Source of the DNA: Cyanophora paradoxa CCMP329
Taxonomy: Eukaryota; Plantae; Glaucophyta
Length of the DNA stretch: 64,000 bases
NCBI GenBank assembly: GCA_004431415.1
Contig: QPMI01000097.1
Location: forward strand, 127,409-191,408
Direction: 5' to 3'
Below are positions 1-64,000 of this stretch, piece by piece. How positions within the stretch are numbered: position 1 is the stretch's first letter; every line of letters begins with the position of its first letter. Under the pieces are notes generated by a model. It had not been told where the DNA came from. It was given only the letters and a program-made list of their open reading frames with translations, and searched no databases. A program made the position numbers and the translations under genes.

Positions 1-2005
1 CTCCTCAGCAGCAGCAGCCGGCGCTCCGCCGATGGCCGCCGCTGGGAGGACGACCGGCGGGGGTGGCGTTGGCGCCTCCGGTGCCGATCCAGCGCTCGGG
101 CTCTTGATGCGGGGCGCGGAGGGGCGGTGGCCGGGGACGGGACCCGGGCCGGCGGCGGCGGCGGCGCGGGCGGCGGCCTGGGCGGCGGTCTCCTTGAAGC
201 GCGGCATGCGGACAACCGCTGTCCCCACGGAAGGCGGCGGCGTCCGCGGCCGCTGCCCCGCGGCTACGGCCGGGGGGGCGGCGTGCTGGCGCGGCGCGCG
301 GCGGTGGCGTCCGAGGCGGGCCGGTCGGCGCGGAAGACGCGGCTCTGCGCTGCGCGTCGGGCTTGGGCGCGGGGGCGGGGCGGCGGTCGGACGCACCGTG
401 GATGCGTCCCCGCCAGCGGTCGAAGCGCGCGAGGGCGGCCGCGCCGCCTCGGCCGGGGCCGGCGGCGGCGGCGGTGGAGACGGCGTCCGCACCGCCCGCA
501 CTTGCTGCTGGGGCTCGTGGGGGCGCTGCGCCTGCGGCTGCGGCTGCCCCGGGGCGTCCCAGGCCTCGCGGAGGGCGGAGGAGGAGGCGGGGCCGGCCGC
601 CGCGTCCACGGGCAGCGGGACGAAGCGCTGGAAGGCGGCCGCCGCGGGGGCCGACGCGGGGCGGGGCGGGGGCGAGCGGTCGCGGGAGTCGGGGCGGGGC
701 GGGGCGGGAGCGGGAGCCGGGGGCGGTGCGGGGCGGCGGGGGGCTGCGCTCGGCAGCGAGGGCCTCGGCGAGGGCGTCGGAGAGCATGGAGGCGTCCGGC
801 GTGCGGTGCGAGCCCGACTGCAGCTCCCCGAAGCTCACCGACACGCCGCCGCCGCCGCCGCCCCCGCCGCCCTCGACCCCGGGGCTGCCCCCGGCGGGGC
901 GGGGCGCCGGGGAGACGGGGGACTGGTGGTGGGAGAGCATGCCGAGGAGGGAGCTGAGGACGTCGACGGCGGCGCGCGCCGGGCCGGGCGCGACGCCCTC
1001 AACCGACCACGGGCTGCCCCCGGCGCTCCGGCCCCCCGAGGCCGCCCCCGGGCTGGGTGGGGAGAGGCGGCGCGGCTGGACGACCTGGAGCGGGGCCGGC
1101 GAGAAGGGCGGCTCCGAGTCGGGGCTTTCGGGGCGCTCGTAGCGGGGCGGCGGGCTCGCGAGGGCCTCGCCGAGGGAGCGCGGGCGGTCGACCTTGACGG
1201 CCGACGAGTCGGCGCCGGAGCGGAACTCATCGAGCAGCTCCCGCAGCGCCTCCCGCGAGTTGCCCCGCTTCCCCGCCCCGCTCCACCGCGACACGTTCGG
1301 CGCCACGTTCTCGTTCCCCTCGCTCGACACGCTCGCGTCCGTGCTCACGTCCGCCGCCGCCGGCGCCGCCGCAACTGCGACCTCCTCCCGCACGGGCGCC
1401 AGCCGCGCCGCCCCCGCGCGCTGCCCGCGGGCCGAGTCGGCGTCGGAGGCGGCGGAAGAGAGCGGGGCCGCGGAGGTGAGGCTGCTGGCCGGCGAGCCGA
1501 GCGAGTGGGCGCGGCTGCCCAGCGAGAGGTCCTTCGCAGAGGAGCGCGACGAGACGACGGACGCTGCCGAGGGCGACAGCACCGACTCCAGGCTCGCCAA
1601 CGGCGCCTGCGAGCTCCGCGTGCTGATTGACGCCCGCGTCGCCGGCTTCGCGCCCTGCGCCGGCGCCGAGGCTGAAAGAAGGTAACGCTGCAGGGGGTCC
1701 TGCTTGCGAAATTTAGAGCAGAAGACGGCGATGAAACAAGAATGCTTTCGAACCATGTGTTCGTAATGCACGGTCCCCTCCTGCGCAGGAGGCGCCACGG
1801 ACTTCTCCCTGCAGCTGCGTCTCAGCCGCTTCCAGGCAGCCAGCCTTGCGAGAAGCTGTTTGACGGACCTTTCGAAGCGCGATATATAATCTTCTAGAAG
1901 CTGGGTTGCACTCCGGCCCTCCACTGCCGCCGGTTGCTGCCTGGCGTCGACGGCTTGGGCAGGCGGATCCGTCGGCGCCCTGTGGGCAGTGGCGGGTTGC
2001 GGCAT
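1..2005 (-). CDS. Hypothetical Ser/Pro/Ala-rich protein, multi-exon, 3' end runs off the window
   Basis: ATG at 2005; protein-like stretches (RSATQLLEDYISRFE, EALRELLDEFRSG, MLSDALAEALAAE) separated by CCCCG-rich intron-like segments; no family confidently recognised. Confidence 0.55.
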
Positions 2006-2018
2006 TCGCTGAACGTGG

Positions 2019-2090
2019 TCTTGGCGCGAGGCCGGGGCTGGCGTGACTCCATGATCTTGGCGCGAGGCCGGGGCTGAGACGACTCCGTGA
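2019..2090. repeat. Tandem duplication, 2 x 36 bp, in a divergent promoter
   Basis: tcttggcgcgaggccggggctg....gactcc.tga at 2019-2054 and 2055-2090. Confidence 0.9.
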
Positions 2091-2264
2091 AGCCTCAGCG
2101 AACGCCTGCGGGAATTTGAATTTCGCAGGTCCCAGGGCGCAATGGGCAGGGGCGCATCACGCGGAAAAGAACGCTGAGCGTTTCTCTAAGCCAAAGCGGC
2201 CCATCTCACCTCGCGGAGGGCTTCGCCACAGGGTGCGTCGCGGGTGCCGGGTGGCGGGCCTGCG

Positions 2265-3691
2265 ATGCTAGCGGCATGGCTGCAAGCTAGCTGGCCAACA
2301 GCACCCTGCTACGGCGCAGGCAGCAAAGCTATCGCGCTGCCCAGCTGACACGCCGCAATTCTAGGTTACTGTACCCGGGCCACAAAAAAACACGTTCGCG
2401 GTGCCACTTCGCCGCTGTTCGGCCTGCGGGGCATCGGACGCACCAGTGCAACAATGGTGCTCCCGGGAGTCGCTCCCATTCGGCGCCTTCCCGATCTTAT
2501 GGGTCGGCTCGTCGAAGCGGGTGCGCGGGCCTCCCTGGCGCCGCCCGCCACGGCGTTTCTGTGCATTGACGCAGGCCGCGCTTCGCTTGCAGGCGTCCAG
2601 TACGGCCGGTCGCCGGGCGCATGGAATCCGAAGATGGCGAGCTACCTTCTTGGCGAGCGCTCGAAGGTCTACCACCTCTTCGACCTAGATCAGACGGCAG
2701 TCGCGCTGCGGAAAGCCGCCAACTTCGTCACCGACATCACGGCGGATGGCGGCCACGTGATGTTCGTGGGGCGCCGGAAGGGCCTCGCGGACCAGATCAA
2801 GGAGACGGCGCTGCGCGTGGATATGCCGTACTACAATGTGCGGTGGCGCGGAGGAATCTTCTCCAACTGGAAGGTGGCGGCGAACAGCGTGGACCGCTTG
2901 ATCATCATGGACCATGAGATCGCCGAGAACGAGACGACGCAGCAGATCAAGCCGCGGGAGCTGGCGCTGCTGAAGCGGCGGTGGAAGAAGCTAGACAAGG
3001 CGTTCGGCGGGCTCCGCATGCTGGAGGGCGGGCGCCCCGACGCCATCTTCCTGTTCAACCCGCTGCAGTTCCGCGGCCTCGTGCGGGAGTCGTTCTTCGA
3101 GCACATCCCGATCATCGGGGTGGTGGACTCGAGCGACGACCCGACGGGGATCACGTACCCGATCCCGGGCAACTCGACGCGCGAGGCGGCCATCCGCCTC
3201 TACCTCGATATCATGGCGACCGCCGTGGAGCGGGGCCGGGAGCTGTGGGCGCAGCAGACGTACCGGGCGGCGCTGGAGTACGCGCGGCGTGAGGCCGGCA
3301 ACATCGACTTCAACCCCGACGAGGACGAGCTCGAGGTCCCGCCCCGCGCCCCCGCCCCGCCCCGCGCCCCGCGCCCCGCCCGAGCGGCCCCGCCCCAGCT
3401 CGAGGAGGAGGAGGACACGCTCGCCGAAAAGGTCCGTTCTCGGGGGGCGCGCCGCGGGGCGTCGGGGCGGGGGCTGAGGGGAGGCGGGGCAGGCGGAGCG
3501 GGCGAAGCAGCGGCTGAAGCAGCGGGTGAAGGACGCGATCCGGGACGCGAGCCCCGTGGAGCAGCCCGACGAGGACGAGGAGGCCGACCGCCGCCGCCGC
3601 CGCTACGACGTCCGCCCGCCCCGCCCCGCCCCGTCCCGCGAGTCCCGCGAGCCCCGCGAGCCCCGCGCAGGACGACGACGAGGAGGACGAG

Positions 3692-3725
<34 letters not shown>

Positions 3726-3778
3726 CGGAGGAGGAGGGCCCCGCGCCTTCCCCAGCCGGCCCTGCCCGCGCCCGGTAG
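2265..3778 (+). CDS. rps2: Ribosomal protein uS2, probably mitochondrial, nuclear-encoded, with acidic C-terminal tail (start approximate)
   Basis: LVEAG|VQYGRSPGAWNPKMASYLLGERSKVYHLFDLDQT, MFVG, RWRGGIFSNW, PDAIF, IPIIGVVDSSDDPTGITYPIPGN are bacterial-type uS2 motifs; basic, acid-free N-terminus without the plastid Phe motif; TAG at 3776-3778. Confidence 0.88.
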
Positions 3779-4494
3779 GCCCCACGCGCCCCCTCTCCGA
3801 CCCATCACCCCTTCTTCGCCCTGCGCTGGGCGCCCCGGTCCCTCTGCCCCCGCCTGGCCCCCCAACGCGTCGGCCCCGTCTGCCCCCGGGCTCTCCCGCT
3901 CCCCCTCTGGCCGCCATCAGGCCCTCCCGTGCCGTGATGCGCCCTGCCCCCTTCCATACTCCCAGGCTCTTCCTCTGCCCGCTGCCTTCGGGCCTGCGCA
4001 ATCCCTCTTACTATCGAGCGCGTCGCTGTATTCTTTTCGCTTCGAATCCGGAAAGCAGATGTCTTTGCTCCTCCTCATCATAGCTAGCATGACCTGGCGC
4101 CGGCGCGTGGCGGCGGCCGCTGCGAGTGAGCCGGCGCCATGCGCCTGGTTCAACGGTTAGCCTTAGCTGCATGCTGCAGTGCGCAGCTCCCGAAGCCGCG
4201 GCCGCCAGATGCGCGTGCCGCAGTGCAGCCGCGCGACGAGCCCCCAAGCCCGCCGGCTGATCATGAGCCCGCGGCGACGTCGACGTCGACAGCATTAATA
4301 TTAATCGCGAGCCGAGCTCGAGGGCCGGGCTGGCTATGGGGCGCGCGAGTCACCCCCTGTACCCCTCTCGAGCGCTAGCAGCTAGCTTCTTTCACGCAAA
4401 GCAACAGCGCTTCAGCCCTAGCCACTACTACTGATAGGCGCACAGCTCTGCGCCCCGCAACTGCAGGCGCTGCCCGGTCGCCTCGATCGCGGTC

Positions 4495-7488
4495 ATGTCT
4501 CTCGCTGTGCAGGCGGCGAACAACGTGAAGATCTACAACGTCAGGCGCGTCTCTTCTTCGCACTCGACGACGCGCACGGCGACGCGCACGCGCTAAGCGG
4601 CCCCCCGCAGCTCGGGCAAGACCCTCCCGCAGTGGCTCTCGGAGAAGAAAAAGAAGGCGCTCAAGTACGATGAGGGTGCGGCGCCTTGAGGGGCCCCGAT
4701 CGGCGCGCGCCGCGGCTGAGCGCGGCGTACGTCGCGGGCAGACTTCCGGCGGCGCATCGAGCTGGTGCAGGACCTCGAGTTCCCGACCGCGTCGCAGCGC
4801 ATACATGCCACGCCTGACGGGCAGTTCCTCCTCGCCGCCGGTGCGCTCCACGGGGCGCGATCGCCGCGCGCCGCGGCGGGTCCGAGTGGTGCGCGGCAGG
4901 GAACTACCCGCCGCAGCTGCGGTGCTACGAGTTCTCGCAGCTGAGCATGAAGTTCCAGCGGAACCTCACCTGCGACGTCTCCCAGTTCCTCGTGCGCGGC
5001 GCCCCGGGGGACCGGCGGGGCGGGCGGGCGAGGGGGCGGCGCGGCGGCAGGTGCTCTCGGAGGACTACGCGAAGCTGGCGCTGATGCTCGAGGACCGCAC
5101 CGTCGAGTTCCACGCCCAGTTCGGCTCCTACTACAAGACCCGCATCCCCCGCGTCCGCCCCGCCCCGCCCCGCCCCCGCCCCCGCCCGGCCGAGCGGAGG
5201 GCGGGGCGGCAGGTGGGGCGGGACATGGCGTACGACGCCGTCAGCTGCGACCTGCTCATGTGCGGCTCGGCGCCGCAGGTGCGCGGGGCGCCGGGCGGGC
5301 GGGGCGGGGGCCGGGGGCGAGGGGGCGGCGGGGGCGCGCAGGTCTACCGCCTCAACCTCGAGCAGGGCCGCTTCCTCGAGCCCCTCGAGACCGACGCCCC
5401 CGCCATCCACGTGCCCCCGCCACGCCCCGCCCCGCCCCGCCGCCCCGCCGGCCCCCGACGCCGGCTGCAGGCGTGCCACATGAACCCCGCCCACCGGCTG
5501 CTGGCGCTCGCCTGCGAGAACGGGACCGTGGAGTGCTGGGACGCCCGGGTGGCGACGCGGGCGGGGTGCCTGGCGATCGGGGACACGGAGGCGACGGCGG
5601 TGCGGTTCGACGGGGACGGGCTGACGATGGCGGTGGGGACGAGCAGCGGGCGGGCGCTGCTCTTCGACCTGCGCTCGCGGCACCCGCTGCTGACGAAGGA
5701 CCACCACTACGGCCTCCCCGTCCACTCGCTCCGCTTCCACGCCGCCTCCCGCCACGTCATCTCTGCTGACGCCAAGGCCATCCGCATCTGGGACCGCTCC
5801 TCGGCGCGCCCCCCGCCCCGCCGCGCACCGGGGGCGGGGGCTGACGGCGGGGGGGGCCAGGGGCGGGCGATGGCGAGCGTGGAGCCGAAGGGGGACGTGC
5901 GGGACCTCTGCGTCTTCGGCGACTCGGGCCTCCTCATGGCCTCGGGCGAGGCGCAGCGCGTCCAGGTCTACTTCATCCCGGCGCTCGGCCCGGCGCCCCG
6001 CTGGTGCTCCTTCCTCGAGAACCTCACCGAGGAGCTCGAGGAGGAGCGCCGGGGGACCGTCTACGAGGACTACAAGTTCGTCACCCGCGAGGAGCTCGAG
6101 ACGGTCGGCCTGGGGCACCTCCTCGGCACCCCGCTCCTCCGCGCCTACATGCACGGCTTCTTCCTCGACCACGCGCGCCGGCCCCGCCCGCCCCGCCGCG
6201 CCCCGCGCTGAGCGCCCCGCAGCGGCTCTACCTGAAGGCGCTGGCGGCCTCCAAGCCCTTCGCCTACGAGGAGTGGCGCAAGCAGCAGGCCCGCCCCGCC
6301 CGGCCCCGCCCCCGCCCCCGGCCCCCGGCGCCCCGCCGAGGCCCCTCCCCGCAGGTGAAGGATCGCCTCGAGAAGGAGCGCGCCGCGCGCATCGTCCTCA
6401 AGAAGCGCAACGCCGCGCCAAAGGCCCGCCCCCGCGCCCCCGGCCCCGCCCTGCCCCGCCCCGCCGCCCCGGGCGAGGCCGGCGGGGCGCAGGTGAACGC
6501 GAAGCTGGCGGAGAAGCTGGCGAGCGAAAGCGAGGGGGAGAGGGAGGGTGCGACGTCGGGCAAGAAGCGGCGCAAGGAGGACGTCGCCCGCCGCGTCACC
6601 GGCGACGCCCGCTTCGCCGCCCTCTTCCAGAACCCCGTCCGCCCGCCCACGCCCCGCCCCGCCCGCTGCCGGCGGCGGCGAAGGCCGACGGGGGCGCAGG
6701 ACTTCGAGATCGACGAGTCGAGCTTCGACTACGCGCGGATGCACCCGACGCGGCCGCAGCGGGGCGGCGGCAGCGACGAGGAGGAGGGCGGGGCGCGGGG
6801 GGCGGCGCGGCGGGGGCGCGAGGCGGAGGACGCGGCGAGCGAGGAGGAGGGCCGCCCCGACGACGCCTCCACTTCCAGGCGCCCCCGCCCCACCCCGCCC
6901 CGCCCGCCCGCCTCACCCCCCGCCCCAGCTCCAGCGGCGCCGAGGCGAGCGGCAGCGAGGAGGAGGAGGAGGAGGAGGAGCCGCGTGCGCCGGCTCCTAA
7001 GCCGAAGCAGGCGCCCGCGGCGGCCCCGCGCGGAAGCGGGCGCCGGCGATGCGGGTGCGGGAGGCCGGCGGGGGCTGCGGGGGGGCGGGGGTGACGGGGG
7101 CGGGGCGGGGCCAGGGGGCGGTGGGGAGCCGGGAGGAGGCACGGGCGATGAAGCAGACGATGGGGGAGCGGCTGGCGGCGCTCCAGGCGAGCGCGGGGGA
7201 CGCCGTCGCCGTCCGCCCCGGCGGCAACAAGGAGCTCACCTTCACGCCCCGCTCCGGCGCCAAGGCCCGCCCCGCCCCGCCCCGCCCCCCCCCCCCCTCA
7301 TCCCGCCGGCCCCGCCACGCCCCGCTCTGCGGCGCTGACGTACGGGCCCGCAGAGGGGCAAGGCGGGGAGCGACGGGGAGGGCGGGGGCGCGCGGCAGCG
7401 GCGGGGGATGGATGCTGTGGGCATGAAGGGCAACATCGGCGGCGCACAGCGGAACAACGCCAACCGCTGGTGGCTCAAGAAGCGCTAG
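4495..7488 (+). CDS. NOL10: Nucleolar protein 10 / Enp2 (WD40, NUC153), 16 exons
   Basis: NNVKIYNVSSGKTLPQWL, RRIELVQDLEFP, YPPQLRCYE, DRTVEFHAQFG, IPALGPAPRWCSFLENLTEELEE, VYEDYKFVT, LLRAYMHGFF, DARFAALFQNPDFEIDE; 15 introns restore one frame. Confidence 0.97.
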
Positions 7489-7534
7489 CCCCCGTCCCCC
7501 GGCCCAGCGCTCGAGGGGCCCCCGGAAGCCTTTC

Positions 7535-8160
7535 ATGATCACCAGCTGCAGTGCCACGATGTGGTCCTGAAGTCGATATCCGGATGTACATGTGGCCGTC
7601 AAGTCCGACGGTCATGGCTCATGATCATGGTCACGAAGCGAGTGAGGCTCTAGATCTATGATCAGTCTAGATCTTCACTGAGTCAATTGCAACGTCCGAC
7701 GGTCTCAAGCATACACTCATGCCATGATGATCATTGAGGCCCGAGTTCCGAGCTCGTTCACAGGCTCAATGCCCTCAGCCGCTGAGCTAGGCCCGGTGGC
7801 TCGGTAGGCTCATCCGCTGAGCGGCTTGTGGCTGGCGAGTCGCGTCCGACGGTCGGACCGTCGGACCACGGTACCGGTCCGACGGTCCTTGCGAGCTTGC
7901 AGCTGCACTGCGGCAGCTGAAGCCTTGATTGAAGCCTCATGATCATGCCATGATGATCATTGATTGAAGATGATCATCATGCCATGATAAAGCCTGGCAG
8001 GGGGCCGGGCCTTGGCATGGCCCACTGGGCCAGTGGAAGCTTCGAATTGAAACGAGTTCCAAGAAGCTTTGAATCTAGATCTAGAAGAAGCCTTTGAAGC
8101 TTCAAATTGAAACGAGTTCCAAGCCTTGAAGTTGAAAAGCTCAAGGGTTCAGAGATTCAA
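7535..8160. repeat. Palindrome-rich intergenic composite repeat
   Basis: Repeated gtccgacggtc (~7603, 7694, 7844, 7877), catgccatgat(gatcat) x3, gaagcttc.aattgaaacgagttccaag x2 (~8036, ~8096); lower GC than the flanking genes. Confidence 0.8.
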
Positions 8161-8399
8161 AATTCTGGTGCAGGTCAAGAGGTTCAATAACTGGCAAGAC
8201 TCAGCGACTCGGAGAGAGAGAAAGATCTGGAATGCAGATGTGCGGGGCATGGTTCACGATCGCGAGTTCCGCAAGCCTGGCAGCTGCAGCTGAGCTGCAT
8301 GCGCAGGCCACGGGCGTCCAGCTCGACACCGCTCGCGAGACTCGAGTCTGAAGCCCTCAGGGCCTCGGGCCCCGGAGGGGAGCACGGCCGGCACGCGAG

Positions 8400-9525
8400 C
8401 TACTCGACGGGAGCAGACTCCAGGCCCCTCCACAGGCAGCGCCCCAAAGGGGCGATGGGGTAGCCCCAGCGGCAGAGGGCGGGGAGGCGCGGGAGGGAGG
8501 CGGCGGCGGTGCGGACGGCGGCGGCGCGCTCGAGCGCCTCGGCCGCCCGCTTCGCCGCTGCGCTCTCCACGCGCGCCACCACCCGCCGCCCCGCCCCGCC
8601 CGCCTCCCCGCCCGCCGGCCCTGCAGCCGGGCGCTTCCCCTTGCGCCCTCCCCGCGCGCGCGCCTCGGGCGGGGCTGCCTCCTCGCGCGGCTCCGGGGCG
8701 CCCGGCGGGGCGGCCTCGGGCTCCGGGGGGAGGCGGGAACGGCGCGCCCCGGGGCGCCTCCGGCTCGCAGTCGAGGGCCCGCTGTCCTCCTCCCAGTGCG
8801 CAAGGCGCCGCGGCGCCGGCGGTGTCGCCAGCGCGCGCCGCGCCCCCGCCGCGCCCGGGCTCACCGCCAGGATCGCCCGCACGGGCCGCTTCCGCAGCAG
8901 CCCGTCGTCCACCACCGCCGCCGCCCGCCCCGCCGGGCGATCTCGCTCGCCACGCGCCCCACGCGGCCCCGCGGCCGGTGCCCCCCCTGCGCGGCGCCCG
9001 ATCGATGTCAGGGCGGCGCCGGCGGGCGCGGGCAGCTGCAGGCGCACCGGGTGCGTCAGCGTCGACCTCCGGGGCGCGCGCATGCGAGGAAGTCGGCGGC
9101 TTCACGTCGTACAGGGGCGAGAGGTAGACCGGGCGGCGGCATTGCGATGCCGGCGCCGGAGGCGGCGGAGAGGAGGCCCCCGCGATCGGCTCCGCATCTG
9201 GGGCTCGCCGCCGCCGGCGCTGCAGCTCTCCAGCGAGTGGCGGCGACTCGTTGCTGCGCTTGCAGCCGGGCCGCGTCAGGTCCGTGTCCGCGTGCTCCGA
9301 CTGGCGGGTGACGGCGGCGGCCGCTGCAGAGGAATTTGAAGTGCTGGCGCTCGGGGTCGGCGCGGGAGAGGGTCGGCTCTCCATCGTCCCGGGGCGACAC
9401 GCTGCAATCGGGGTTGACCCGCCGGCGTCGCCCAGCGCGCCATCGACAGGAGAACTCCCGGTGCCCAGGTAGATTGGCCATGGGGTCACCGAGGAGCGCG
9501 CGCCCCGCGCCGGAGTGACCTCCAT
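8400..9525 (-). CDS. Hypothetical low-complexity protein
   Basis: ATG at 9525; frames MEVTPARG...PVYLSPLYDVKPP and DDGLLRKRPVRAILAV...CRWGYPIAPLGRCLWRGLESAPVE* can be joined through one putative intron; no family recognised. Confidence 0.4.
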
Positions 9526-9583
9526 GTCTCCACTGGAATCTTCCGAGCAGATGCAAGTTTAGACAGCTGGCGAACAATTGCAA

Positions 9584-10065
9584 ATGCAAGCTTCGGCACC
9601 AGCCAGGGTCATCTTCGAGGTCCCCGCGACCGCAGCCGGCGCCGCGGCCGGACGGATCAAAAGTTTCGAGGACGGAGACAGCAGGCACGACGCAGGGACC
9701 ATGACTGCGTCATCGATATCCGAGCAGAGCTTCGATGAGCTCGAGCTTGCATCCAGCGGCGGCTCGTCTGCGATCAAATTCTGCGAAACATGCCAGGTCA
9801 GCTCGAAGGCGTTGAGCAGGCGAGCGGATGAACGCTTCATTAGCTAAACGACAACCTTCTGCGCATGTACGCGACGCACGTGCACCTGATCGTGGCCAGC
9901 GGGCGCGGGCTCGAAGAGCGCTTCAACCTGATGCGAGAACGAAGCTGCGATCCCAAGAGCGCCTTCTTTCTCTCGCTGATCACGCTCGATGGCCAAGCAC
10001 ACGCGCTCGACGGTCTCCGAGAGAAATTCGGCGACAACGAGCTCCATCGCCCTTGCTCGCGCTAA
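9584..10065 (+). CDS. Small hypothetical protein, two exons
   Basis: MQASAPARVIFEVP...KFCETCQ, GT-AG intron (~9797-9843), then LNDNLLRMYATHVHLIV...ELHRPCSR*. Confidence 0.4.
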
Positions 10066-10190
10066 GACGTCACTACGCCGCCAGCGCTCTGCGCCAAATT
10101 AACTCTTTATGCGCTGCGAGGCGAGCTGGCAAGGTTCTTGCTTCTCAACTTCTCAAAAGTTGCGGGGTACCGCGTTGTGCACGAGCCTGG

Positions 10191-13159
10191 ATGGAGCTCG
10201 CGACGGAGCTCGCGCATCGGGCAAATGATCTCTTCCACAGGTACTACTCCGGCCTTCCGTTCAGTGCCATACTCGGCTCGGGTTACTTGCTGCTGCCGGA
10301 TGTCGGCTTTGCGACCGGCCTCTACCTCCTGCATCTGCTGCCGCGCGCTCGAGTGAGCGCCCGGCGACTGGCGCTCACTGCGGCGGCGACGGCTCTGGTG
10401 ACGGCGGCGCTCGTGCTGGCGGCGTCAGTGTGCGCGATGGACAGCGTCGGCGCGTACGTGGGGCAGTTCCGCGAGCAAACGATCGCACCCGTCGGCGGCG
10501 CGGGCCCGCCGCTGGATTCGGCCTCTGCGAAGAACATCGCCGTCTTCGCGCACATCAGCGACGTGCACGTGTCCGTCGAGAGGTCCCCGGGCCGCCCGCG
10601 GCGCGCGCGAGCTCCGCGCGCGCCGCCTCACGCGCGACGGACGGGGCATGCGCAGGTTCCCGCGTGCGCTCCATCCCCTGCCGCGGCGCGCGGGCGCCGG
10701 GGCAGGGCGGCGAGCTCGAGGGCGCGGCAGACACGGGCGCGGCGTTCCGGCGGCTGATGGGCGAGGTGCTGGGCGTCGTCAGGCCGCGCGCGGTGGTGGC
10801 CACGGGCGACCTCACCGACGCGAAACCCGATGGCTTCGTCGGCCGCCAGGTCGACCCGCCGGCGGCCCGGCGCGGGGCCCGCCTTGCTGATCATGAGTGG
10901 CGGCGCAGAACGGGGAGGAGTGGGGGGAGTACCGCCGTGCCCTCGAGGAGGCCGGCTGGTGGCACCCCGACAAGTACCTCGTGCGCCGCCGCCGGCCGCC
11001 CCGCCCCACCCAGCCTCACTTGCCTAAATTGCCGCAGGACGTCCGCGGCAACCACGGTGCCCCGCCCCGCCCCCCCCCGCCCCGCCCCGCCAGGCGCGGG
11101 GCGAGCGGGGCGGGGCGCGGGGCAGACAACTTCAATGTGTCGGAGCCGTGCCGGAGCGGGGCGCATTTCGCGGCGGCGTCGGTGTCGGGGGCGCACGGGG
11201 CGTGCGCGGGGCGGGGCGCGGGGCGGCGGCACGCGGCGGTGACGTTCGGGGCGCCGGGCGGCCCCGCCGTCCGCTTCCTCGCCCTCGACCTCGCGTCCGC
11301 CGCCCCGGCCCCCGCCGCCCCCGGCCCGCCGGCGTGACCGCGCGGGGCAGGCCGGTGCCGGGGGGCCAGGTCCCCTGGAACTTCTTCGGGGCGGCGGACC
11401 GCGAGGCGCTGGACTTCCTCGAGCGCGAGGGGCCCCGCGGGGGCGCCGCCGCGCACACCTTCCTCGTCACCCACTACCCCCTCGCCACCGTGGACGCCCC
11501 GGGCCGCTCCTCCGCGGGGCGCACCCTCGCCGAGATCGTCGCCTCCCTGCCCGCCACGGGGCACCTCTTCGGCCACCTCCACCTCGAGCGCAAGATCGCC
11601 CGCCGCCGCGTCCGCCCGCCCCGCCTCCCCCCGCCCCCCCGGGCGAGGCGAGCGACGACGCCGGGGGCGGGCAGGGGGGCCTGCTCGAGCTCGGGGGCGC
11701 GGACCTGAAGACGAAGGGCCGCTTCCGCCTCCTCGTCCTCGACCACGACCTCTGCGCGCCGCCCCGCCCCCGCCCCCCGCCCCCGCCCCCCCCTGACCCG
11801 GCCCCGCCGCGCAGTCTCGCTGGCGGAGGCTGCGGTGCCGCTGGGGAAGCGGGGCGGCGGGGCGCGGGAGGAGGCGACGTGGCCGCTGGTGCGGTGACGC
11901 ACCCGAAGGAGGCGGCGCTGCTGTCGGCGCGGGAGCCGCTCGGCCTCCTCGCCCGCTTCCGCCACCTCCGCGTCCTCGCCTACGCCCCCGACGGCCTCGC
12001 CGCCGCCGCCGCCTCCGTCGGTGCCGCCCCGCCCCGCACAGCGCCGCCCCGCACGCCGCCGAGGGGAGGCGGGCAGACGGGGGCGCGCGCCTGCCGCTGG
12101 TGCCCGCGGAGGACGCCGCCGACGAGGGCCTCCCCCTGTGCGCCCGCCCCGCCGGCGCCGCGCCGCTTCGGGGGCCCACGGGGGGGGCCGCAGGCTGGTC
12201 GCCCCCTTCGACTTCTCGGCCCTCGCCCCGGGCCTCCACTCCGTCGAGGTCACCGTCACTGGTGCCCCCCCGAGGGCCGCCCCCTCCGCCCCGCCCCCGC
12301 CTTGCCGGTCGCGAGGGGCGGCCGGGGGCAGACAAAGGGAACCGGACGCGGCGGGTGGCGCACGCCTTCTCGGTGGACGGGACGGTGGCGCCCCTCACGC
12401 CCTCCTTCCCCAACTTCCTCCTCTCCACCAACGCAGTCCGCCCCCGCCCCGCCCCGCCCCGCCCCGCCCCGCCCCTCGCTCGCTCGCCGCAGCGGCCCGA
12501 CGCCGCCGGCGCGGCAGGGCGCCTCTCCGGCCTGCTCTTCGCCGCCGCGCTGGCCGCCCCGCGCTGCTCCTCCTGCTCCCGCCGCTGCGGGGGGCCGCCC
12601 CGCGCCCCCCGGCGCTCGGGAGCGCGGCGGTGCTGGGGTACGGAGCCTACCTCGCGCTGGGCCCCCTCTTCGCGTCGGCCTCCCTCGCCGAGCGCCCGGG
12701 CTCGTCTTCGCGGCCGGCATGTTCTACCCCCCGAGGGCCGCCCCGCCCGCGCGCCCCGCTGCTCTGGCCCTGCGGCGCCCCGCGCCCCTCGCGTGGCCGG
12801 CCTCGCGCGCCGCGGACGTGGCGGCCGGCGAGGCGGTGGCGAGCGCCGACGGGACGCGCTACGCCCTCTCGTGGGCGTGCTTCTTCCTCGCGCCCCTCGC
12901 CGCCCTCGTCGCGGACGGGGCGGGGCGGCGGCCGGACGCGCTGCTGCGGGCGGGGGCGGCGGGGACGATGGCGGTGGGGGCCTTCAACCACAGCTACGGG
13001 CTCTCCCTCGCCTTCGGCGTGCGGGAGACGCTCCTCGAGTGCCCCGCCTGGCGCGCCACCCTGCTCGCCGCCGCCCTCGTCCTCCTCTCCCTGGGCCGCC
13101 CCCGCCGCCCCGCCCCCCCCCCCGCCGCCCCGCCCCCGCCCAAGCTCAAGGCCTCGTAG
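10191..13159 (+). CDS. TMEM62: TMEM62-like membrane metallophosphoesterase
   Basis: Calcineurin-like motifs AHISDVH, VVATGDLTDAK, DVRGNH|D, THYP, GHLH, LELG..DLK..GRFRLLVLDHD; N- and C-terminal hydrophobic segments. Confidence 0.88.
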
Positions 13160-13350
13160 CCGCCTCAAGCTTCTCCTAGCTAATTTTCGAAATGCGCGTT
13201 CCTCGAAGGGCAAAAAGTCTCTCCAAATATCGATGTCGGGTCGATATCCCCTCGCGACCCACATCGAAATCTCTCGAGCTCCGAATCGAATCGAATTGAA
13301 GTCTCGAGCCCTCGGAGGAGAGACTATACGTACTAATTATATCTAAGTCT

Positions 13351-13430
13351 CGAGCTCAAAAGACTCTCCAGTGAAAGTCTCAGCTCCCTGTAATTAAATG
13401 AGACTTTCACTGGAGAGTCTTTTGAGCTCG
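13351..13430. repeat. Perfect 32-bp inverted repeat with 16-nt loop (pre-miRNA-like hairpin or foldback element)
   Basis: cgagctcaaaagactctccagtgaaagtctca (13351-13382) is the exact reverse complement of 13399-13430. Confidence 0.95.
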
Positions 13431-13457
13431 CACTCGAGAACGACCCGCGCTGCACAG

Positions 13458-13697
13458 GGGATCGCACCAGCGTGCGCGAAAATGCTGCGGAAGTGTTGAA
13501 GGCGCGTGCATTGCAATTGCCCATCATGGCCCATTGGCATCTTTCCCCGACGTGCGCTCTCGCAGGCGAACAACGTGGACGGGGAAGAGCTAGAGAGCGA
13601 GCTCTCGACGATCGATGTCATGTGTGCGAAAATGGACGACGAGGATCCCACGCAGGACGTTGAGGAAGCCCGCCGCAAGCGCGGCGATACGGCGTGA
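13458..13697 (+). pseudogene. Orphan two-exon 3' gene fragment with no visible start
   Basis: cag|GDRTSVRENAAEVLK, GC-AG intron 13502-13565, ANNVDGEELESELSTIDVMCAKMDDEDPTQDVEEARRKRGDTA*; upstream sequence is the hairpin. Confidence 0.4.
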
Positions 13698-13732
13698 GGA
13701 AGCCCGCCGCAAGCGCGGCGATACGGCGTGAG
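13661..13732. repeat. Tandem duplication, 2 x 34 bp, each unit with a cgccgc/gcggcg mini-hairpin
   Basis: tgaggaagcccgccgcaagcgcggcgatacggcg repeated exactly. Confidence 0.92.
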
Positions 13733-13931
13733 TGAGCCAGCCCCCCCGTGCACGCGCCCGCGCCCGGTCGGTCCGGCCCATGTTCACGCGCGGGGCAGGC
13801 GCGAGTCGGCGAGGCCCGGCGAGATGCGGTGGATAGGATCGTTATCGTTCGCGTAGTTATTCGAGGCTGTAGAATGAGAAAGGGGAAGAAGGCCGGAGAC
13901 TTTGAGAGGGAGCGCGGGGCGGTGCGGGGGG

Positions 13932-16900
13932 CTACTGCTTCCAGGGGATGGATCGGATGGCGGCGAGGGTGCGGGCGAGCTTGCGGTCGATGCTGGGGTC
14001 GTCCTCGACGGCGTCCAGGAACTCGTCGCGGCTGGCCCCGAGGAGGCGCTGCGCCGCCCGCAGCGGCGCCTCCACCGCCACGCCCAGCGCCGACATTACA
14101 TTCGACAGGTACCCTGCCGCCCCGTCAGCCGCGCGGCGCGCGCGGGGCGGGGCGCGGGCGGGCCGATGTCGGTGGCGAGCTGGCGGGAGCCGGTCGCCCC
14201 CAGGTTCGGGATCTGCAGGATCTGCTCCACGTACATCTGCCCCCGCCATGCGTCAGCCCCGACGGTTGTGCCAGGCCGCCGGGACGGAGGAGGGGGGGAG
14301 GCAGGGAGGCGCCTGTGCGGTGCCCTTGGCGACGGCGGCGATCCAGCCGGCGGCGAAGGCCCCCGCCGCCTCCTCGTCCTCCTCCTCGCCCTCGGGGGCG
14401 GGGGCGGCCGGGGAGGGGAAGTCCTCGAAGAGGGGCAGGGAGGCGTGGCCGGCCCCCCCGGCAGCGGCGGCGGCGGCGAAGGGCTCGAGCTGCTGGGGCA
14501 GCGTCAGCAGGTGCTCCCCCACCTGCGTCACGTACTCCAGCGGCGACAGGCTGAACACCGGCAGCATCAGCCCGCCTGCGCCCCCGGGCCCCGCCCCGCT
14601 CAGCGCCCCGCCCCGCAGGGGTCCCCGGGCGGCGGGGGCGGCGGGAGCGGACTCGGGGCGGGGGCCGGCTCGGAGGCCCAGACGGGGAGGGAGGGGATGG
14701 GGGCGAGCTTGAGGCGGACGGCGTGCGTGGCGGCGTCGTAGACGAGCGAGCGCAGCGCCGTGTAGAGCGCCTGCAGGTGGCCCTGCGCCGCCCCCACCAC
14801 GTGCAGCCGCCCTGCCGCCCTCTCACGCCCCCGCGGGGTGGCGGCGGGGCGGGGCGGGGGGGCGGGGCACCCTCGTCGAGGCGGCGGAAGAGGGCCTTGA
14901 CGCGGGCCAGGCGCTCCTTGTCGCCCCGCACGCGCAGCCCGTGCACCCCCGCCCCGCCCGCCCCACCAGCGCCTCCCGCTGCACCCGCCCCGCCCCTCAG
15001 CCCGCGCCGCGCCGCGCCGGGCGGGGCGGGCCGAGGGCGGGGGCGGGCCTGGGCGGCGATGGCGGCGCGGAAGGGGGCGTCGAGGGCGAGGAGGCGGACG
15101 ATAAGGGAGCGCCCGGCCGCCTGCAGCTGCAGCGCCCCCTGGAAGTCGCTCCAGTCGTGCTGGAAGAGCGCCGCCGACGCCGGCGGCGCCCCGCGCGCCG
15201 ACGCCGGCGCCACCGCCGACGCCGGCGCCGCCGGGCCCTTCTGCGAGCCCGGCGCCTGCGGGCCGCCGCCGGGGCGGAGGGCCCCGGGCTGGCCGCCCGC
15301 CTTCTTCTCCTCGGGGGCCTTGTCGGGGCCGCCGAGGCGGCAGATGCGGCGCACGGCGCGGACGATGCCGGTGAGGCGCTGCGCGTACGAGGCCAGCACG
15401 TCCTGCGCGCCCGTCAGGCTGGCCCCGGGGCGGGGGCGGGGGCGGGGGCGGGGCGCGCGTTGATGCCCTCGATCATCTGCTCCGCCTCCGCGCCACCCGT
15501 GAGCTCCACGCAGCGCTCCGGCGCGTGCTGCGCGGCGTCAGGCGGCGGCGGGCGGGGTGGGGGCGGTGGATTGGGCGGGTGCGGCGGGCCTGGAGGTGGT
15601 TGAGGAGGCGCCCGACGCTCTCCTCGAAGGAGCGCACGCACTCCGCCACCGTGTCCCCCTCCTGCGCCCCGCGGTGAGCGCCGCCAGCGGGGCCGGCGGG
15701 GCGGGAAAGGGGCGGGGGCGCCTGGGCGAGGTCGGCGAGGGCGCGGGAAAGGTGCTCGGCCTCGAGGGAGCGGTAGTCGCGCTGGTACGAGGCGAACGGC
15801 CGCATCGCCGCCGCCACCGCCCCGTTCGCCTGCCCCGCCTCCGCCCCCGCCCCCACCAGGATCTCCCGGCACGACCCCGCGAAGCCGGCGGCGAGCCCGT
15901 GCAGGTCGATCAGCGCCTCCAGCGCCGACGGCGCATCCGCCGCGCCCGCCCCCGCCATGGCCCGCAGCGCCTGCGCCGGCTCAGCGGGGCGGGGCGGGGC
16001 GGGGGCGGGGGCGGGCCTGGTCGATGCGCTCGGCGTGCTGCGGGCGATGGCCTGCAGCGCGTGCACGAGCAGCTGCGCCCCCGCCCCTCGCCCCCCGCAA
16101 CGCCCCGGGGCGGGGCGGGGCGGGGCGGGGCGGGGCGGGCTTGCCTGGGGGAGGAAGTGCCTGCTCTCGGGGAAGACGCTGGCGCACCAGGCGGCCTCGC
16201 CGTTGACGAAGGCGAGGGTCTGGTCGTAGAAGGAGGCCAGCCAGCGCGCCAGCTGCTGGTGCGCCCGCTCCCCCGCCTGCACCCCGCTCCACGCCCCCCA
16301 CGACGCTGCCCGCCCCCTCCCGCCTCGGCGGCGCCCCGCGCGGGCGGCGAAGGCGGGCGGGGTCACCGGCGATGGCCTTCTGGCGGGCGGCGACGTAGAG
16401 GTCGCCGATGAGGGCGCCCCGGCCCACCTTCTCCAGCACCTCCTTGTACATCCGCGCCCCGTCTGCCGCCCCGCCCCCCGCTCAGGCGCCGGCCCCGCGC
16501 GCGGCGCGCGGCGCGGGGGCGCGGGGCGGGGCGCGCCCTGGTTGCGGCTCTCGAGGGCGTCGACGAGCTTCTGACTCACGAGCGCCTCCAGCTTCTCCTG
16601 CATCTCCCCCGCCTGCCGCCCCGCCCGGCGTCGCGCCGGGACCGGCGGCCGGGGCGGCGACGGGGCGGCGGCGCGGGCGCACCCGGCGCTGGTACTGCTC
16701 AAACTCGGGGACGCCCTGGAGGGCCTTGACGCTGCGCTGCATGGCCCCGAGCGTCTCCGCGATCTGCCGGCGGCTCGTGCGGCGCGGCCGGGGCGGGGCG
16801 GGGTGTGGCGGGGCGGGGGCACGGAGGAGAGGTCGCCGGTGGCGAAGACGCGGTCCATCTCCTTGGCGAGCTTGGCGACGTTGTCCGCGTCGCCGAGCAC

Positions 16901-17445
16901 CGACAGGCAGTTGTCCATCTTGTGCTTGATCGTGTCCACAGACGCTATCGCCGCCACGCACCCGCTCGTCTCCTGCTCGATCTGCCGCCGCCCCGCCTCT
17001 CGCCCCCGCGCCCGCGCAGCGAGCGGGGCGCGCACCTGCGTCAGGTTGGCGCTGATGTTCAGCGTCGTCGATTTGAGGCCCATCGCTTCGTTCCGGAGCC
17101 GCTCAAGCTCACGCATCGTCCTGGGGCGCGTCGGCTTCGGTGGCCGGCGAGCGGCCGGCCGGCGCACCGGGTCAGGCTGTGCATGGATTTCGTGCCTATC
17201 TCCTCTAAGCTTCGGTTCAGGTCTCCTGACAGGAACTGCAGCTTCTGCACCAGGGTCGCTACGTGCGTCTGCGCGAACTCGGTCAAGCGCGGCAGAGACG
17301 TGGCTGGCGAGCTCAGGTGCAGGCCCCGGCCGAGACGCGAGCGGCGCACGTCGAGGTTCTCCTCCGGCGCGCGTCCGCGCTTGAGTGCGTCGTTGACCCA
17401 GCGGAGGACGTCGAACGAGGCATCGCTGAACGCCTCTAGGTCCAT
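13932..17445 (-). CDS. COG7: Conserved oligomeric Golgi complex subunit 7
   Basis: MDLEAFSDASFDVLRWVN, LVQKLQ, PRTMRELERLRNEA, FSLSPLEYVTQVGEHLLTLPQQLEPF, QLATDI|GYLSNVMSALG. Confidence 0.94.
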
Positions 17446-17771
17446 CTCGAGGTCCCACGCTTCGAACCTCGAGTGGCGCTCGAGGTTCGGACGGGCCGAT
17501 GGCGCGCGATGATGCTGCGAACGAAGTGCAGATTGTACGGGGGGAAGACTGCGCGGCAGTTACCCCCGCACGCGCAGTTCTTTGCGCGGCTCCTGGCGTC
17601 CCGCCCAACCAGCCCGGCTGCTATAGCTAGCGCTAGCATGCGAGACACACGCTCGCCTATTTGGGGCAGCACCACAGCGACTGCACTGCGCGTGCGGCAG
17701 GAATCTCGTTTTGCCAGGCTGTAGCTAGCGCTGCTAAAAGCCCGACGGCGGCGGCGCGGCGCCGCGGCGCT

Positions 17772-18911
17772 CTACAGGCCGCCGCAGTCCGCGATGACGA
17801 CCGGGCTGCGCACGTCGCCGTCGTCGTTGATGCCCTGGGCCTCCATCTTCTTCACCACTGGTGATCGCAACTCGAAATCAGCAAACTTTGAGACCCGCGT
17901 GCGAGGCGGCGAGGCGCGGCTGACCGTCCACGCCCTCGACGACCTCGCCGAACACGACGTGCATGCCGTCGAGCTGCGAGCCTTCGGTCAGCGCCGGGGC
18001 TCGGCCCGCGAGCAGCGCGGTGGCGCACCCACGAGGTCACGGCCGTCGTGATGAAGAACTGCGAGCCGTTCGTGTTGGGCCCCGCGTTAGCCATGGAGAG
18101 GAGGAAGGGCTTGGTGTGCTTGAGCTTGAAGTTCTCGTCAGGGAAGGTCTGAGAGGCACGTTAATTTCCACGTGGTATGCGGCGCCCACTGTCGGGCGCT
18201 GCGCCGCACCACGCCGTAGATGGACTGCAGTAGGCGTGAGACGGGGGTGGGGGGGTTTAGCGTCGAAAACCGCGGACCTCGCCCCCCGTCCCGTCGCCGG
18301 CAGTGAAGTCACCGCCCTGGCACATGAACTCCTGCAGAGGCCTTAAAAGAGGCCGCGCATTTTGTGCGGGGCACGAGGCAACGCACTTGGATAATGCGGT
18401 GGAATCCAGAACCCTTGAAGTGCAGCGGCTTGCCAGACTTCCCGCGGCCCTTGTCGCCAACGCACAGGCGGTAGAAATTTTCGGCGGTCTTAGGCGTCAC
18501 GTCGTCTGCGCCGCGCCTCGACGTCAGGCGGACCAACTTGAAAGCGCGTCCCCGTGCATTGGGCGGCGTCCCTACGCATTCCTCTCGAATTTAAGGAGCT
18601 ATCAGGCGGACCAACTTGCAAGCGCGTCCCCGTGCATGGGGCGGCGTCCCTACGCATTTCTCTCGAAATTAAGGAGCTATACCGGCGCATTGAGGACTGA
18701 AAATAGCCCGGCCCTCGGTCGCCTCGCGCCGCGGCCCTGCGCCGTCCGCGAATGACGCAGAAACGGACCGTAGAGTTGGAAGACGATGCTGGGGCCCCGA
18801 AACGAGCGATCAGCGGACGTCTACGTCGAAAGTCAACCCGATGCTCGCGCACCGGCCGACGGGCTTCGCTGCGATGGTTATATCCATCCAACACTTGCGG
18901 CGGCTCGCCAT
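17772..18911 (-). CDS. Cyclophilin-type peptidyl-prolyl isomerase (single domain, CypA-like)
   Basis: GR|IVFQLY|[39 protein letters not shown]|[30 protein letters not shown]|[20 protein letters not shown]. Confidence 0.97.
18524..18680. repeat. Tandem duplication, 2 x 78 bp, inside cyclophilin intron 2
   Basis: tcaggcggaccaacttg...aaggagctat starting at 18524 and 18602, a few substitutions. Confidence 0.92.
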
Positions 18912-19047
18912 GTTCAGTCCGATGCGTCGGTTTGCGGCTTTGTAGAGAATGACTCGCCGAATTCTGACGGGATGGTGATCGGCGAGCCTACCCCCCCCCT
19001 AATCGGCGCATCGGTTGCGCGAACGTCGAACCAGCGTAATAGTCAAG

Positions 19048-20859
19048 ATGTCCTTACCGCAGGGCTACGCGGAATTTCAGAGCGTTGAAGCCGTGCTGGA
19101 GAAGCACGTGCCGGCGAATGAGCTGGCCTTCGTCAAGCGGGTGCTGTATGGCAAGCCGGTTGAGAAGCTGCCGGTGGCGCAAGCAGCGGCCGAACTCGCT
19201 GAAAAGCACGACTTTGAAATTCAGGCCTACAAGTACGACGCCGCACGCGAGCAGCTCCGGCCGCCGCGGGTCGTCCGCATTGGCCTCATCCAGAACAAGA
19301 TTGTACGGCCGACGACGGATCCGCTGAAGGATCAGGTGCGTCTTGCAGGGGCTTCTAAACGCACCAGCAGCGCTGCTACGCAGCCGACGCCGCGAATTGC
19401 GTGCGCGCGTTGTGAAGTTGAGGCGGCGCGCGCAGTACCAGGCCATCGAGAACCGCATCCGCACGATGATTGATGCTGCGGGTGCGATGGGTGTGAACAT
19501 CGTCTGCCTGCAAGAGGCGTGGAGTGCGCTCTGGCCCCGCGCCGCCCGGCGGCCCTTCGAGTCTGACCCGTCGCCAGCGGCGCCGTTCTTCATGTGCACG
19601 CGGGAGAAGCAGCCGTGGTGCGAGTTCGCTGAGTCTCTGGAGGACGGCCCCTCCATCAAGTTCTGCCGCGAGGTCGGCCGCCCCCGGATCCGCCTGCCCC
19701 CGACAGCGCCCGCCTGGCCGACGGGGGCGCGCAGATGGCCCGCAAGCACAACATGGTTATCGTGTCGCCCATCCTGGAGCGCGATATCGTGCACGGCGAG
19801 CAGATCCGTGCGCCGCCCCGCCACTCCTCCGCCCCCTCCCGCCTCGCCGACTCGCGCGGCAGGCAACACGGCAGTCGTCTTCAGCAACACAGGGAACATC
19901 ATCGGCAAGCACAGGAAGGTTCGTGTGCGCCCATCACGGGCTTCGCGCGAGGGCCGGCGGGCCGAGGGGGGCGGGCGGGGCAGAACCACATTCCGCGGGT
20001 GGGAGACTTCAACGAGTCGACGTACTACGAGGCGGGCAACGACGGCCACCCCGTCTTCGAGACCGCTTTCGGTGCCTCCCCGCCCGCCGCGCCGCCCCCG
20101 CCCGGCGGCGGCGGACGGGGGCGGGGCAGGGCGGATCGCGGTGAACATCTGCTACGGGCGGCACCACCCGCTCAACTGGATGGCCTTCGGGCTCAACGGG
20201 GCGGAGATCGTGTTCAACCCGTCGGCCACCGTCGGCGCCCTCTCGGAGCCGCTCTGGGGCGTCGAGGCGCGGAACGCCGCCATCGCCAACTCCTACTTCG
20301 CCGCCGCCATCAACCGCGTCGGCACCGAGGCGCGCCCCGCCCCGCCCCGCCCCGCAGCGCCCCGGCGGGGCCGACCGGCGCGCAGGAGTTCCCGAACGAG
20401 TTCACGTCGGGGGACGGGGAGCCGGCGCACCGCCACTTCGGCAACTTCTACGGCTCGACGTACCTCGCCGGGCCCGACGGCTCCCGCACTCCCGTGCCCT
20501 TGCCCCGCCCCGCCCCGCCCCCGCCCCGCCCCCGCCCCGCCCCCGCCGGGGCCGCTGAGGGCGGGGCGGCAGGGCCTGTCGCGGACGCGGGACGGGCTGC
20601 TGGTGGCCGAGCTCGACCTCAACCTCAACCGCCAGGTCCGCGACAAGTGGGGCTTCCAGGTCCGCCCCCGCCCGCCCCGCCCCGCGCCCCGCCCCGCGCC
20701 CCGCCGAGGCGCCGCCAGATGACGGGCCGGCACGAGCTCTACGCGGAAACGCTGGCGCGGGCCGTGCGCCCCGACTTCTCGCCCCAGATCGTGCGCGAGG
20801 GGGGGGCGCCCCAGGGGCCCCCGCCCCACGGCCCCGAGCCGCGCTACCACGTCCTCTGA
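19048..20859 (+). CDS. UPB1: Beta-ureidopropionase (beta-alanine synthase, nitrilase superfamily)
   Basis: EQLRPPRVVRIGLIQNKI, VNIVCLQEAW, CTREKQPWCEFAE, KHRK|NHIPRVGDFNESTYY, IAVNICYGRHHPLNW, EARNAAIANSYF, VRDKWGFQ|MTGR. Confidence 0.98.
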
Positions 20860-21071
20860 GCCCACCGCCCCGCCGCGACCGTGTACTTGTACCCTCCCGC
20901 ACGCCGGCCCTGTACAGACGCCCCCCTGTAAACAACACCTGTACCACGTGTCTAGATCTGTAGATTTCAGAGAAGAGCGTATCGATCTCGACACGCGCGG
21001 CGCATACGGGCGACTGGCGCTCCGGCGGGCGAATGGGGTGCGGGCATAGGAGCATGGGAAGTGGGTGAATG

Positions 21072-24000
21072 CTAGGATGAGGGGTCGAAGGGGCCTTGCT
21101 GCTGGTACGAGCCCTGGGCTTGGTACCTGCGGGGGCGTGAGGGGCGCCGGGGCCCGTGGGGAGAGGGATGCGCGGACCTGGCCATGCCGGCGGCGACGCC
21201 GCCGTAGCCGGCCTGCATGCCGTAGCCGGCCCCCGTCCCCGCCGAGACGGGCAGCGAGAGGCGGCTACCGTAACCCGGGTGCTGCCCGAGCGCCGCCTGC
21301 TGCGCGTGGCCCAGCGCGCTCCCCGCGGCCTGCTGCGGCGCGGCGGCGGCGGCGGCGGAGGCGGCGGGGGCCTGGGCCGGCTGCTGGGCGCGGGCGGCCT
21401 GGGCCTGGGCGGCGGCCTGCTGCTGGGCGAGGAGGGCGGCCTTCTGGCGGGCGAACTGGGCGCGCTCCTGGAAGAGCTGCTGGCGGAGGGCCTCGACCTG
21501 GCAGCGCTCCTGGTGCAGCGCCTCCTCCATCTCCTCGAAGTAGCGCAGCTTGAGCTCCACCTTCCGCAGCTGCGCCTCCACCGCGAACGCCACCAGCCGC
21601 TGCACCTCCCGCTCCTCCCGCTCCGCCACCAGCTGCGCCCCGCCCCGCCCCCCGGCCCCGCCCAGCAGGCCGCCCCCGCCCCGGCCCCGCACCTTCGCCT
21701 TGACGGCCGCCGCCGCGAGGGTCGTCGCCGCGAGCGTCTCGGCGGACATGGCGCGCCCGGCGCCCCGCGCCTCGCCGACCTTGGCCTCGCCGCCCGCCTC
21801 GCCCTTGACCTCCGCCTCCTTCCCCTCGCCCTTCTTCTCCTCGCCGTCGATCACCATCGGGTCGGACGCCGTCCCCTCCGCCGGGGCCTTCCCCTCCTCG
21901 CCCTCGGCCTTGCGGCGCACGACCTCCGCCTCCGCCTGCGCCTCCGCCTCGCCCATCTCCCGCAGGATCGCCCCTGCCGTGCGTCAGCGGCGCGCGGCGC
22001 GGGGGCGCGGGGCTGGCACCAAGGGCGGCCTGGGCGGCGGCGGCGGCGATGTTGGGCCCCACGGCGCTCGCGAGAAAGGCGAGCTGCGCCAGGATCGGGT
22101 TCCCCGTGTCCGTGAAGGGCAGCGGCCCGCCCGGCACGAGCGCCGAGGGCGCCGCCTCGTAGTCTGCCCGCTCCTCGAACTCGCCCCGGCGGAGGCGCCC
22201 CATGGCGGCGGCGCGCCCGTGCTGCTCCTCCAGGAACGGCTCCTCGATCGGCAGCCGCACGAACCGCAGGACGCACTGCGCCCCGCCCGCCCCGCTCGCC
22301 CTGTGCGGCGGGAGGGCGGGCGGGGGGGCGGGGCGGCGCGCCTGCTCGGGGGTCTTGGAGCCGACCTTGGCGGCGACCTCCTCCCAGCGCTCCCCGTGCG
22401 TCTCGAGCGCCTCCAGCAGCGCCAGCGTCTCCTCCTCCGTCCACTCCCCCTCCTCCCCGGCCGCCTCGCCCGCCTTGCCGCCGCCGCCCGGCGGGGGCGC
22501 CGGCGCGGCCGAGGCCCCCGCCGGCGAGGGCGCCGGCTTGGGGGGCACGACGGAGGTGAGGGTGTGGAAGCGCTCCTGCGCGTAGCGCGCCGCGAGCTGC
22601 TGGGCCTCCGCGAGCCGCATCTCCTGCATCTGCCGCAGCTTCACCCGCTCCTCGCCCTGCTTCACCTGCGCGCGCCGCTCGGCGCTGCGGCGGCCGGGGT
22701 CGGCTGGGCCGGGGCCGCACCGCGCTCTTCTGGAGCTCGCCGGACTGGAGGTTGGAGAGCTTGATGATCTCCTGCTGGTACTCCGCCATCTTCGCCTCCA
22801 CCTCCTTCTGCTGCTTCTCCTCCTCCTGCTGCTTCTCCGTCTGCAGCTGCGCGCCCAGTCACGCGCGGCGCAGCGGCGGCCGGTGGCGGTGCGGCGCGCC
22901 TTCTGGCGGAGGGCCTTGATCTGCGGCTCGTAGTGGGCGTTGACCTGCTGGGCGATCTGGGCGGCCTGCTCGGGGGGAACCCCCGCCTGCCGCGCCCGCA
23001 GGTCTGCCTCCCGCGTCTCCTGCAGCTGCTTGAGCTCCGCCTCCGCCTTCTGCGTCCGCTCCTGGTTCGCCGCCTCCTGCTTCTGCCGCAGCTCCGAGAG
23101 TTGCTTGTCCTTGATCGCCTGGAACTTCGCCAGCTGCTCCTGCGGGGGGCTCGGCGCATGCCGGGCGGGGCGAGGCGCGGGGTGGGGCGGGGGCACCGAC
23201 TGGTGGCGCTTCTCCTTGGCGGTCTCCTGGGCCTGCTGCTGGAGGAGGCGCTGCGTCTCGGCGGCGAAGTCCGCCTTGAGCTGCTCGATCATCTGGTGCG
23301 CCTTGCCCTGCATCTCGTGCACCCGCGCGATCGACCCGTGCACGTCCAGGTTCAGGCTCACGCTCCGGAACGCCTCGTGCCGCGCCGCCAGCTGCCCCTG
23401 CAGCGTGCTCGCCGCCGTCCGGTCGCCGCGGGACGCGAAGAAGGCCTGGGCCGGCTCGAGCGCGCCGAGGGCCGGCGGGCGGGTCGCGCGCTCGAGCTCG
23501 CGGATGCGGCGCTGCTGAGCGGCGAGCATCTGCTGCTGGGCGACGACCTGCTGCTGCAGCACGAACACGTCCCGCGCCCCCTCCGGCGCCGGGCCCCGCG
23601 TCCCCACCAGGCCGACGCCGCCGCTCGCCGCGGCCCCCAGCGGGCCCAGCAGGGCCCCCGCCGAGGCGGCCCCGCCGGCGCCGACGAGGAAGGTGTCGGG
23701 GGTGTCCTTGAGGACGGGCTCCGGGGCCGGCATGTTCAGGGGCGCGAGGCAGCCGGCCGGCCGCTTCTCGGGCGCCACCATGTAGTTCAGCAGGCCCCAC
23801 TGCTCCAGGAACGAGTGCACCCTGCGCGTCCCGCTCGCGGGGGGGCGCGGGGGGCGGGTGGGGGCAAGCGGGGGCGCGGCACCGGAGGATGGCGTTGACG
23901 TCGCCGACGAGGTGCTTGCGGCACCAGGTGGCGGAGAGGTACTCGTGCGGCGCCCGCCGGTACTGCTGCACCATGAAGTCCCGGTACTCCTTGTAGCTGC

Positions 24001-26489
24001 GCCCCGCTCGCTCACCGGCTGCGGGACGGGGCGGGCGGGACGGGGAGGGGCGGGGCGCACATCGAGGGGGTCTTCGAGGGGTTCTCCCCGTTGAAGAACT
24101 CCTCGAGGTACCGCTGCTCGATGTCGTGGATCCTCGTCAGCGAGAACCTGTCCCCGCGCCCGCCCCCGTCAGCTTGAAACGGCCCCCGGGCGTGCGCAGC
24201 ACCAAGGGCACCAGGCGGAGTAGCTGGGGACGACGATCGGGGGCGGAGCGCGGGGGTCCGGCGGTGGGCTGGCGCTGGCCTCCTTGCCGTCGGCGGGGAT
24301 GGGGGTGGAGCGGTCGAGGCTGCGCGCGCGTGAGGCGGTGCGGGGCGCGGGGCGGGGGCGGGGCGCACGCGGCGAGATCGGCCTCCGAGGTGCGGGCCTG
24401 GAGGGATACGGGGAGCTCGGGCCGCGGCGGCCGCGGCACGCCGGCCTCGGAGACGTTGACCGTCCGCTCCCCCTCCTTCTTCCGCACCGGCTTGTTCGGC
24501 AGCCTGTCGCGCCCCCGTCGGCGGGGCGGGGCGGGGCGGGCGGTGCGCGGGGCGGGGCGGCGGTCACTTCTTGACGACGAGGGCGCCCTTGCGGGGCCGC
24601 TCCGCGTCGTCCACGTCCTCGTCGTTCGGGCCGAACTCGCGCGGCTCCGCCTTCACAACGCTCGAGCCGGCGCCCTCCTCCTCGTCCTCCTCCTCATCCT
24701 CCGCGTCCCGCCCCTTCTTCGAGGGCCGCTTCGAGGACGAGGGCCGCCCCGCCTCGTCCTCGTCCTCCTCCTCCTCCTCACCCCGCTCCTGCGAGCGGTC
24801 AGCCGCCGCGGGGCTTCCGCCGGAGAGAGCCCGCGCACCGCCCCCGAGGGCTTCTTGATGGCGAGGCGGATCTTCTTCGCGCCGCCCTCCTCCTCGCCCG
24901 GCGCCTGCGGTGGGCGCGCGGCGTGAGGGGCGGGCGCGGGGCCGGGCGGCCCCGCGCACTTCGCTCTCGCGGGACTTGATCTTGATCTTCAGGCCCTGGG
25001 CGCCGCTCGAGGAGGCCCCCGTCCCAGACGACTCCCGCTCTTTCCGCTTCTTCCTCGCCCGCTCCGCTGCGGCGCGTCAGAGCCGCCGCGCGTCCCGTCG
25101 CTGCCCGAGCGGGGCCCACCGTCGGCAGATGCTGCGTCGCCGTCGTCGCCGGCAGCCGAGTCGGCCTCCTGCGAACGGGGTCGGGGGCAGCGCCATTCCG
25201 AGGGGCCGGCGGGCTCGGTGGGGCCGGACCTCGCCTTCCTTGCGGGGGCGGGGCTCGTCGCCCTTCTTGCGCTTCTTCTTGGGCCGGTCGGCGCGGTCCT
25301 GCTCGCCGTCCTCGTCGGGCTCGTAGTCCCCCTCGTTCATCCACTCGTTGAACTTCTCGAGGTCCCGCACCCACCGCGCGTACTGCCCCGGCGTCACGCC
25401 CGAGCCACGCCCCCGCACGAGAGCGCCCCCGCGCACCACGTGCCACTTCTCCTTGTTCTCCTCTGCCTCGTCGTCGCCCTGCGAGAGGGAGGGCGTCGGT
25501 TGCGCGGCGGGGACCGGCGCCGCTCGCCGCCGGCCGCACCTGGACCTCCTCCGCTGGGATCCACTCGTCATACGAGTCGGGATAGTACCACCAGTGGACG
25601 AAGACGACACTGCGCGAGGGCTCCCGCTCGACGGCCCGGCAGTAGTCCGCCTCCGGCGCGTCGTTCGGCTTGTCCCGGACCACGACGTGCGTGGCGCCCG
25701 CAACGTTCGTGACGTAGCTAGCGCCGTGCTCCTTCAGGATCCTCTTCATGTCTTCCACGTCCCGCGAGGGTATGTCCGGCGAGAAGTAGACGACGGGTCG
25801 CACCCAGCGGGTGGCCTTCGGCTGTGCGGGCGCGGTCGCGTCAAAAGAAAGAGAAACTAAGCGTGCGCCCACGCGCGGCGGTGAAGAGCGGGCGGACCAG
25901 CTGCTTGTCGACAAACTTGATGATGTCAAGATAGCGGTCCCGCTTCTGCGGGTTCTTCCAGTCGAAGGACCGCCACTGTTCGCGCAGCTTCCAGTCCATG
26001 AAGGTCTCTATGATCCACGCGAGGGAGCCGTCCGGCGCGTAGTCGCGGAGAAGCTTGGCGGGAAGGCGAGTGACCGGGCGCGGCTTCGGGCTCTGCACGC
26101 GACACGCGGAGGTCCCATGAGCGGCTCAGCGGCGTGTTCTAGCTAGAGAGAAAGCAAGCGGGGCGCACATCGCGGCCGAGGTTGTCCTCCATGAACTGGA
26201 TCAGATTGGCAGTAAAGAGCGCGAGCGTCTTGGGCGACAGCGAGCCATCCTTAGCAATCGACTGCAGATTCTGCTTCTTCTGCGCATGGAGAGGCGAAGC
26301 GCTGTGAGGACCGGGCGGGGCAGGAGGGCAGCGGGTGGTGGCGCGGCGAGTTCAAAAGCTCCAGCTAGATACTGCGTCCCACCGCACCTGCAACGCGTTC
26401 GAGATGCCTGCGAACTTCTGCACTGTGGCAGGTTCCTCGAACTCTTTGACGGTCGCGCCGCCGCCGCGCTTCGTCCGCCGTACGGACAT
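21072..26489 (-). CDS. SMARCC: SWI/SNF core subunit SMARCC/SWI3 (N-terminal MarR-like/BRCT/chromo module, SWIRM, SANT, C-terminal coiled coil)
   Basis: HWWYYPDSYDEWI, FNEWMNEGDYE; SWIRM VPSYSAW|FSLTRIHDIE...VHSFLEQWGLLNY; SANT WTEEETLALLEALE...CVLRFVRLPIEEPFL; LPFTDTGNPILAQLAFLAS; KVELKLRYFEEME. Confidence 0.96.
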
Positions 26490-26670
26490 CGCTGAATTGG
26501 CCAGCGATGTCGGCCTGCGGCAGCTGCGCTTGGCTGCGTTCGCCTTCTCTGCCCACCGCCCTCTTTAAAGGGGTAGAGTTTCAAGTGGGGGATACAGGCT
26601 GTCGTTAGCGCAGCCGCCTCAATTCGCCAGGAAGCTCAGCCACTGCTGAGTTGGCGGCGTCGACCGCACG

Positions 26671-27007
26671 ATGGCGTCGCTTCTGGAGCATCAGGAGGGC
26701 CTCCGGCGCCGGCTCGAACAGGCCGAAACTGGATACCTGGAGCAGCGCATCGGCGAGTCATTGGAGCGCGAATATGCCGCTCGTCTCGACGCTGAGCTGG
26801 TGAGTTCCGTCGCGGCGAATGATGCTCGGACTTTCAAACTTCGCGCCATGGCCATCCCCTACGACTGCGCGCTGTTCTTTGCGTCACCTGATATCGCGTT
26901 TCCTTGCAGTCGAGGCGGGATCAGGAAATCAGCTACCTGAAGGGCCGTCTCCGTTCGCTCGAGCTGGAGTCTGCCCAGCCCGCGAAGGTCCGGCGGCCCC
27001 ACGTTGA
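26671..27007 (+). CDS. Small hypothetical helical protein, two exons
   Basis: MASLLEHQEGLRRRLEQAE...LRAMAIPYD, putative GC-AG intron (~26867-26909), FEAGSGNQ...AAPR*. Confidence 0.4.
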
Positions 27008-27094
27008 AGAACAAAGAGTCCCCGCCCATCCAGCGTTTTAGCCGCCTCTGTCCACGCTCCAAGCGCGGCCGGCTTTCTCCCCTCGTGCTGCTCG

Positions 27095-30000
27095 ATGCAA
27101 CGGGCGCTGCTCAACGAGGCTGGGGTGTAGCGCGCCGCCGAGCGCTTCGTGTGACACACACGCCGACCGCTAATGATATCCTCGATTCCCGCAGTATGCG
27201 TCGGACGCCGCTGGGCCGTCCTCCCGCACCGTCGTGTCGAGCCTTGCCGACACCGTCCGCTCGCTGAGCTTCGGTGCGCCGCGCTTGCTTCTGGATCCCT
27301 CCTGCTCACTGCATTTGCATCTAACTGCTCATACTTTCGCAGGCAAATACATTCGTGTCATTGCGGTCGTCCAGCTGCTCATCTGCTTCCTCACGGCGCT
27401 GGCCCGGGCAGACATCTACGCTGCCGTCGTTTTGATAGCTATCTACGCTTGCCATGAGAAGGATAAGGCGGCAATGGGAACGGTTTGTGTTCCCCTGCGT
27501 CTTTTCTGTTTCTTCTTTTCCTTGTCTGGCGATTTCTTTGCGCTTCTTCTAACAAGAGGGGTTCGTTTTCGCAGTACATCATTCTCACTCTATTCTCTAT
27601 CGTGGCGGACGTGATCTGGCTCGGTGTCCACGCGGACACGCGCCAGTTCGCCGTGACCGTCGCGTTCAAAGGCACGATGGCCTTCGTCTTCGCCATGTCC
27701 ATCCTCGGCATGCTCTTCAAGGCTCGCGCTATCTCTTCTTTTCCGATTTCGTCCCGCGTCGCGAAACTCTCTCTGGTAGGTCCTCATCCTGTGGCCGGCG
27801 TACGAGCACTACAAGAGCCTGCCCGTCGAGAAGCCCTCCGAGGCTGGTGAGACCTGGCTGCGCTCTTGCCTCCCGAGCTGCCCGTGTCTGACGCCACTGC
27901 TGTTGCACGGCAGGCTTCTCCGGCGCGCAGCAGGGGAAGAGCGCCTTCGACCGCTTCGTGTTCGGCGCGCTCCTCGTCCAATTCGTGCGCACGGCGCCGA
28001 GGGCGCTGGTCACCCGCTCGCCCGTGACGCGGAGCAGGCGGCGGTGTTCCTTATCGCGACGGAGCGCGCGGACATCTACGCGCTCGTCCTCCTCATTGCC
28101 ATGTACTCGATCAACGAGAAGGACAAGTCGGCCATGCGCGGCGTGCGCCTGTGGCCCTCCCGCCCCTCCTGCCGCCGCCGGCTCACCGCCGGGGCCAGTT
28201 CTTCCTCTTCGCGGTGCTGAGCCTGATCCTGGACGTGGTGTGGCTGGCGCTGCACCGGCTGGACCTGGACAACCTGCAGAGCATGGCGAAGAACGCGTCG
28301 GCCACCGACTTTGTCTTCGGCATGACCATCGTCAACATGCTCTTCAAGGTCCCCGCCCCGCCCCGGCGAGCCCCCGCCCCGCCCGCCCCGCCCCTCACCC
28401 CCTCGGCAGCTCGCCTTCGCCGTCATCGCCGTCCGCATCTTCACCGAGCTGCCCCAGACCAAGCCCTCCGACAAGCGCGCCGCCCTCGGTCCGCCCCGCC
28501 CCCGCCCCCGCCCCCCGCCCCGCCTCTCGCCCCCGCCTTCCGCCGACGGCCGGGCGCGCAGCTAGCCAGATGGGCCAGGGTGCCGGCTACGGCTCGCGCG
28601 ACATGCACGCGGCCTTCGCGCGCTTCGACGCCATCGCCTCCAAGCTCCCCAACGAGAAGGCCCTGTCCGCCCCTCCTCGCCCCGCCCCGCCCCGCCCCGC
28701 CCCGCCGGGTGGCGCCTGACGGGAGCGGGGTGCAGGATCTTTTTCGCGGCGGTGCAGCTGGTGCTGTGCTGCTTCGAGTCGCTGGCGCGCTGGGACGTCT
28801 TCGCTGTCGTCGTCGGCGTCTCCCTCTACGCCATCCTCGAGCGCGACAAGATCGCCATCGACATCGTGCGCCCCGCCCGCCCGCCCGCCCCGGCGCATCG
28901 CGACGCCTGACGCTGCGGGCAGTACATGGGCCTGATGGCGGTCTCGCTGGTGGCGGACCTGATCTGGTTCGGGGTCTACTCGGACCAGGACAAGTTCCTG
29001 TGGCGCACGGGCACCGTGGGGACGCTCTCCTTCGTGATCGCGATGGCGGCCCTCTCCTTCGTCCTCAAGCTCGTCTCCCTCGTCCCCGCCCTCTACTTCC
29101 GCAAGAACCTCCCCGACAAGCCCTCCGAGGACGGTCCGCCTCGCCCCGCCCGCCCCCGCGCCCCGCCCCGCCACTTGGGCGTCGCGGAGCGGGCGGCGGG
29201 GCGCAGGGATGATGCCGGAGCTGGGGATCCACGAGCGGTTCCAGCGGGCGGCGCCGGTGGAGAAGCTCTCGTACGTCATGTACGGGTTCGCGGCCGTGCA
29301 CCTCGTGCTCTTCTTCGTCGTCGCCCTCGAGCGCCTCGACCCCTTCGGCGTCGTCATCCTCGCCCTCCTCTACGGCACCCACGAGTACGACCGCCGCGCC
29401 ATCCTCGGCGTGCGCGCCCCGCCCCTCCCCGCCCCGCCCCGCCCCGCCCCGCCGGGGCGAGGCCGACGCGGGGGCAGTACATGCTCTTCATGGACCTCTC
29501 GCTGGTGTTCGACTGCGTGTGGCTGGTGCAGCACAAGACGGACCTCAACCAGATGTACGCCGCGGCCACGAACCGCCAGATCGCCAACAACGTCGCCGAG
29601 TCCACCCAGATCGTCTACGCCGCCACCGTCATCCACATCCTCGTCCGCCCTCCCCGCCCCGCCCCGCCGGCCCCGCTCACGGCGGCCCCGCTCACGGCGG
29701 CGGCAGTTCAAGTTCGCGGCGCACATCCCCGCCTTCCTCTACCTCCGCGTCCTCCCCGAGACCAAGCCCAGCGAGGACCCCGGTCCGCGCCCCGCCGCCC
29801 CCCGCCCCCGCCCCCCGCCCCGCTCACCCCCGCCCCGCAGTCATGACCTCCGCCCCCGTCGTGATGGTTGACCCCAACCAGTCGGTCGGCTACTCCGCGC
29901 CCCTCGTGCGGCCCCCGCCCCCTGGCCCGCGGCCGCGCCCTGCTGACGGCCAGTAGCGGGCCCCGCTGAGCGGCACGCCGCCCTCGGCGCCGCTCGTCTC

Positions 30001-30565
30001 GCCGGTGAACGTGCCGACCTACCGGAGCGGCGGCTCGGCGTCGCCGGCGACGGTGCCGCTGGCGCAGCCGGGGTTCGGGATGGCGGGGGGCCAGTCGGGC
30101 CCGAACGTGCTGCCGTACGTGCCGGTGATGGACGACAAGATCGACGAGATGATGGCGCTCTTCATGAACGAGTTCGGGCGCCAGATCCCCGTCAAGCTCG
30201 TCCGCCAGGGGCCCGGCATCGTCCGCCCGCCCCGCCCCGCACCCCGCCCCCCGCCCGCCCCTCACGCCCCCTGCCGCAGTACCTCTTCGGCACCCGCCGC
30301 GTCATCTGCAAGGTCCGGCCCGCCCCGCCCCTCCGTGCCCGGCGCGCGCCCGAGCCGCGCGCAGATCCTGAACGACAAGCTGGTGGCGCGCGTGGGTGGC
30401 GGCTACATGCTCATGGACGAGTTCGTCGAGACCTACGGCGCCGTCGAGCTCGAGAAGGCCCGCGCCCCGTCTCCCCGCCCCTCGCCGGCCGCCCCTGACC
30501 CTCCCACGCAGGTCCGGCAGGAGGAGCGACTCGCGAACACCATCGCCTCCTCGGCACAGTACTAG
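27095..30565 (+). CDS. Polytopic membrane protein: four tandem AGTRAP-like modules plus a C-terminal GAS2/GAR domain
   Basis: Four repeats of the pattern RxD...Y...E.D..A..|(Y/F).....S...D.(I/V)W...K...LPxxKPS(E/D); C-terminus DDKIDEMM...VKLVRQGPGI|YLFGTRRVICK|ILNDKLVARVGGGYMLMDEFV matches the GAR consensus. Confidence 0.85.
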
Positions 30566-30723
30566 AACCGTATGCAGGCTTTTCTCCGTAGTTAGGGTTT
30601 CGTGTGCACTAGTAGGTTTCAAAACCAGATCATGGCATTTGCAATCGCCACACGCGGCTGCTAGCGCGGGGGCTGATCATCAATGGGGGCAGGGGGGGAG
30701 GAGACGGCGGGGGAGGCCGGAGG

Positions 30724-31692
30724 TCATATGTTATCGGCGAGCTTGGCGGCGAGGGAGCCGATCCAGGCGACGGTCTTGTCGCTGAAGGCGCGCTGCCGGT
30801 CCGACGCGACGATGAGGACGCCCCGGCCCGCGCCGACGGGGACGACCAGCGTGTCCTGCGTGTTGGGTGCCAGGAACGGCAGGTCCGCCGCCACAGCCCG
30901 CGCCGCCCCGGCGTCCTCCGCCGGCCGAAGGTACGCCGGGTTCGAGCCCGACGGCAGTGCCGCCCCGGAGAGCCGCGAGGGGGCAGGGGCGTCGCGCGCG
31001 GCGAGGCCGCGGCGGTGGAGAACGGTGCAGGCGCCGCCCTCCGAGAGGCGGCAGACGAGGACCGAGCGGGCGGCCGTCTGCGTGCAGAGCACGTACGAAG
31101 TCCAGGCGAGCTCCTCCTTCAAGCGCTCCGGAAGCTCCTCCGCGAACTCGAAGACTTCCGCGCCCTCGAGGCCGACCGAGGTGGACGGGCGCTCGACTTG
31201 CGTGCGTCGCATGAAGACGCCGACGGCGATGAGCAGCGTCGATGCAAGCACGCCGATCATCTCGGAGCGGAACTGGCTCGGGGTCGCACTCGCCGCCGAC
31301 GTAAGGACGGCGCGGTTGAAGGCCAGCAGCGCGAGGCTGAGGACGCCAACGCCGACGCGCAGCCGCACTCCGTTCACGCCAGGAATGAAGAACCCGCCGA
31401 TGCCCTCCTCGTCCTGGCTCATGCGGCCCCGCGCGCGGCGGCGCTCCTCCGCCGTCGACTGCTCGCAGCGGGCCGGGGAGAAGCCCCACCACGCCGGCGC
31501 TGGCTGCACCCTCAACGCGATGGGAGCCGCACTGAAGCGGGTCCGGCGCGCGTCCGCCTGCCCAAGGAAGCCGGAGCGCGTGACATGCGGGCGGGCCGGC
31601 GCCGAGTTGGATCGGCACAGAAAGCAGCTGGGTGCGCTTTCGAGCACTATCCGCTGCGCCGGCGCTGCGGGGATCGCCAACGAGAACGCCAT
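30724..31692 (-). CDS. CCB2: Cytochrome b6f haem ci assembly factor, CCB2/CCB4 family (closer to CCB2), plastid-targeted, intronless
   Basis: MAF transit peptide; LLAFNR, SQFRSEMIGVLAS, LKEELAWTSYVL, FLAPNTQ, RAFSDKTVAWIGSLAAKL. Confidence 0.85.
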   Translation of the reverse strand: MAFSLAIPAAPAQRIVLESAPSCFLCRSNSAPARPHVTRSGFLGQADARRTRFSAAPIALRVQPAPAWWGFSPARCEQSTAEERRRARGRMSQDEEGIGGFFIPGVNGVRLRVGVGVLSLALLAFNRAVLTSAASATPSQFRSEMIGVLASTLLIAVGVFMRRTQVERPSTSVGLEGAEVFEFAEELPERLKEELAWTSYVLCTQTAARSVLVCRLSEGGACTVLHRRGLAARDAPAPSRLSGAALPSGSNPAYLRPAEDAGAARAVAADLPFLAPNTQDTLVVPVGAGRGVLIVASDRQRAFSDKTVAWIGSLAAKLADNI

Positions 31693-31810
31693 CAGCTCGT
31701 GAAAAAAAGATGCCGGGGTAGCTAAGCGGAAGCGCGGTCAGCTTCATAGCGTGGTGCGAGACATGCGAGCGTCGCGATGCGACTGCTTTAACCGCGCGTG
31801 CGTGCAGGAG

Positions 31811-34744
31811 ATGGAGACCGAGGACACGCCTATGGCGGCCTGTTACGAAGTCTTCAACGAATCCACGACGGGAGGACTGGAGTGGCAGATCAGGCTCGTT
31901 AGCTGATTGAGTTCTTCGCGCGATCGGCGGCACCCCGCTGACCTAGCCCCTGCCTGCAGCATGCTCAACGACGCGGAGCGCAACGCGGCCTACGATACAG
32001 CGCTGCGCGAGGGTGCGTGTAGCGCTAGCGCTTCCGAGCGCCGCGCCGCGCTCAGCCCGTGCCAGCGCTCGCAAGGATGCCGGGGGCGACGGTGCTCGAT
32101 ATCGGTGCGATCCCCAGCGGCCCGCGCCCCCGGCCGCTCCCCAGCCCGACCATCCGCGAGCGTGCAGGCGCTGGGTGCGGGATCCTGTCGATGATGGCTG
32201 CCCGAGCCGGCGCCGGGCGCGTGCTGGGGTGCGAGGTGACGCAGTCGCTGGCGGAGAAGGCGACGGAGATCGTGGCCGGCAACGGGCTCGCGGACCGCGT
32301 GCGCATCGTCAACAAGCACAGCGAGGAGCTCGAAGTCGGTCGGCCCCGCCCGCTCCCGGCCCGCCTCGCGGCGCGGGGCCGAGGCGGGGCGCAGGCCCCG
32401 GGAAGGACCTGGAGGAGCGGGCGCAGGTGCTGGTCGCTGAGATCGTGGACTCCGGGCTGCTGGGGGAGGGCCTCTGGCCGGTGTACCGGGACGCGCGGGC
32501 GCGGCTGCTGGCGCCGGGGGCGGCGTACATCCCGGCGGGGGCCCTCGTGCACGCCGCCCTCGTCGAGTGCCCCGACCTCCGCCGCCGCGTCGACGCCGAC
32601 CCCGCCTCCCGCGCCGCCGGCACGCCTCCGCCCTTCCCCGCGCCCCCGCGCCCCCGCGCCCCCGGTCCCCGGCGGCTGACGGGGGGCGGGCAGGGCTGGA
32701 GCTGGGCGCGCTGAACGCGCTGACGACGGCGCCGCGGAAGCAGTACCTGCGGGGGGCGCTGCTGCCGCACGCGGCCCTCTCGGCGCCCTGCGCCCTCCTC
32801 CGCTTCGACTTCGCCTCCGACGCCCTCCCCGCCCCCGCCGAGGCCGCCCTCACGTGCGCCCCCGCCCCGCCCCGCCCCGCCCCGCCCCCGCCGGCGCAGG
32901 GGCGGTGAGTGCGGGGCGGGTGCAGGGTGGAGCGGGCGGGCCAGGTGGACGGCGTCATGTTCTGGATCGAGCTCGCGATGGGCCCCGGGGGCGCCCCCCG
33001 CCTCTCCCTCGACCCCACCCTCCCCGGCGCCGCCGCCCGCGCGCACTGGTGCCAGGGCTTCCACCCGCTGCCCCGCCCCCTCCCCGTCTCCCCGGGGCAG
33101 CGCCTCCGCCTCCTCGCCCGCGCCTCCGACACCGAGTGCGACACCGGCCGGCACCCCTTCCCCCCGGCGCCCCCTCACGCCCCGCAGGATCAGCTTCGCC
33201 CTCGAGGGGGAGGCCCCGGCGCCCCCGGCCCCGCCCCCGGGGCTCCTGCCCCTCTCGCCCCACTTCTTCCACCGCCTCAGCGACGGCTCCCGCCTCGGCG
33301 CCCTCGCGCGCGCCCTCGCGCGGGCCCTGGCGGCGAGCGGGGCGGCGGCGGGGCGCCCCGGCACCGTGCTCGACCTTGGCGGCAGCTTTGGCGTCCCCGC
33401 CCTCCTCGCCGCCGCCGCCGCCGCCGCGGCCGTGGCGGCGGGCCCGGCGGGCCCGGCGGTGCCGCACGTGTTCACGTGCGAGCCGCAGCCGCAGCGGGCG
33501 GCGGTGGCGGCGGCGCTGGCGGCGGCGAACGGGGGCCGCGTGGCGGTGCTGCCGCACGAGGCCGGGGCGGCGGTGGAGCGGCTGCCGGCGAGCGCCCCGC
33601 CGCTGGCCGTGCTGGTGCGCGACGCGCTGCCGGCGCTGCAGCCGGCGGGGCGGGCCTGAGCGGCTGGGAGGACGTGCTCCTCTGCTGGAGCGCCCTCTAC
33701 GGCGCCCTCGAGGCCGCCTCGGCCGGCGCCTGGACCAACGCCCGCCCCGGGCCCCGCCCCGCCCGCGGCCGCGGCGGCGAGCCCGGCAAGCGGCGGCGGC
33801 GCGAGGCGGCGGCGGGGGAGAGCTCGGGGAGCGAGGAGGACGGGGGGGAGGAGATGGACCTGGGGGAGATGATCGCGCGGGCGTTCGACGCGCAGGCGGC
33901 CGCCCGCGACGCCCTCCGCCTCGTCCCCTGCGGGGCCACCCTCTGGGCCGCCCCCCTCTCCTCCCCCGCCCTCGTCGCCAGGCCCGCCCCGCCCCGGGGC
34001 CCTGCGTCTCCTCTCGCGGCCCTCAGGCCGGGCGGGCAGGTTCCAGCGGATCGAGCGAGGGGCGACGTCGGGCCTCGACGTGACGGCGATGGACGAGGTC
34101 GCCCAGGTGCCCCGGGTCCGGGCCCGGGCGGCGCCCCCGGGCCGGGGTTGAGGGGGCCGGGGGGCAGTGCGGGGTGGCGCAGGAGCTGGACATCCTGGGG
34201 GCGGGGGAGTACGAGCACCTCGCCGCCCCGCAGCCGGCCGCCCGCTTCGACTTCCGCGCCCCCATCGAGCCCTTCCGCTCCTCCCTCGCCTTCCCGCGCG
34301 CCCCGCCGCCCCCCCGCCCGCCCGGCCCCCCCCGCCCCCCTGACGCCGGGCGGCAGCATCGAGCGCCCCGGGACCGTGCACGCCATCCACATGTGGATCG
34401 AGGCGCGCGCCCCGCCCGGCGGGGGCCCGTCCCTGGGCGCCCTGACGGGCCCCGCGGGGGGCGCGGGCGGCAGGTACACGCGGACGAGCAGGAGTCATAC
34501 GCGACGGGGCCCCACGGCCTCGCCTACCGCCAGATCCTCGTCTTCCTCCCCGTGCGCCCCCCGGCCCCGCCCCGCCCCCGCCCCCTCCCGGGCTCCGCCC
34601 CGCCCCCGGGGGGAGATTGAGATGTGACGCTGACGACGGGGGCCGTGTGGGCAGTACTACGAGGGGGTGCAGGCGGGGGGCACGCTCGCGGCGGTCGTGC
34701 AGATGGACGAGAGCCTCTCCCTCTCCGCCGACGTCAAGTACTAG
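31811..34744 (+). CDS. PRMT7: Protein arginine methyltransferase, PRMT7-like, two tandem methyltransferase domains
   Basis: TTGGLEW N-terminus, MLNDAERNAAY, VLDIG|AGCGILSMMAARAGA, VNKHSEEL, double-E loop AEIVDSGLLGEG, AHWCQ; degenerate second domain with VLDLGG. Confidence 0.8.
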
Positions 34745-35048
34745 CCCGGGCCCAGCGGCTCCGGATCTAAATTGAGGACTCCGAGGCTCTTGTGATATCG
34801 ATGCAGCAGTCCGGCAGTCGCTGGATGAAAGAGAGGGTCCGAGGTCAGATCTAGATTCTGAGCTCGAGAGCCCCGGCCATGCCATTATGGCCTGGATTGT
34901 TATCGGTATTTGGTGTTAGATCTACAATCCTGGATCGTCATCGATATCTAGGGTTGTGCCCCGCGCATCATGGTCTCCTCTCTGAACTGGGGCACACTGT
35001 ACGTATACATGTACAATGCACTGGGACAGCTGCAGACGGGGCGCCCCA

Positions 35049-37658
35049 TTAGGCCCGCTCATGATCAGCGCCAATCCGACAGCCTCGTGAACTTGAAATT
35101 GAAGCGAGCCGAGGGGAGGGCGCACTTCGCCTCTTCCTGCACATCCCGCATCCGCAGCTGAGGGCATCCCCCCGTTCCTCTTCCCGGACCGACGACGACA
35201 TTGACCTGCGGGGGCTCTCATGATCAGCGCAGGAGCCTGCCGCCGCGCATGCGCGGGGGCCAGGGGCGTGAGGACCTCGATGTTGTCGGAGGAGCCGTGG
35301 AAGGCGGCGAGGCGGTCTGCCCAGAGGCCCCGGCGGCCCTCCTTCGTGAGCTTCGTCAGCACAGCCTGGTCGACGATTCCCTCGAGGACGATGCGGCGGG
35401 GCGCGGCCGCCACCAGCGCCGCCCCGACCCCCGCGATGTTGCTCGGCTCGCCACCCAGCCCCATCCGGACAGAGATGCGCCGGCGGCCCGCGTGGGCCAG
35501 CGCTGCGAGCGAGTCCGCTGGAAGCGGCGAGTCTGGCGGCGAGAGAAACGCGCGGGTCTTCAGGTGAGCAGGGTGTGCGCGGGGAGGGGGGGGAGGGGGG
35601 GGGGAGGAGGAGGAGGGGGCGGGGGGGGGGGGGGGGGGGGGGGGGCGGCGGGGGATAAAAGTTGCGTGCCCGTGGGGAATGCGGGGTTGATGGACTTGTA
35701 CATGTAGGGCTGGAACCACAGCTGGAGGTCGACGAGAGACGGGCAGCGCTCGAGGGCGCTCGCGAGGCCGGCGAGCTGTTCTCTGCACTCGGAGCTGCTC
35801 CTGCGTGCTCCTCCGGCGAGCTCGTCGGCAAGACGCAGCGGGCCCAGGCTCCGGAGGGCGGGGCAGGAGCCCAGCGCCGCCAGATCCTCCTCGCAAACAG
35901 TCGAGGGGACCTGCGCGGCAGGGCGGTTACGCTGCCGTCGTCCCGACTCTCGAGAGGCGGGGGCCGGGGGAGGACGGGGGCGGAGGGGGAATGGCAGCGG
36001 CGGAAGCGGGAAAGCTTGTTTCGCAACGGAGCGGAGGTGCTGGAGGGCGGTGAGGCGCGGGAGGGCGCGCGCCGCGGAGCTCGAGAGATCCCCTCCGAGG
36101 CCGCGGAGCCGGCGCGAGGGGCCCCAAGTCAGCCGCACGACGAGGCCCACAAGGAACCCCCTTCACGCACTCCTCGAGGGAGAAGGCCGCGGGGCCGGAG
36201 GCGATGCCCTCGATCAGCTCGCAAAGACTGTTGCGGAAAGCAGGGTCTTTCTTTCCGCCATAGGCGCCAAAATCCAGGAACTCTATGGAAGGTAGCGCGC
36301 CCAGGCACGCACCGTCGGCGTGCGTGGGCCAGGCACGGATTCTGAGCTGCTGCGAAGATCGAATTCGAAAACCGATTGCGCGCGCGTGCGAGGGCGGACC
36401 CGCTTGAGATCTAGCGCGCGGACGAATGCGAGGCCTGCGGCGTCGGCATTTTTAGGGAACGTGATATCGAGCTGCGCGGCGGCGCGCCGCATCCCATGGT
36501 CAGGCCCCCCCGGTCGCGCGCTCATGATGGGACGCGCACGCGGGCATGACTGCGAACCTTCTTGAGGCGCGGAGTGCTGCTTGCCAGCGCGGCGGCATCA
36601 GATTCGCGAGGGCTCCAGCAGCCGGGGAGGGAGAGCCTCTCGAGGTTGGGGAAGGGGCGGATGAGCTCCCCGAAGTCGGCGGGGCGGCTGTGGGAGAGCG
36701 CAAGGCTGCGGAGCGCGGGGCAGGCGGCGGCGCCCGGCGGGACGAGGCGGCGCAGCAGGCCCAGGACGCCGCTGTCCCTCTGCGCACTACCGGGAAACGT
36801 GACGTTGACTTCGCTGAGGCCGCCGCTCGCCGCCGTGCACGCCGAGACGAGGGACAGGAAATGGTCCCAGGGGCCGCCCCCCGATGCCGCCGACGTGTCA
36901 GAAGCCCGACAGGTGAGATGCAGCGACGCGCCAGGGGCTATGCGGATCCACGGCCGGGCGGCACCAGCCGCAGGGTCTCCCCGCGTGCTTTGCTGGATAT
37001 GCTCTCCGCGCAGAATGCCCGCGAGCGTGCCGGCACTTCTTGGAGACAAAGAAAAGTTCAGCCGATGCCAAACAATTTCCTCGGCCGCCTCGCGCCACCG
37101 GCGGCAGACCGCGCGCGCAGCTGCCGCGTTCCGCAGGCTGATGCATGTGCGCTTCAGGATGTGCGCAAGCACCTCGTAAGGCAGCTGGCCGAAGGGCGAG
37201 GCTGATTCTCCCGGCCAGGCTCCGCCCGTCTCGGGTTCCACGTGCACCCTCGCGCGCTTTGATCGCCCCACGCCCTCCTCCTTCTCCTGCATAGGGGCAT
37301 TAAGGGCGCGCCGTTTGCAAACAAGGGCGCGCACCGCATCCGCGAGAACCCGGTTGATCGCCGCCATGTACATTTCCTGGGCGCGCGGGGTTCGCGGGGT
37401 CGCGGTCGGAGGAGACGATTGATAGCACCTCGGTGTTGGAAGCGAAGTAGCAGTCACTCTCAAGCCCCTCTGCCGCGTCCTTGAGTCTCTTCGACAGGCT
37501 GCGAGTGCTTCTCTCGAACTCCGGGCGCATCTCGACCAGCTTCGACAGGCTGCGCGCCTGTCAGCGGTGATATCGGCGACAGGCTGCGCTCGCGCTCACA
37601 TCTCGGAGATGACACTTTTTCGCTGCTCGGGCCTGTGCGCATGATGCCACGGCTGCAT
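35049..37658 (-). CDS. KIX-domain F-box/LRR-like protein
   Basis: Spliced N-terminus MQPWHHAHRPEQRKSVISEI|LSKL...LKDAAEGLESDCYFASNTE|EMYMAAINRVL (KIX pattern); F-box FGQLPYEVLAHIL...AVCRRWR; LRR-like CPALRSLAL, FPNLERLSL, CPSLVDLQL. Confidence 0.75.
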
Positions 37659-37782
37659 GCTGGGGACAGAGAGCAAGGGGAGAAGCGCGCTGAGCGAATT
37701 CGAAGGGCGCTTGCGTCGGCGGACGGGTTAGCGAGAGAACCACTGCGTCGAAACTACCCCGTACCCGCCCGCCGAGCTCGCA

Positions 37783-37885
37783 GCTGCTCGCTCGACTCTG
37801 CTCGAGTCTGCTCGACTGCTCGAGTGTTGCTGCTCGACTGCTGCTGCTCGACGCTGCTCGAGCTGCTCGACTAGCTGCTCGTACA
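37783..37885. repeat. Degenerate (CTGCTCGA)n array in a divergent promoter
   Basis: About nine copies of (ct)gctcga in ~100 bp between the F-box and MFS start codons. Confidence 0.8.
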
Positions 37886-37967
37886 GCTCAGTCGCACTCG
37901 CAGCTTCTCCTCTGCGCGCGCGCCTCTCGCGCGTGTCTTGCGCCCCAAACTCTTGCGGCAGCGCGCC

Positions 37968-40275
37968 ATGGAGGCCGCTCCGCAGCAGTGGGACTCCGTC
38001 GACGGCGGAGACCCGCGCTTGGCTCGCAACGTCGGTATCCTCCGCGCCTGCAGGTCCGTGCGCGTGGGCTTGTTCGCGCTCACATTCACTTTGCAACAGA
38101 GCACTCCGGATGGCCATCATCGGGCAGTCGATCCTCGTTATCTACTTCACCAACGTTGTCGGGCTCGACCTCGAGGGCGTCTACTTGGTTAAGACGGTGC
38201 ATCGATTGAAACTTGAAGGGCGCGCGCTCACGAGCTGATTCAAACTGAACTACGTCTACAGATCAACTCTCTCATCGTCATTGTCTCGCAGCTCCCGGCA
38301 GGCTTGCTGTCTGACCGAATCGGGAGGAAGCTCGCGCTGCTCCTGGCGAACGTCGCTCTGCTCTTGGCTTACGCGGTGCGTGGACGGCCAGCCGTTCTCC
38401 CAGGGCGCGCGCCCCTCACCGTTTCCCCAGGCATACGCGCTCGCCACCTCCTTCGTGCATCTCGTGGTCGGGACAACAGTCCTCGGCCTTGGCTTCAGGT
38501 CCGCCTCGCCCCTGCAGCCGTCCCACCTCGCCGCTGCAGCCGTCCCGCCTACGCTCTCAGTTCCGCAGCCTCTGGGCGAGCACAGAGGCGGCCTTCCTGT
38601 ACGAGACGCTACAGGCGATGGGGACCGACGTCGACAAAGACGCCCTGCGGAAGGAGGCATTTGGCGCCCCGCCGCCGGGCCCCCGCCCGTGGGGGGGCTG
38701 ACGCCCCCGGCAGGCCCACACGCTCTCCCTCACGCAGCTGGCCGAGTCTGCGGCGGCGGTCGTCGGGGGCGAGATCGGGGCGCGCGTCGGGCTGCGCCCC
38801 TGCATGATCGCCACATGTGCACCCTTCGCCGTCAACCTCCTCCTCATCCTCCTCCTCGTCGACCCCCGCAAGGCCTCCGTGCGCCCGTCCCTCCTCCGCC
38901 CCTTCCCCGCGCCGCCACCCGCGCGCAGCGGGCCTCGGGACCCCTCCTCCGCCCCGCCCGCATCCCCTTGCGGGAGACCGCGCGCCGCGCCGCGCTGCTG
39001 CTCAGCCCGCGGTGCCCGCCCGCCCCCCTGCGGCCGCCCCGCGGCTCGGGCGCTGCAGTGGCGAGGTGCGAGCGCAGGCGGGACCTGCTGATGCCGTTCC
39101 TCTCCTCCTCCCTCATCAACGCCGGCACCTTCACCGCGCTCTGGGTGCCCCCGCTGCCCCGACCCCGCGCCCCCCCCGCCCGCCCGCCGACGCCCGGCCC
39201 CTCCCTGCCCGCAGCTCCACCAGGTCCTGGTCCGCCGCCCCGTGCTCCCGGCTGTCGGCCCCGCGCCCGCCCCGCTAAGCCGGCGCCCAGTGGCGCCGCG
39301 CCGGGCTCCCCTGCACCTCTTCGGCTGGTGTGCCTCCCGCCCCATCCCCCCCTTCCCCCCCCCTCCCCCCCCCCGCCCCATCCCCCCTTCCCCCTCCCCC
39401 CCCTCCCCCCTCCCCCTCTCTCCCCCCCCTCCCCCCCCTCCCCCCCCCCCCCCCCCCCCCCCCCCCCCGCGTCCTTCCCGAGCAGCCGGCGTGTGCCGCT
39501 GATCGCCCCGCGCCAGGGCCTGGGCCATCCTCAACATTGGCGTCTCGGCAGTGCGCCCCGCAGTCCTGGGCCCTCTGCTCCCGCCCCGCTGACCCCCGGG
39601 GCAGGGCGCGGTGGCGGCCCCGAAGCTGAGGCGGGCGCTGGGGGTGCGCTGGACCCTCTTCCTCGCGGCGGCCCTTTTCGGCGGCACGTTCGCCACCATC
39701 GGCTACATCGGCCCGGCCTGGGGCATCGGTCCGGGCGCCCCCTGCCCCGCCCCGGCCCCTCGAAAGGCCGACGCTCGCGGGGGTGCGCAGTGGCCTCCGG
39801 GGCGGTCCTCTCGACGTCTCGGGGCATCGCGCAGCCGGTCCTCGCGACTCACATAAACCACCGCACCCGTGCGCACCCTTCCCGTGTGCCCCGCCACCCC
39901 CCACGCCGCCCCGTGAGAGGCGCGCCGGCGGCAGAGCGGGGCGACCGGGCGACGATCAACGCGCTCTCTTTCGTGGTGATGCGGGCGGTCTTCTCGGCGG
40001 CCGGCCCCGCCACGGGGAGCATCGCCGCCACACTGGACCTGGAGCGGGCGTGCCTCGCCGCTGGCGCCTCACTTGGCGGCCTCGCCGCGCTCCTCGTCCT
40101 CCTGACGCCGCCTGCCGGGAGCGCCGCCTCCGCCCTCGAGGCGGACGCCCGCTCCGATGAGGAGCGCGAGGCCGACGAGGAGCGCCTCCCGCTCCTCGCC
40201 GCCCTCCGCGGCGCTCCCACCAAGGCCCCGGCCGCCCCAGCCGCCCCGCCCCCCGCCCTGCGCCGAGAGCCTTGA
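37968..40275 (+). CDS. Major facilitator superfamily transporter
   Basis: Motif A QLPAGLLSDRIGRK, GLGFSLWASTEAAFLYETL, DRATINALSFVVMR; many hydrophobic segments. Confidence 0.9.
39338..39470 (+). repeat. Poly-C low-complexity tract in an MFS intron (similar G tract at 35581-35655)
   Basis: Near-pure C runs over ~130 bp. Confidence 0.9.
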
Positions 40276-40745
40276 GCTTCGCATTCTTCGTAGATTATGT
40301 TGAAGCTTGAATGCTTTATGCACATGCTGCTCCCCTCGATCCGAATCCCGCTCGTCCCCGTCCCGAGATACTATAGCTAAGATAACCCGCGCCCGTCAAG
40401 GTGCGCTCTGGAGCCCGCGGCGTTCCTTTTCGTAGGCCGCACAAAAGGAAGGAAACGTCGTGTTTTTGAAAGACTGGAGTGCAGCGACGCTGGCCGCGCT
40501 GTGCACGATAGGCTGGAAACGCACGCAAGGCCAGCCAGCCCGTGGTCGGATACGAGCACCGCGCGGCGAATACGGAAATCGGTAGTATTCGCTGTCTCTT
40601 GGAGGAGTGGGGAGTATCTACTGCCTGCACGAGAAGGGAGTGGGCTGCGGGGCAAGCTAGCTGATGGACGCGGAGCGGATTTGATGGCTAGGCATCCGGA
40701 GCGACCGCTGCAGTTGCGGCGAGACGCGGAGCGTAGCCGACAACT

Positions 40746-41198
40746 TTACTTCCGGCGGAAGACTATCCGGCCCTTGGAGAGGTCGTACGGCGAGACCGCG
40801 ACGGTGACCTTGTCGCCAAGAAGAATCTTGATGCGGAAGCGCCGCAGCTTGCCGGCGAGGTGCGCGTTCACGAGATCGCCGGTGTCGTCCAGCTCTACGA
40901 GGAAGTTGCCACCGGGATAGACCTCCTTGATGGTCCCCTCGAACTCAATCAGGTCCTCGCTGGCCATGCACCGGAGGGCGAGCGGATCGCTCGCCATACG
41001 CGGCAGCGGTGCCGCGCCTACGAACTCCCGAGACCGAAGGTTGGTCGCACCGACGAAAGGGGAGGTGAGGCTAAAGCGGGTCGGGACTGCGCTGCTGCTC
41101 GACGGCGCCGGTGCGACCTCCGGGCAGCATGCTGCGTTCACGGAGCTAATGCGTTGCACGCGAACGAGGGCCGGGGCGGCGGAAACGAAGGCCACCAT
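40746..41198 (-). CDS. infA: Plastid translation initiation factor IF-1, nuclear-encoded with transit peptide, intronless
   Basis: MVAFV...RCMA presequence, then EDLIEFEGTIKEVYPGGNFLVELD...AHLAGKLRRFRIKILLGDKVTVAVSPYDLSKGRIVFR. Confidence 0.96.
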   Translation of the reverse strand: MVAFVSAAPALVRVQRISSVNAACCPEVAPAPSSSSAVPTRFSLTSPFVGATNLRSREFVGAAPLPRMASDPLALRCMASEDLIEFEGTIKEVYPGGNFLVELDDTGDLVNAHLAGKLRRFRIKILLGDKVTVAVSPYDLSKGRIVFRRK

Positions 41199-41252
41199 GG
41201 TCGAGAGGGGTATGCGACACAAGCTGACTCGACGAGCGCGCTCGGCACCGAA

Positions 41253-43003
41253 ATGGCGCACAGCAGCGCCGTAGCCGGTTGCCTCAGGAGATCGATATCC
41301 TTGATCGGTGACTCCAGTGTTCCAGCTCCGGCGCTCGCGCTGAATTTCCCCGCCCGCAGGCTCGGGCTCGGGAGCGCCCCCGGCAGCCCATCGAAGAAGC
41401 CGCAGCACCTCCTCCAGCAAGGACGCTGCCGTTCCGTGCTCGCCTCCACGAGCAAAGCTCCCTCCCCCGCCCTCGAGCTCGGCCTCGGAAACGCGGGGAC
41501 CTCGCCCGAGCGCCGGCGCCGGCTTGTGCAAAACTTCTTTGTATTCTTCTCGGCTCGTCTTGTTTAACGCGCTGCACCGCACGCTTTTGCCGTAGGCCTC
41601 GAATATTCTACTTTTCCTGCGTGTCGTTCCTCGCTGTCCTCCTCTACGCGTTCGAGTGGCGCTCTGGGAGCTCGCTGGAGGGTAGCGCTAGCGAAGACAT
41701 TGGCGCTTCTCTCCGCGAAGCTTCGAGTTTCTGGGGCCCAACCTCGGCGAACATCGACTGGTGTTCGCGATGAAACTGGAAAATGATCTCAATTTCACTC
41801 TCATCGTTCAGGTGCGAAAGGAACTACGTCATTTCCAAGTACTTCATCGCCGAGTTCTGGTGTGCTCCTGTGCTTACGCCTGCGCGTCTCTAGATCTAGT
41901 TGGCGCCTAAGCCCATCGGCAGGAATACCTTGAGCAACTTCGGGTTCTGCATCATAGGGCTGCTCAGCTTTGCGCTCGCTTATCGCGAGGGCTTTGAGGT
42001 GCGGCGCCGCGGCCCGCGCGTCGCATAGACCGGGGGGAGGGACTGCTGACGTCAAGGTGCCCCCGCAGCCGCGTTTCCTGCTCGCGCACCTCCTCATGGT
42101 CACTATTGGGGTCGGCTCTGGCCTCTTCCACATGACGCTGCAGTTCAGGTCCGCGTCTCCCTACACTCGCTGGGCGCCGGGCCGTCCGCCCGCGCGCGCT
42201 GCTAAACTCCCCCGCAGGTACCAGATGCTGGACGAGCTGCCGATGTTCTACGTGCGCCCCGCCGCTGCCGCCGCGCCCCGTGCGCCCCTGCGCACGCGCC
42301 CGGCCGCGTCGACCGCCAGCAGGTCGTGGTGCTGTACCTGTACCTCCTCGAGCGCCCGGCGGCCCACGCCGCGCGCCGCCGCGCCGCCGCCGGCCTCGCC
42401 GTCTACGCCGGTGCGGCCTGCCCCGCGCCCGCCGTCGTCCCGGCCGCCCGGCGAGCTCGCGCAGTCGCGTGGACGGTGGCAGCGATCTGGCTGACGGGCC
42501 GCCATCCCATCGCCTTCCAGCTCCACTTCGTGGGCATGGTGCGCAGCCGGGCGCGGCGGGGAGAGCCGCCGCGGTGCTCCGCCTGGGCTCAGCGGGGCGG
42601 CAGGCGGCGCTGATCGTCCTCCGCGTGCACTCGCGCCTCCCCGCCTGGGACGACGCCGGTGCGGGGCCCCAGACCCGAGCGCGCGCCGCGGGCCGGCGAG
42701 GGGCGGGGCGGGGCAGCGGGGCGGGCGGTGCTGCACCGGGCGATCGGGTCCGGGCTGGCGGGGGTGGCGTGCTGGGCCTGCGACCGCCTCTGCTGCGAGC
42801 GCATCCACGCCACGCTGCCCGTCAACCCGCAGCTGCACGCCTGCTGGCACCTCCTCATGGCCCTCCACCTCGTCCACCTCAACGCCTTCCTCGTCCTCGA
42901 GCTCGCCCGCGCCGACGGCACCCTCGTCTCCATCGCGCACGCCCTCCCCGCCTTCCCCTATGTCCGCATCGCCCCCGCCGCCCGCGCCCCCTCTCCCTGC
43001 TAG
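41253..43003 (+). CDS. ACER3: Alkaline ceramidase (ACER3/phytoceramidase-like, CREST superfamily); start approximate
   Basis: FWGPTSANIDW|CERNY...IAEFW|NTLSN, IGVGSGLFHMTL, QMLDELPM, CWACD..CC, QLHACWH. Confidence 0.93.
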
Positions 43004-43181
43004 CCCCAGAGCCCGCCCGGCTCCACCCCCCTGCATTTGCTTTCCTGCGCCGAATCGAACCTCGCCCACACCCACACCCAGCCGCGCGCCGCGCCCGCGC
43101 GCGCCACCGGCGCCGACGCGCGAGGTGTGTTGCAAAAGACGCTTAGATAGAGACCGGCGGCAAAAACGAGCAGACTCAGGA

Positions 43182-45913
43182 TCAGGGGGCGGGGCGGGAG
43201 AGGCGCTTGCGGTCGAGGTTGGGGCGGGGGCGAAGCGGGGCGGCGCCGGCGGTGCTGGCGGTCAGGTGCTCGCTCACGACGTACTGGTCCTGCCGCGACG
43301 GGCCCTGCGCGGGCGCCACGCTCAGGCGAGCCCGGGGTGCGGCCCGGGCGCGGGGGCAGGGGGCGTGCCTGGGCGAGGAGGGGCGGGGGCAGGGCGAGGG
43401 CCCCCCGCACGAGGGTGTTGACGCGGGCGAGGCGCGCCGGGGGCACAGGCGTGAGGATGTGCAGCACGCCCCGCGCCGTGTCGATCCCCCGCACGATGCC
43501 TGCCGCCCCCTCGCCGCTATGCCGCCGGGCGGGGCGGGGTGCGGGGCGCACCGAGGCCCTCGCAGTGGGCGAGGGGCGGCTCGGCGAGGAAGTGGGGCAG
43601 CGGGGCGCCGACCCCGGCGCGCGGCTCGTCCCCCGGGGCCGCCGGGAGCCCCGCGGGGCGCATGGGCCGCGGGTCGGCGACGAGGGCCACGAGGGCGGCG
43701 TTGAAGGCGTAGTACGCCTGGCTCCTCGGCACCTGCGGCCCCGCGCTCGGGCGCGGGCGAGAGTGCGGGGGGCGGGCCGGGCGGGCGGGGGGCGGGGCGG
43801 ACGGGGCGTGGAGGGCGTGGAGGCGGAGGGCGGCGGCGGGACCTCGTAGGGGCGACGCGGCAGAGCTCCACGCCCGCCCACGCGAGCAGCTCCCGCCCCT
43901 CCGCCGGCGAGCACGCCGCCGGCGGCCGCGCCGGCCCCGCCGCGAGCGGGGAGCACCGCGCGAGGTACGAGGCCACCTGCAGCGCCCGCGCCTCCGCCGC
44001 GCCCAGCGCCCCGCCCCTGGCCCGCGTCGGGCCCGCGCGGGGGCGCCCCCCGCGCGGCGGCTCACCTGGAGGGGCCGGCGGCGCTGCGGAGGGCGATGAC
44101 GCGCACGTCGGGCGGGGCGCCAAAGGCGGCCGGCTCGAGGGGCGCGAGGGCGCGGCGGGCGGAAGCGGCCCCCGCGGCGGGGCCGATCTGGAGGACGGCG
44201 GTGGGGGCGACGGCGCGGAGCACCTCGAGCAGCAGGTCCCGCCCGAGGCCTGCGCGCCCGCCCCTCGGGAAAGGAAGCGCTGGAAGAGAGAGGGGCGGGG
44301 CGGGGGCGGACCCTGGACCCAGCCGTGGGTGTTGACGACGAGGGGCACGCGGGCGGCGTGCGTGGCGGCGGCGAAGCGGACGGCGCGGAGGTACAGCGCG
44401 GGGTCCCGCTGCGGCGTCGTCTCCCCCACGAACACCGCCCTGCGGCCCTCTCAGCCGCCGCCCCGCCACGCTCGGCGGCGCCCGCACCGCAGCGGCTCCC
44501 GCAGGTGCGTGTGCGGCGGCCCTGCGCGCGCTCGCTCGCCCCGGCGGGGCGCGGCGCGGCGCGGGGCGGGGCGGGGGCGCGCCGAAGAGCGGGGCGGCGA
44601 GGAGGGTGAGGGAGACGAGGCCCGGGGGCGTGAACTCGCTCTGCCCGAGGTCCGTCTCCAGGTACGCCGCCGCCCCGTGCCTGCGCGGGCCCGCCCCGTC
44701 GCGCCCCGGCCCGCCCCGGCTCGGACGCGGCGCGAGGGGCGCGGGGCGGACGCGTTGAGGGCCCGGTTGAGCAAGTAGCGGCAGAGGGTCGACTTGCCGC
44801 TGTCCTTCGCCCCGCACACCGCCACGACGGCGTCGGCAGCCCGCGGCCCCAGGCACGCCTCCGCCGCCGCCTCCCACTCCTCCGGCACCCGCAGCGCCCG
44901 CGCCGCCCCCTCCGAGACCTGGCCCCGGCCACCACTTCTCGCCCACGCGCCGCCGCAGCGTCGAGGGGCGCAACCGACCTCCTCCATGCCGGGCAGGCGC
45001 ATGTGCCTCCCGGAGCCGCGCCTGGAGACCCCGGCGACGTGCGCGCCGCGCGCCCACGCCGCCGCGTCCGCCGCCGCGCATTTCAGGACCACCAGCGCCG
45101 CCACCGCGCCCCTGCGCGCCGCGCTCGCTTCAGATTACGCGCAGCTTCGCGAGCCGCGGGCGGGCCGCGCCTTCGGCCTCCACCGCGGCGCGCGCTGCGG
45201 CCGCCGCGGAGGCGAGGGGCCCGCGGCGCCCTCCTCGTCGCTCTCGGCCTCCTCGTCGGGCGCGGCGGCGTCGGCGGCGCGCTCGTGCGGGCGCGGGGCG
45301 GCGCCGGCCTCCGCCGGGGGCAGCGCCTCGACGCCGAGCGCCGCGAAGTCGTGTGGCGCGTAGAGCGCGTGGTACGCCCGCCCGGCGCCGAGGACGTGCC
45401 CGTAGATCCGCACCCGTCCCTCCAGGACGCGCAGCAAGACGCGCCCATGGAAAAGGAACGTCTGCGCTCCTGTCAGCCGTGCTTACCGCCCGACGATCGC
45501 GATCGGGCACCTCGCTCGGCCGCAGAGCGCGAACAAGCTTGTGCTTCTCGCCGACGCGCGCGACTGCGGCGCTGATATGCGCATCGTCTTGAGCTTCCTC
45601 GCTCCCTTGCGCGGAGACAGAGTCCTCGCCGCTCTCAGCTGCACCAAGCCCGAGCTGGAGTTCGCCCTGCTCTTCGTCTTCCCTGCGAGGCGGTGAGCGC
45701 GGAGGCAGCACGCGAGCGTGTGCAGGCGCACGACTCATTCGAGTCAGACAGCGACGCGGGCGCCGCCGGGGACGAGGCCCTCCGCCGCTTCCGGGCCCGC
45801 GCCCCGCCTGCGGCCGCCCAGTCGCGTCACGAACGGCGCGGCATGCACCTGGCGAGACAGGACTCACCGGAGCTCAGCGCGCACGCCACCTGGAGCCTAG
45901 CCAACCGCAGCAT
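43182..45913 (-). CDS. NOL9: Polynucleotide 5'-hydroxyl kinase NOL9/Grc3 (start uncertain, 45738 or 45913)
   Basis: Walker A VCGAKDSGKSTLCRYLLN, YLETDLGQSEFTPPG, FVGETTP, PLVVNTHGWVQG, CEGLG|IVRGID...LHILTPV. Confidence 0.92.
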
Positions 45914-46185
45914 CGCTACGTCTACCCCCCGCGGCCGAGCAGCAGCGCAGATATAGCTGCAGCTATAGCTCGAGTGTCCAACGGTCTATTGCTTGCTCTC
46001 CCTCTCTCTCCGATCCCGCAGCTAGCGCTGGCTCGCTAGCTCGACGGTCCCAGCGCACGTGCAGCAAGATCGCGTACAGGAGGATCGCGTGCAGGGCCTC
46101 GCCAGATTAGGCGTGAAATATCCTAGTGAAACACGGAATGAAAGTACAAAATTGGGGCGAAGCGACGGGGCCACGGGGCGCGGGC

Positions 46186-47631
46186 TCAGGCGGTGGCCCC
46201 GCGCGACTCGACCATGCCGTCCTTCGAGCCCTTGGCGAGCAGCCACGGGGGCACGCTCACGACCTGCGCGGCGCCGGCGTGGGCGCAGTGGCGGGGACGG
46301 GGCGGGGGCGGGGGCGGGGCGGACGTTGCGCGGGAGGCGGTCGATGACGTACTGGCCGGCGATGTGCAGGCAGACGACCTGCGGCGCGGGGCCTCAGCGG
46401 GGCCGGCAGTGCGGGTGTGCGGGGCGGCGCGCCTGGGCGAGCGCGTTCGCCACGAAGACGGCGAGGACGGCGAGCGTGACCTGCAACGGCCGCCTCAGGG
46501 CTCGGCGGGGCGGGGCGGGGCGGGGTGGGGCGGGGCGGGGCGGCGGGCCTGCGTGACGGTGAACTGGAAGGCGCCCTTGAAGAGCTTGGGGGAGACGACG
46601 TTGTTGAGAAGCTTCGTGAAGGCGGCGACGATCCGGCTGAAGATGTCGCTCCCCAGCACCACGCTGAAGACCTTGATCTGGCCCAGCAGGCCCACCGTCT
46701 TCACCACCGTCCCCAGCGGGATCGAGAGCACCCACGGCATGCGGTACTTCCACGCCGTTCCGAAGAAGCCTGCGCCCCCGTGGCCTGTGAGGAGGGGCCG
46801 AGAGGGGGAGTCCTAGTGGAGTTGTCGCGGGTCGGGAACCTACCCGCGAGGATTCCGGCGCCGAAAAAGAAATTGAAGACACCAAGGACGCTCTGCTGGC
46901 TAGCGGTAGCCACCAGGAAGGAAGCCACTGCGAAGGTCTTGAACCCTGCAAGAACAGATTAGCCGGTGCGGCACGCGCGCGCGCGTATGCGGTGGACGGC
47001 CCCTCCGGCACCTTGCGCAGCGTTCCAGCGGAGCATGGCGATGGCGATGGGAAGCCCGGCGGCCGAATTCATGATGAACTTGAGCGGCGGCGCGCCCAGC
47101 AGCGGCGCAGTGACGAACGCCAGCCACGAGAGGCTCGCCAGGAAGGCGCTCTCGACGATTGGCAACGCGTTCTGGTCACGCAGATTGAAGGCTTCAGGAT
47201 CTGACTCGTCCACCTGCGCAGCGGCGGCGATGAGCGAGCCGGCGGCATAACTGTAGTGGCTCCAGCTGGCGAACCGAAGAGAAGTTGTCGAAGCTCGTCT
47301 CGCCGGCGGCATCGGGATTGAAAACGAGTGCCGGTTTGGAGGCATCGCTGGCGCTCGAGCTCGCTGTGGCATCTTCGTGGAGGGCGACAGACCACGGTCG
47401 GCTTGGCGGATGCAGCCGGGCGTGGCCGAACGGAACAGTCAGTCGAGGAACACATGCGCCGTGGAACGCTGTCGTGTAGCTCCCGAGAAACGCGCGCCGG
47501 AGCTGGTGGACGGTGGCGGCGACATGGGCGCTGCGCTCCTCGTGCCGGCTGGCTACATCCGAGGACCAGGGTAGCGTGCACGCAGCTGCGTGGCGAAGAG
47601 CGACCGCGGGGCCGCAGAAGGCGGTAGGCAT
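46186..47631 (-). CDS. Plastid-targeted DUF2232 family membrane protein (cyanobacterial type)
   Basis: MPTAF presequence; IVESAFLAS, LPIAIAMLRW, WKYRMPWVLSIPLGT, VLGSDIF and terminal PPW resemble cyanobacterial DUF2232 proteins. Confidence 0.75.
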
Positions 47632-48079
47632 GACGAGTTTTTGTCTACCCCTTCGAACTAACCCCACGCTGACCGCTGGGCCAGCCTTAGGGGACTCGGC
47701 ATTCGCCAGCGCGTACGGGCCTGCAGGCCTGAACGCAAAGCCATCCGACTACGGTCCAACGACCGAGCGCTGGGAAGCGTTGCACTGGCGGTGTGACTCA
47801 ATACCGAATTACGAGGGAGGTCGGTTCCGCGCGGACGCGTACGTACAGCATAAACTTGTTCCTTGTGTGGAAAAATACAGCTTGCTCGGAACACGCAGCG
47901 CGCTGAAGCGCTGGCCTGCAGCTGCAGCCGGCAAGCACCAGTTGGCCGCCCGGCGGCCAACTGGTCACGAGACTCACTGCGTCTTCGGCATTGTCGGGGT
48001 TTGAGGGCGCGGAGGGCGTGGACGTACACTTCCGTACGTTCGCCTCTCGGATATCGGGTCCGCCCGCGCCGCCGTCACC

Positions 48080-51000
48080 ATGCGGGAGCGCCGTCGCTCG
48101 TCGGCGGCCTCGACGGGGAGCCTGTGCTCGGGCGATGAGGCGACTGTCAGCCGCCGGAAGAACTCCCGCACAGGCTCGCACGGCGGGAGAGCAGGCGGGG
48201 CCAAGGTGGAGGCGGCGGACCTAGGCCTCTTCGCGGTGCTCCTCCTGGCGGCGAGCTGCGCGAGCACGCTGTCGAGCGACGATCTCTCCGGCGCAACGAA
48301 GGCGCTCACCATCGCCGGCCTCGCCCTCCCGGCGGCCGTGAGCCTCGCCGCGCCGGGGCGGGCGCGGGCGGCGGCCGCCGCGTGGGTCGCGGCGGCGGCT
48401 AGCGTGGCGGCGTCGCTGGTGGGAAGCGCCGCGGGCCCGGGGGCCGGGCATCACCAGCTGGCGTTCACCCTCGCCTGCTGCGCCACGTACGCCTCGGTGC
48501 AGCTCGCGCCGGGGGCCTGCGCCGCCACCCTCCTCGTCGTCGCGTGCGGCTCCTGCCTCGCGGCGGGCCCCCCCGGCCTCTTCGCCCCGCTCCAGCTTGC
48601 CTCCGTCGTCGCCGTCGTGCGCCGCCCGGCTTCCGTGCCGGTGGGCGCGGGGGGTGACGCGGCGGGCCCGGGGGCGCAGCTGCGGGGGCGGGAGAAGGAG
48701 GCGGCGGCGGGCCTGCAGGAGGCGCAGAGCAAGAGACGCGAGGCCGAGGCCGTCAAGTGCGCGATCAAATTTGGTGTTCCAGCTCTTCCGCGCGAGTGTG
48801 ACCCCCGAGCGCGCCCCCCGGCAGGCTCTCCTTCCTCTCCAACGCCCGCCCCTCCCGCCCCGCCCCCGCCCGCCCGGCCCCCCCCCGAGACCGCCGCGCA
48901 GATCTCGCACGAGCTGCGCAGCCCCTTGTCCGGCATCCTCGGCACCTGGTGCCCTCGCCCGCAGACGCGCCCCCGCCGGCCGCGACGCTCGCTGAGGGGC
49001 GCCCGCAGGGAGCTCCTCATGGCGCGCCGCCGCGCCCCGCCCCGCGCCGCCGGTGTGAGGGGAGGGCCGTTGCAGGAAACGGAGCTGAGCGGGAGCCAGG
49101 CGGAGCTCCTGACGATGCTCGGCAGCGCCGCCGGCGGCATGCTCGAGATCGGTACGCGCGCGGGGCGGGGCACGAGGCGGGCTGGGCGGGGGGAGGGAGG
49201 GCCGAGGGCGGGCGGGGGCCGGGGGCAGTGAACGAGCTGCTGGAGTACACGAAGCTGCAGAGCGGGCACGTGCGGGTCCGCAGCGCGCCCTTCCGTATGC
49301 GCGAGTGCCTCAAGGATGCCATCTCCGCCGCCTGGTCCACCGCCAAGGCCCGCCCCCCTTGGCCCCCGCCCCCCGCCCCGCCCCCCTCTCCTCTTTTCCC
49401 TTCTGAGCTGGCGGAGCGGGGGGGCAGGCGAAGAACATCCCGATGTCGCTGGTGGTCGAGGCCGGGGCGGACCAGTGGTTCCGTAGTGACGCCCAGAAGC
49501 TGAGACAGGTCGTGCTCAACTATCTATTCAACGCTGTAAAATTGAGTGTTTGGTTTCGATTGGGGGGAAGCGGGTTGGCTCACGGGGCGCAGTTCTCGAG
49601 CGAGGGCGAGGTGGTGGTGCGGGTCGGCGTGGAGGCGGCGGGGGCGCGGGGCGAGGAGGGGGAGTGGTGCGCGGGGGGCGGCGCGCCCCGGGCGCCGCGG
49701 GAGGGCGAGGAGCTGGTGTGCGTGCGGGTGGCGGACTGCGGGCCGGGGATCGCGCGGGAGGACTTTCCCCGCCTCTTCCAGCGGTTCTCCCAGCTCGGCG
49801 ACGTCTACACCAACAAGTCCAAGGGCACCGGCCTCGGCACGCCCGCCCCCCCGCCCGCCCCCCCGCTCGCGGCGCCCCCCGCCGCCCCCGCCGCTCACGG
49901 CCCCCGCGCGCAGGGCTGAGCATCTGCAGGGAGATCGCGGAGGCGATGCAGGGGGCGGTGGGGCTGACGTCGGACCCCGAGCGCGGCGGCTCCACCTTCT
50001 TCTTCCGCGTGCCCCTCCGCCGCCACGAGCCGGGCCAGCCCCCCGGCCCCGCCCAGGCCGGCGGCCCTCCGGCCGAGCTCGAGGAAGCGGCGGGGCGGGC
50101 CGGCGGGGAGGAGCGCGGGGCGGCGCCGGAGGAGCCGTTCGTGAAGCGCTGGGTCCCCGTCGCCACCCGCGGGAGCTTCGTGCGGCACGGGTCGGAGGGG
50201 GTGATGTCGCATCAGAGCTCGCAGGCGGAGGGGCCGGGGCCGGGCGAGGTGCGCTGGCGCGGGGGCGAGGCGGGGCCCGGCGAGGAGGGCTCGGAGGCGG
50301 CGGCGAGCCCGCGGCCCTCCTTCCAGGTGGTCCTCGAGACGGCGGCCCCCGGGACGGGCCGCCCCGCCCGCATCCTCGTCCCCTCCACCGAGTTCGGGGG
50401 GGCGGGCGCCTCGCTGCGCTGCGTCGTGCCCTACGCCACCCTCGCCGCCTTCGTCCGCGACCTCGAGCGCGGCGCCGGCCGCCGCCCCGACCAGCCCCGC
50501 GCCGGCCCCGCCTCCCTCCCCTCCTCCCCTCGCCGCCCGCCGGCCTCGCAGCACAGCTCCCCGGGCTGCCGCCCTCCAGGGCGAGCCGGAGAGCCCGCCG
50601 CAGGGCGGCTGCCGACCGGCGGGGGACCCTCGTCGCCGGCCTCGCCGGGCCTCGGGGTGGCGGGCCTGGGCCCCCTCCTGCCCCCGCCCGCCCGCCGCAC
50701 CAGCGTCGACGAGGCCGCCGGCCGCCGCCTCGTCGGCCCCGGGGAGGCCCAGCGCCGCTCCACCCTCCCCACCGCCGCCGCCGCTGCCATCGCCCACGCC
50801 GCCGCCGCTGCCGCCGCCGCCCACGCCGCCGGCGCCGCCGCCGCCGCGCAGGAGCACAACCCGCAGGCGCGCAGCTCGCCGCCGGCGCGCCTGGGGGCCG
50901 CCGCGCCGCCCTCCCTCCTGCGCTCCGCCCTGCTCGCCGCCTCCGGGCCGAGCGCGGCTTCGATGTCCTCGCCTCCGAGGGGTGCGCCGGCGCCGCCCCG

Positions 51001-51995
51001 CCGCCTCGCCGGCCCGCGACAAGGACGCAGGGAGGGCGTGCGGGGCCGGCGGGGCGGCGGGCGAGCATCCCCTCGGGCTCTGCGTGCGGCCCCGCCTCGC
51101 CTCGCCCGCCCTCCGCGCCGCGCCGCGGGGGTCCTCACGGGGGCGGCAGGGAGGCGCGGGGCGTGCCGCTCGGTCTCGCCTCCCTCTCTTCCGCCCTCCA
51201 CGCGCCCCTCGCCGCCGGCCCGTCGAGCTCGCCGGCGCCGGCCGCCTCCTCGCCCCGCGAGCCGCCCCGGCACGCCCCGCCGAGGCGGCGGCGGCCGAGC
51301 TGGGGAAGGCGAGCGGGGGGCCTGCTGGGGGCGGTGCGGAGGGCGCGTTCCGGCCCCGTGTGCTGCTCGTGGACGGTCCGCCCCGCTTCTGCCGGCGCCT
51401 CGGCGAGCTGGAGCTGACGGCGGGGCGGGGCGGGGCGGGCAGACGAGCGGATTAACCTGCGGGTGGCGCAGACGATGCTGCAGGCCCTCGGCTGCGACGT
51501 CGACGTCGAGGCCGACGGCCGCGCCGCCGTCGACCGCTTCGCAGCCTCCCTCCGCCACGGGCCCCCCTACAACCTCGTCGTCATGGACCAGCAGGCCCGC
51601 CCGCCCCGCGCCCCGCCCCCGGCGGCGGCGGCCGAGGGCCGGGGCGCAGATGCCGGTGTTGAACGGGCTGGACGCGACGCGGGCGATCCGGGAGATGCTG
51701 GGCGAGGCGCCCGGGCCGCCCGTGCTGGGCCTCACGGCCAACGCGAGCGCCGAGTCGCGCGCCCTCTGCCTCGCCGCCGGCATGGCCGACGTGCGCCGCC
51801 CGCCCGCCCCCTCCTCGCCGCCCCGCCCCGGCCCCCACGGGGCGGCCCGCGCAGGTCTTCACGAAGCCCTTCCGCAAGAGGGACCTCCGCGAGCTCCTCG
51901 AGCGCTGGGCCGGCCTCCCCCCCGCCCCCTCCCCCTCCCCGAACCCCACCCCCCGCCCCGCGGGGGCGCCCCCGCCCGCCCCCGCCGGCCCCTAG
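48080..51995 (+). CDS. Membrane-bound hybrid sensor histidine kinase (TM-HisKA-HATPase-REC)
   Basis: H-box ISHELRSPLSGILG, N-box LRQVVLNYLFNAVK, G1 VADCGPGI, F-box LFQRFSQ, G2 GTGLG|LSIC; receiver VLLVD|D, VVMDQQ|MPVLNG, LTAN, FTKP. Confidence 0.95.
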
Positions 51996-52233
51996 CCGCC
52001 CTGCCCCCACCCCTCCGGCGGCGCGTGACCTATCTTCATCGTCCACGAGAGCGCTTCGCGTCACATGTATACGCATCTGACGCCGACTCCTCTACCCGTG
52101 CCAAGCCACTGAACCCGACTCCTGCACTCGCGCGGTCGCCCTCTCGCGCCGAACGAAAGCAGCCCCGAGCCGGGCAGAGAACAAGGGGCCGTGGATGCAG
52201 ACGCGTTTGTATTGGTACAGCGGGGAAGCGAGC

Positions 52234-53518
52234 CTAGGAGTACTTCTCGGCGAAGCGGTCGAAGCCCTGCGCGCGCGCGCGCGGGCGGTCAGCGGGGGGC
52301 GGGGCGGGCGGGGCGGGCGGGGCGAGCCTTCTCGAGGGCGGTGTACTGCATGGACCACTCGGAGTTGGGGTGCTTCTCGCGGAGGGCGGTGACGTACTTG
52401 GCGATGGCCTCCTGGGAGCGCCGGTTGTGGTGGAAGACGGCGACGAGGTTCATCATCGCCTCCGCGCTGTTCCCGTCCTGCGCCCCGCCCCGCCCCGCCT
52501 CAGCGCCCCGCCCCGCGTCGCCCCGCGTGGCCGGGCTGGGCGGGGGCGGGCCTTGGTGATGGCGTCGAGCAGGAGCTTCTCGGCCTCCTCGAACTTGCCG
52601 AGGGTCATCTGGCACACCGCCATCCCGTTGAGCAGCATCGCCGACGACGCGTACCGCTCCGACAGGTCCTGCAGGATCGTGAACGACTCCTGCACCTTGC
52701 TCCCGCCCTGCCCGCCCCCGCCCCTCAGCGACGCCCGCGACCCCCGCCCCGCCAGCGCCCGGCGAGCGGGCCGGCGGGCGGTTGGGGCGGCCTGCCTGGG
52801 CCATGCCGACGAAGGCGGTGGCGAGCTGCGTGAGGGTCGCGTCGTCCTCCGCCTGCTGCATGGCCCGCAGCTGCTTCTCCGCCACGTCGATGCGGTCGAT
52901 GCGGATCAGCGTCTGGATGCTCATGTACTGCCTGCGCCGTCCGCCGTCAGCGGCGCGCGCCACCGCCAGCCCGCGCAGCGCACATCTCGAGGGTGGTGCC
53001 CTGGTGCAGAGCACGCAGTGCTTCCTCGTAGTTCCGCTCGTGTGTGAAGATGGTGCCGGCGACGACCTGCAGGGTCGGGTTGTTCTGAGAGATGGGGTCG
53101 CTGAGCCACTCCTTCACGGTCATGAGCGCTATTTCCTTGTTGTCCTCGCTCGCCAGGTACGTCGCCAGCAGCTTCACGCTCTGCAGAGCGGTCGGCGCGC
53201 TGTCCTTGACCTCAGCCAGCACGGTCTTGTGGTTTCCAAGGCCGATGTGAGACCGGTACACAAAGACTTCTTTCTCGATCTTCAATGCCTCGGTCGTGGC
53301 TGTGACTGTCGCGGCCTCCTGCAGCGCCTTCTGAAACGCGCCTGCGGTGTCGCGGCCCGTGCTCAGAGGCAGCATGACGAACCGGAAATGCGTTCGCAAG
53401 GCGTAGCTATGGCTCCATGTGCGCGGAGGGGGTTTGGGTGTGCACAGGCAGACTAGGGCGCACCGAGGTAGAAGAAGTTGCGGAGCTCGAACAGCTCATC
53501 GGGAAGGCCGTCCGACAT
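52234..53518 (-). CDS. COPE: Coatomer subunit epsilon
   Basis: DELFELRNFFYL|GAFQ, KEVFVYRSHI, DDATLTQLATA, LLNGMAVCQM, FEEAEKLL, FDRF. Confidence 0.97.
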
Positions 53519-53564
53519 CGCTGAGGCCGGCCGAAGGTCGGTAAAATCGATGCCTGTACCCGGG

Positions 53565-53860
53565 TGCGGTTCCTCCCCCAGCAAGGCGCTTTTTGCTTCT
53601 CGAGCTCAGTCGCTCGGAGTGCGCCTTCTCTCAGTGCACATCCGGTTTGTGGAGAGAAGAGCCTGCGCAGCTCCTTGTTACAACTTGCATCCCCAGCTCC
53701 TTGTTACAACTTGCAGCCCACAGCCTGCGGAGGAACGTCAGACGCCGCATCCACATACAGCCGGCAGAGTTGCGGTTCCTCCCCCCAGCAAGTCGCTTTT
53801 TGCTTCTCGAGCTCAGTAGCTCCCATGCGCATCCGGTAGAGTGCAGCTCCTCGTTACAGC
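53565..53860. repeat. Nested direct repeats in a divergent promoter (~205-bp period with an internal 22-bp duplication)
   Basis: tgcggttcctccccc...gcttctcgagctcagt at 53565 and 53771; cagctccttgttacaacttgca at ~53668 and ~53694. Confidence 0.88.
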
Positions 53861-53872
53861 CGACAGAAATCG

Positions 53873-55145
53873 ATGGAGGATGCGGCGGACGCCGAGCTCG
53901 AGCTGGTCGAATGCCGCTTCGGGCCGGCCGAGGACCAAATGCTGAGCGTGTACGCGCGCAGCGTCATGAGGGAGGTGCGTCCTCGCAGTCTTGTAGCGTG
54001 CGAGCGCCGACCAGGGGGCGCAGACGATCCTTTCTGAGAACATCGATCTGACAGGTGCGAATCGAGCGCATCTCGCGGCGGCGCCGGTTGTCGCCGCCCC
54101 TGACTGAGTTCTTCGGTAGGGCACATGATCTGGCCGGTAAGGGCACCCCGCACTGGCTCCGGCCCGCCGTCTGCGCGCTCAGCGCGCAGTGACGTCCCCT
54201 CAGGGCGCGCGGCTGTGCCTACGCTACCTCCACTGGCTTCGCGCGCGCGACTGCTTCGGCGCCACATGTACAGCTGGGAAGATTAGGACGGCAGTAGAGC
54301 TTGGCGCGGGCTCTGGCCTGCCGGGTGTATTCTGCGCCCTGCAGGGGGCCCGCGCCGTCCTGACCGACGGCCTCGAGCACTGCCTACCGCTCATGCGGCG
54401 GAATGCCGAGCTCCACTCTCAAGGCGTCCATGCCCTCCTCTTTGGAGATGCCCTCCTCTTTCGAGATTGCCTCTGAATCCACCGGCAGCGCCGGGATGCG
54501 GTCCCATCGCGTGCGAACGCCTGTGGTCCGAGCGAAGCCCCGCATCGGCAGGGTGCTCGGGGCCGACGCGGGCGGCAGGTGGGGCGATGAGAAGGACACG
54601 CGGCGGGTGCTGGAGCACGCGCCCGGCGGGTACGACCTCGTCATCTGCGCGGACATCATCTACCCCGACGTCGGTGGGGCTCTCCCCGAGCTGATGGCCA
54701 CCTGCGCGCGGCTCCTCGCCCCCGGCGGGACCGTCCTCGTCTCCTACGTCCCCCGCTCCAAGCCCACCTCCCGTGCCTTCGTCCAGGCGCGTGCACAGCT
54801 CCCACCGCCCGGCTCGCCCTAGCCGCTGCTCATGGTCAACGGGCCCGAGGCGCGGGGCGGCGGGGGCAGGCGTCGTGGGGGGCGGGGCTGGAGGCGGAGC
54901 GGGTGGTGCAGACGGAGAGCTTCGCGCCGGAGGGCGAGGCGGCGCTCGCCGTAGCCGGCGCCACGATCGTCCTGCTGCGCGCGCGCCGCCCGGGGCCGGG
55001 GGCCTCGAGCTCGGAGGCGGCGCACGAGGCGCGCTTCCCGCGGGGGTGGCTGGTGAGCGACCCGCGCGCGGACTACAGCGACGACGACCTCGTCTGGGCC
55101 GCCCCCTTCGCCTCCGACGACGAGGACGGCCCCGGCCCCTACTAG
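53873..55145 (+). CDS. Seven-beta-strand protein methyltransferase, Methyltransf_16 (METTL21-like) family
   Basis: TG|HMIWP|GA, motif I VELGAGSGLPG, VLTD, RRNAELH, WG, YDLVICADIIY. Confidence 0.9.
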
Positions 55146-55629
55146 GGGCTAGGCCTCGAGCTCACTTCGACGCCCGCCCCGGCGCCGGCCAGCGCGCGCG
55201 CGCCCGCGGCCGCAGCGCTAGCTCGGTCTCCCTGGCATCCCGTTGGCATCCGGGTGCATGCGCGGGATTATCCACTAGGCTAGATCTGAGATATCGATAT
55301 CGATATCGACGGTTCTCAGCGCGCGTGGCGCGTCTAGCACGCCGACAAATTGAGTAGCCCCCTCGAGCACACCAGTGACACCAAACTCCTTCCGAGTTCT
55401 GCCTGCAATTGCAACCCTCCAGCCCGACACTCACGGCTGCGCGTACCGCAGAGTTTACCGTAGTACCGCAAACGGTGTTGACAACTAGTACTTCGTTGTT
55501 TGTTCGTGCTACGACGCGGCTACGTAGCGATAGGCTGCCAGCCAAGACCTACCAGCTGGGCGACGACCGCCGGCGCGTACAGCTGGAGACGCCAGTAGCC
55601 TGCGCTTCCCGCTCTTGTAGCGCTCAAAG

Positions 55630-56607
55630 ATGAGCTTCGCGCCTTCGTCTTCGGTAAAGAAGCCGCCATTCGCGCCTTCATCGTCAACTGGTCTCAGCAA
55701 AGAGACCAGCGCTTTGCTGGAGGGTGCGCGGCGCATCTGCTAATCGGAGGGAGGGTGCGCGGCGCATCTGCTAATCAGGGGGTTTCGCTGCGCAGGGTTA
55801 GCTAAGCAGGCAGGAGTTCCAAAAGCGCACATGCGGCGCCTGGTCTCTGCAGTCTCCGCCACAGGGAGCCTACCTTCCCACCCGGTGAACGCCAGCCTTC
55901 GGGTAGGGCCGAGCAGGACGCGCAGCTGACGTCGAGCAGCTGCCGCCGTCGAGGATGGTACAGCCCGAGAACCCGTTCGGGACGCGGACGGTGTACTCGA
56001 TGCGGCCGGAGCGGAAGAAGAGCGAGGCGACGATCAGGCGGGAGGCGGAGCCGCCGCCGGTTTACCGCCCGCGGCCGGCCAAGTACAACTCCGCGAAGGA
56101 GAAAGACCGCCTACAGTTCAAGAACGTGCGGCCCAGGGCTCGCGAGCCTCGGAGCATCGGCGTGACGGGCGGGGGCGCAGGAGTTCGGGCAGACGCGGGA
56201 GGAGATGGCGGCGGCGGCGGCGGCCAACCCGCGCGTCTCGTCGGCGCCGGAGCCCGTGGACCGCTTCGACGAGGGTGCGCGGGGGCGGCGCGGAGGGCGC
56301 CCGTGCGCGCCCGAACGCGGCGGGGGCGCAGTGGTGATGGAGATCGAGGAGCGGGAGCGCTTCCTGGAGGAGATGCGCGGCATGGGCGCCGCGCACCAGT
56401 ACGAGGCGACCATCAAGGTACGCCCCCGGCGGCCCCGCCCCTGGTCTGGATCGAAGGCGCCCGGCCTCACGGGGGCCCCAGGGCGAGGTGGCGGAGCTCG
56501 TGCGGGAGCTGCGCGCCATCGACGCCGCGCGCGGGGGCGACGGCGGGCCCCGCCCCGCGCCCCGCGCCCGCGCCCTGCCCCCCGGCGCCGGCTACGCGAG
56601 CTCCTAG
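55630..56607 (+). CDS. UPF0193 / EVG1 (C22orf23-like) protein
   Basis: LSKETSALL, EKDRLQ, DRFDE|VVMEIEERERFLEEMRGMG...YEATIK|GEVAELVRELRAID. Confidence 0.82.
55719..55776 (+). repeat. Duplication (2 x 27 bp, 31-bp period) of a splice donor plus branch-point-like motif
   Basis: ggagggtgcgcggcgcatctgctaatc at 55719 and 55750. Confidence 0.9.
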
Positions 56608-56677
56608 CGGCCTGGTGGATGGAGGATGGAGCAGTACACTCTGCGGGGCGGGGCGGGGGGCGAGGGCCGGGGGGCCC

Positions 56678-58889
56678 TCACTTGGCGTCGAGGAGCTCGA
56701 CGTCGAAGTGGAGGGTGGCGTTGGGCGGGATGTCGGGCGGCGCGCCCCGCGGGCCGTACGCCAGGTTCGCGGGGATCACCAGCTTCCGCTTGCCCCCGAC
56801 CTGCATCGACGAGACGCCGATGTCCCAGCCCTTGATCACCTCCCCGATCCCTGCCCGGCGCGTGTCGGCGGGGGCGCGCGGGCGTGGCGGAACGGGGCGG
56901 GGCGGGGCGGCGGCGGGGGGTTGCCTCACCGAGGCGGAAGGAGAAGGGCGACTTGCCGAGGGACGAGTCGAAGATCTTCCCGTTGGGGAGGCGCCCCGTG
57001 TAGTGCACCGTCACCTTCTTCCCCGGCTGCGGCTTCTGCTCCCCGCCCCCGCGTCTCAGCGCCCCCCGCCGCCGCCGCCGGGGCGGCCGCCGGCGCGGAC
57101 CTTGCCGGTCCCGGGCTTGACGTCTTCGGGCGGCCGGGCGAGCGACGCGTCAGAACGTCGTGGCTTTGCGAGCGGCGAATCAAGGAGAAGTACCCTCGAA
57201 GCTGAGGCCCGACGGGTGCTTGACAGGCCTGTGCCAGCCCAGCAGAGCCGGGTGAGTGAGAATGCAGAGGGGCACAAGGCGGCCCCCTCCCCCCGCGCCC
57301 CGCCCCGGCATCGGAAATGAACGGCTCGGAACTCAATTAAACACATCACTGTAGGTTCGTTGCTAGAGCTAGGGCGAGGAGTGGAGCGGTGGGACTGGAG
57401 CTAGAGCTAGCGTCTAGGTCCGGCGCCCGTGGGCCGCTTCACTTCTTCTTGGGCTGGCCCTGGGGCTTCCCCTGCCCGCCCTGGGGCTTCCCGGACTGGC
57501 CCCCCTTCCTGCACGGGCCCCCGGGCAACGTTAGCGCCCGCTAGAAACCCTAGAAGATGGGGGGACGCACCCGCCCTGGGGCTTCTGTCCGCTGCCGGGC
57601 GACGCCGGCTTGCCTGCCTGGCCCGCGTTGGCGGGCGTGCCCGGCTTCTGCTGCTGCTGCTTGTTGCCGGGCGTCTGCGGCTTCTGCTGCTGCTGGCCGG
57701 CGGGCGTCTGCGGCTTCTGCGGCGGCTGCTGGCCCTTCTGGCCGGCGGGCGTCTGCGGCTTCTGCTGCTGCTGGCCCTTACCCTGATCCTTGCCGGGCGT
57801 CTGCGGCTTCTGGCCCTGCTCGACCTTCTGCTTCTTCTCCGGCTGCTGCTGCTGGGGCTTCTTGGCTTCCTGCGGCCGCTTGTCGCCCGGCTTGGCGCCC
57901 TTCGGCGGCGCCGGCTCGTCCTCATCGTCCTCGTCATCGTCCTCGTCGTCGCCCTGCCCGCGCATGTCAAGAGGGGCGCGCGCTCGGGCGATTCCGCGCT
58001 AAGCACCTCGCTGCCGTCGTCCATCATGTCGCCGTCGTCGTCGTCTGCTTTCGATTCAGGTCGGATTGAAAGAAAGAAAAGGAGAGCGCCGAACCAGAGT
58101 CGCCCTCGCTGTCGCCGCCCTTGCCGGCCATCAACTTTGCGAGCATCGCTTTGGAGATCGCTGCAGGCTCATTCGATCACGTGTAACGATGAAAAAGAGT
58201 AATGCATGGCACGTACGCTGGCCCTTGCCGCCCATCGGAGGCCGCATGATGCCGCCCTCCTCATCGTCCGACTCGCTGCAAGTATGCGTGAGCGTCGCGA
58301 TCGGCGGCCACCGTAAGCCGCAACGACGAACCCTTCCTCATCAGACATGTCCTCGTCGTCCATAGCCATGCCCTCCGGGACGTAGTAGCCGAGGAGGCTG
58401 ACGGGGGCCGAGCCCTGGGCGGTGAAAGAGCACTCCACATCGGCGGTCAGAATGATGTCAAGCTGTGCATGCGGACGATTAGAAGCGCTCGAAACGAACG
58501 TCGGCAACATCCGATCGAAAATCGCGAGCGCACCGCTGCTTGGTCGGTCTTGCCGCTGACGAGTGTGCAGATCGTGTGCTTCTGGTCGCCGACAGTGACG
58601 AGAAGGGCAACCTTCTGGTTGTCGCCCTTCGCGCCAGCCGCGATCGCGGCCTGCGTTACGTGGAAAGTGCTGGTGGGTTCGGGAAGCGCGAGGGAATCGC
58701 GGGCGGCGCGACACGTACATTCGACAGATGCAGATTCTGGGCGGGTGTGACCTTCTCGGTCTGCCCAGCCTTGAGTTCCAGGCCTGCGTACGTACGCCAG
58801 GCGGGCGATCCCGAGCGCGTCAGCCAAGCGGGCTTTGCGCAGGATGCCGCGAGCGAAAGGAGCGCGAGGTGATGCTCACCCCAGAACAT
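56678..58889 (-). CDS. FKBP53: Nucleoplasmin-like-domain FKBP (FKBP53/Fpr3/Fpr4 type); short isoform may end at 57439
   Basis: MFWG|[28 protein letters not shown], acidic tracts, KPQTP repeats; FKBP domain [16 protein letters not shown]...[10 protein letters not shown]...[13 protein letters not shown]...[14 protein letters not shown]. Confidence 0.93.
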
Positions 58890-59098
58890 CTTTGTGAACG
58901 AAGAGGGGCTCAAGCACAGAACCGGCTTTGGAACGAGCCGAACTGTACCCCCGATCCAGATCGCCTGTACCCGGACCGGCTGTCTTTCACAGTATTTGCA
59001 AGGCTGCTGCGCCAGCTGCAGCGCGCCGCCCACGCGGTAGCGCCGCTCTAAGCGGTAGCAGTGATCCAGGAGGTCGAGCGAGCGAGGAACGCTTCGCG

Positions 59099-62021
59099 AT
59101 GCCGGACCTGAGCGCCAAGGCGAAGAAGGGGAGCGCCGACTTCAAGGTACTCGGAATCTGCGAGCTTGTGCGCTCCGCTGAAGCGCCCGCAGAAAAGCAA
59201 GATCAAGATCGGCCGCAAGCTAGCCAAGCCCGCGAACCAGACATCGACAGACTTCAAGAGCAAGAGTACGCGCGATCGCCGGCGCGAGCAGCGCCAGCGG
59301 CCGCGCACGCGCGACTGAGGGCCGGCCTGCGCCAGGACTCCAGATCCTCAACCAGAGCGTGACCGAGGACAAGGGCAGCTTCGTGAACCAGCGCAAGCTC
59401 AATCTCGCGGATCTGCTCTCGCAGTCGAAGCACTACAGCCCGAACGTCCGCCGCGGTGCGCCGGCCGAGGAGAGCGCCGGCTGCGGGGGGGCGAGGGCCG
59501 AGGGCGGGGCGGGCAGATGCGCTGTTCGGGCTGAAGGACCTGCTGGAGCGGCACCCGGGGGCGATGGCGGGGCACGTGGGGGCGGTGCTGGAGGCGCTGT
59601 GCGAGCGGGTGGCGGACCCCGAGGCGAGCGTGCGGCACGCCCTCCGCGTCGCCTTCGCCCACGTCGCCGGCCTCCTCGACGAGGTCCGCCCCGCCCCGCC
59701 CCGTCCCGCCCGCCCCGCGCTCGCTCGCCGGGGCGGGGCCGAGGCGGGGCGCGCAGGCGCAGGTCGGCCCCTTCGCGGGGCTGCTCGTGGTGCACCTGTG
59801 CAGCGGGATGACGCACATCGCCGAGCGCGTGCGCCTCGACGCGCTGCCCCTCCTCGACACCCTCGTCGACCGCTTCCCCGCCGCCCTCGCCCCGCACGCC
59901 CCAAGGTCCGCCCCGCCCGCCCGCCCCGCCGGGAGCGGGGCTGAGGCGGGGCGGGCAGCTGCTGCCGAACTACGCGCACATCCTCGCCAACCGCTCCCGC
60001 CCGTCGCCTCCAGCGCCGCCCCGCCTCCTCCACCGGCCAGGGCCCCGCCGCCCCCGCCTCCGCGTGCGCCCGCGCCGGCGCCGGCCCCGGGGCGCGTGCG
60101 GCGGGCGCCGGGCGCTCACGGCGGCGCAGGCGCGCCGCGACGGTCCTCAAGAGCCTTCACGCCTTCGCCCTCCGCATCCTCGCCCCCAGGGCCAGCCGCC
60201 CGCCCCGCCGGCCCCGCCGCCCCGGGAGCCGGCGCCCGGCCCGCAGGCCTCCACCTCCGCGGCGCTGCTGGCCGCGAGTGGCTCGCCCCGAGCGGCTGCC
60301 GCGTGTCGCTCGAGGCCCACCGCCGGCCCCGCCGCCCGGCGCCCCAGATGCCGCCCTCCCGCCCTTTCGCGCCTCGCCGCGGGGCCGGGGCCGGGTGGGG
60401 CGGGGCGGGGCGGGGCCGGGCCGGGCGGCGGGGAGCGGCTGGTGGGGCTCCTGGTGGAGGTGGCGGGGAGGCGGTGGCGGAGGAGGCGGGGCGCCCTCGG
60501 GGGACGCCCTCGCCGCCCTCCGCGCCGCCGCCGACGTCCTCGCCCTCCTCCTCGCCTCCCCGCCGCCGGCCCGGCCGCCGCCGCCGCCTGCGCCCGCGGC
60601 CTCGCCCGCGCCGTCCTCCCCCGCTTCCCCTCGAGGCCCCCGCCGACGACGAGTCCCTCCTCACCCCGACGGCCTCCAGGCCCGCCCCGCCCCGCCCGCC
60701 CGCCCCAGCCACCTCCGCTGACAGCACGGCAGCGGTTCGGGCAGGCGGCGGGGCGAACGTGGCGCTGTGCGAGGCGCTCTCGTTCGGGCTGGAGGTGCGT
60801 GCGGGGCGGGCGGGGAGTGGCCCCCCTGGGCCCGCGCCGTCGCCTCCTACGTCCTCGCCCTCCTCTCTGACCGCGTCCGCCCCTCCGCCCGCCCCGCCGC
60901 CCGCCCCGCGCGAACCGAGGGGGCTGTCTCGCAGGGCCTGGCGGCGGGGAGCGGGGCGCGGCGCGGGCGGCGGGGGTGATCGAGAAGCTGACGCCGGGGC
61001 CCTCGGGGTGCTGGAGCGGCTGCTGGCGGCGGCGGCGGGCGGCCGGCCCTCGGCGAGCCCCTCTGGGGCGCCGCCCTCGCCGCCTTCGAGCGCGCCCACG
61101 CCCTCTCCCGCGCCAAGCGCCGCGCCCTCGACACCCTCGCCGGCGCCCTCCTCCCCCCCGCCCGGGCGCCCCGCGGCTCGCCCCGGCGCCCCCGCGCTGG
61201 CGGGGGCTGCGGTGCGGGGCTGGTGAAGCTGCTGTGCCAGCTGCGGGGCCGGGCCCCGAGGCGGCCGACGCCGCCCTCCGCCTCCTCGCCGCCGCCGCCC
61301 GCCTCCCCTCGCCGCCGCCCCCGCGCCCTCCGCGCCTCCCTCGCCCGCTCTTCGCCATCGAGGGTGCCCCCGCGCCCCGCCCCCCGCCCCGCCCCCGCCC
61401 CCGCGCGCTCGCTGAGGCTGCGGGGCAGGGGCCGGCGGCCGGCGGACGGGGGCCCGGTGGTGCACCTGACGGAGGGGCAGCAGCGGGCGGCCGTCGAGCT
61501 GCTCTTCCACGCCGCCGCCGGTGACGAGCTCCTCCCCGCCCCGCTCCTCTCCGCCCTCGCCTTCGCCTGCAACGGCCGCCCCGCCCGCCGCCCCCGCCTG
61601 CTCCGCGCCGCGCGCCCTGAGGCGCGGGGGCGCAGCGGGGACGCTGCCGAGGCGACGGTGCGGCACGCGGCGGAGGTCATCTGCGCCGCCGCCGCCGCCC
61701 GCGGCCCCGCCGCCGCCCCCGCCGCCGGCTTCCTCCTCTCCCTCCTCGCCGCCGCCCCGCCCGCCGCCGCCGCCGCCCGCGCCCCGCCGCCGCCGCCGCC
61801 CTGCGCTCCCTAGACGCCGGCCTGCCGCCCCCGGGGACCGTCCTCGCCCTCGCCCGCGCCGCGCCCGCCGCCTCCTCGAGCGCCCCGCCCCCGGCCCCGC
61901 GGTGCGCAGGCCCGCGCCCCGCGCCCCGGCCCCGCCGACGCGTCGCGCAGGACGGAGCGGCGCGGGAGGCGGGGGCGGCGGCCGTCCGCGCCCTCCTCGC
62001 TGCCCTCGAGACCGGCCCTGA
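59099..62021 (+). CDS. TEX10: TEX10/Ipi1 (Rix1 complex subunit); 3' end approximate
   Basis: ADFK|KSKIKIGRKLAKPANQTSTDFKSK, LLSQSKHYSPNVRR|DAL.GLKDLL, SGMTHIAERVRLDAL..LD.L. Confidence 0.93.
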
Positions 62022-62112
62022 CCCGCCCTCCCCAACACGCCCCCTCCCTCCCATTCCCCGCCCCCGCCAGCATCCGTGTGAAGAGATGCGAGGCGCGTAC
62101 ATTACTGCAGGC

Positions 62113-64000
62113 CTAGGAGGGCCTGCCAGAGGTGCAGGGAGGAAGTGGAGGGGTACGCAAAGGAGGCAAGTGGGCGGGTGCGCGAGGGCTAGAGGGGCGC
62201 GGCGGGAAGGGCGCGGCGCCGCCAATGCGGCTGGAGGCGTAGTGGAGGGCGAGGCCGTAGGCGCGGGCGGCGGGCGAGGCGGCGCCCGAGCCGAGGCGGG
62301 CGGAATCCGGAGAGGCGGCCTGGGCGGCGGCGGCGCGCACGTGGCGGCAGGGGACGCGCCCCATGGAGAGGGCGACCCGCAGGGGACGCAGTAGCCCCGC
62401 GGCGCGTGCCGGCACGTCCGCGAGTGGTACTTCGTCCCTCTGCCCCCGCCGCCCGTCGGCCCGCGCGCGGCGGGGGAGGCGGGGCGGGGAGGGCGGCGGG
62501 GGGTACCGGTGGTGATGAAGACGAGGTCGGGGTCGACCATGTTCATGGCGAGGTCCCCGCCCCCCGCCTCCCCGCCGCCGCCGGCGCCGAGTGCCGCGCC
62601 CGCGCCGCCCGCGCCGGCGGGGGCGGCGCGGCTGCGCGGCGGCCTGCGCGGCGGCGGCGGCCTCGAGCGCGCGGGCGCGGGCCTTGACCGCGCTGATCAC
62701 CTGCGCCCCCCGAGATCCGACCGGTCGGTGGCGCGAGCGAGCGAGCGGGCGGGCGGGGCGGGGCGGGCCTCGTCGGTGCGCTGCATGAGCTGCTGGAGGC
62801 CGCCGGCCGACTCGACGGAGGAGGCCGTCGAGGGCCCGCCCCCGCCGACGCCCGCCCGCCCCCGCCCCGATGGGGCGGCTGAGGAGGCCGAGGCGGCCGA
62901 CGAGGGAGACCCGAGCTGCAGCTGCCGCGCCGCCCGGCCCCGCGGCTGCGGGCTCGCCCCGCCCGCCCCGGCGCCGGCGGGCTCGCCGGCGGGGCGGGCC
63001 CGCCGCGGCCCCGCCCCGCCTCGTCTCCCGCCTCCACTGCGATCTGCGGCGCGCCCTCAGAGGCGGGGCCCGACGCAGGCAGCCAGGGCAGGGCAGGGCG
63101 GCGGCGCCCGCTTGCGCGCACCCGGATGCGGGCCGGCGTGCTCCCGGCGCTCGCCCCCGCCCCGCCGTCGCCGTCGTCGCCGGCGTCGCCGGCGTCGCGG
63201 GGGCCGCCGGCGCCGCCCCCGCCGCGGCCCCGCGCGGGGCGTCGTCGGCCGGTGGACGCGTCGCCGCTGGGAGCCGGCGCCTGCGCGGCGGGGGCGCCGC
63301 CTGGGGCGGCAGCGCGCCCGCGGGGTCGGCTGCGCGCTCGCCCCGCCCCGCCTCCAGCGCGGCCTCGGGGGCCGGCTCCCCCCCAGCCGCCGGGCCAGCC
63401 GCTCCGTCAGGTCCTGCCCCGCCCCCGCGCCCCCTCAGGCCCCGGCCGCAGGGCGGGCGGGCGAGGCGGGGCGGACGCGGCAGAGGGCGCGGGCGCGGTC
63501 GAGCTCGTCCTGGGCGCGGGCCTGCTCGGCGCGAGCGGCGGCCGCCTGCGCGTCCCCTCCACCACCAGCGAGCGCAGCGACTCCCGCTCCCCCTCCAGCT
63601 CCCTGCCCCTCCCCGCGTCGCGCGGGCGCCGCGCAGGAGGCGAGGCGGGGCGGACGGATGCGGTCGCGGAGGGCGTCGTACTCGGCCTCGTCGCGGCGCT
63701 TGCGGGCGCGCTCCGCCTCCAGCTCGCCCCGCGCCTCCTCGAGGCGCGCCTCCGCCCCCCGCAGCGCCTCGCGGGCCGCCTCGGCGGCCCGCTCCTGGCC
63801 CTCCAGGCTCTCCTTCAGCTCCGCCCGGTCCAGCCGCACCCCACCATCTGCCCCCAAAGCCCCTCAGCCCCACCCCGCCGGGCAGGGCGTCGGCGCGCGG
63901 CGGGGCGAGGGCACGCCTGCTGGGTGCAGGCCTCGAGCTCGAGCCGCAGCCGCGCGCCTCGTCCTGCTCCCGCGCCGCCGGCCCGTGAGCGAGGCGAGGC
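62113..64000 (-). CDS. Partial hypothetical coiled-coil protein with C-terminal Ada-like metal-binding motif
   Basis: Coiled coil LKESLEGQERAAEAAREAL...AEYDALRDR; C-terminal VFITTG|TKYHSRTCRH...A.SMG.VPC; start lies beyond the window, stop uncertain. Confidence 0.55.
   Translation of the reverse strand, partial: PRLAHGPAAREQDEARGCGSSSRPAPSRRALAPPRADALPGGVGLRGFGGRWWGAAGPGGAEGEPGGPGAGRRGGPRGAAGGGGAPRGGAGRAGGGARPQAPRRGRVRRPPRPHPSAPPRLLRGARATRGGAGSWRGSGSRCARWWWRGRAGGRRSRRAGPRPGRARPRPRPLPRPPRLARPPCGRGLRGRGGGAGPDGAAGPAAGGEPAPEAALEAGRGERAADPAGALPPQAAPPPRRRRLPAATRPPADDAPRGAAAGAAPAAPATPATPATTATAGRGRAPGARRPASGCAQAGAAALPCPGCLRRAPPLRARRRSQWRRETRRGGAAAGPPRRRARRRRGGRGEPAAAGPGGAAAAARVSLVGRLGLLSRPIGAGAGGRRRGRALDGLLRRVGRRPPAAHAAHRRGPPRPARPLARSRHRPVGSRGAQVISAVKARARALEAAAAAQAAAQPRRPRRRGRRGRGTRRRRRRGGGGRGPRHEHGRPRPRLHHHRYPPPPSPPRLPRRARADGRRGQRDEVPLADVPARAAGLLRPLRVALSMGRVPCRHVRAAAAQAASPDSARLGSGAASPAARAYGLALHYASSRIGGAAPFPPRPSSPRAPAHLPPLRTPPLPPCTSGRPS

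Follow-up and report, generated by a model that had tools for sequence, protein, structure and literature searches.

Gene structure and transcript

The gene lies on the forward strand of a 64 000-nucleotide window of the Cyanophora paradoxa CCMP329 genome (contig QPMI01000097.1), and all coordinates given here are positions in that window. RNA contigs from three studies define a single spliced mRNA of 21 exons (26671-30565, +) encoding 813 amino acids. The CDS is 2442 nt long and is interrupted by 20 introns, two of them GC-AG. Exons were placed from RNA joints, and the following features were obtained:

26671-26799, 26910-26987, 27195-27273, 27343-27482, 27575-27721, 27780-27846, 27914-27984 (+): exons 1-7
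28038-28142, 28199-28348, 28410-28488, 28562-28664, 28736-28865, 28923-29133, 29207-29409 (+): exons 8-14
29478-29642, 29707-29782, 29841-29905, 29957-30220, 30280-30312, 30365-30457, 30512-30565 (+): exons 15-21
26671-26987 (+): exons 1-2, N-terminal coiled-coil-like helix, residues 1-69 (joints 26798>26909 and 26985>27193)
26988-27194 (+): intron of 207 nt, skipped in all three RNA runs
27722-27779 (+): GC-AG intron, a 58-nt skip in all RNA runs (cut ambiguity allows GC..AG)
30458-30511 (+): second GC-AG intron, a 54-nt skip in all RNA runs (cut ambiguity allows GC..AG)
30563-30565 (+): stop codon TAG

Exon lengths sum exactly to the RNA-contig coordinates and the phase bookkeeping closes across all exons. 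Contigs of the three RNA runs pass through every exon; the DNA run contains none of the joints. The coding sequence opens with ATG 26671; no earlier ATG occurs in the contig, and upstream, at 26647, there is a stop in the same frame. The start codon assigned to 27095 in the initial annotation is unused, as this position falls within the 207-nt intron. The public model of the gene splices from another in-frame donor, at 27017/27018, and thereby gains 10 amino acids. That EukProt model (P0001), recovered by exhaustive search, was used for all whole-protein analyses. It contains every codon-aligned exon piece as an exact substring, in order; its one difference from the isoform supported by RNA is the 10 extra residues (70-79), which are the translation of 26988-27017.

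Within the N-terminal region, AF2 predicted helices at residues 2-18 and 20-64. The stretch could be aligned in five of six relatives and is missing from the Rhodelphis protein. Exons 1-2 lay outside the gene model first proposed, and the helix that they encode had resembled a separate upstream gene.

Four AGTRAP-like membrane modules

Downstream of this helix, four homologous hydrophobic modules follow one another. Their spans had been described as four exons: they hold as modules, and their eight boundaries all coincide with real splice sites, but each span is interrupted by one to three introns.

27343-27846 (+): module 1, three exons, AGTRAP-family four-helix membrane module (Pfam AGTRAP match, AF2)
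27914-28488 (+): module 2, four exons (BLASTP against module 1, E 2e-26)
28562-29133 (+): module 3, three exons (BLASTP against module 1, E 1.7e-28)
29207-29782 (+): module 4, three exons (BLASTP against module 2, E 3.7e-26)
27608-27610 (+): invariant Asp of helix 3 in module 1 (D62 in the module alignment)
27719-27721 (+): invariant Lys of helix 4 in module 1 (K99 in the module alignment)

The modules are clear paralogues, with module-versus-module BLASTP E values of 4e-12 to 2e-28. The R.D, E.D and D..W motifs noted earlier are invariant in all four copies, and helices 3 and 4 of each module carry an invariant Asp and an invariant Lys, respectively. The LP(x)xKPS(E/D) ending was also recovered, except that module 3 is shorter by one residue at this point (LPDKPSE). 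Modules 1 and 2 have an intron after the Lys of helix 4; module 3 does not.

The AGTRAP assignment was borne out by Pfam. P0001 scored 43.6 bits (E 3.4e-11) against a gathering cut-off of 25, the match to PF06396 spanning residues 110-236 and profile positions 9-136 of 156, which make up the transmembrane core of the profile. Single exon pieces fell below threshold (21.5 and 15.5 bits), and the piece 28923-29132 alone matched AGTRAP at E 2e-4. When 28 modules were searched singly, 12 matched AGTRAP (best E 2.3e-7) and no rival family was found in Pfam. Animal AGTRAP/ATRAP (angiotensin II type 1 receptor-associated protein) likewise forms a small bundle of membrane helices that carry conserved polar residues. 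It is, however, one module of about 160 amino acids with its AT1 receptor-binding tail in the cytosol, whereas the Cyanophora protein has four in tandem in its 813-amino-acid chain, with different flanking domains, and the AT1 receptor context of AGTRAP does not exist in an alga. At the sequence level the relation of the modules to canonical AGTRAP appears to be distant.

Module 1 was modelled with AF2 on the 28-module alignment (pLDDT 91, pTM 0.83) and formed four main helices. AF2 gave 16 predicted helices for the whole array, at the upper end of the 12-16 transmembrane helices expected. The full-length model was poor (pLDDT 59.5, pTM 0.36), and inter-module packing and pseudo-four-fold symmetry are unreadable from it. 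With four repeated modules and an even helix total, both protein ends should be on the same side of the membrane. The protein start is not signal peptide-like, and Lys and Arg are enriched at the turns between helices 2 and 3 and in the inter-module linkers. Taken with the even helix number, these features indicate that both ends probably face the cytosol.

In a wide VIA-align search, the closest structural neighbours of the module were tetraspan membrane proteins (Z 10-12), led by a uroplakin tetraspanin, a small chain of the dystrophin-glycoprotein complex, the tetraspan subunit of Fc-epsilon-RI and synaptophysin; for helical bundles, Z 8-12 also occurs among unrelated matches, and values of 10-12 are too low to tell kin from common helical bundles. 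A fold search of the ESM Atlas with the module returned only generic bacterial four-helix proteins (TM 0.5-0.58), and the whole protein as query gave no usable match there.

Exhaustive searching turned up only about eight relatives. Orthologues with four modules and a GAR domain are present in Cyanoptyche and Gloeochaete. Four-module versions that lack the GAR domain are the Cyanophora paralogue tig00001095_g7047, an Ancoracysta twista protein and a JGI metagenome protein; the Rhodelphis marinus relative is cut off at its C-terminus. Like the protein described here, the GAR-less relatives have the N-terminal helix (except the Rhodelphis protein), four AGTRAP-like modules ending in LPxxKPSE, a Pro-rich tail and a short acidic/basic C-terminal helix. 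They differ in having no GAR domain between linker and C-terminal helix. Exhaustive HMMER searching with a 49-position module profile recovered only the four-module family at E<=1e-3 and did not reach canonical AGTRAPs. Word-index searches found only the query's own protein with the full-length profile, three glaucophyte proteins with the GAR region and nothing with the 28-module profile; known members were missed by this method in all three cases, including those of the 28-module query itself, and its blanks therefore carry no weight. In a maximum-likelihood tree of the membrane region, the GAR-less pair is the sole supported grouping, and the tree leaves gain versus loss of the GAR domain undecided. 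The family is small and scattered over glaucophytes, Rhodelphis and Ancoracysta, and it shows that the poorly understood AGTRAP fold can form four-fold tandem arrays.

These data bear on whether the 16-helix array is itself the functional core, as a transporter, a channel or an AGTRAP-like adaptor of endomembrane trafficking, the GAR domain merely positioning or moving the organelle or vesicle along microtubules, in which case the protein would be no structural anchor of the cortex. The invariant intramembrane Asp and Lys of each module would fit such a role, as would the GAR-less relatives in Cyanophora, Ancoracysta and the metagenome, which imply that the membrane part works alone. Animal AGTRAP is known to promote receptor internalization (PMC12972272), and the module's structural neighbours include the channels LCI1, pannexin and CD20. 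However, unrelated matches among helical bundles reach similar Z scores, the best-ranked neighbours are tetraspan scaffolds without a transport function, and no transporter family was detected in the Pfam scans. The reading with the array as functional core is considered unlikely. The GAR-less paralogue nevertheless suggests that the array has a function of its own, to which the GAR version adds a cytoskeletal link.

Linker and GAR-fold domain

Module 4 is followed by a linker, Pro-rich as first described (19% Pro over 86 residues), and by the C-terminal domain:

29841-30130 (+): Pro/Ser/Val/Gly-rich flexible linker of about 85 residues (~653-734 of P0001)
29906-29956 (+): GT-AG intron of 51 nt interrupting the linker, with an in-frame TAG at 29954-29956 (joint 29905>29957)
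30131-30562 (+): GAR (GAS2-related) domain and long alpha-2 tail, four exons (Pfam GAS2, AF2, Foldseek)
30389-30406 (+): R-V-G-G-G-Y, R784-Y789 of P0001, aligned to RVGGGW of MACF1

AF2 gave the linker a pLDDT of 27-33 and no secondary structure. Retention of its 51-nt intron would stop the protein ahead of the GAR domain. The joint 29905>29957 was found in three RNA runs, with the frame kept, and not in the DNA run. Excision of the intron takes out the TAG and connects module 4 with the GAR exons. The fusion is therefore real: as the initial annotation had it, membrane modules and GAR exons are on the same mRNA. A separate GAR transcript, excluded by this joint, was rejected, as spliced RNA contigs cover both the modules and the GAR exons. 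The fusion might still be an artefact in which separate membrane and GAR genes or transcripts were joined by assembly or gene prediction: Logan contigs can bridge adjacent genes, the TAG at 29954 is in frame and ends the protein if the intron is retained, and the 'RNA' type of the runs is merely guessed in the run table. Such an origin is extremely improbable given a precise frame-keeping GT-AG junction in three studies that is absent from the DNA run. Splicing joins only exons of one pre-mRNA, and there is no intergenic space between module 4 and the GAR exons, the neighbouring introns being 58, 51 and 59 nt. The same fusion is also present in independent transcriptomes of Cyanoptyche (MMETSP) and Gloeochaete. 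The view that no known protein combines AGTRAP and GAR domains must consequently be narrowed: the architecture recurs in these two other glaucophyte genera, although only in unannotated predicted proteins. A literature search found no published description of an AGTRAP and GAS2 combination or of the gene, nor anything relevant on either domain in glaucophytes. Since the four-module-plus-GAR architecture is kept in Cyanoptyche and Gloeochaete, it is under selection.

The C-terminus matches the Pfam GAS2 profile (PF02187) at 30143-30436, over profile positions 2-64 of 69, and the GAR-like string reported earlier is present, split over exons 30280-30312 and 30365-30457. P0001 scored 23.4 bits, a narrow margin of about 2 bits over the gathering cut-off of 21.3; scores were 26.2 bits for P0004 of Cyanoptyche and 22.3 bits for P0006, a fragment from Gloeochaete. 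Searched exon by exon, Pfam and the PDB yielded only sub-threshold matches, as expected of fragments. Significant PDB sequence matches were to MACF1 GAR chains only, at a marginal E of about 1e-3. In the ESM Atlas features, all 30 of the 30 matches were GAS2 clusters. The template-free AF2 model has a helix at residues 735-752, five strands at 757-791 and a second helix at 792-822, with a pLDDT of 73-87 over most of the domain, and this alpha1-beta1..5-alpha2 order is canonical. Four GAR-domain entries were among the top Foldseek matches, each with a probability of at least 0.99: 5x57 (TMt 0.61), 5ve9_C (TMt 0.62, rmsd 3.6), 1v5r (TMt 0.57) and 9kbw_A (TMt 0.56), the last being the GAS2 GAR domain on a microtubule.

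The domain shares with GAS2, GAS2-like proteins and the spectraplakins (MACF1/ACF7, dystonin) the GAR fold, the DKI(D/E) start and the Y-x-F-G and (K/R)IL strands. With the GAS2-family GAR domains (PF02187; 5X57, 5VE9, 1V5R, 9KBW) it shares the R-V-G-G-G-aromatic hairpin, which inserts into the intradimer groove of tubulin. R-V-G-G-G-Y corresponds to the tubulin-contact motif of GAS2, formed by R252 in beta4, the G254-G256 'G-hairpin' and W257 in beta5, with Tyr in place of Trp; a basic beta3 is a further contact element. Across the three glaucophyte genera the motif never varies, nor do five basic residues (R, R, K, K, R) in beta3-beta4, and mutation of these positions in GAS2 weakens its binding 4- to 70-fold (PMC12084551, which also describes the residue roles). 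For GAS2 R242 and K266, no counterparts could be assigned in the Cyanophora domain. Compared with canonical GAR domains, besides the Trp to Tyr change, the zinc site is missing. This tetrahedral Cys-Cys-Asp-Cys site, placed in the alpha1-beta1 loop and in the loop behind alpha2, is a defining mark of canonical GAR domains and is said to be pivotal for GAR integrity, and the C-K-C of MACF1 aligns to non-Cys residues. Each glaucophyte GAR domain has one conserved Cys, in beta3, and no His. AF2 nevertheless folds the region confidently without zinc, and such a natural zinc-less GAR domain offers a means to test what the zinc site is needed for.

The C-terminal domain might accordingly have a GAR fold that is zinc-less and does not bind microtubules, making contacts with other proteins, such as epiplast or other cortical proteins; the whole protein would then serve as a scaffold in the membrane, with the domain as its docking knob. 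The loss of all three Cys ligands and the marginal match to canonical GAR domains (E about 1e-3 against the PDB) agree with this, and there are precedents: the degenerate GAR domain of Trypanosoma brucei SNAP1 does not bind microtubules, and the GAR domain of GAS2L3 binds Survivin and Borealin (PMC10656233). SNAP1, a protein of the microtubule quartet, is also non-Amorphean; it has coiled coils, and the GAR-like domain at its C-terminus lacks most zinc ligands. It is soluble, however, and has lost four of the five basic microtubule-contact residues, whereas the glaucophyte domain keeps its basic beta3-beta4 and the hairpin residues. The tubulin-contacting Arg, the GGG hairpin and the aromatic residue are invariant across three genera, and the fold is confident without zinc. 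A non-binding domain is an unlikely explanation.

Candidate tethering of a membrane to microtubules

The locus is best read as a single gene whose product, an integral membrane protein, most likely ties its membrane to microtubules, a candidate function held with moderate confidence. The chain is ordered as an N-terminal helix (~65 amino acids), four tetraspan modules, the Pro-rich linker and the C-terminal GAR-fold domain. On its flexible leash, the GAR domain would dock in the tubulin intradimer groove, as GAS2 does, through the conserved Arg, the Gly-Gly-Gly hairpin and the aromatic residue. The N-terminal helix may pair two chains, which would give a bivalent anchor. The most attractive candidate membrane is that of the cortical flattened cisternae, which are subtended by microtubules in Cyanophora; the data fit the ER or another endomembrane equally well.

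GAS2 and spectraplakin proteins are soluble and pair their GAR domain with CH domains, spectrin repeats or EF-hands. The Cyanophora protein has 16 predicted membrane helices instead, and Pfam detected only AGTRAP and GAS2 in P0001, with no CH, spectrin repeat or EF-hand domain. Reports of GAS2 domains come mainly from Amorphea (PMC9145010); the Cyanophora domain belongs to Glaucophyta and extends their range to Archaeplastida and to a membrane-anchored context.

In Toxoplasma, GAPM1a and its relatives are multi-pass alveolar proteins that stabilize cortical microtubules (PMC6344517). The job proposed for them matches the one suggested here, with an integral cisternal protein linking flattened sub-plasmalemmal cisternae to microtubules. 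GAPMs have no recognizable microtubule-binding domain, whereas the Cyanophora protein has an explicit candidate binding module. Pfam scans of the latter gave no match to the GAPM family, and no homology is evident. In Toxoplasma, GAPM proteins are implicated in fixing cortical microtubules to sub-plasmalemmal cisternae; the multi-pass Cyanophora protein, with its recognizable candidate lattice-binding module, offers a directly testable candidate for such a link.

A more specific form of the tethering proposal is that a lineage-specific glaucophyte protein staples cortical cisternae to microtubules, as a dimer of 16-helix AGTRAP-type arrays with zinc-independent, leashed GAR domains. This version is doubtful. 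If true, it would provide the first membrane-anchored GAR domain and, for any eukaryote, the first explicit molecular connection of alveolus-like cisternae with microtubules.

Gene structure and transcript

The region 26000-30900 was covered with contigs of four public runs from the same organism. On reading and on translation in three frames, the GAR (GAS2-related) gene had a GC-rich eukaryotic look with numerous short C-rich introns. One long contig with precise joints was obtained from each of X1, X5 and X17 (three runs, three studies). The RNA label of these Logan contigs is itself guessed, a point covered by the jointless DNA run and by independent transcriptomes of two other genera. The DNA run, X16, gave colinear genomic contigs with zero joints and served as control. 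All 20 introns were fixed by the contig joints and the record coordinates of the contig pieces. Wherever a gap separated two pieces, the number of record letters in it matched the summed lengths of the exons predicted there.

Coding sequence and selected introns of the GAR gene
26671-30565, + strand: coding sequence, 2442 nt, 21 exons, 813 aa
26988-27194, + strand: intron of 207 nt, contains 27095
27722-27779, + strand: GC-AG intron (contig joints, dinucleotides)
29906-29956, + strand: intron of 51 nt, carries an in-frame TAG
30458-30511, + strand: GC-AG intron (contig joints, dinucleotides)

The ATG at 26671 is the first of the contig and is preceded by an in-frame stop 24 nt upstream. The start codon that the initial annotation had placed at 27095 is intronic, and the mRNA begins further upstream. 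Read from raw sequence, exons 1-2 could pass for the tail of a different gene, one encoding a coiled coil. Each of the four 'exons' proposed for the membrane modules had exact outer boundaries and is a module span with one to three internal introns. Removal of the 51-nt intron was seen in all three RNA runs and not in the DNA run; this places the GAR exons in frame with the membrane part. Since this splice joins exons of one pre-mRNA, a separate GAR transcript, which the initial annotation had named as a refuting case, is excluded.

The introns are GT-AG (18/20) or GC-AG (2/20). Those in 27125-30511 have a G+C content of 76% (exons, 65%), are strongly strand-asymmetric (C 47%, G 29%) and are made largely of CCCCGCCCC-type runs. 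Their donor is GTCCGCCC/GTGCGCC, and a branch-like CTGAC/CTCAC motif lies 8-20 nt before the AG. Exon 2 ends with two in-frame donors 30 nt apart, 26987/26988 and 27017/27018 (positions 26988-27017). The first is used in the RNA contigs of the three runs and the second in the public model, where it adds VRRPHVEEQR. Alternative splicing or a mistake in the prediction accounts for the difference.

The GAR gene is flanked by opposite-strand genes. Just upstream, the RNA contigs skip 76 nt with CT..AC ends (26092-26169), which marks an intron of a gene on the minus strand. The downstream neighbour is convergent:

30724-31692, - strand: CCB2_CCB4 gene, single 322-aa ORF (Pfam E 5.7e-38, cytochrome b6f cofactor assembly)

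The two stops are about 160 nt apart, and in that interval RNA contigs from one strand overlap those from the other, so the 3' UTRs probably overlap. In one X5 contig, 30608 is connected back to 30280 through 11 additional letters, probably an assembly misjoin where the convergent transcripts overlap.

Membrane modules and GAR domain

Exon pieces searched singly yielded only weak Pfam matches (AGTRAP, E 2e-4 and 0.015; GAS2, E 0.096), and their sole PDB matches were MACF1 GAR chains (E about 0.8). The four 'b' exons were then aligned (A1) and the 49-position profile was run exhaustively with HMMER against 1.84 billion representatives. Nine proteins were found at E<=1e-3. The top match, P0001 (823 aa; Cyanophora paradoxa tig00000388_g24814.t1), is the EukProt model of the GAR gene. 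All exon pieces (21/21) are exact substrings of P0001, in order, and its sole difference from the RNA-supported form is the ten residues from the alternative donor 30 nt downstream. P0001 was used for all whole-protein analyses (domains, fold, family). Both domains named by the initial annotation were retrieved above Pfam cut-offs:

P0001 110-236: AGTRAP, profile 9-136 of 156, 43.6 bits (cut-off 25), E 3.4e-11
P0001 739-799: GAS2, profile 2-64 of 69, 23.4 bits (cut-off 21.3), E 5.4e-5

The modules are clear paralogues (pairwise BLASTP E 4e-12 to 2e-28), as had been proposed. An intron after the second helix has an equivalent position in each module; another, after the helix-4 Lys, is equivalent too, except that it is displaced in module 4 and module 3 has lost it. 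The shared intron positions fit an internal tandem duplication. Across 28 modules of seven proteins and two fragments (alignment A4), a helix-3 Asp and a helix-4 Lys are invariant (28/28); the R.D turn, Y, E, S and closing Pro are nearly so.

27608-27610, + strand: invariant helix-3 Asp of module 1 (A4)
27719-27721, + strand: invariant helix-4 Lys of module 1 (A4)

Judged from this conservation, the two residues may be ion-paired within the membrane, or they may make up a ligand site in the AGTRAP fold. AGTRAP was matched singly by 12 of the 28 modules, and no other family competed with it. The AF2 model of module 1, built on A4, is a four-helix bundle (pLDDT 91, pTM 0.83). Tetraspan membrane proteins neighbour it structurally (a uroplakin tetraspanin, a small dystrophin-glycoprotein complex subunit, CD20, synaptophysin and the tetraspan subunit of Fc-epsilon-RI); their Z scores of 10-12 are of a size that common helical bundles also reach. 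We know of no solved structure of AGTRAP.

The AF2 model of full-length P0001 is poor overall (pLDDT 59.5, pTM 0.36). Residues 735-822, with pLDDT 73-87 over most of the GAR domain, fold as helix, five strands, helix, the published GAR topology (PMC10656233). Among the top Foldseek matches of this region are four GAR-domain entries, 5x57, 5ve9, 1v5r and 9kbw, the last being GAS2-GAR bound to a microtubule (probability 0.99-1.0, target-normalised TM 0.56-0.62). Its ESM-Atlas feature neighbours were GAS2 clusters (30/30). A profile of the three glaucophyte GAR domains significantly matched only MACF1 GAR chains in the PDB (E 0.001-0.002), from the DKI(E/D) start to DEF(L/V). The R-V-G-G-G-Y motif corresponds to GAS2 R252, G254-G256 and W257, whose mutation weakens binding about 70-fold (Arg), 4- to 14-fold (hairpin Gly) and about 40-fold (Trp) (PMC12084551). 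This motif and five basic beta3-beta4 residues are invariant across Cyanophora, Gloeochaete and Cyanoptyche.

The Cys-Cys-Asp-Cys zinc site is absent: the MACF1 C-K-C faces non-Cys residues in the alignment, and the glaucophyte GAR domains hold a single Cys apiece and lack His. This counts against canonical GAR membership, since published descriptions give zinc a pivotal part in the fold. Microtubule binding is absent in a trypanosome protein whose GAR is degenerate (PMC10656233); that protein has, in addition, lost the basic residues, which are kept here. The protein is akin to known families on both sides, as a GAR-domain protein and as an AGTRAP-family membrane protein.

Relatives and distribution

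Word-index searches, which demonstrably miss members, added no relatives.

Members of the family (protein, source, modules, GAR domain)
P0001: Cyanophora paradoxa, the GAR gene itself; 4 modules; GAR; 823-aa public model
P0004: Cyanoptyche gloeocystis; 4 modules; GAR; 877 aa
P0010 / P0006: Gloeochaete wittrockiana; 4 modules; GAR; 813 aa, P0006 a fragment
P0003: Cyanophora paradoxa paralogue; 4 modules; no GAR
P0002: JGI metagenome; 4 modules; no GAR
P0005: Ancoracysta twista; 4 modules; no GAR
P0007: Rhodelphis marinus; incomplete modules; C-truncated
P0008 / P0011: marine metatranscriptome fragments; 1 module; GAR not seen

The architecture is genuine and expressed, and its conservation extends over three glaucophyte genera. 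The combination had been presented as new; it is undescribed as far as could be searched, and two further glaucophyte genera share it. The literature search found no paper that connects glaucophytes with AGTRAP or with GAS2/GAR, and none that relates AGTRAP structurally to GAS2. In a published survey, GAS2 domains were reported mainly from Amorphea (PMC9145010).

All complete members have the N-terminal helix, modules that end in LPxxKPSE and a tail rich in Pro; most have a short C-terminal helix, and the GAR domain is placed between tail and helix. In the GAR-less P0003 and P0002 the C-terminus is a short, conserved helix (type LE..L.ERE.RL...GY), which resembles the extension of GAR helix alpha-2 in P0001. 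From sequence, it looks as if a C-terminal element was there first, with GAR either placed ahead of it or lost from that position. The only supported pairing in the maximum-likelihood tree was P0003 with P0002, both GAR-less, so the tree does not decide between gain and loss.

Topology and candidate function

A membrane array of 16 helices, a GAR-fold domain and, between them, an unstructured linker (about 85 residues, 19% Pro, pLDDT about 30) all belong to one chain. Four repeated modules give an even helix count, which would put the N-terminal helix and the GAR domain on the same side of the membrane. This side is most likely cytosolic, since Lys/Arg are enriched at helix 2-3 turns and inter-module linkers and the start is unlike a signal peptide. 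The linker would act as a leash, letting GAR reach a microtubule some nanometres off the membrane. The Gly hairpin would insert into the tubulin intradimer groove, as in GAS2, and two chains could dimerise through the conserved N-terminal helix.

We lean slightly towards a membrane-microtubule tether as the candidate function. The initial annotation had suggested anchoring to cortical vesicles. Cyanophora cortical cisternae are subtended by microtubules (PMC6212826), and in Toxoplasma the multi-pass alveolar GAPM proteins stabilise cortical microtubules via a link not yet known (PMC6344517). On these grounds, the putative cortical location is cell-biologically reasonable; an alveolar anchor specifically is considered unlikely. 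Judging by the GAR-less paralogue, the membrane array serves a purpose in its own right.
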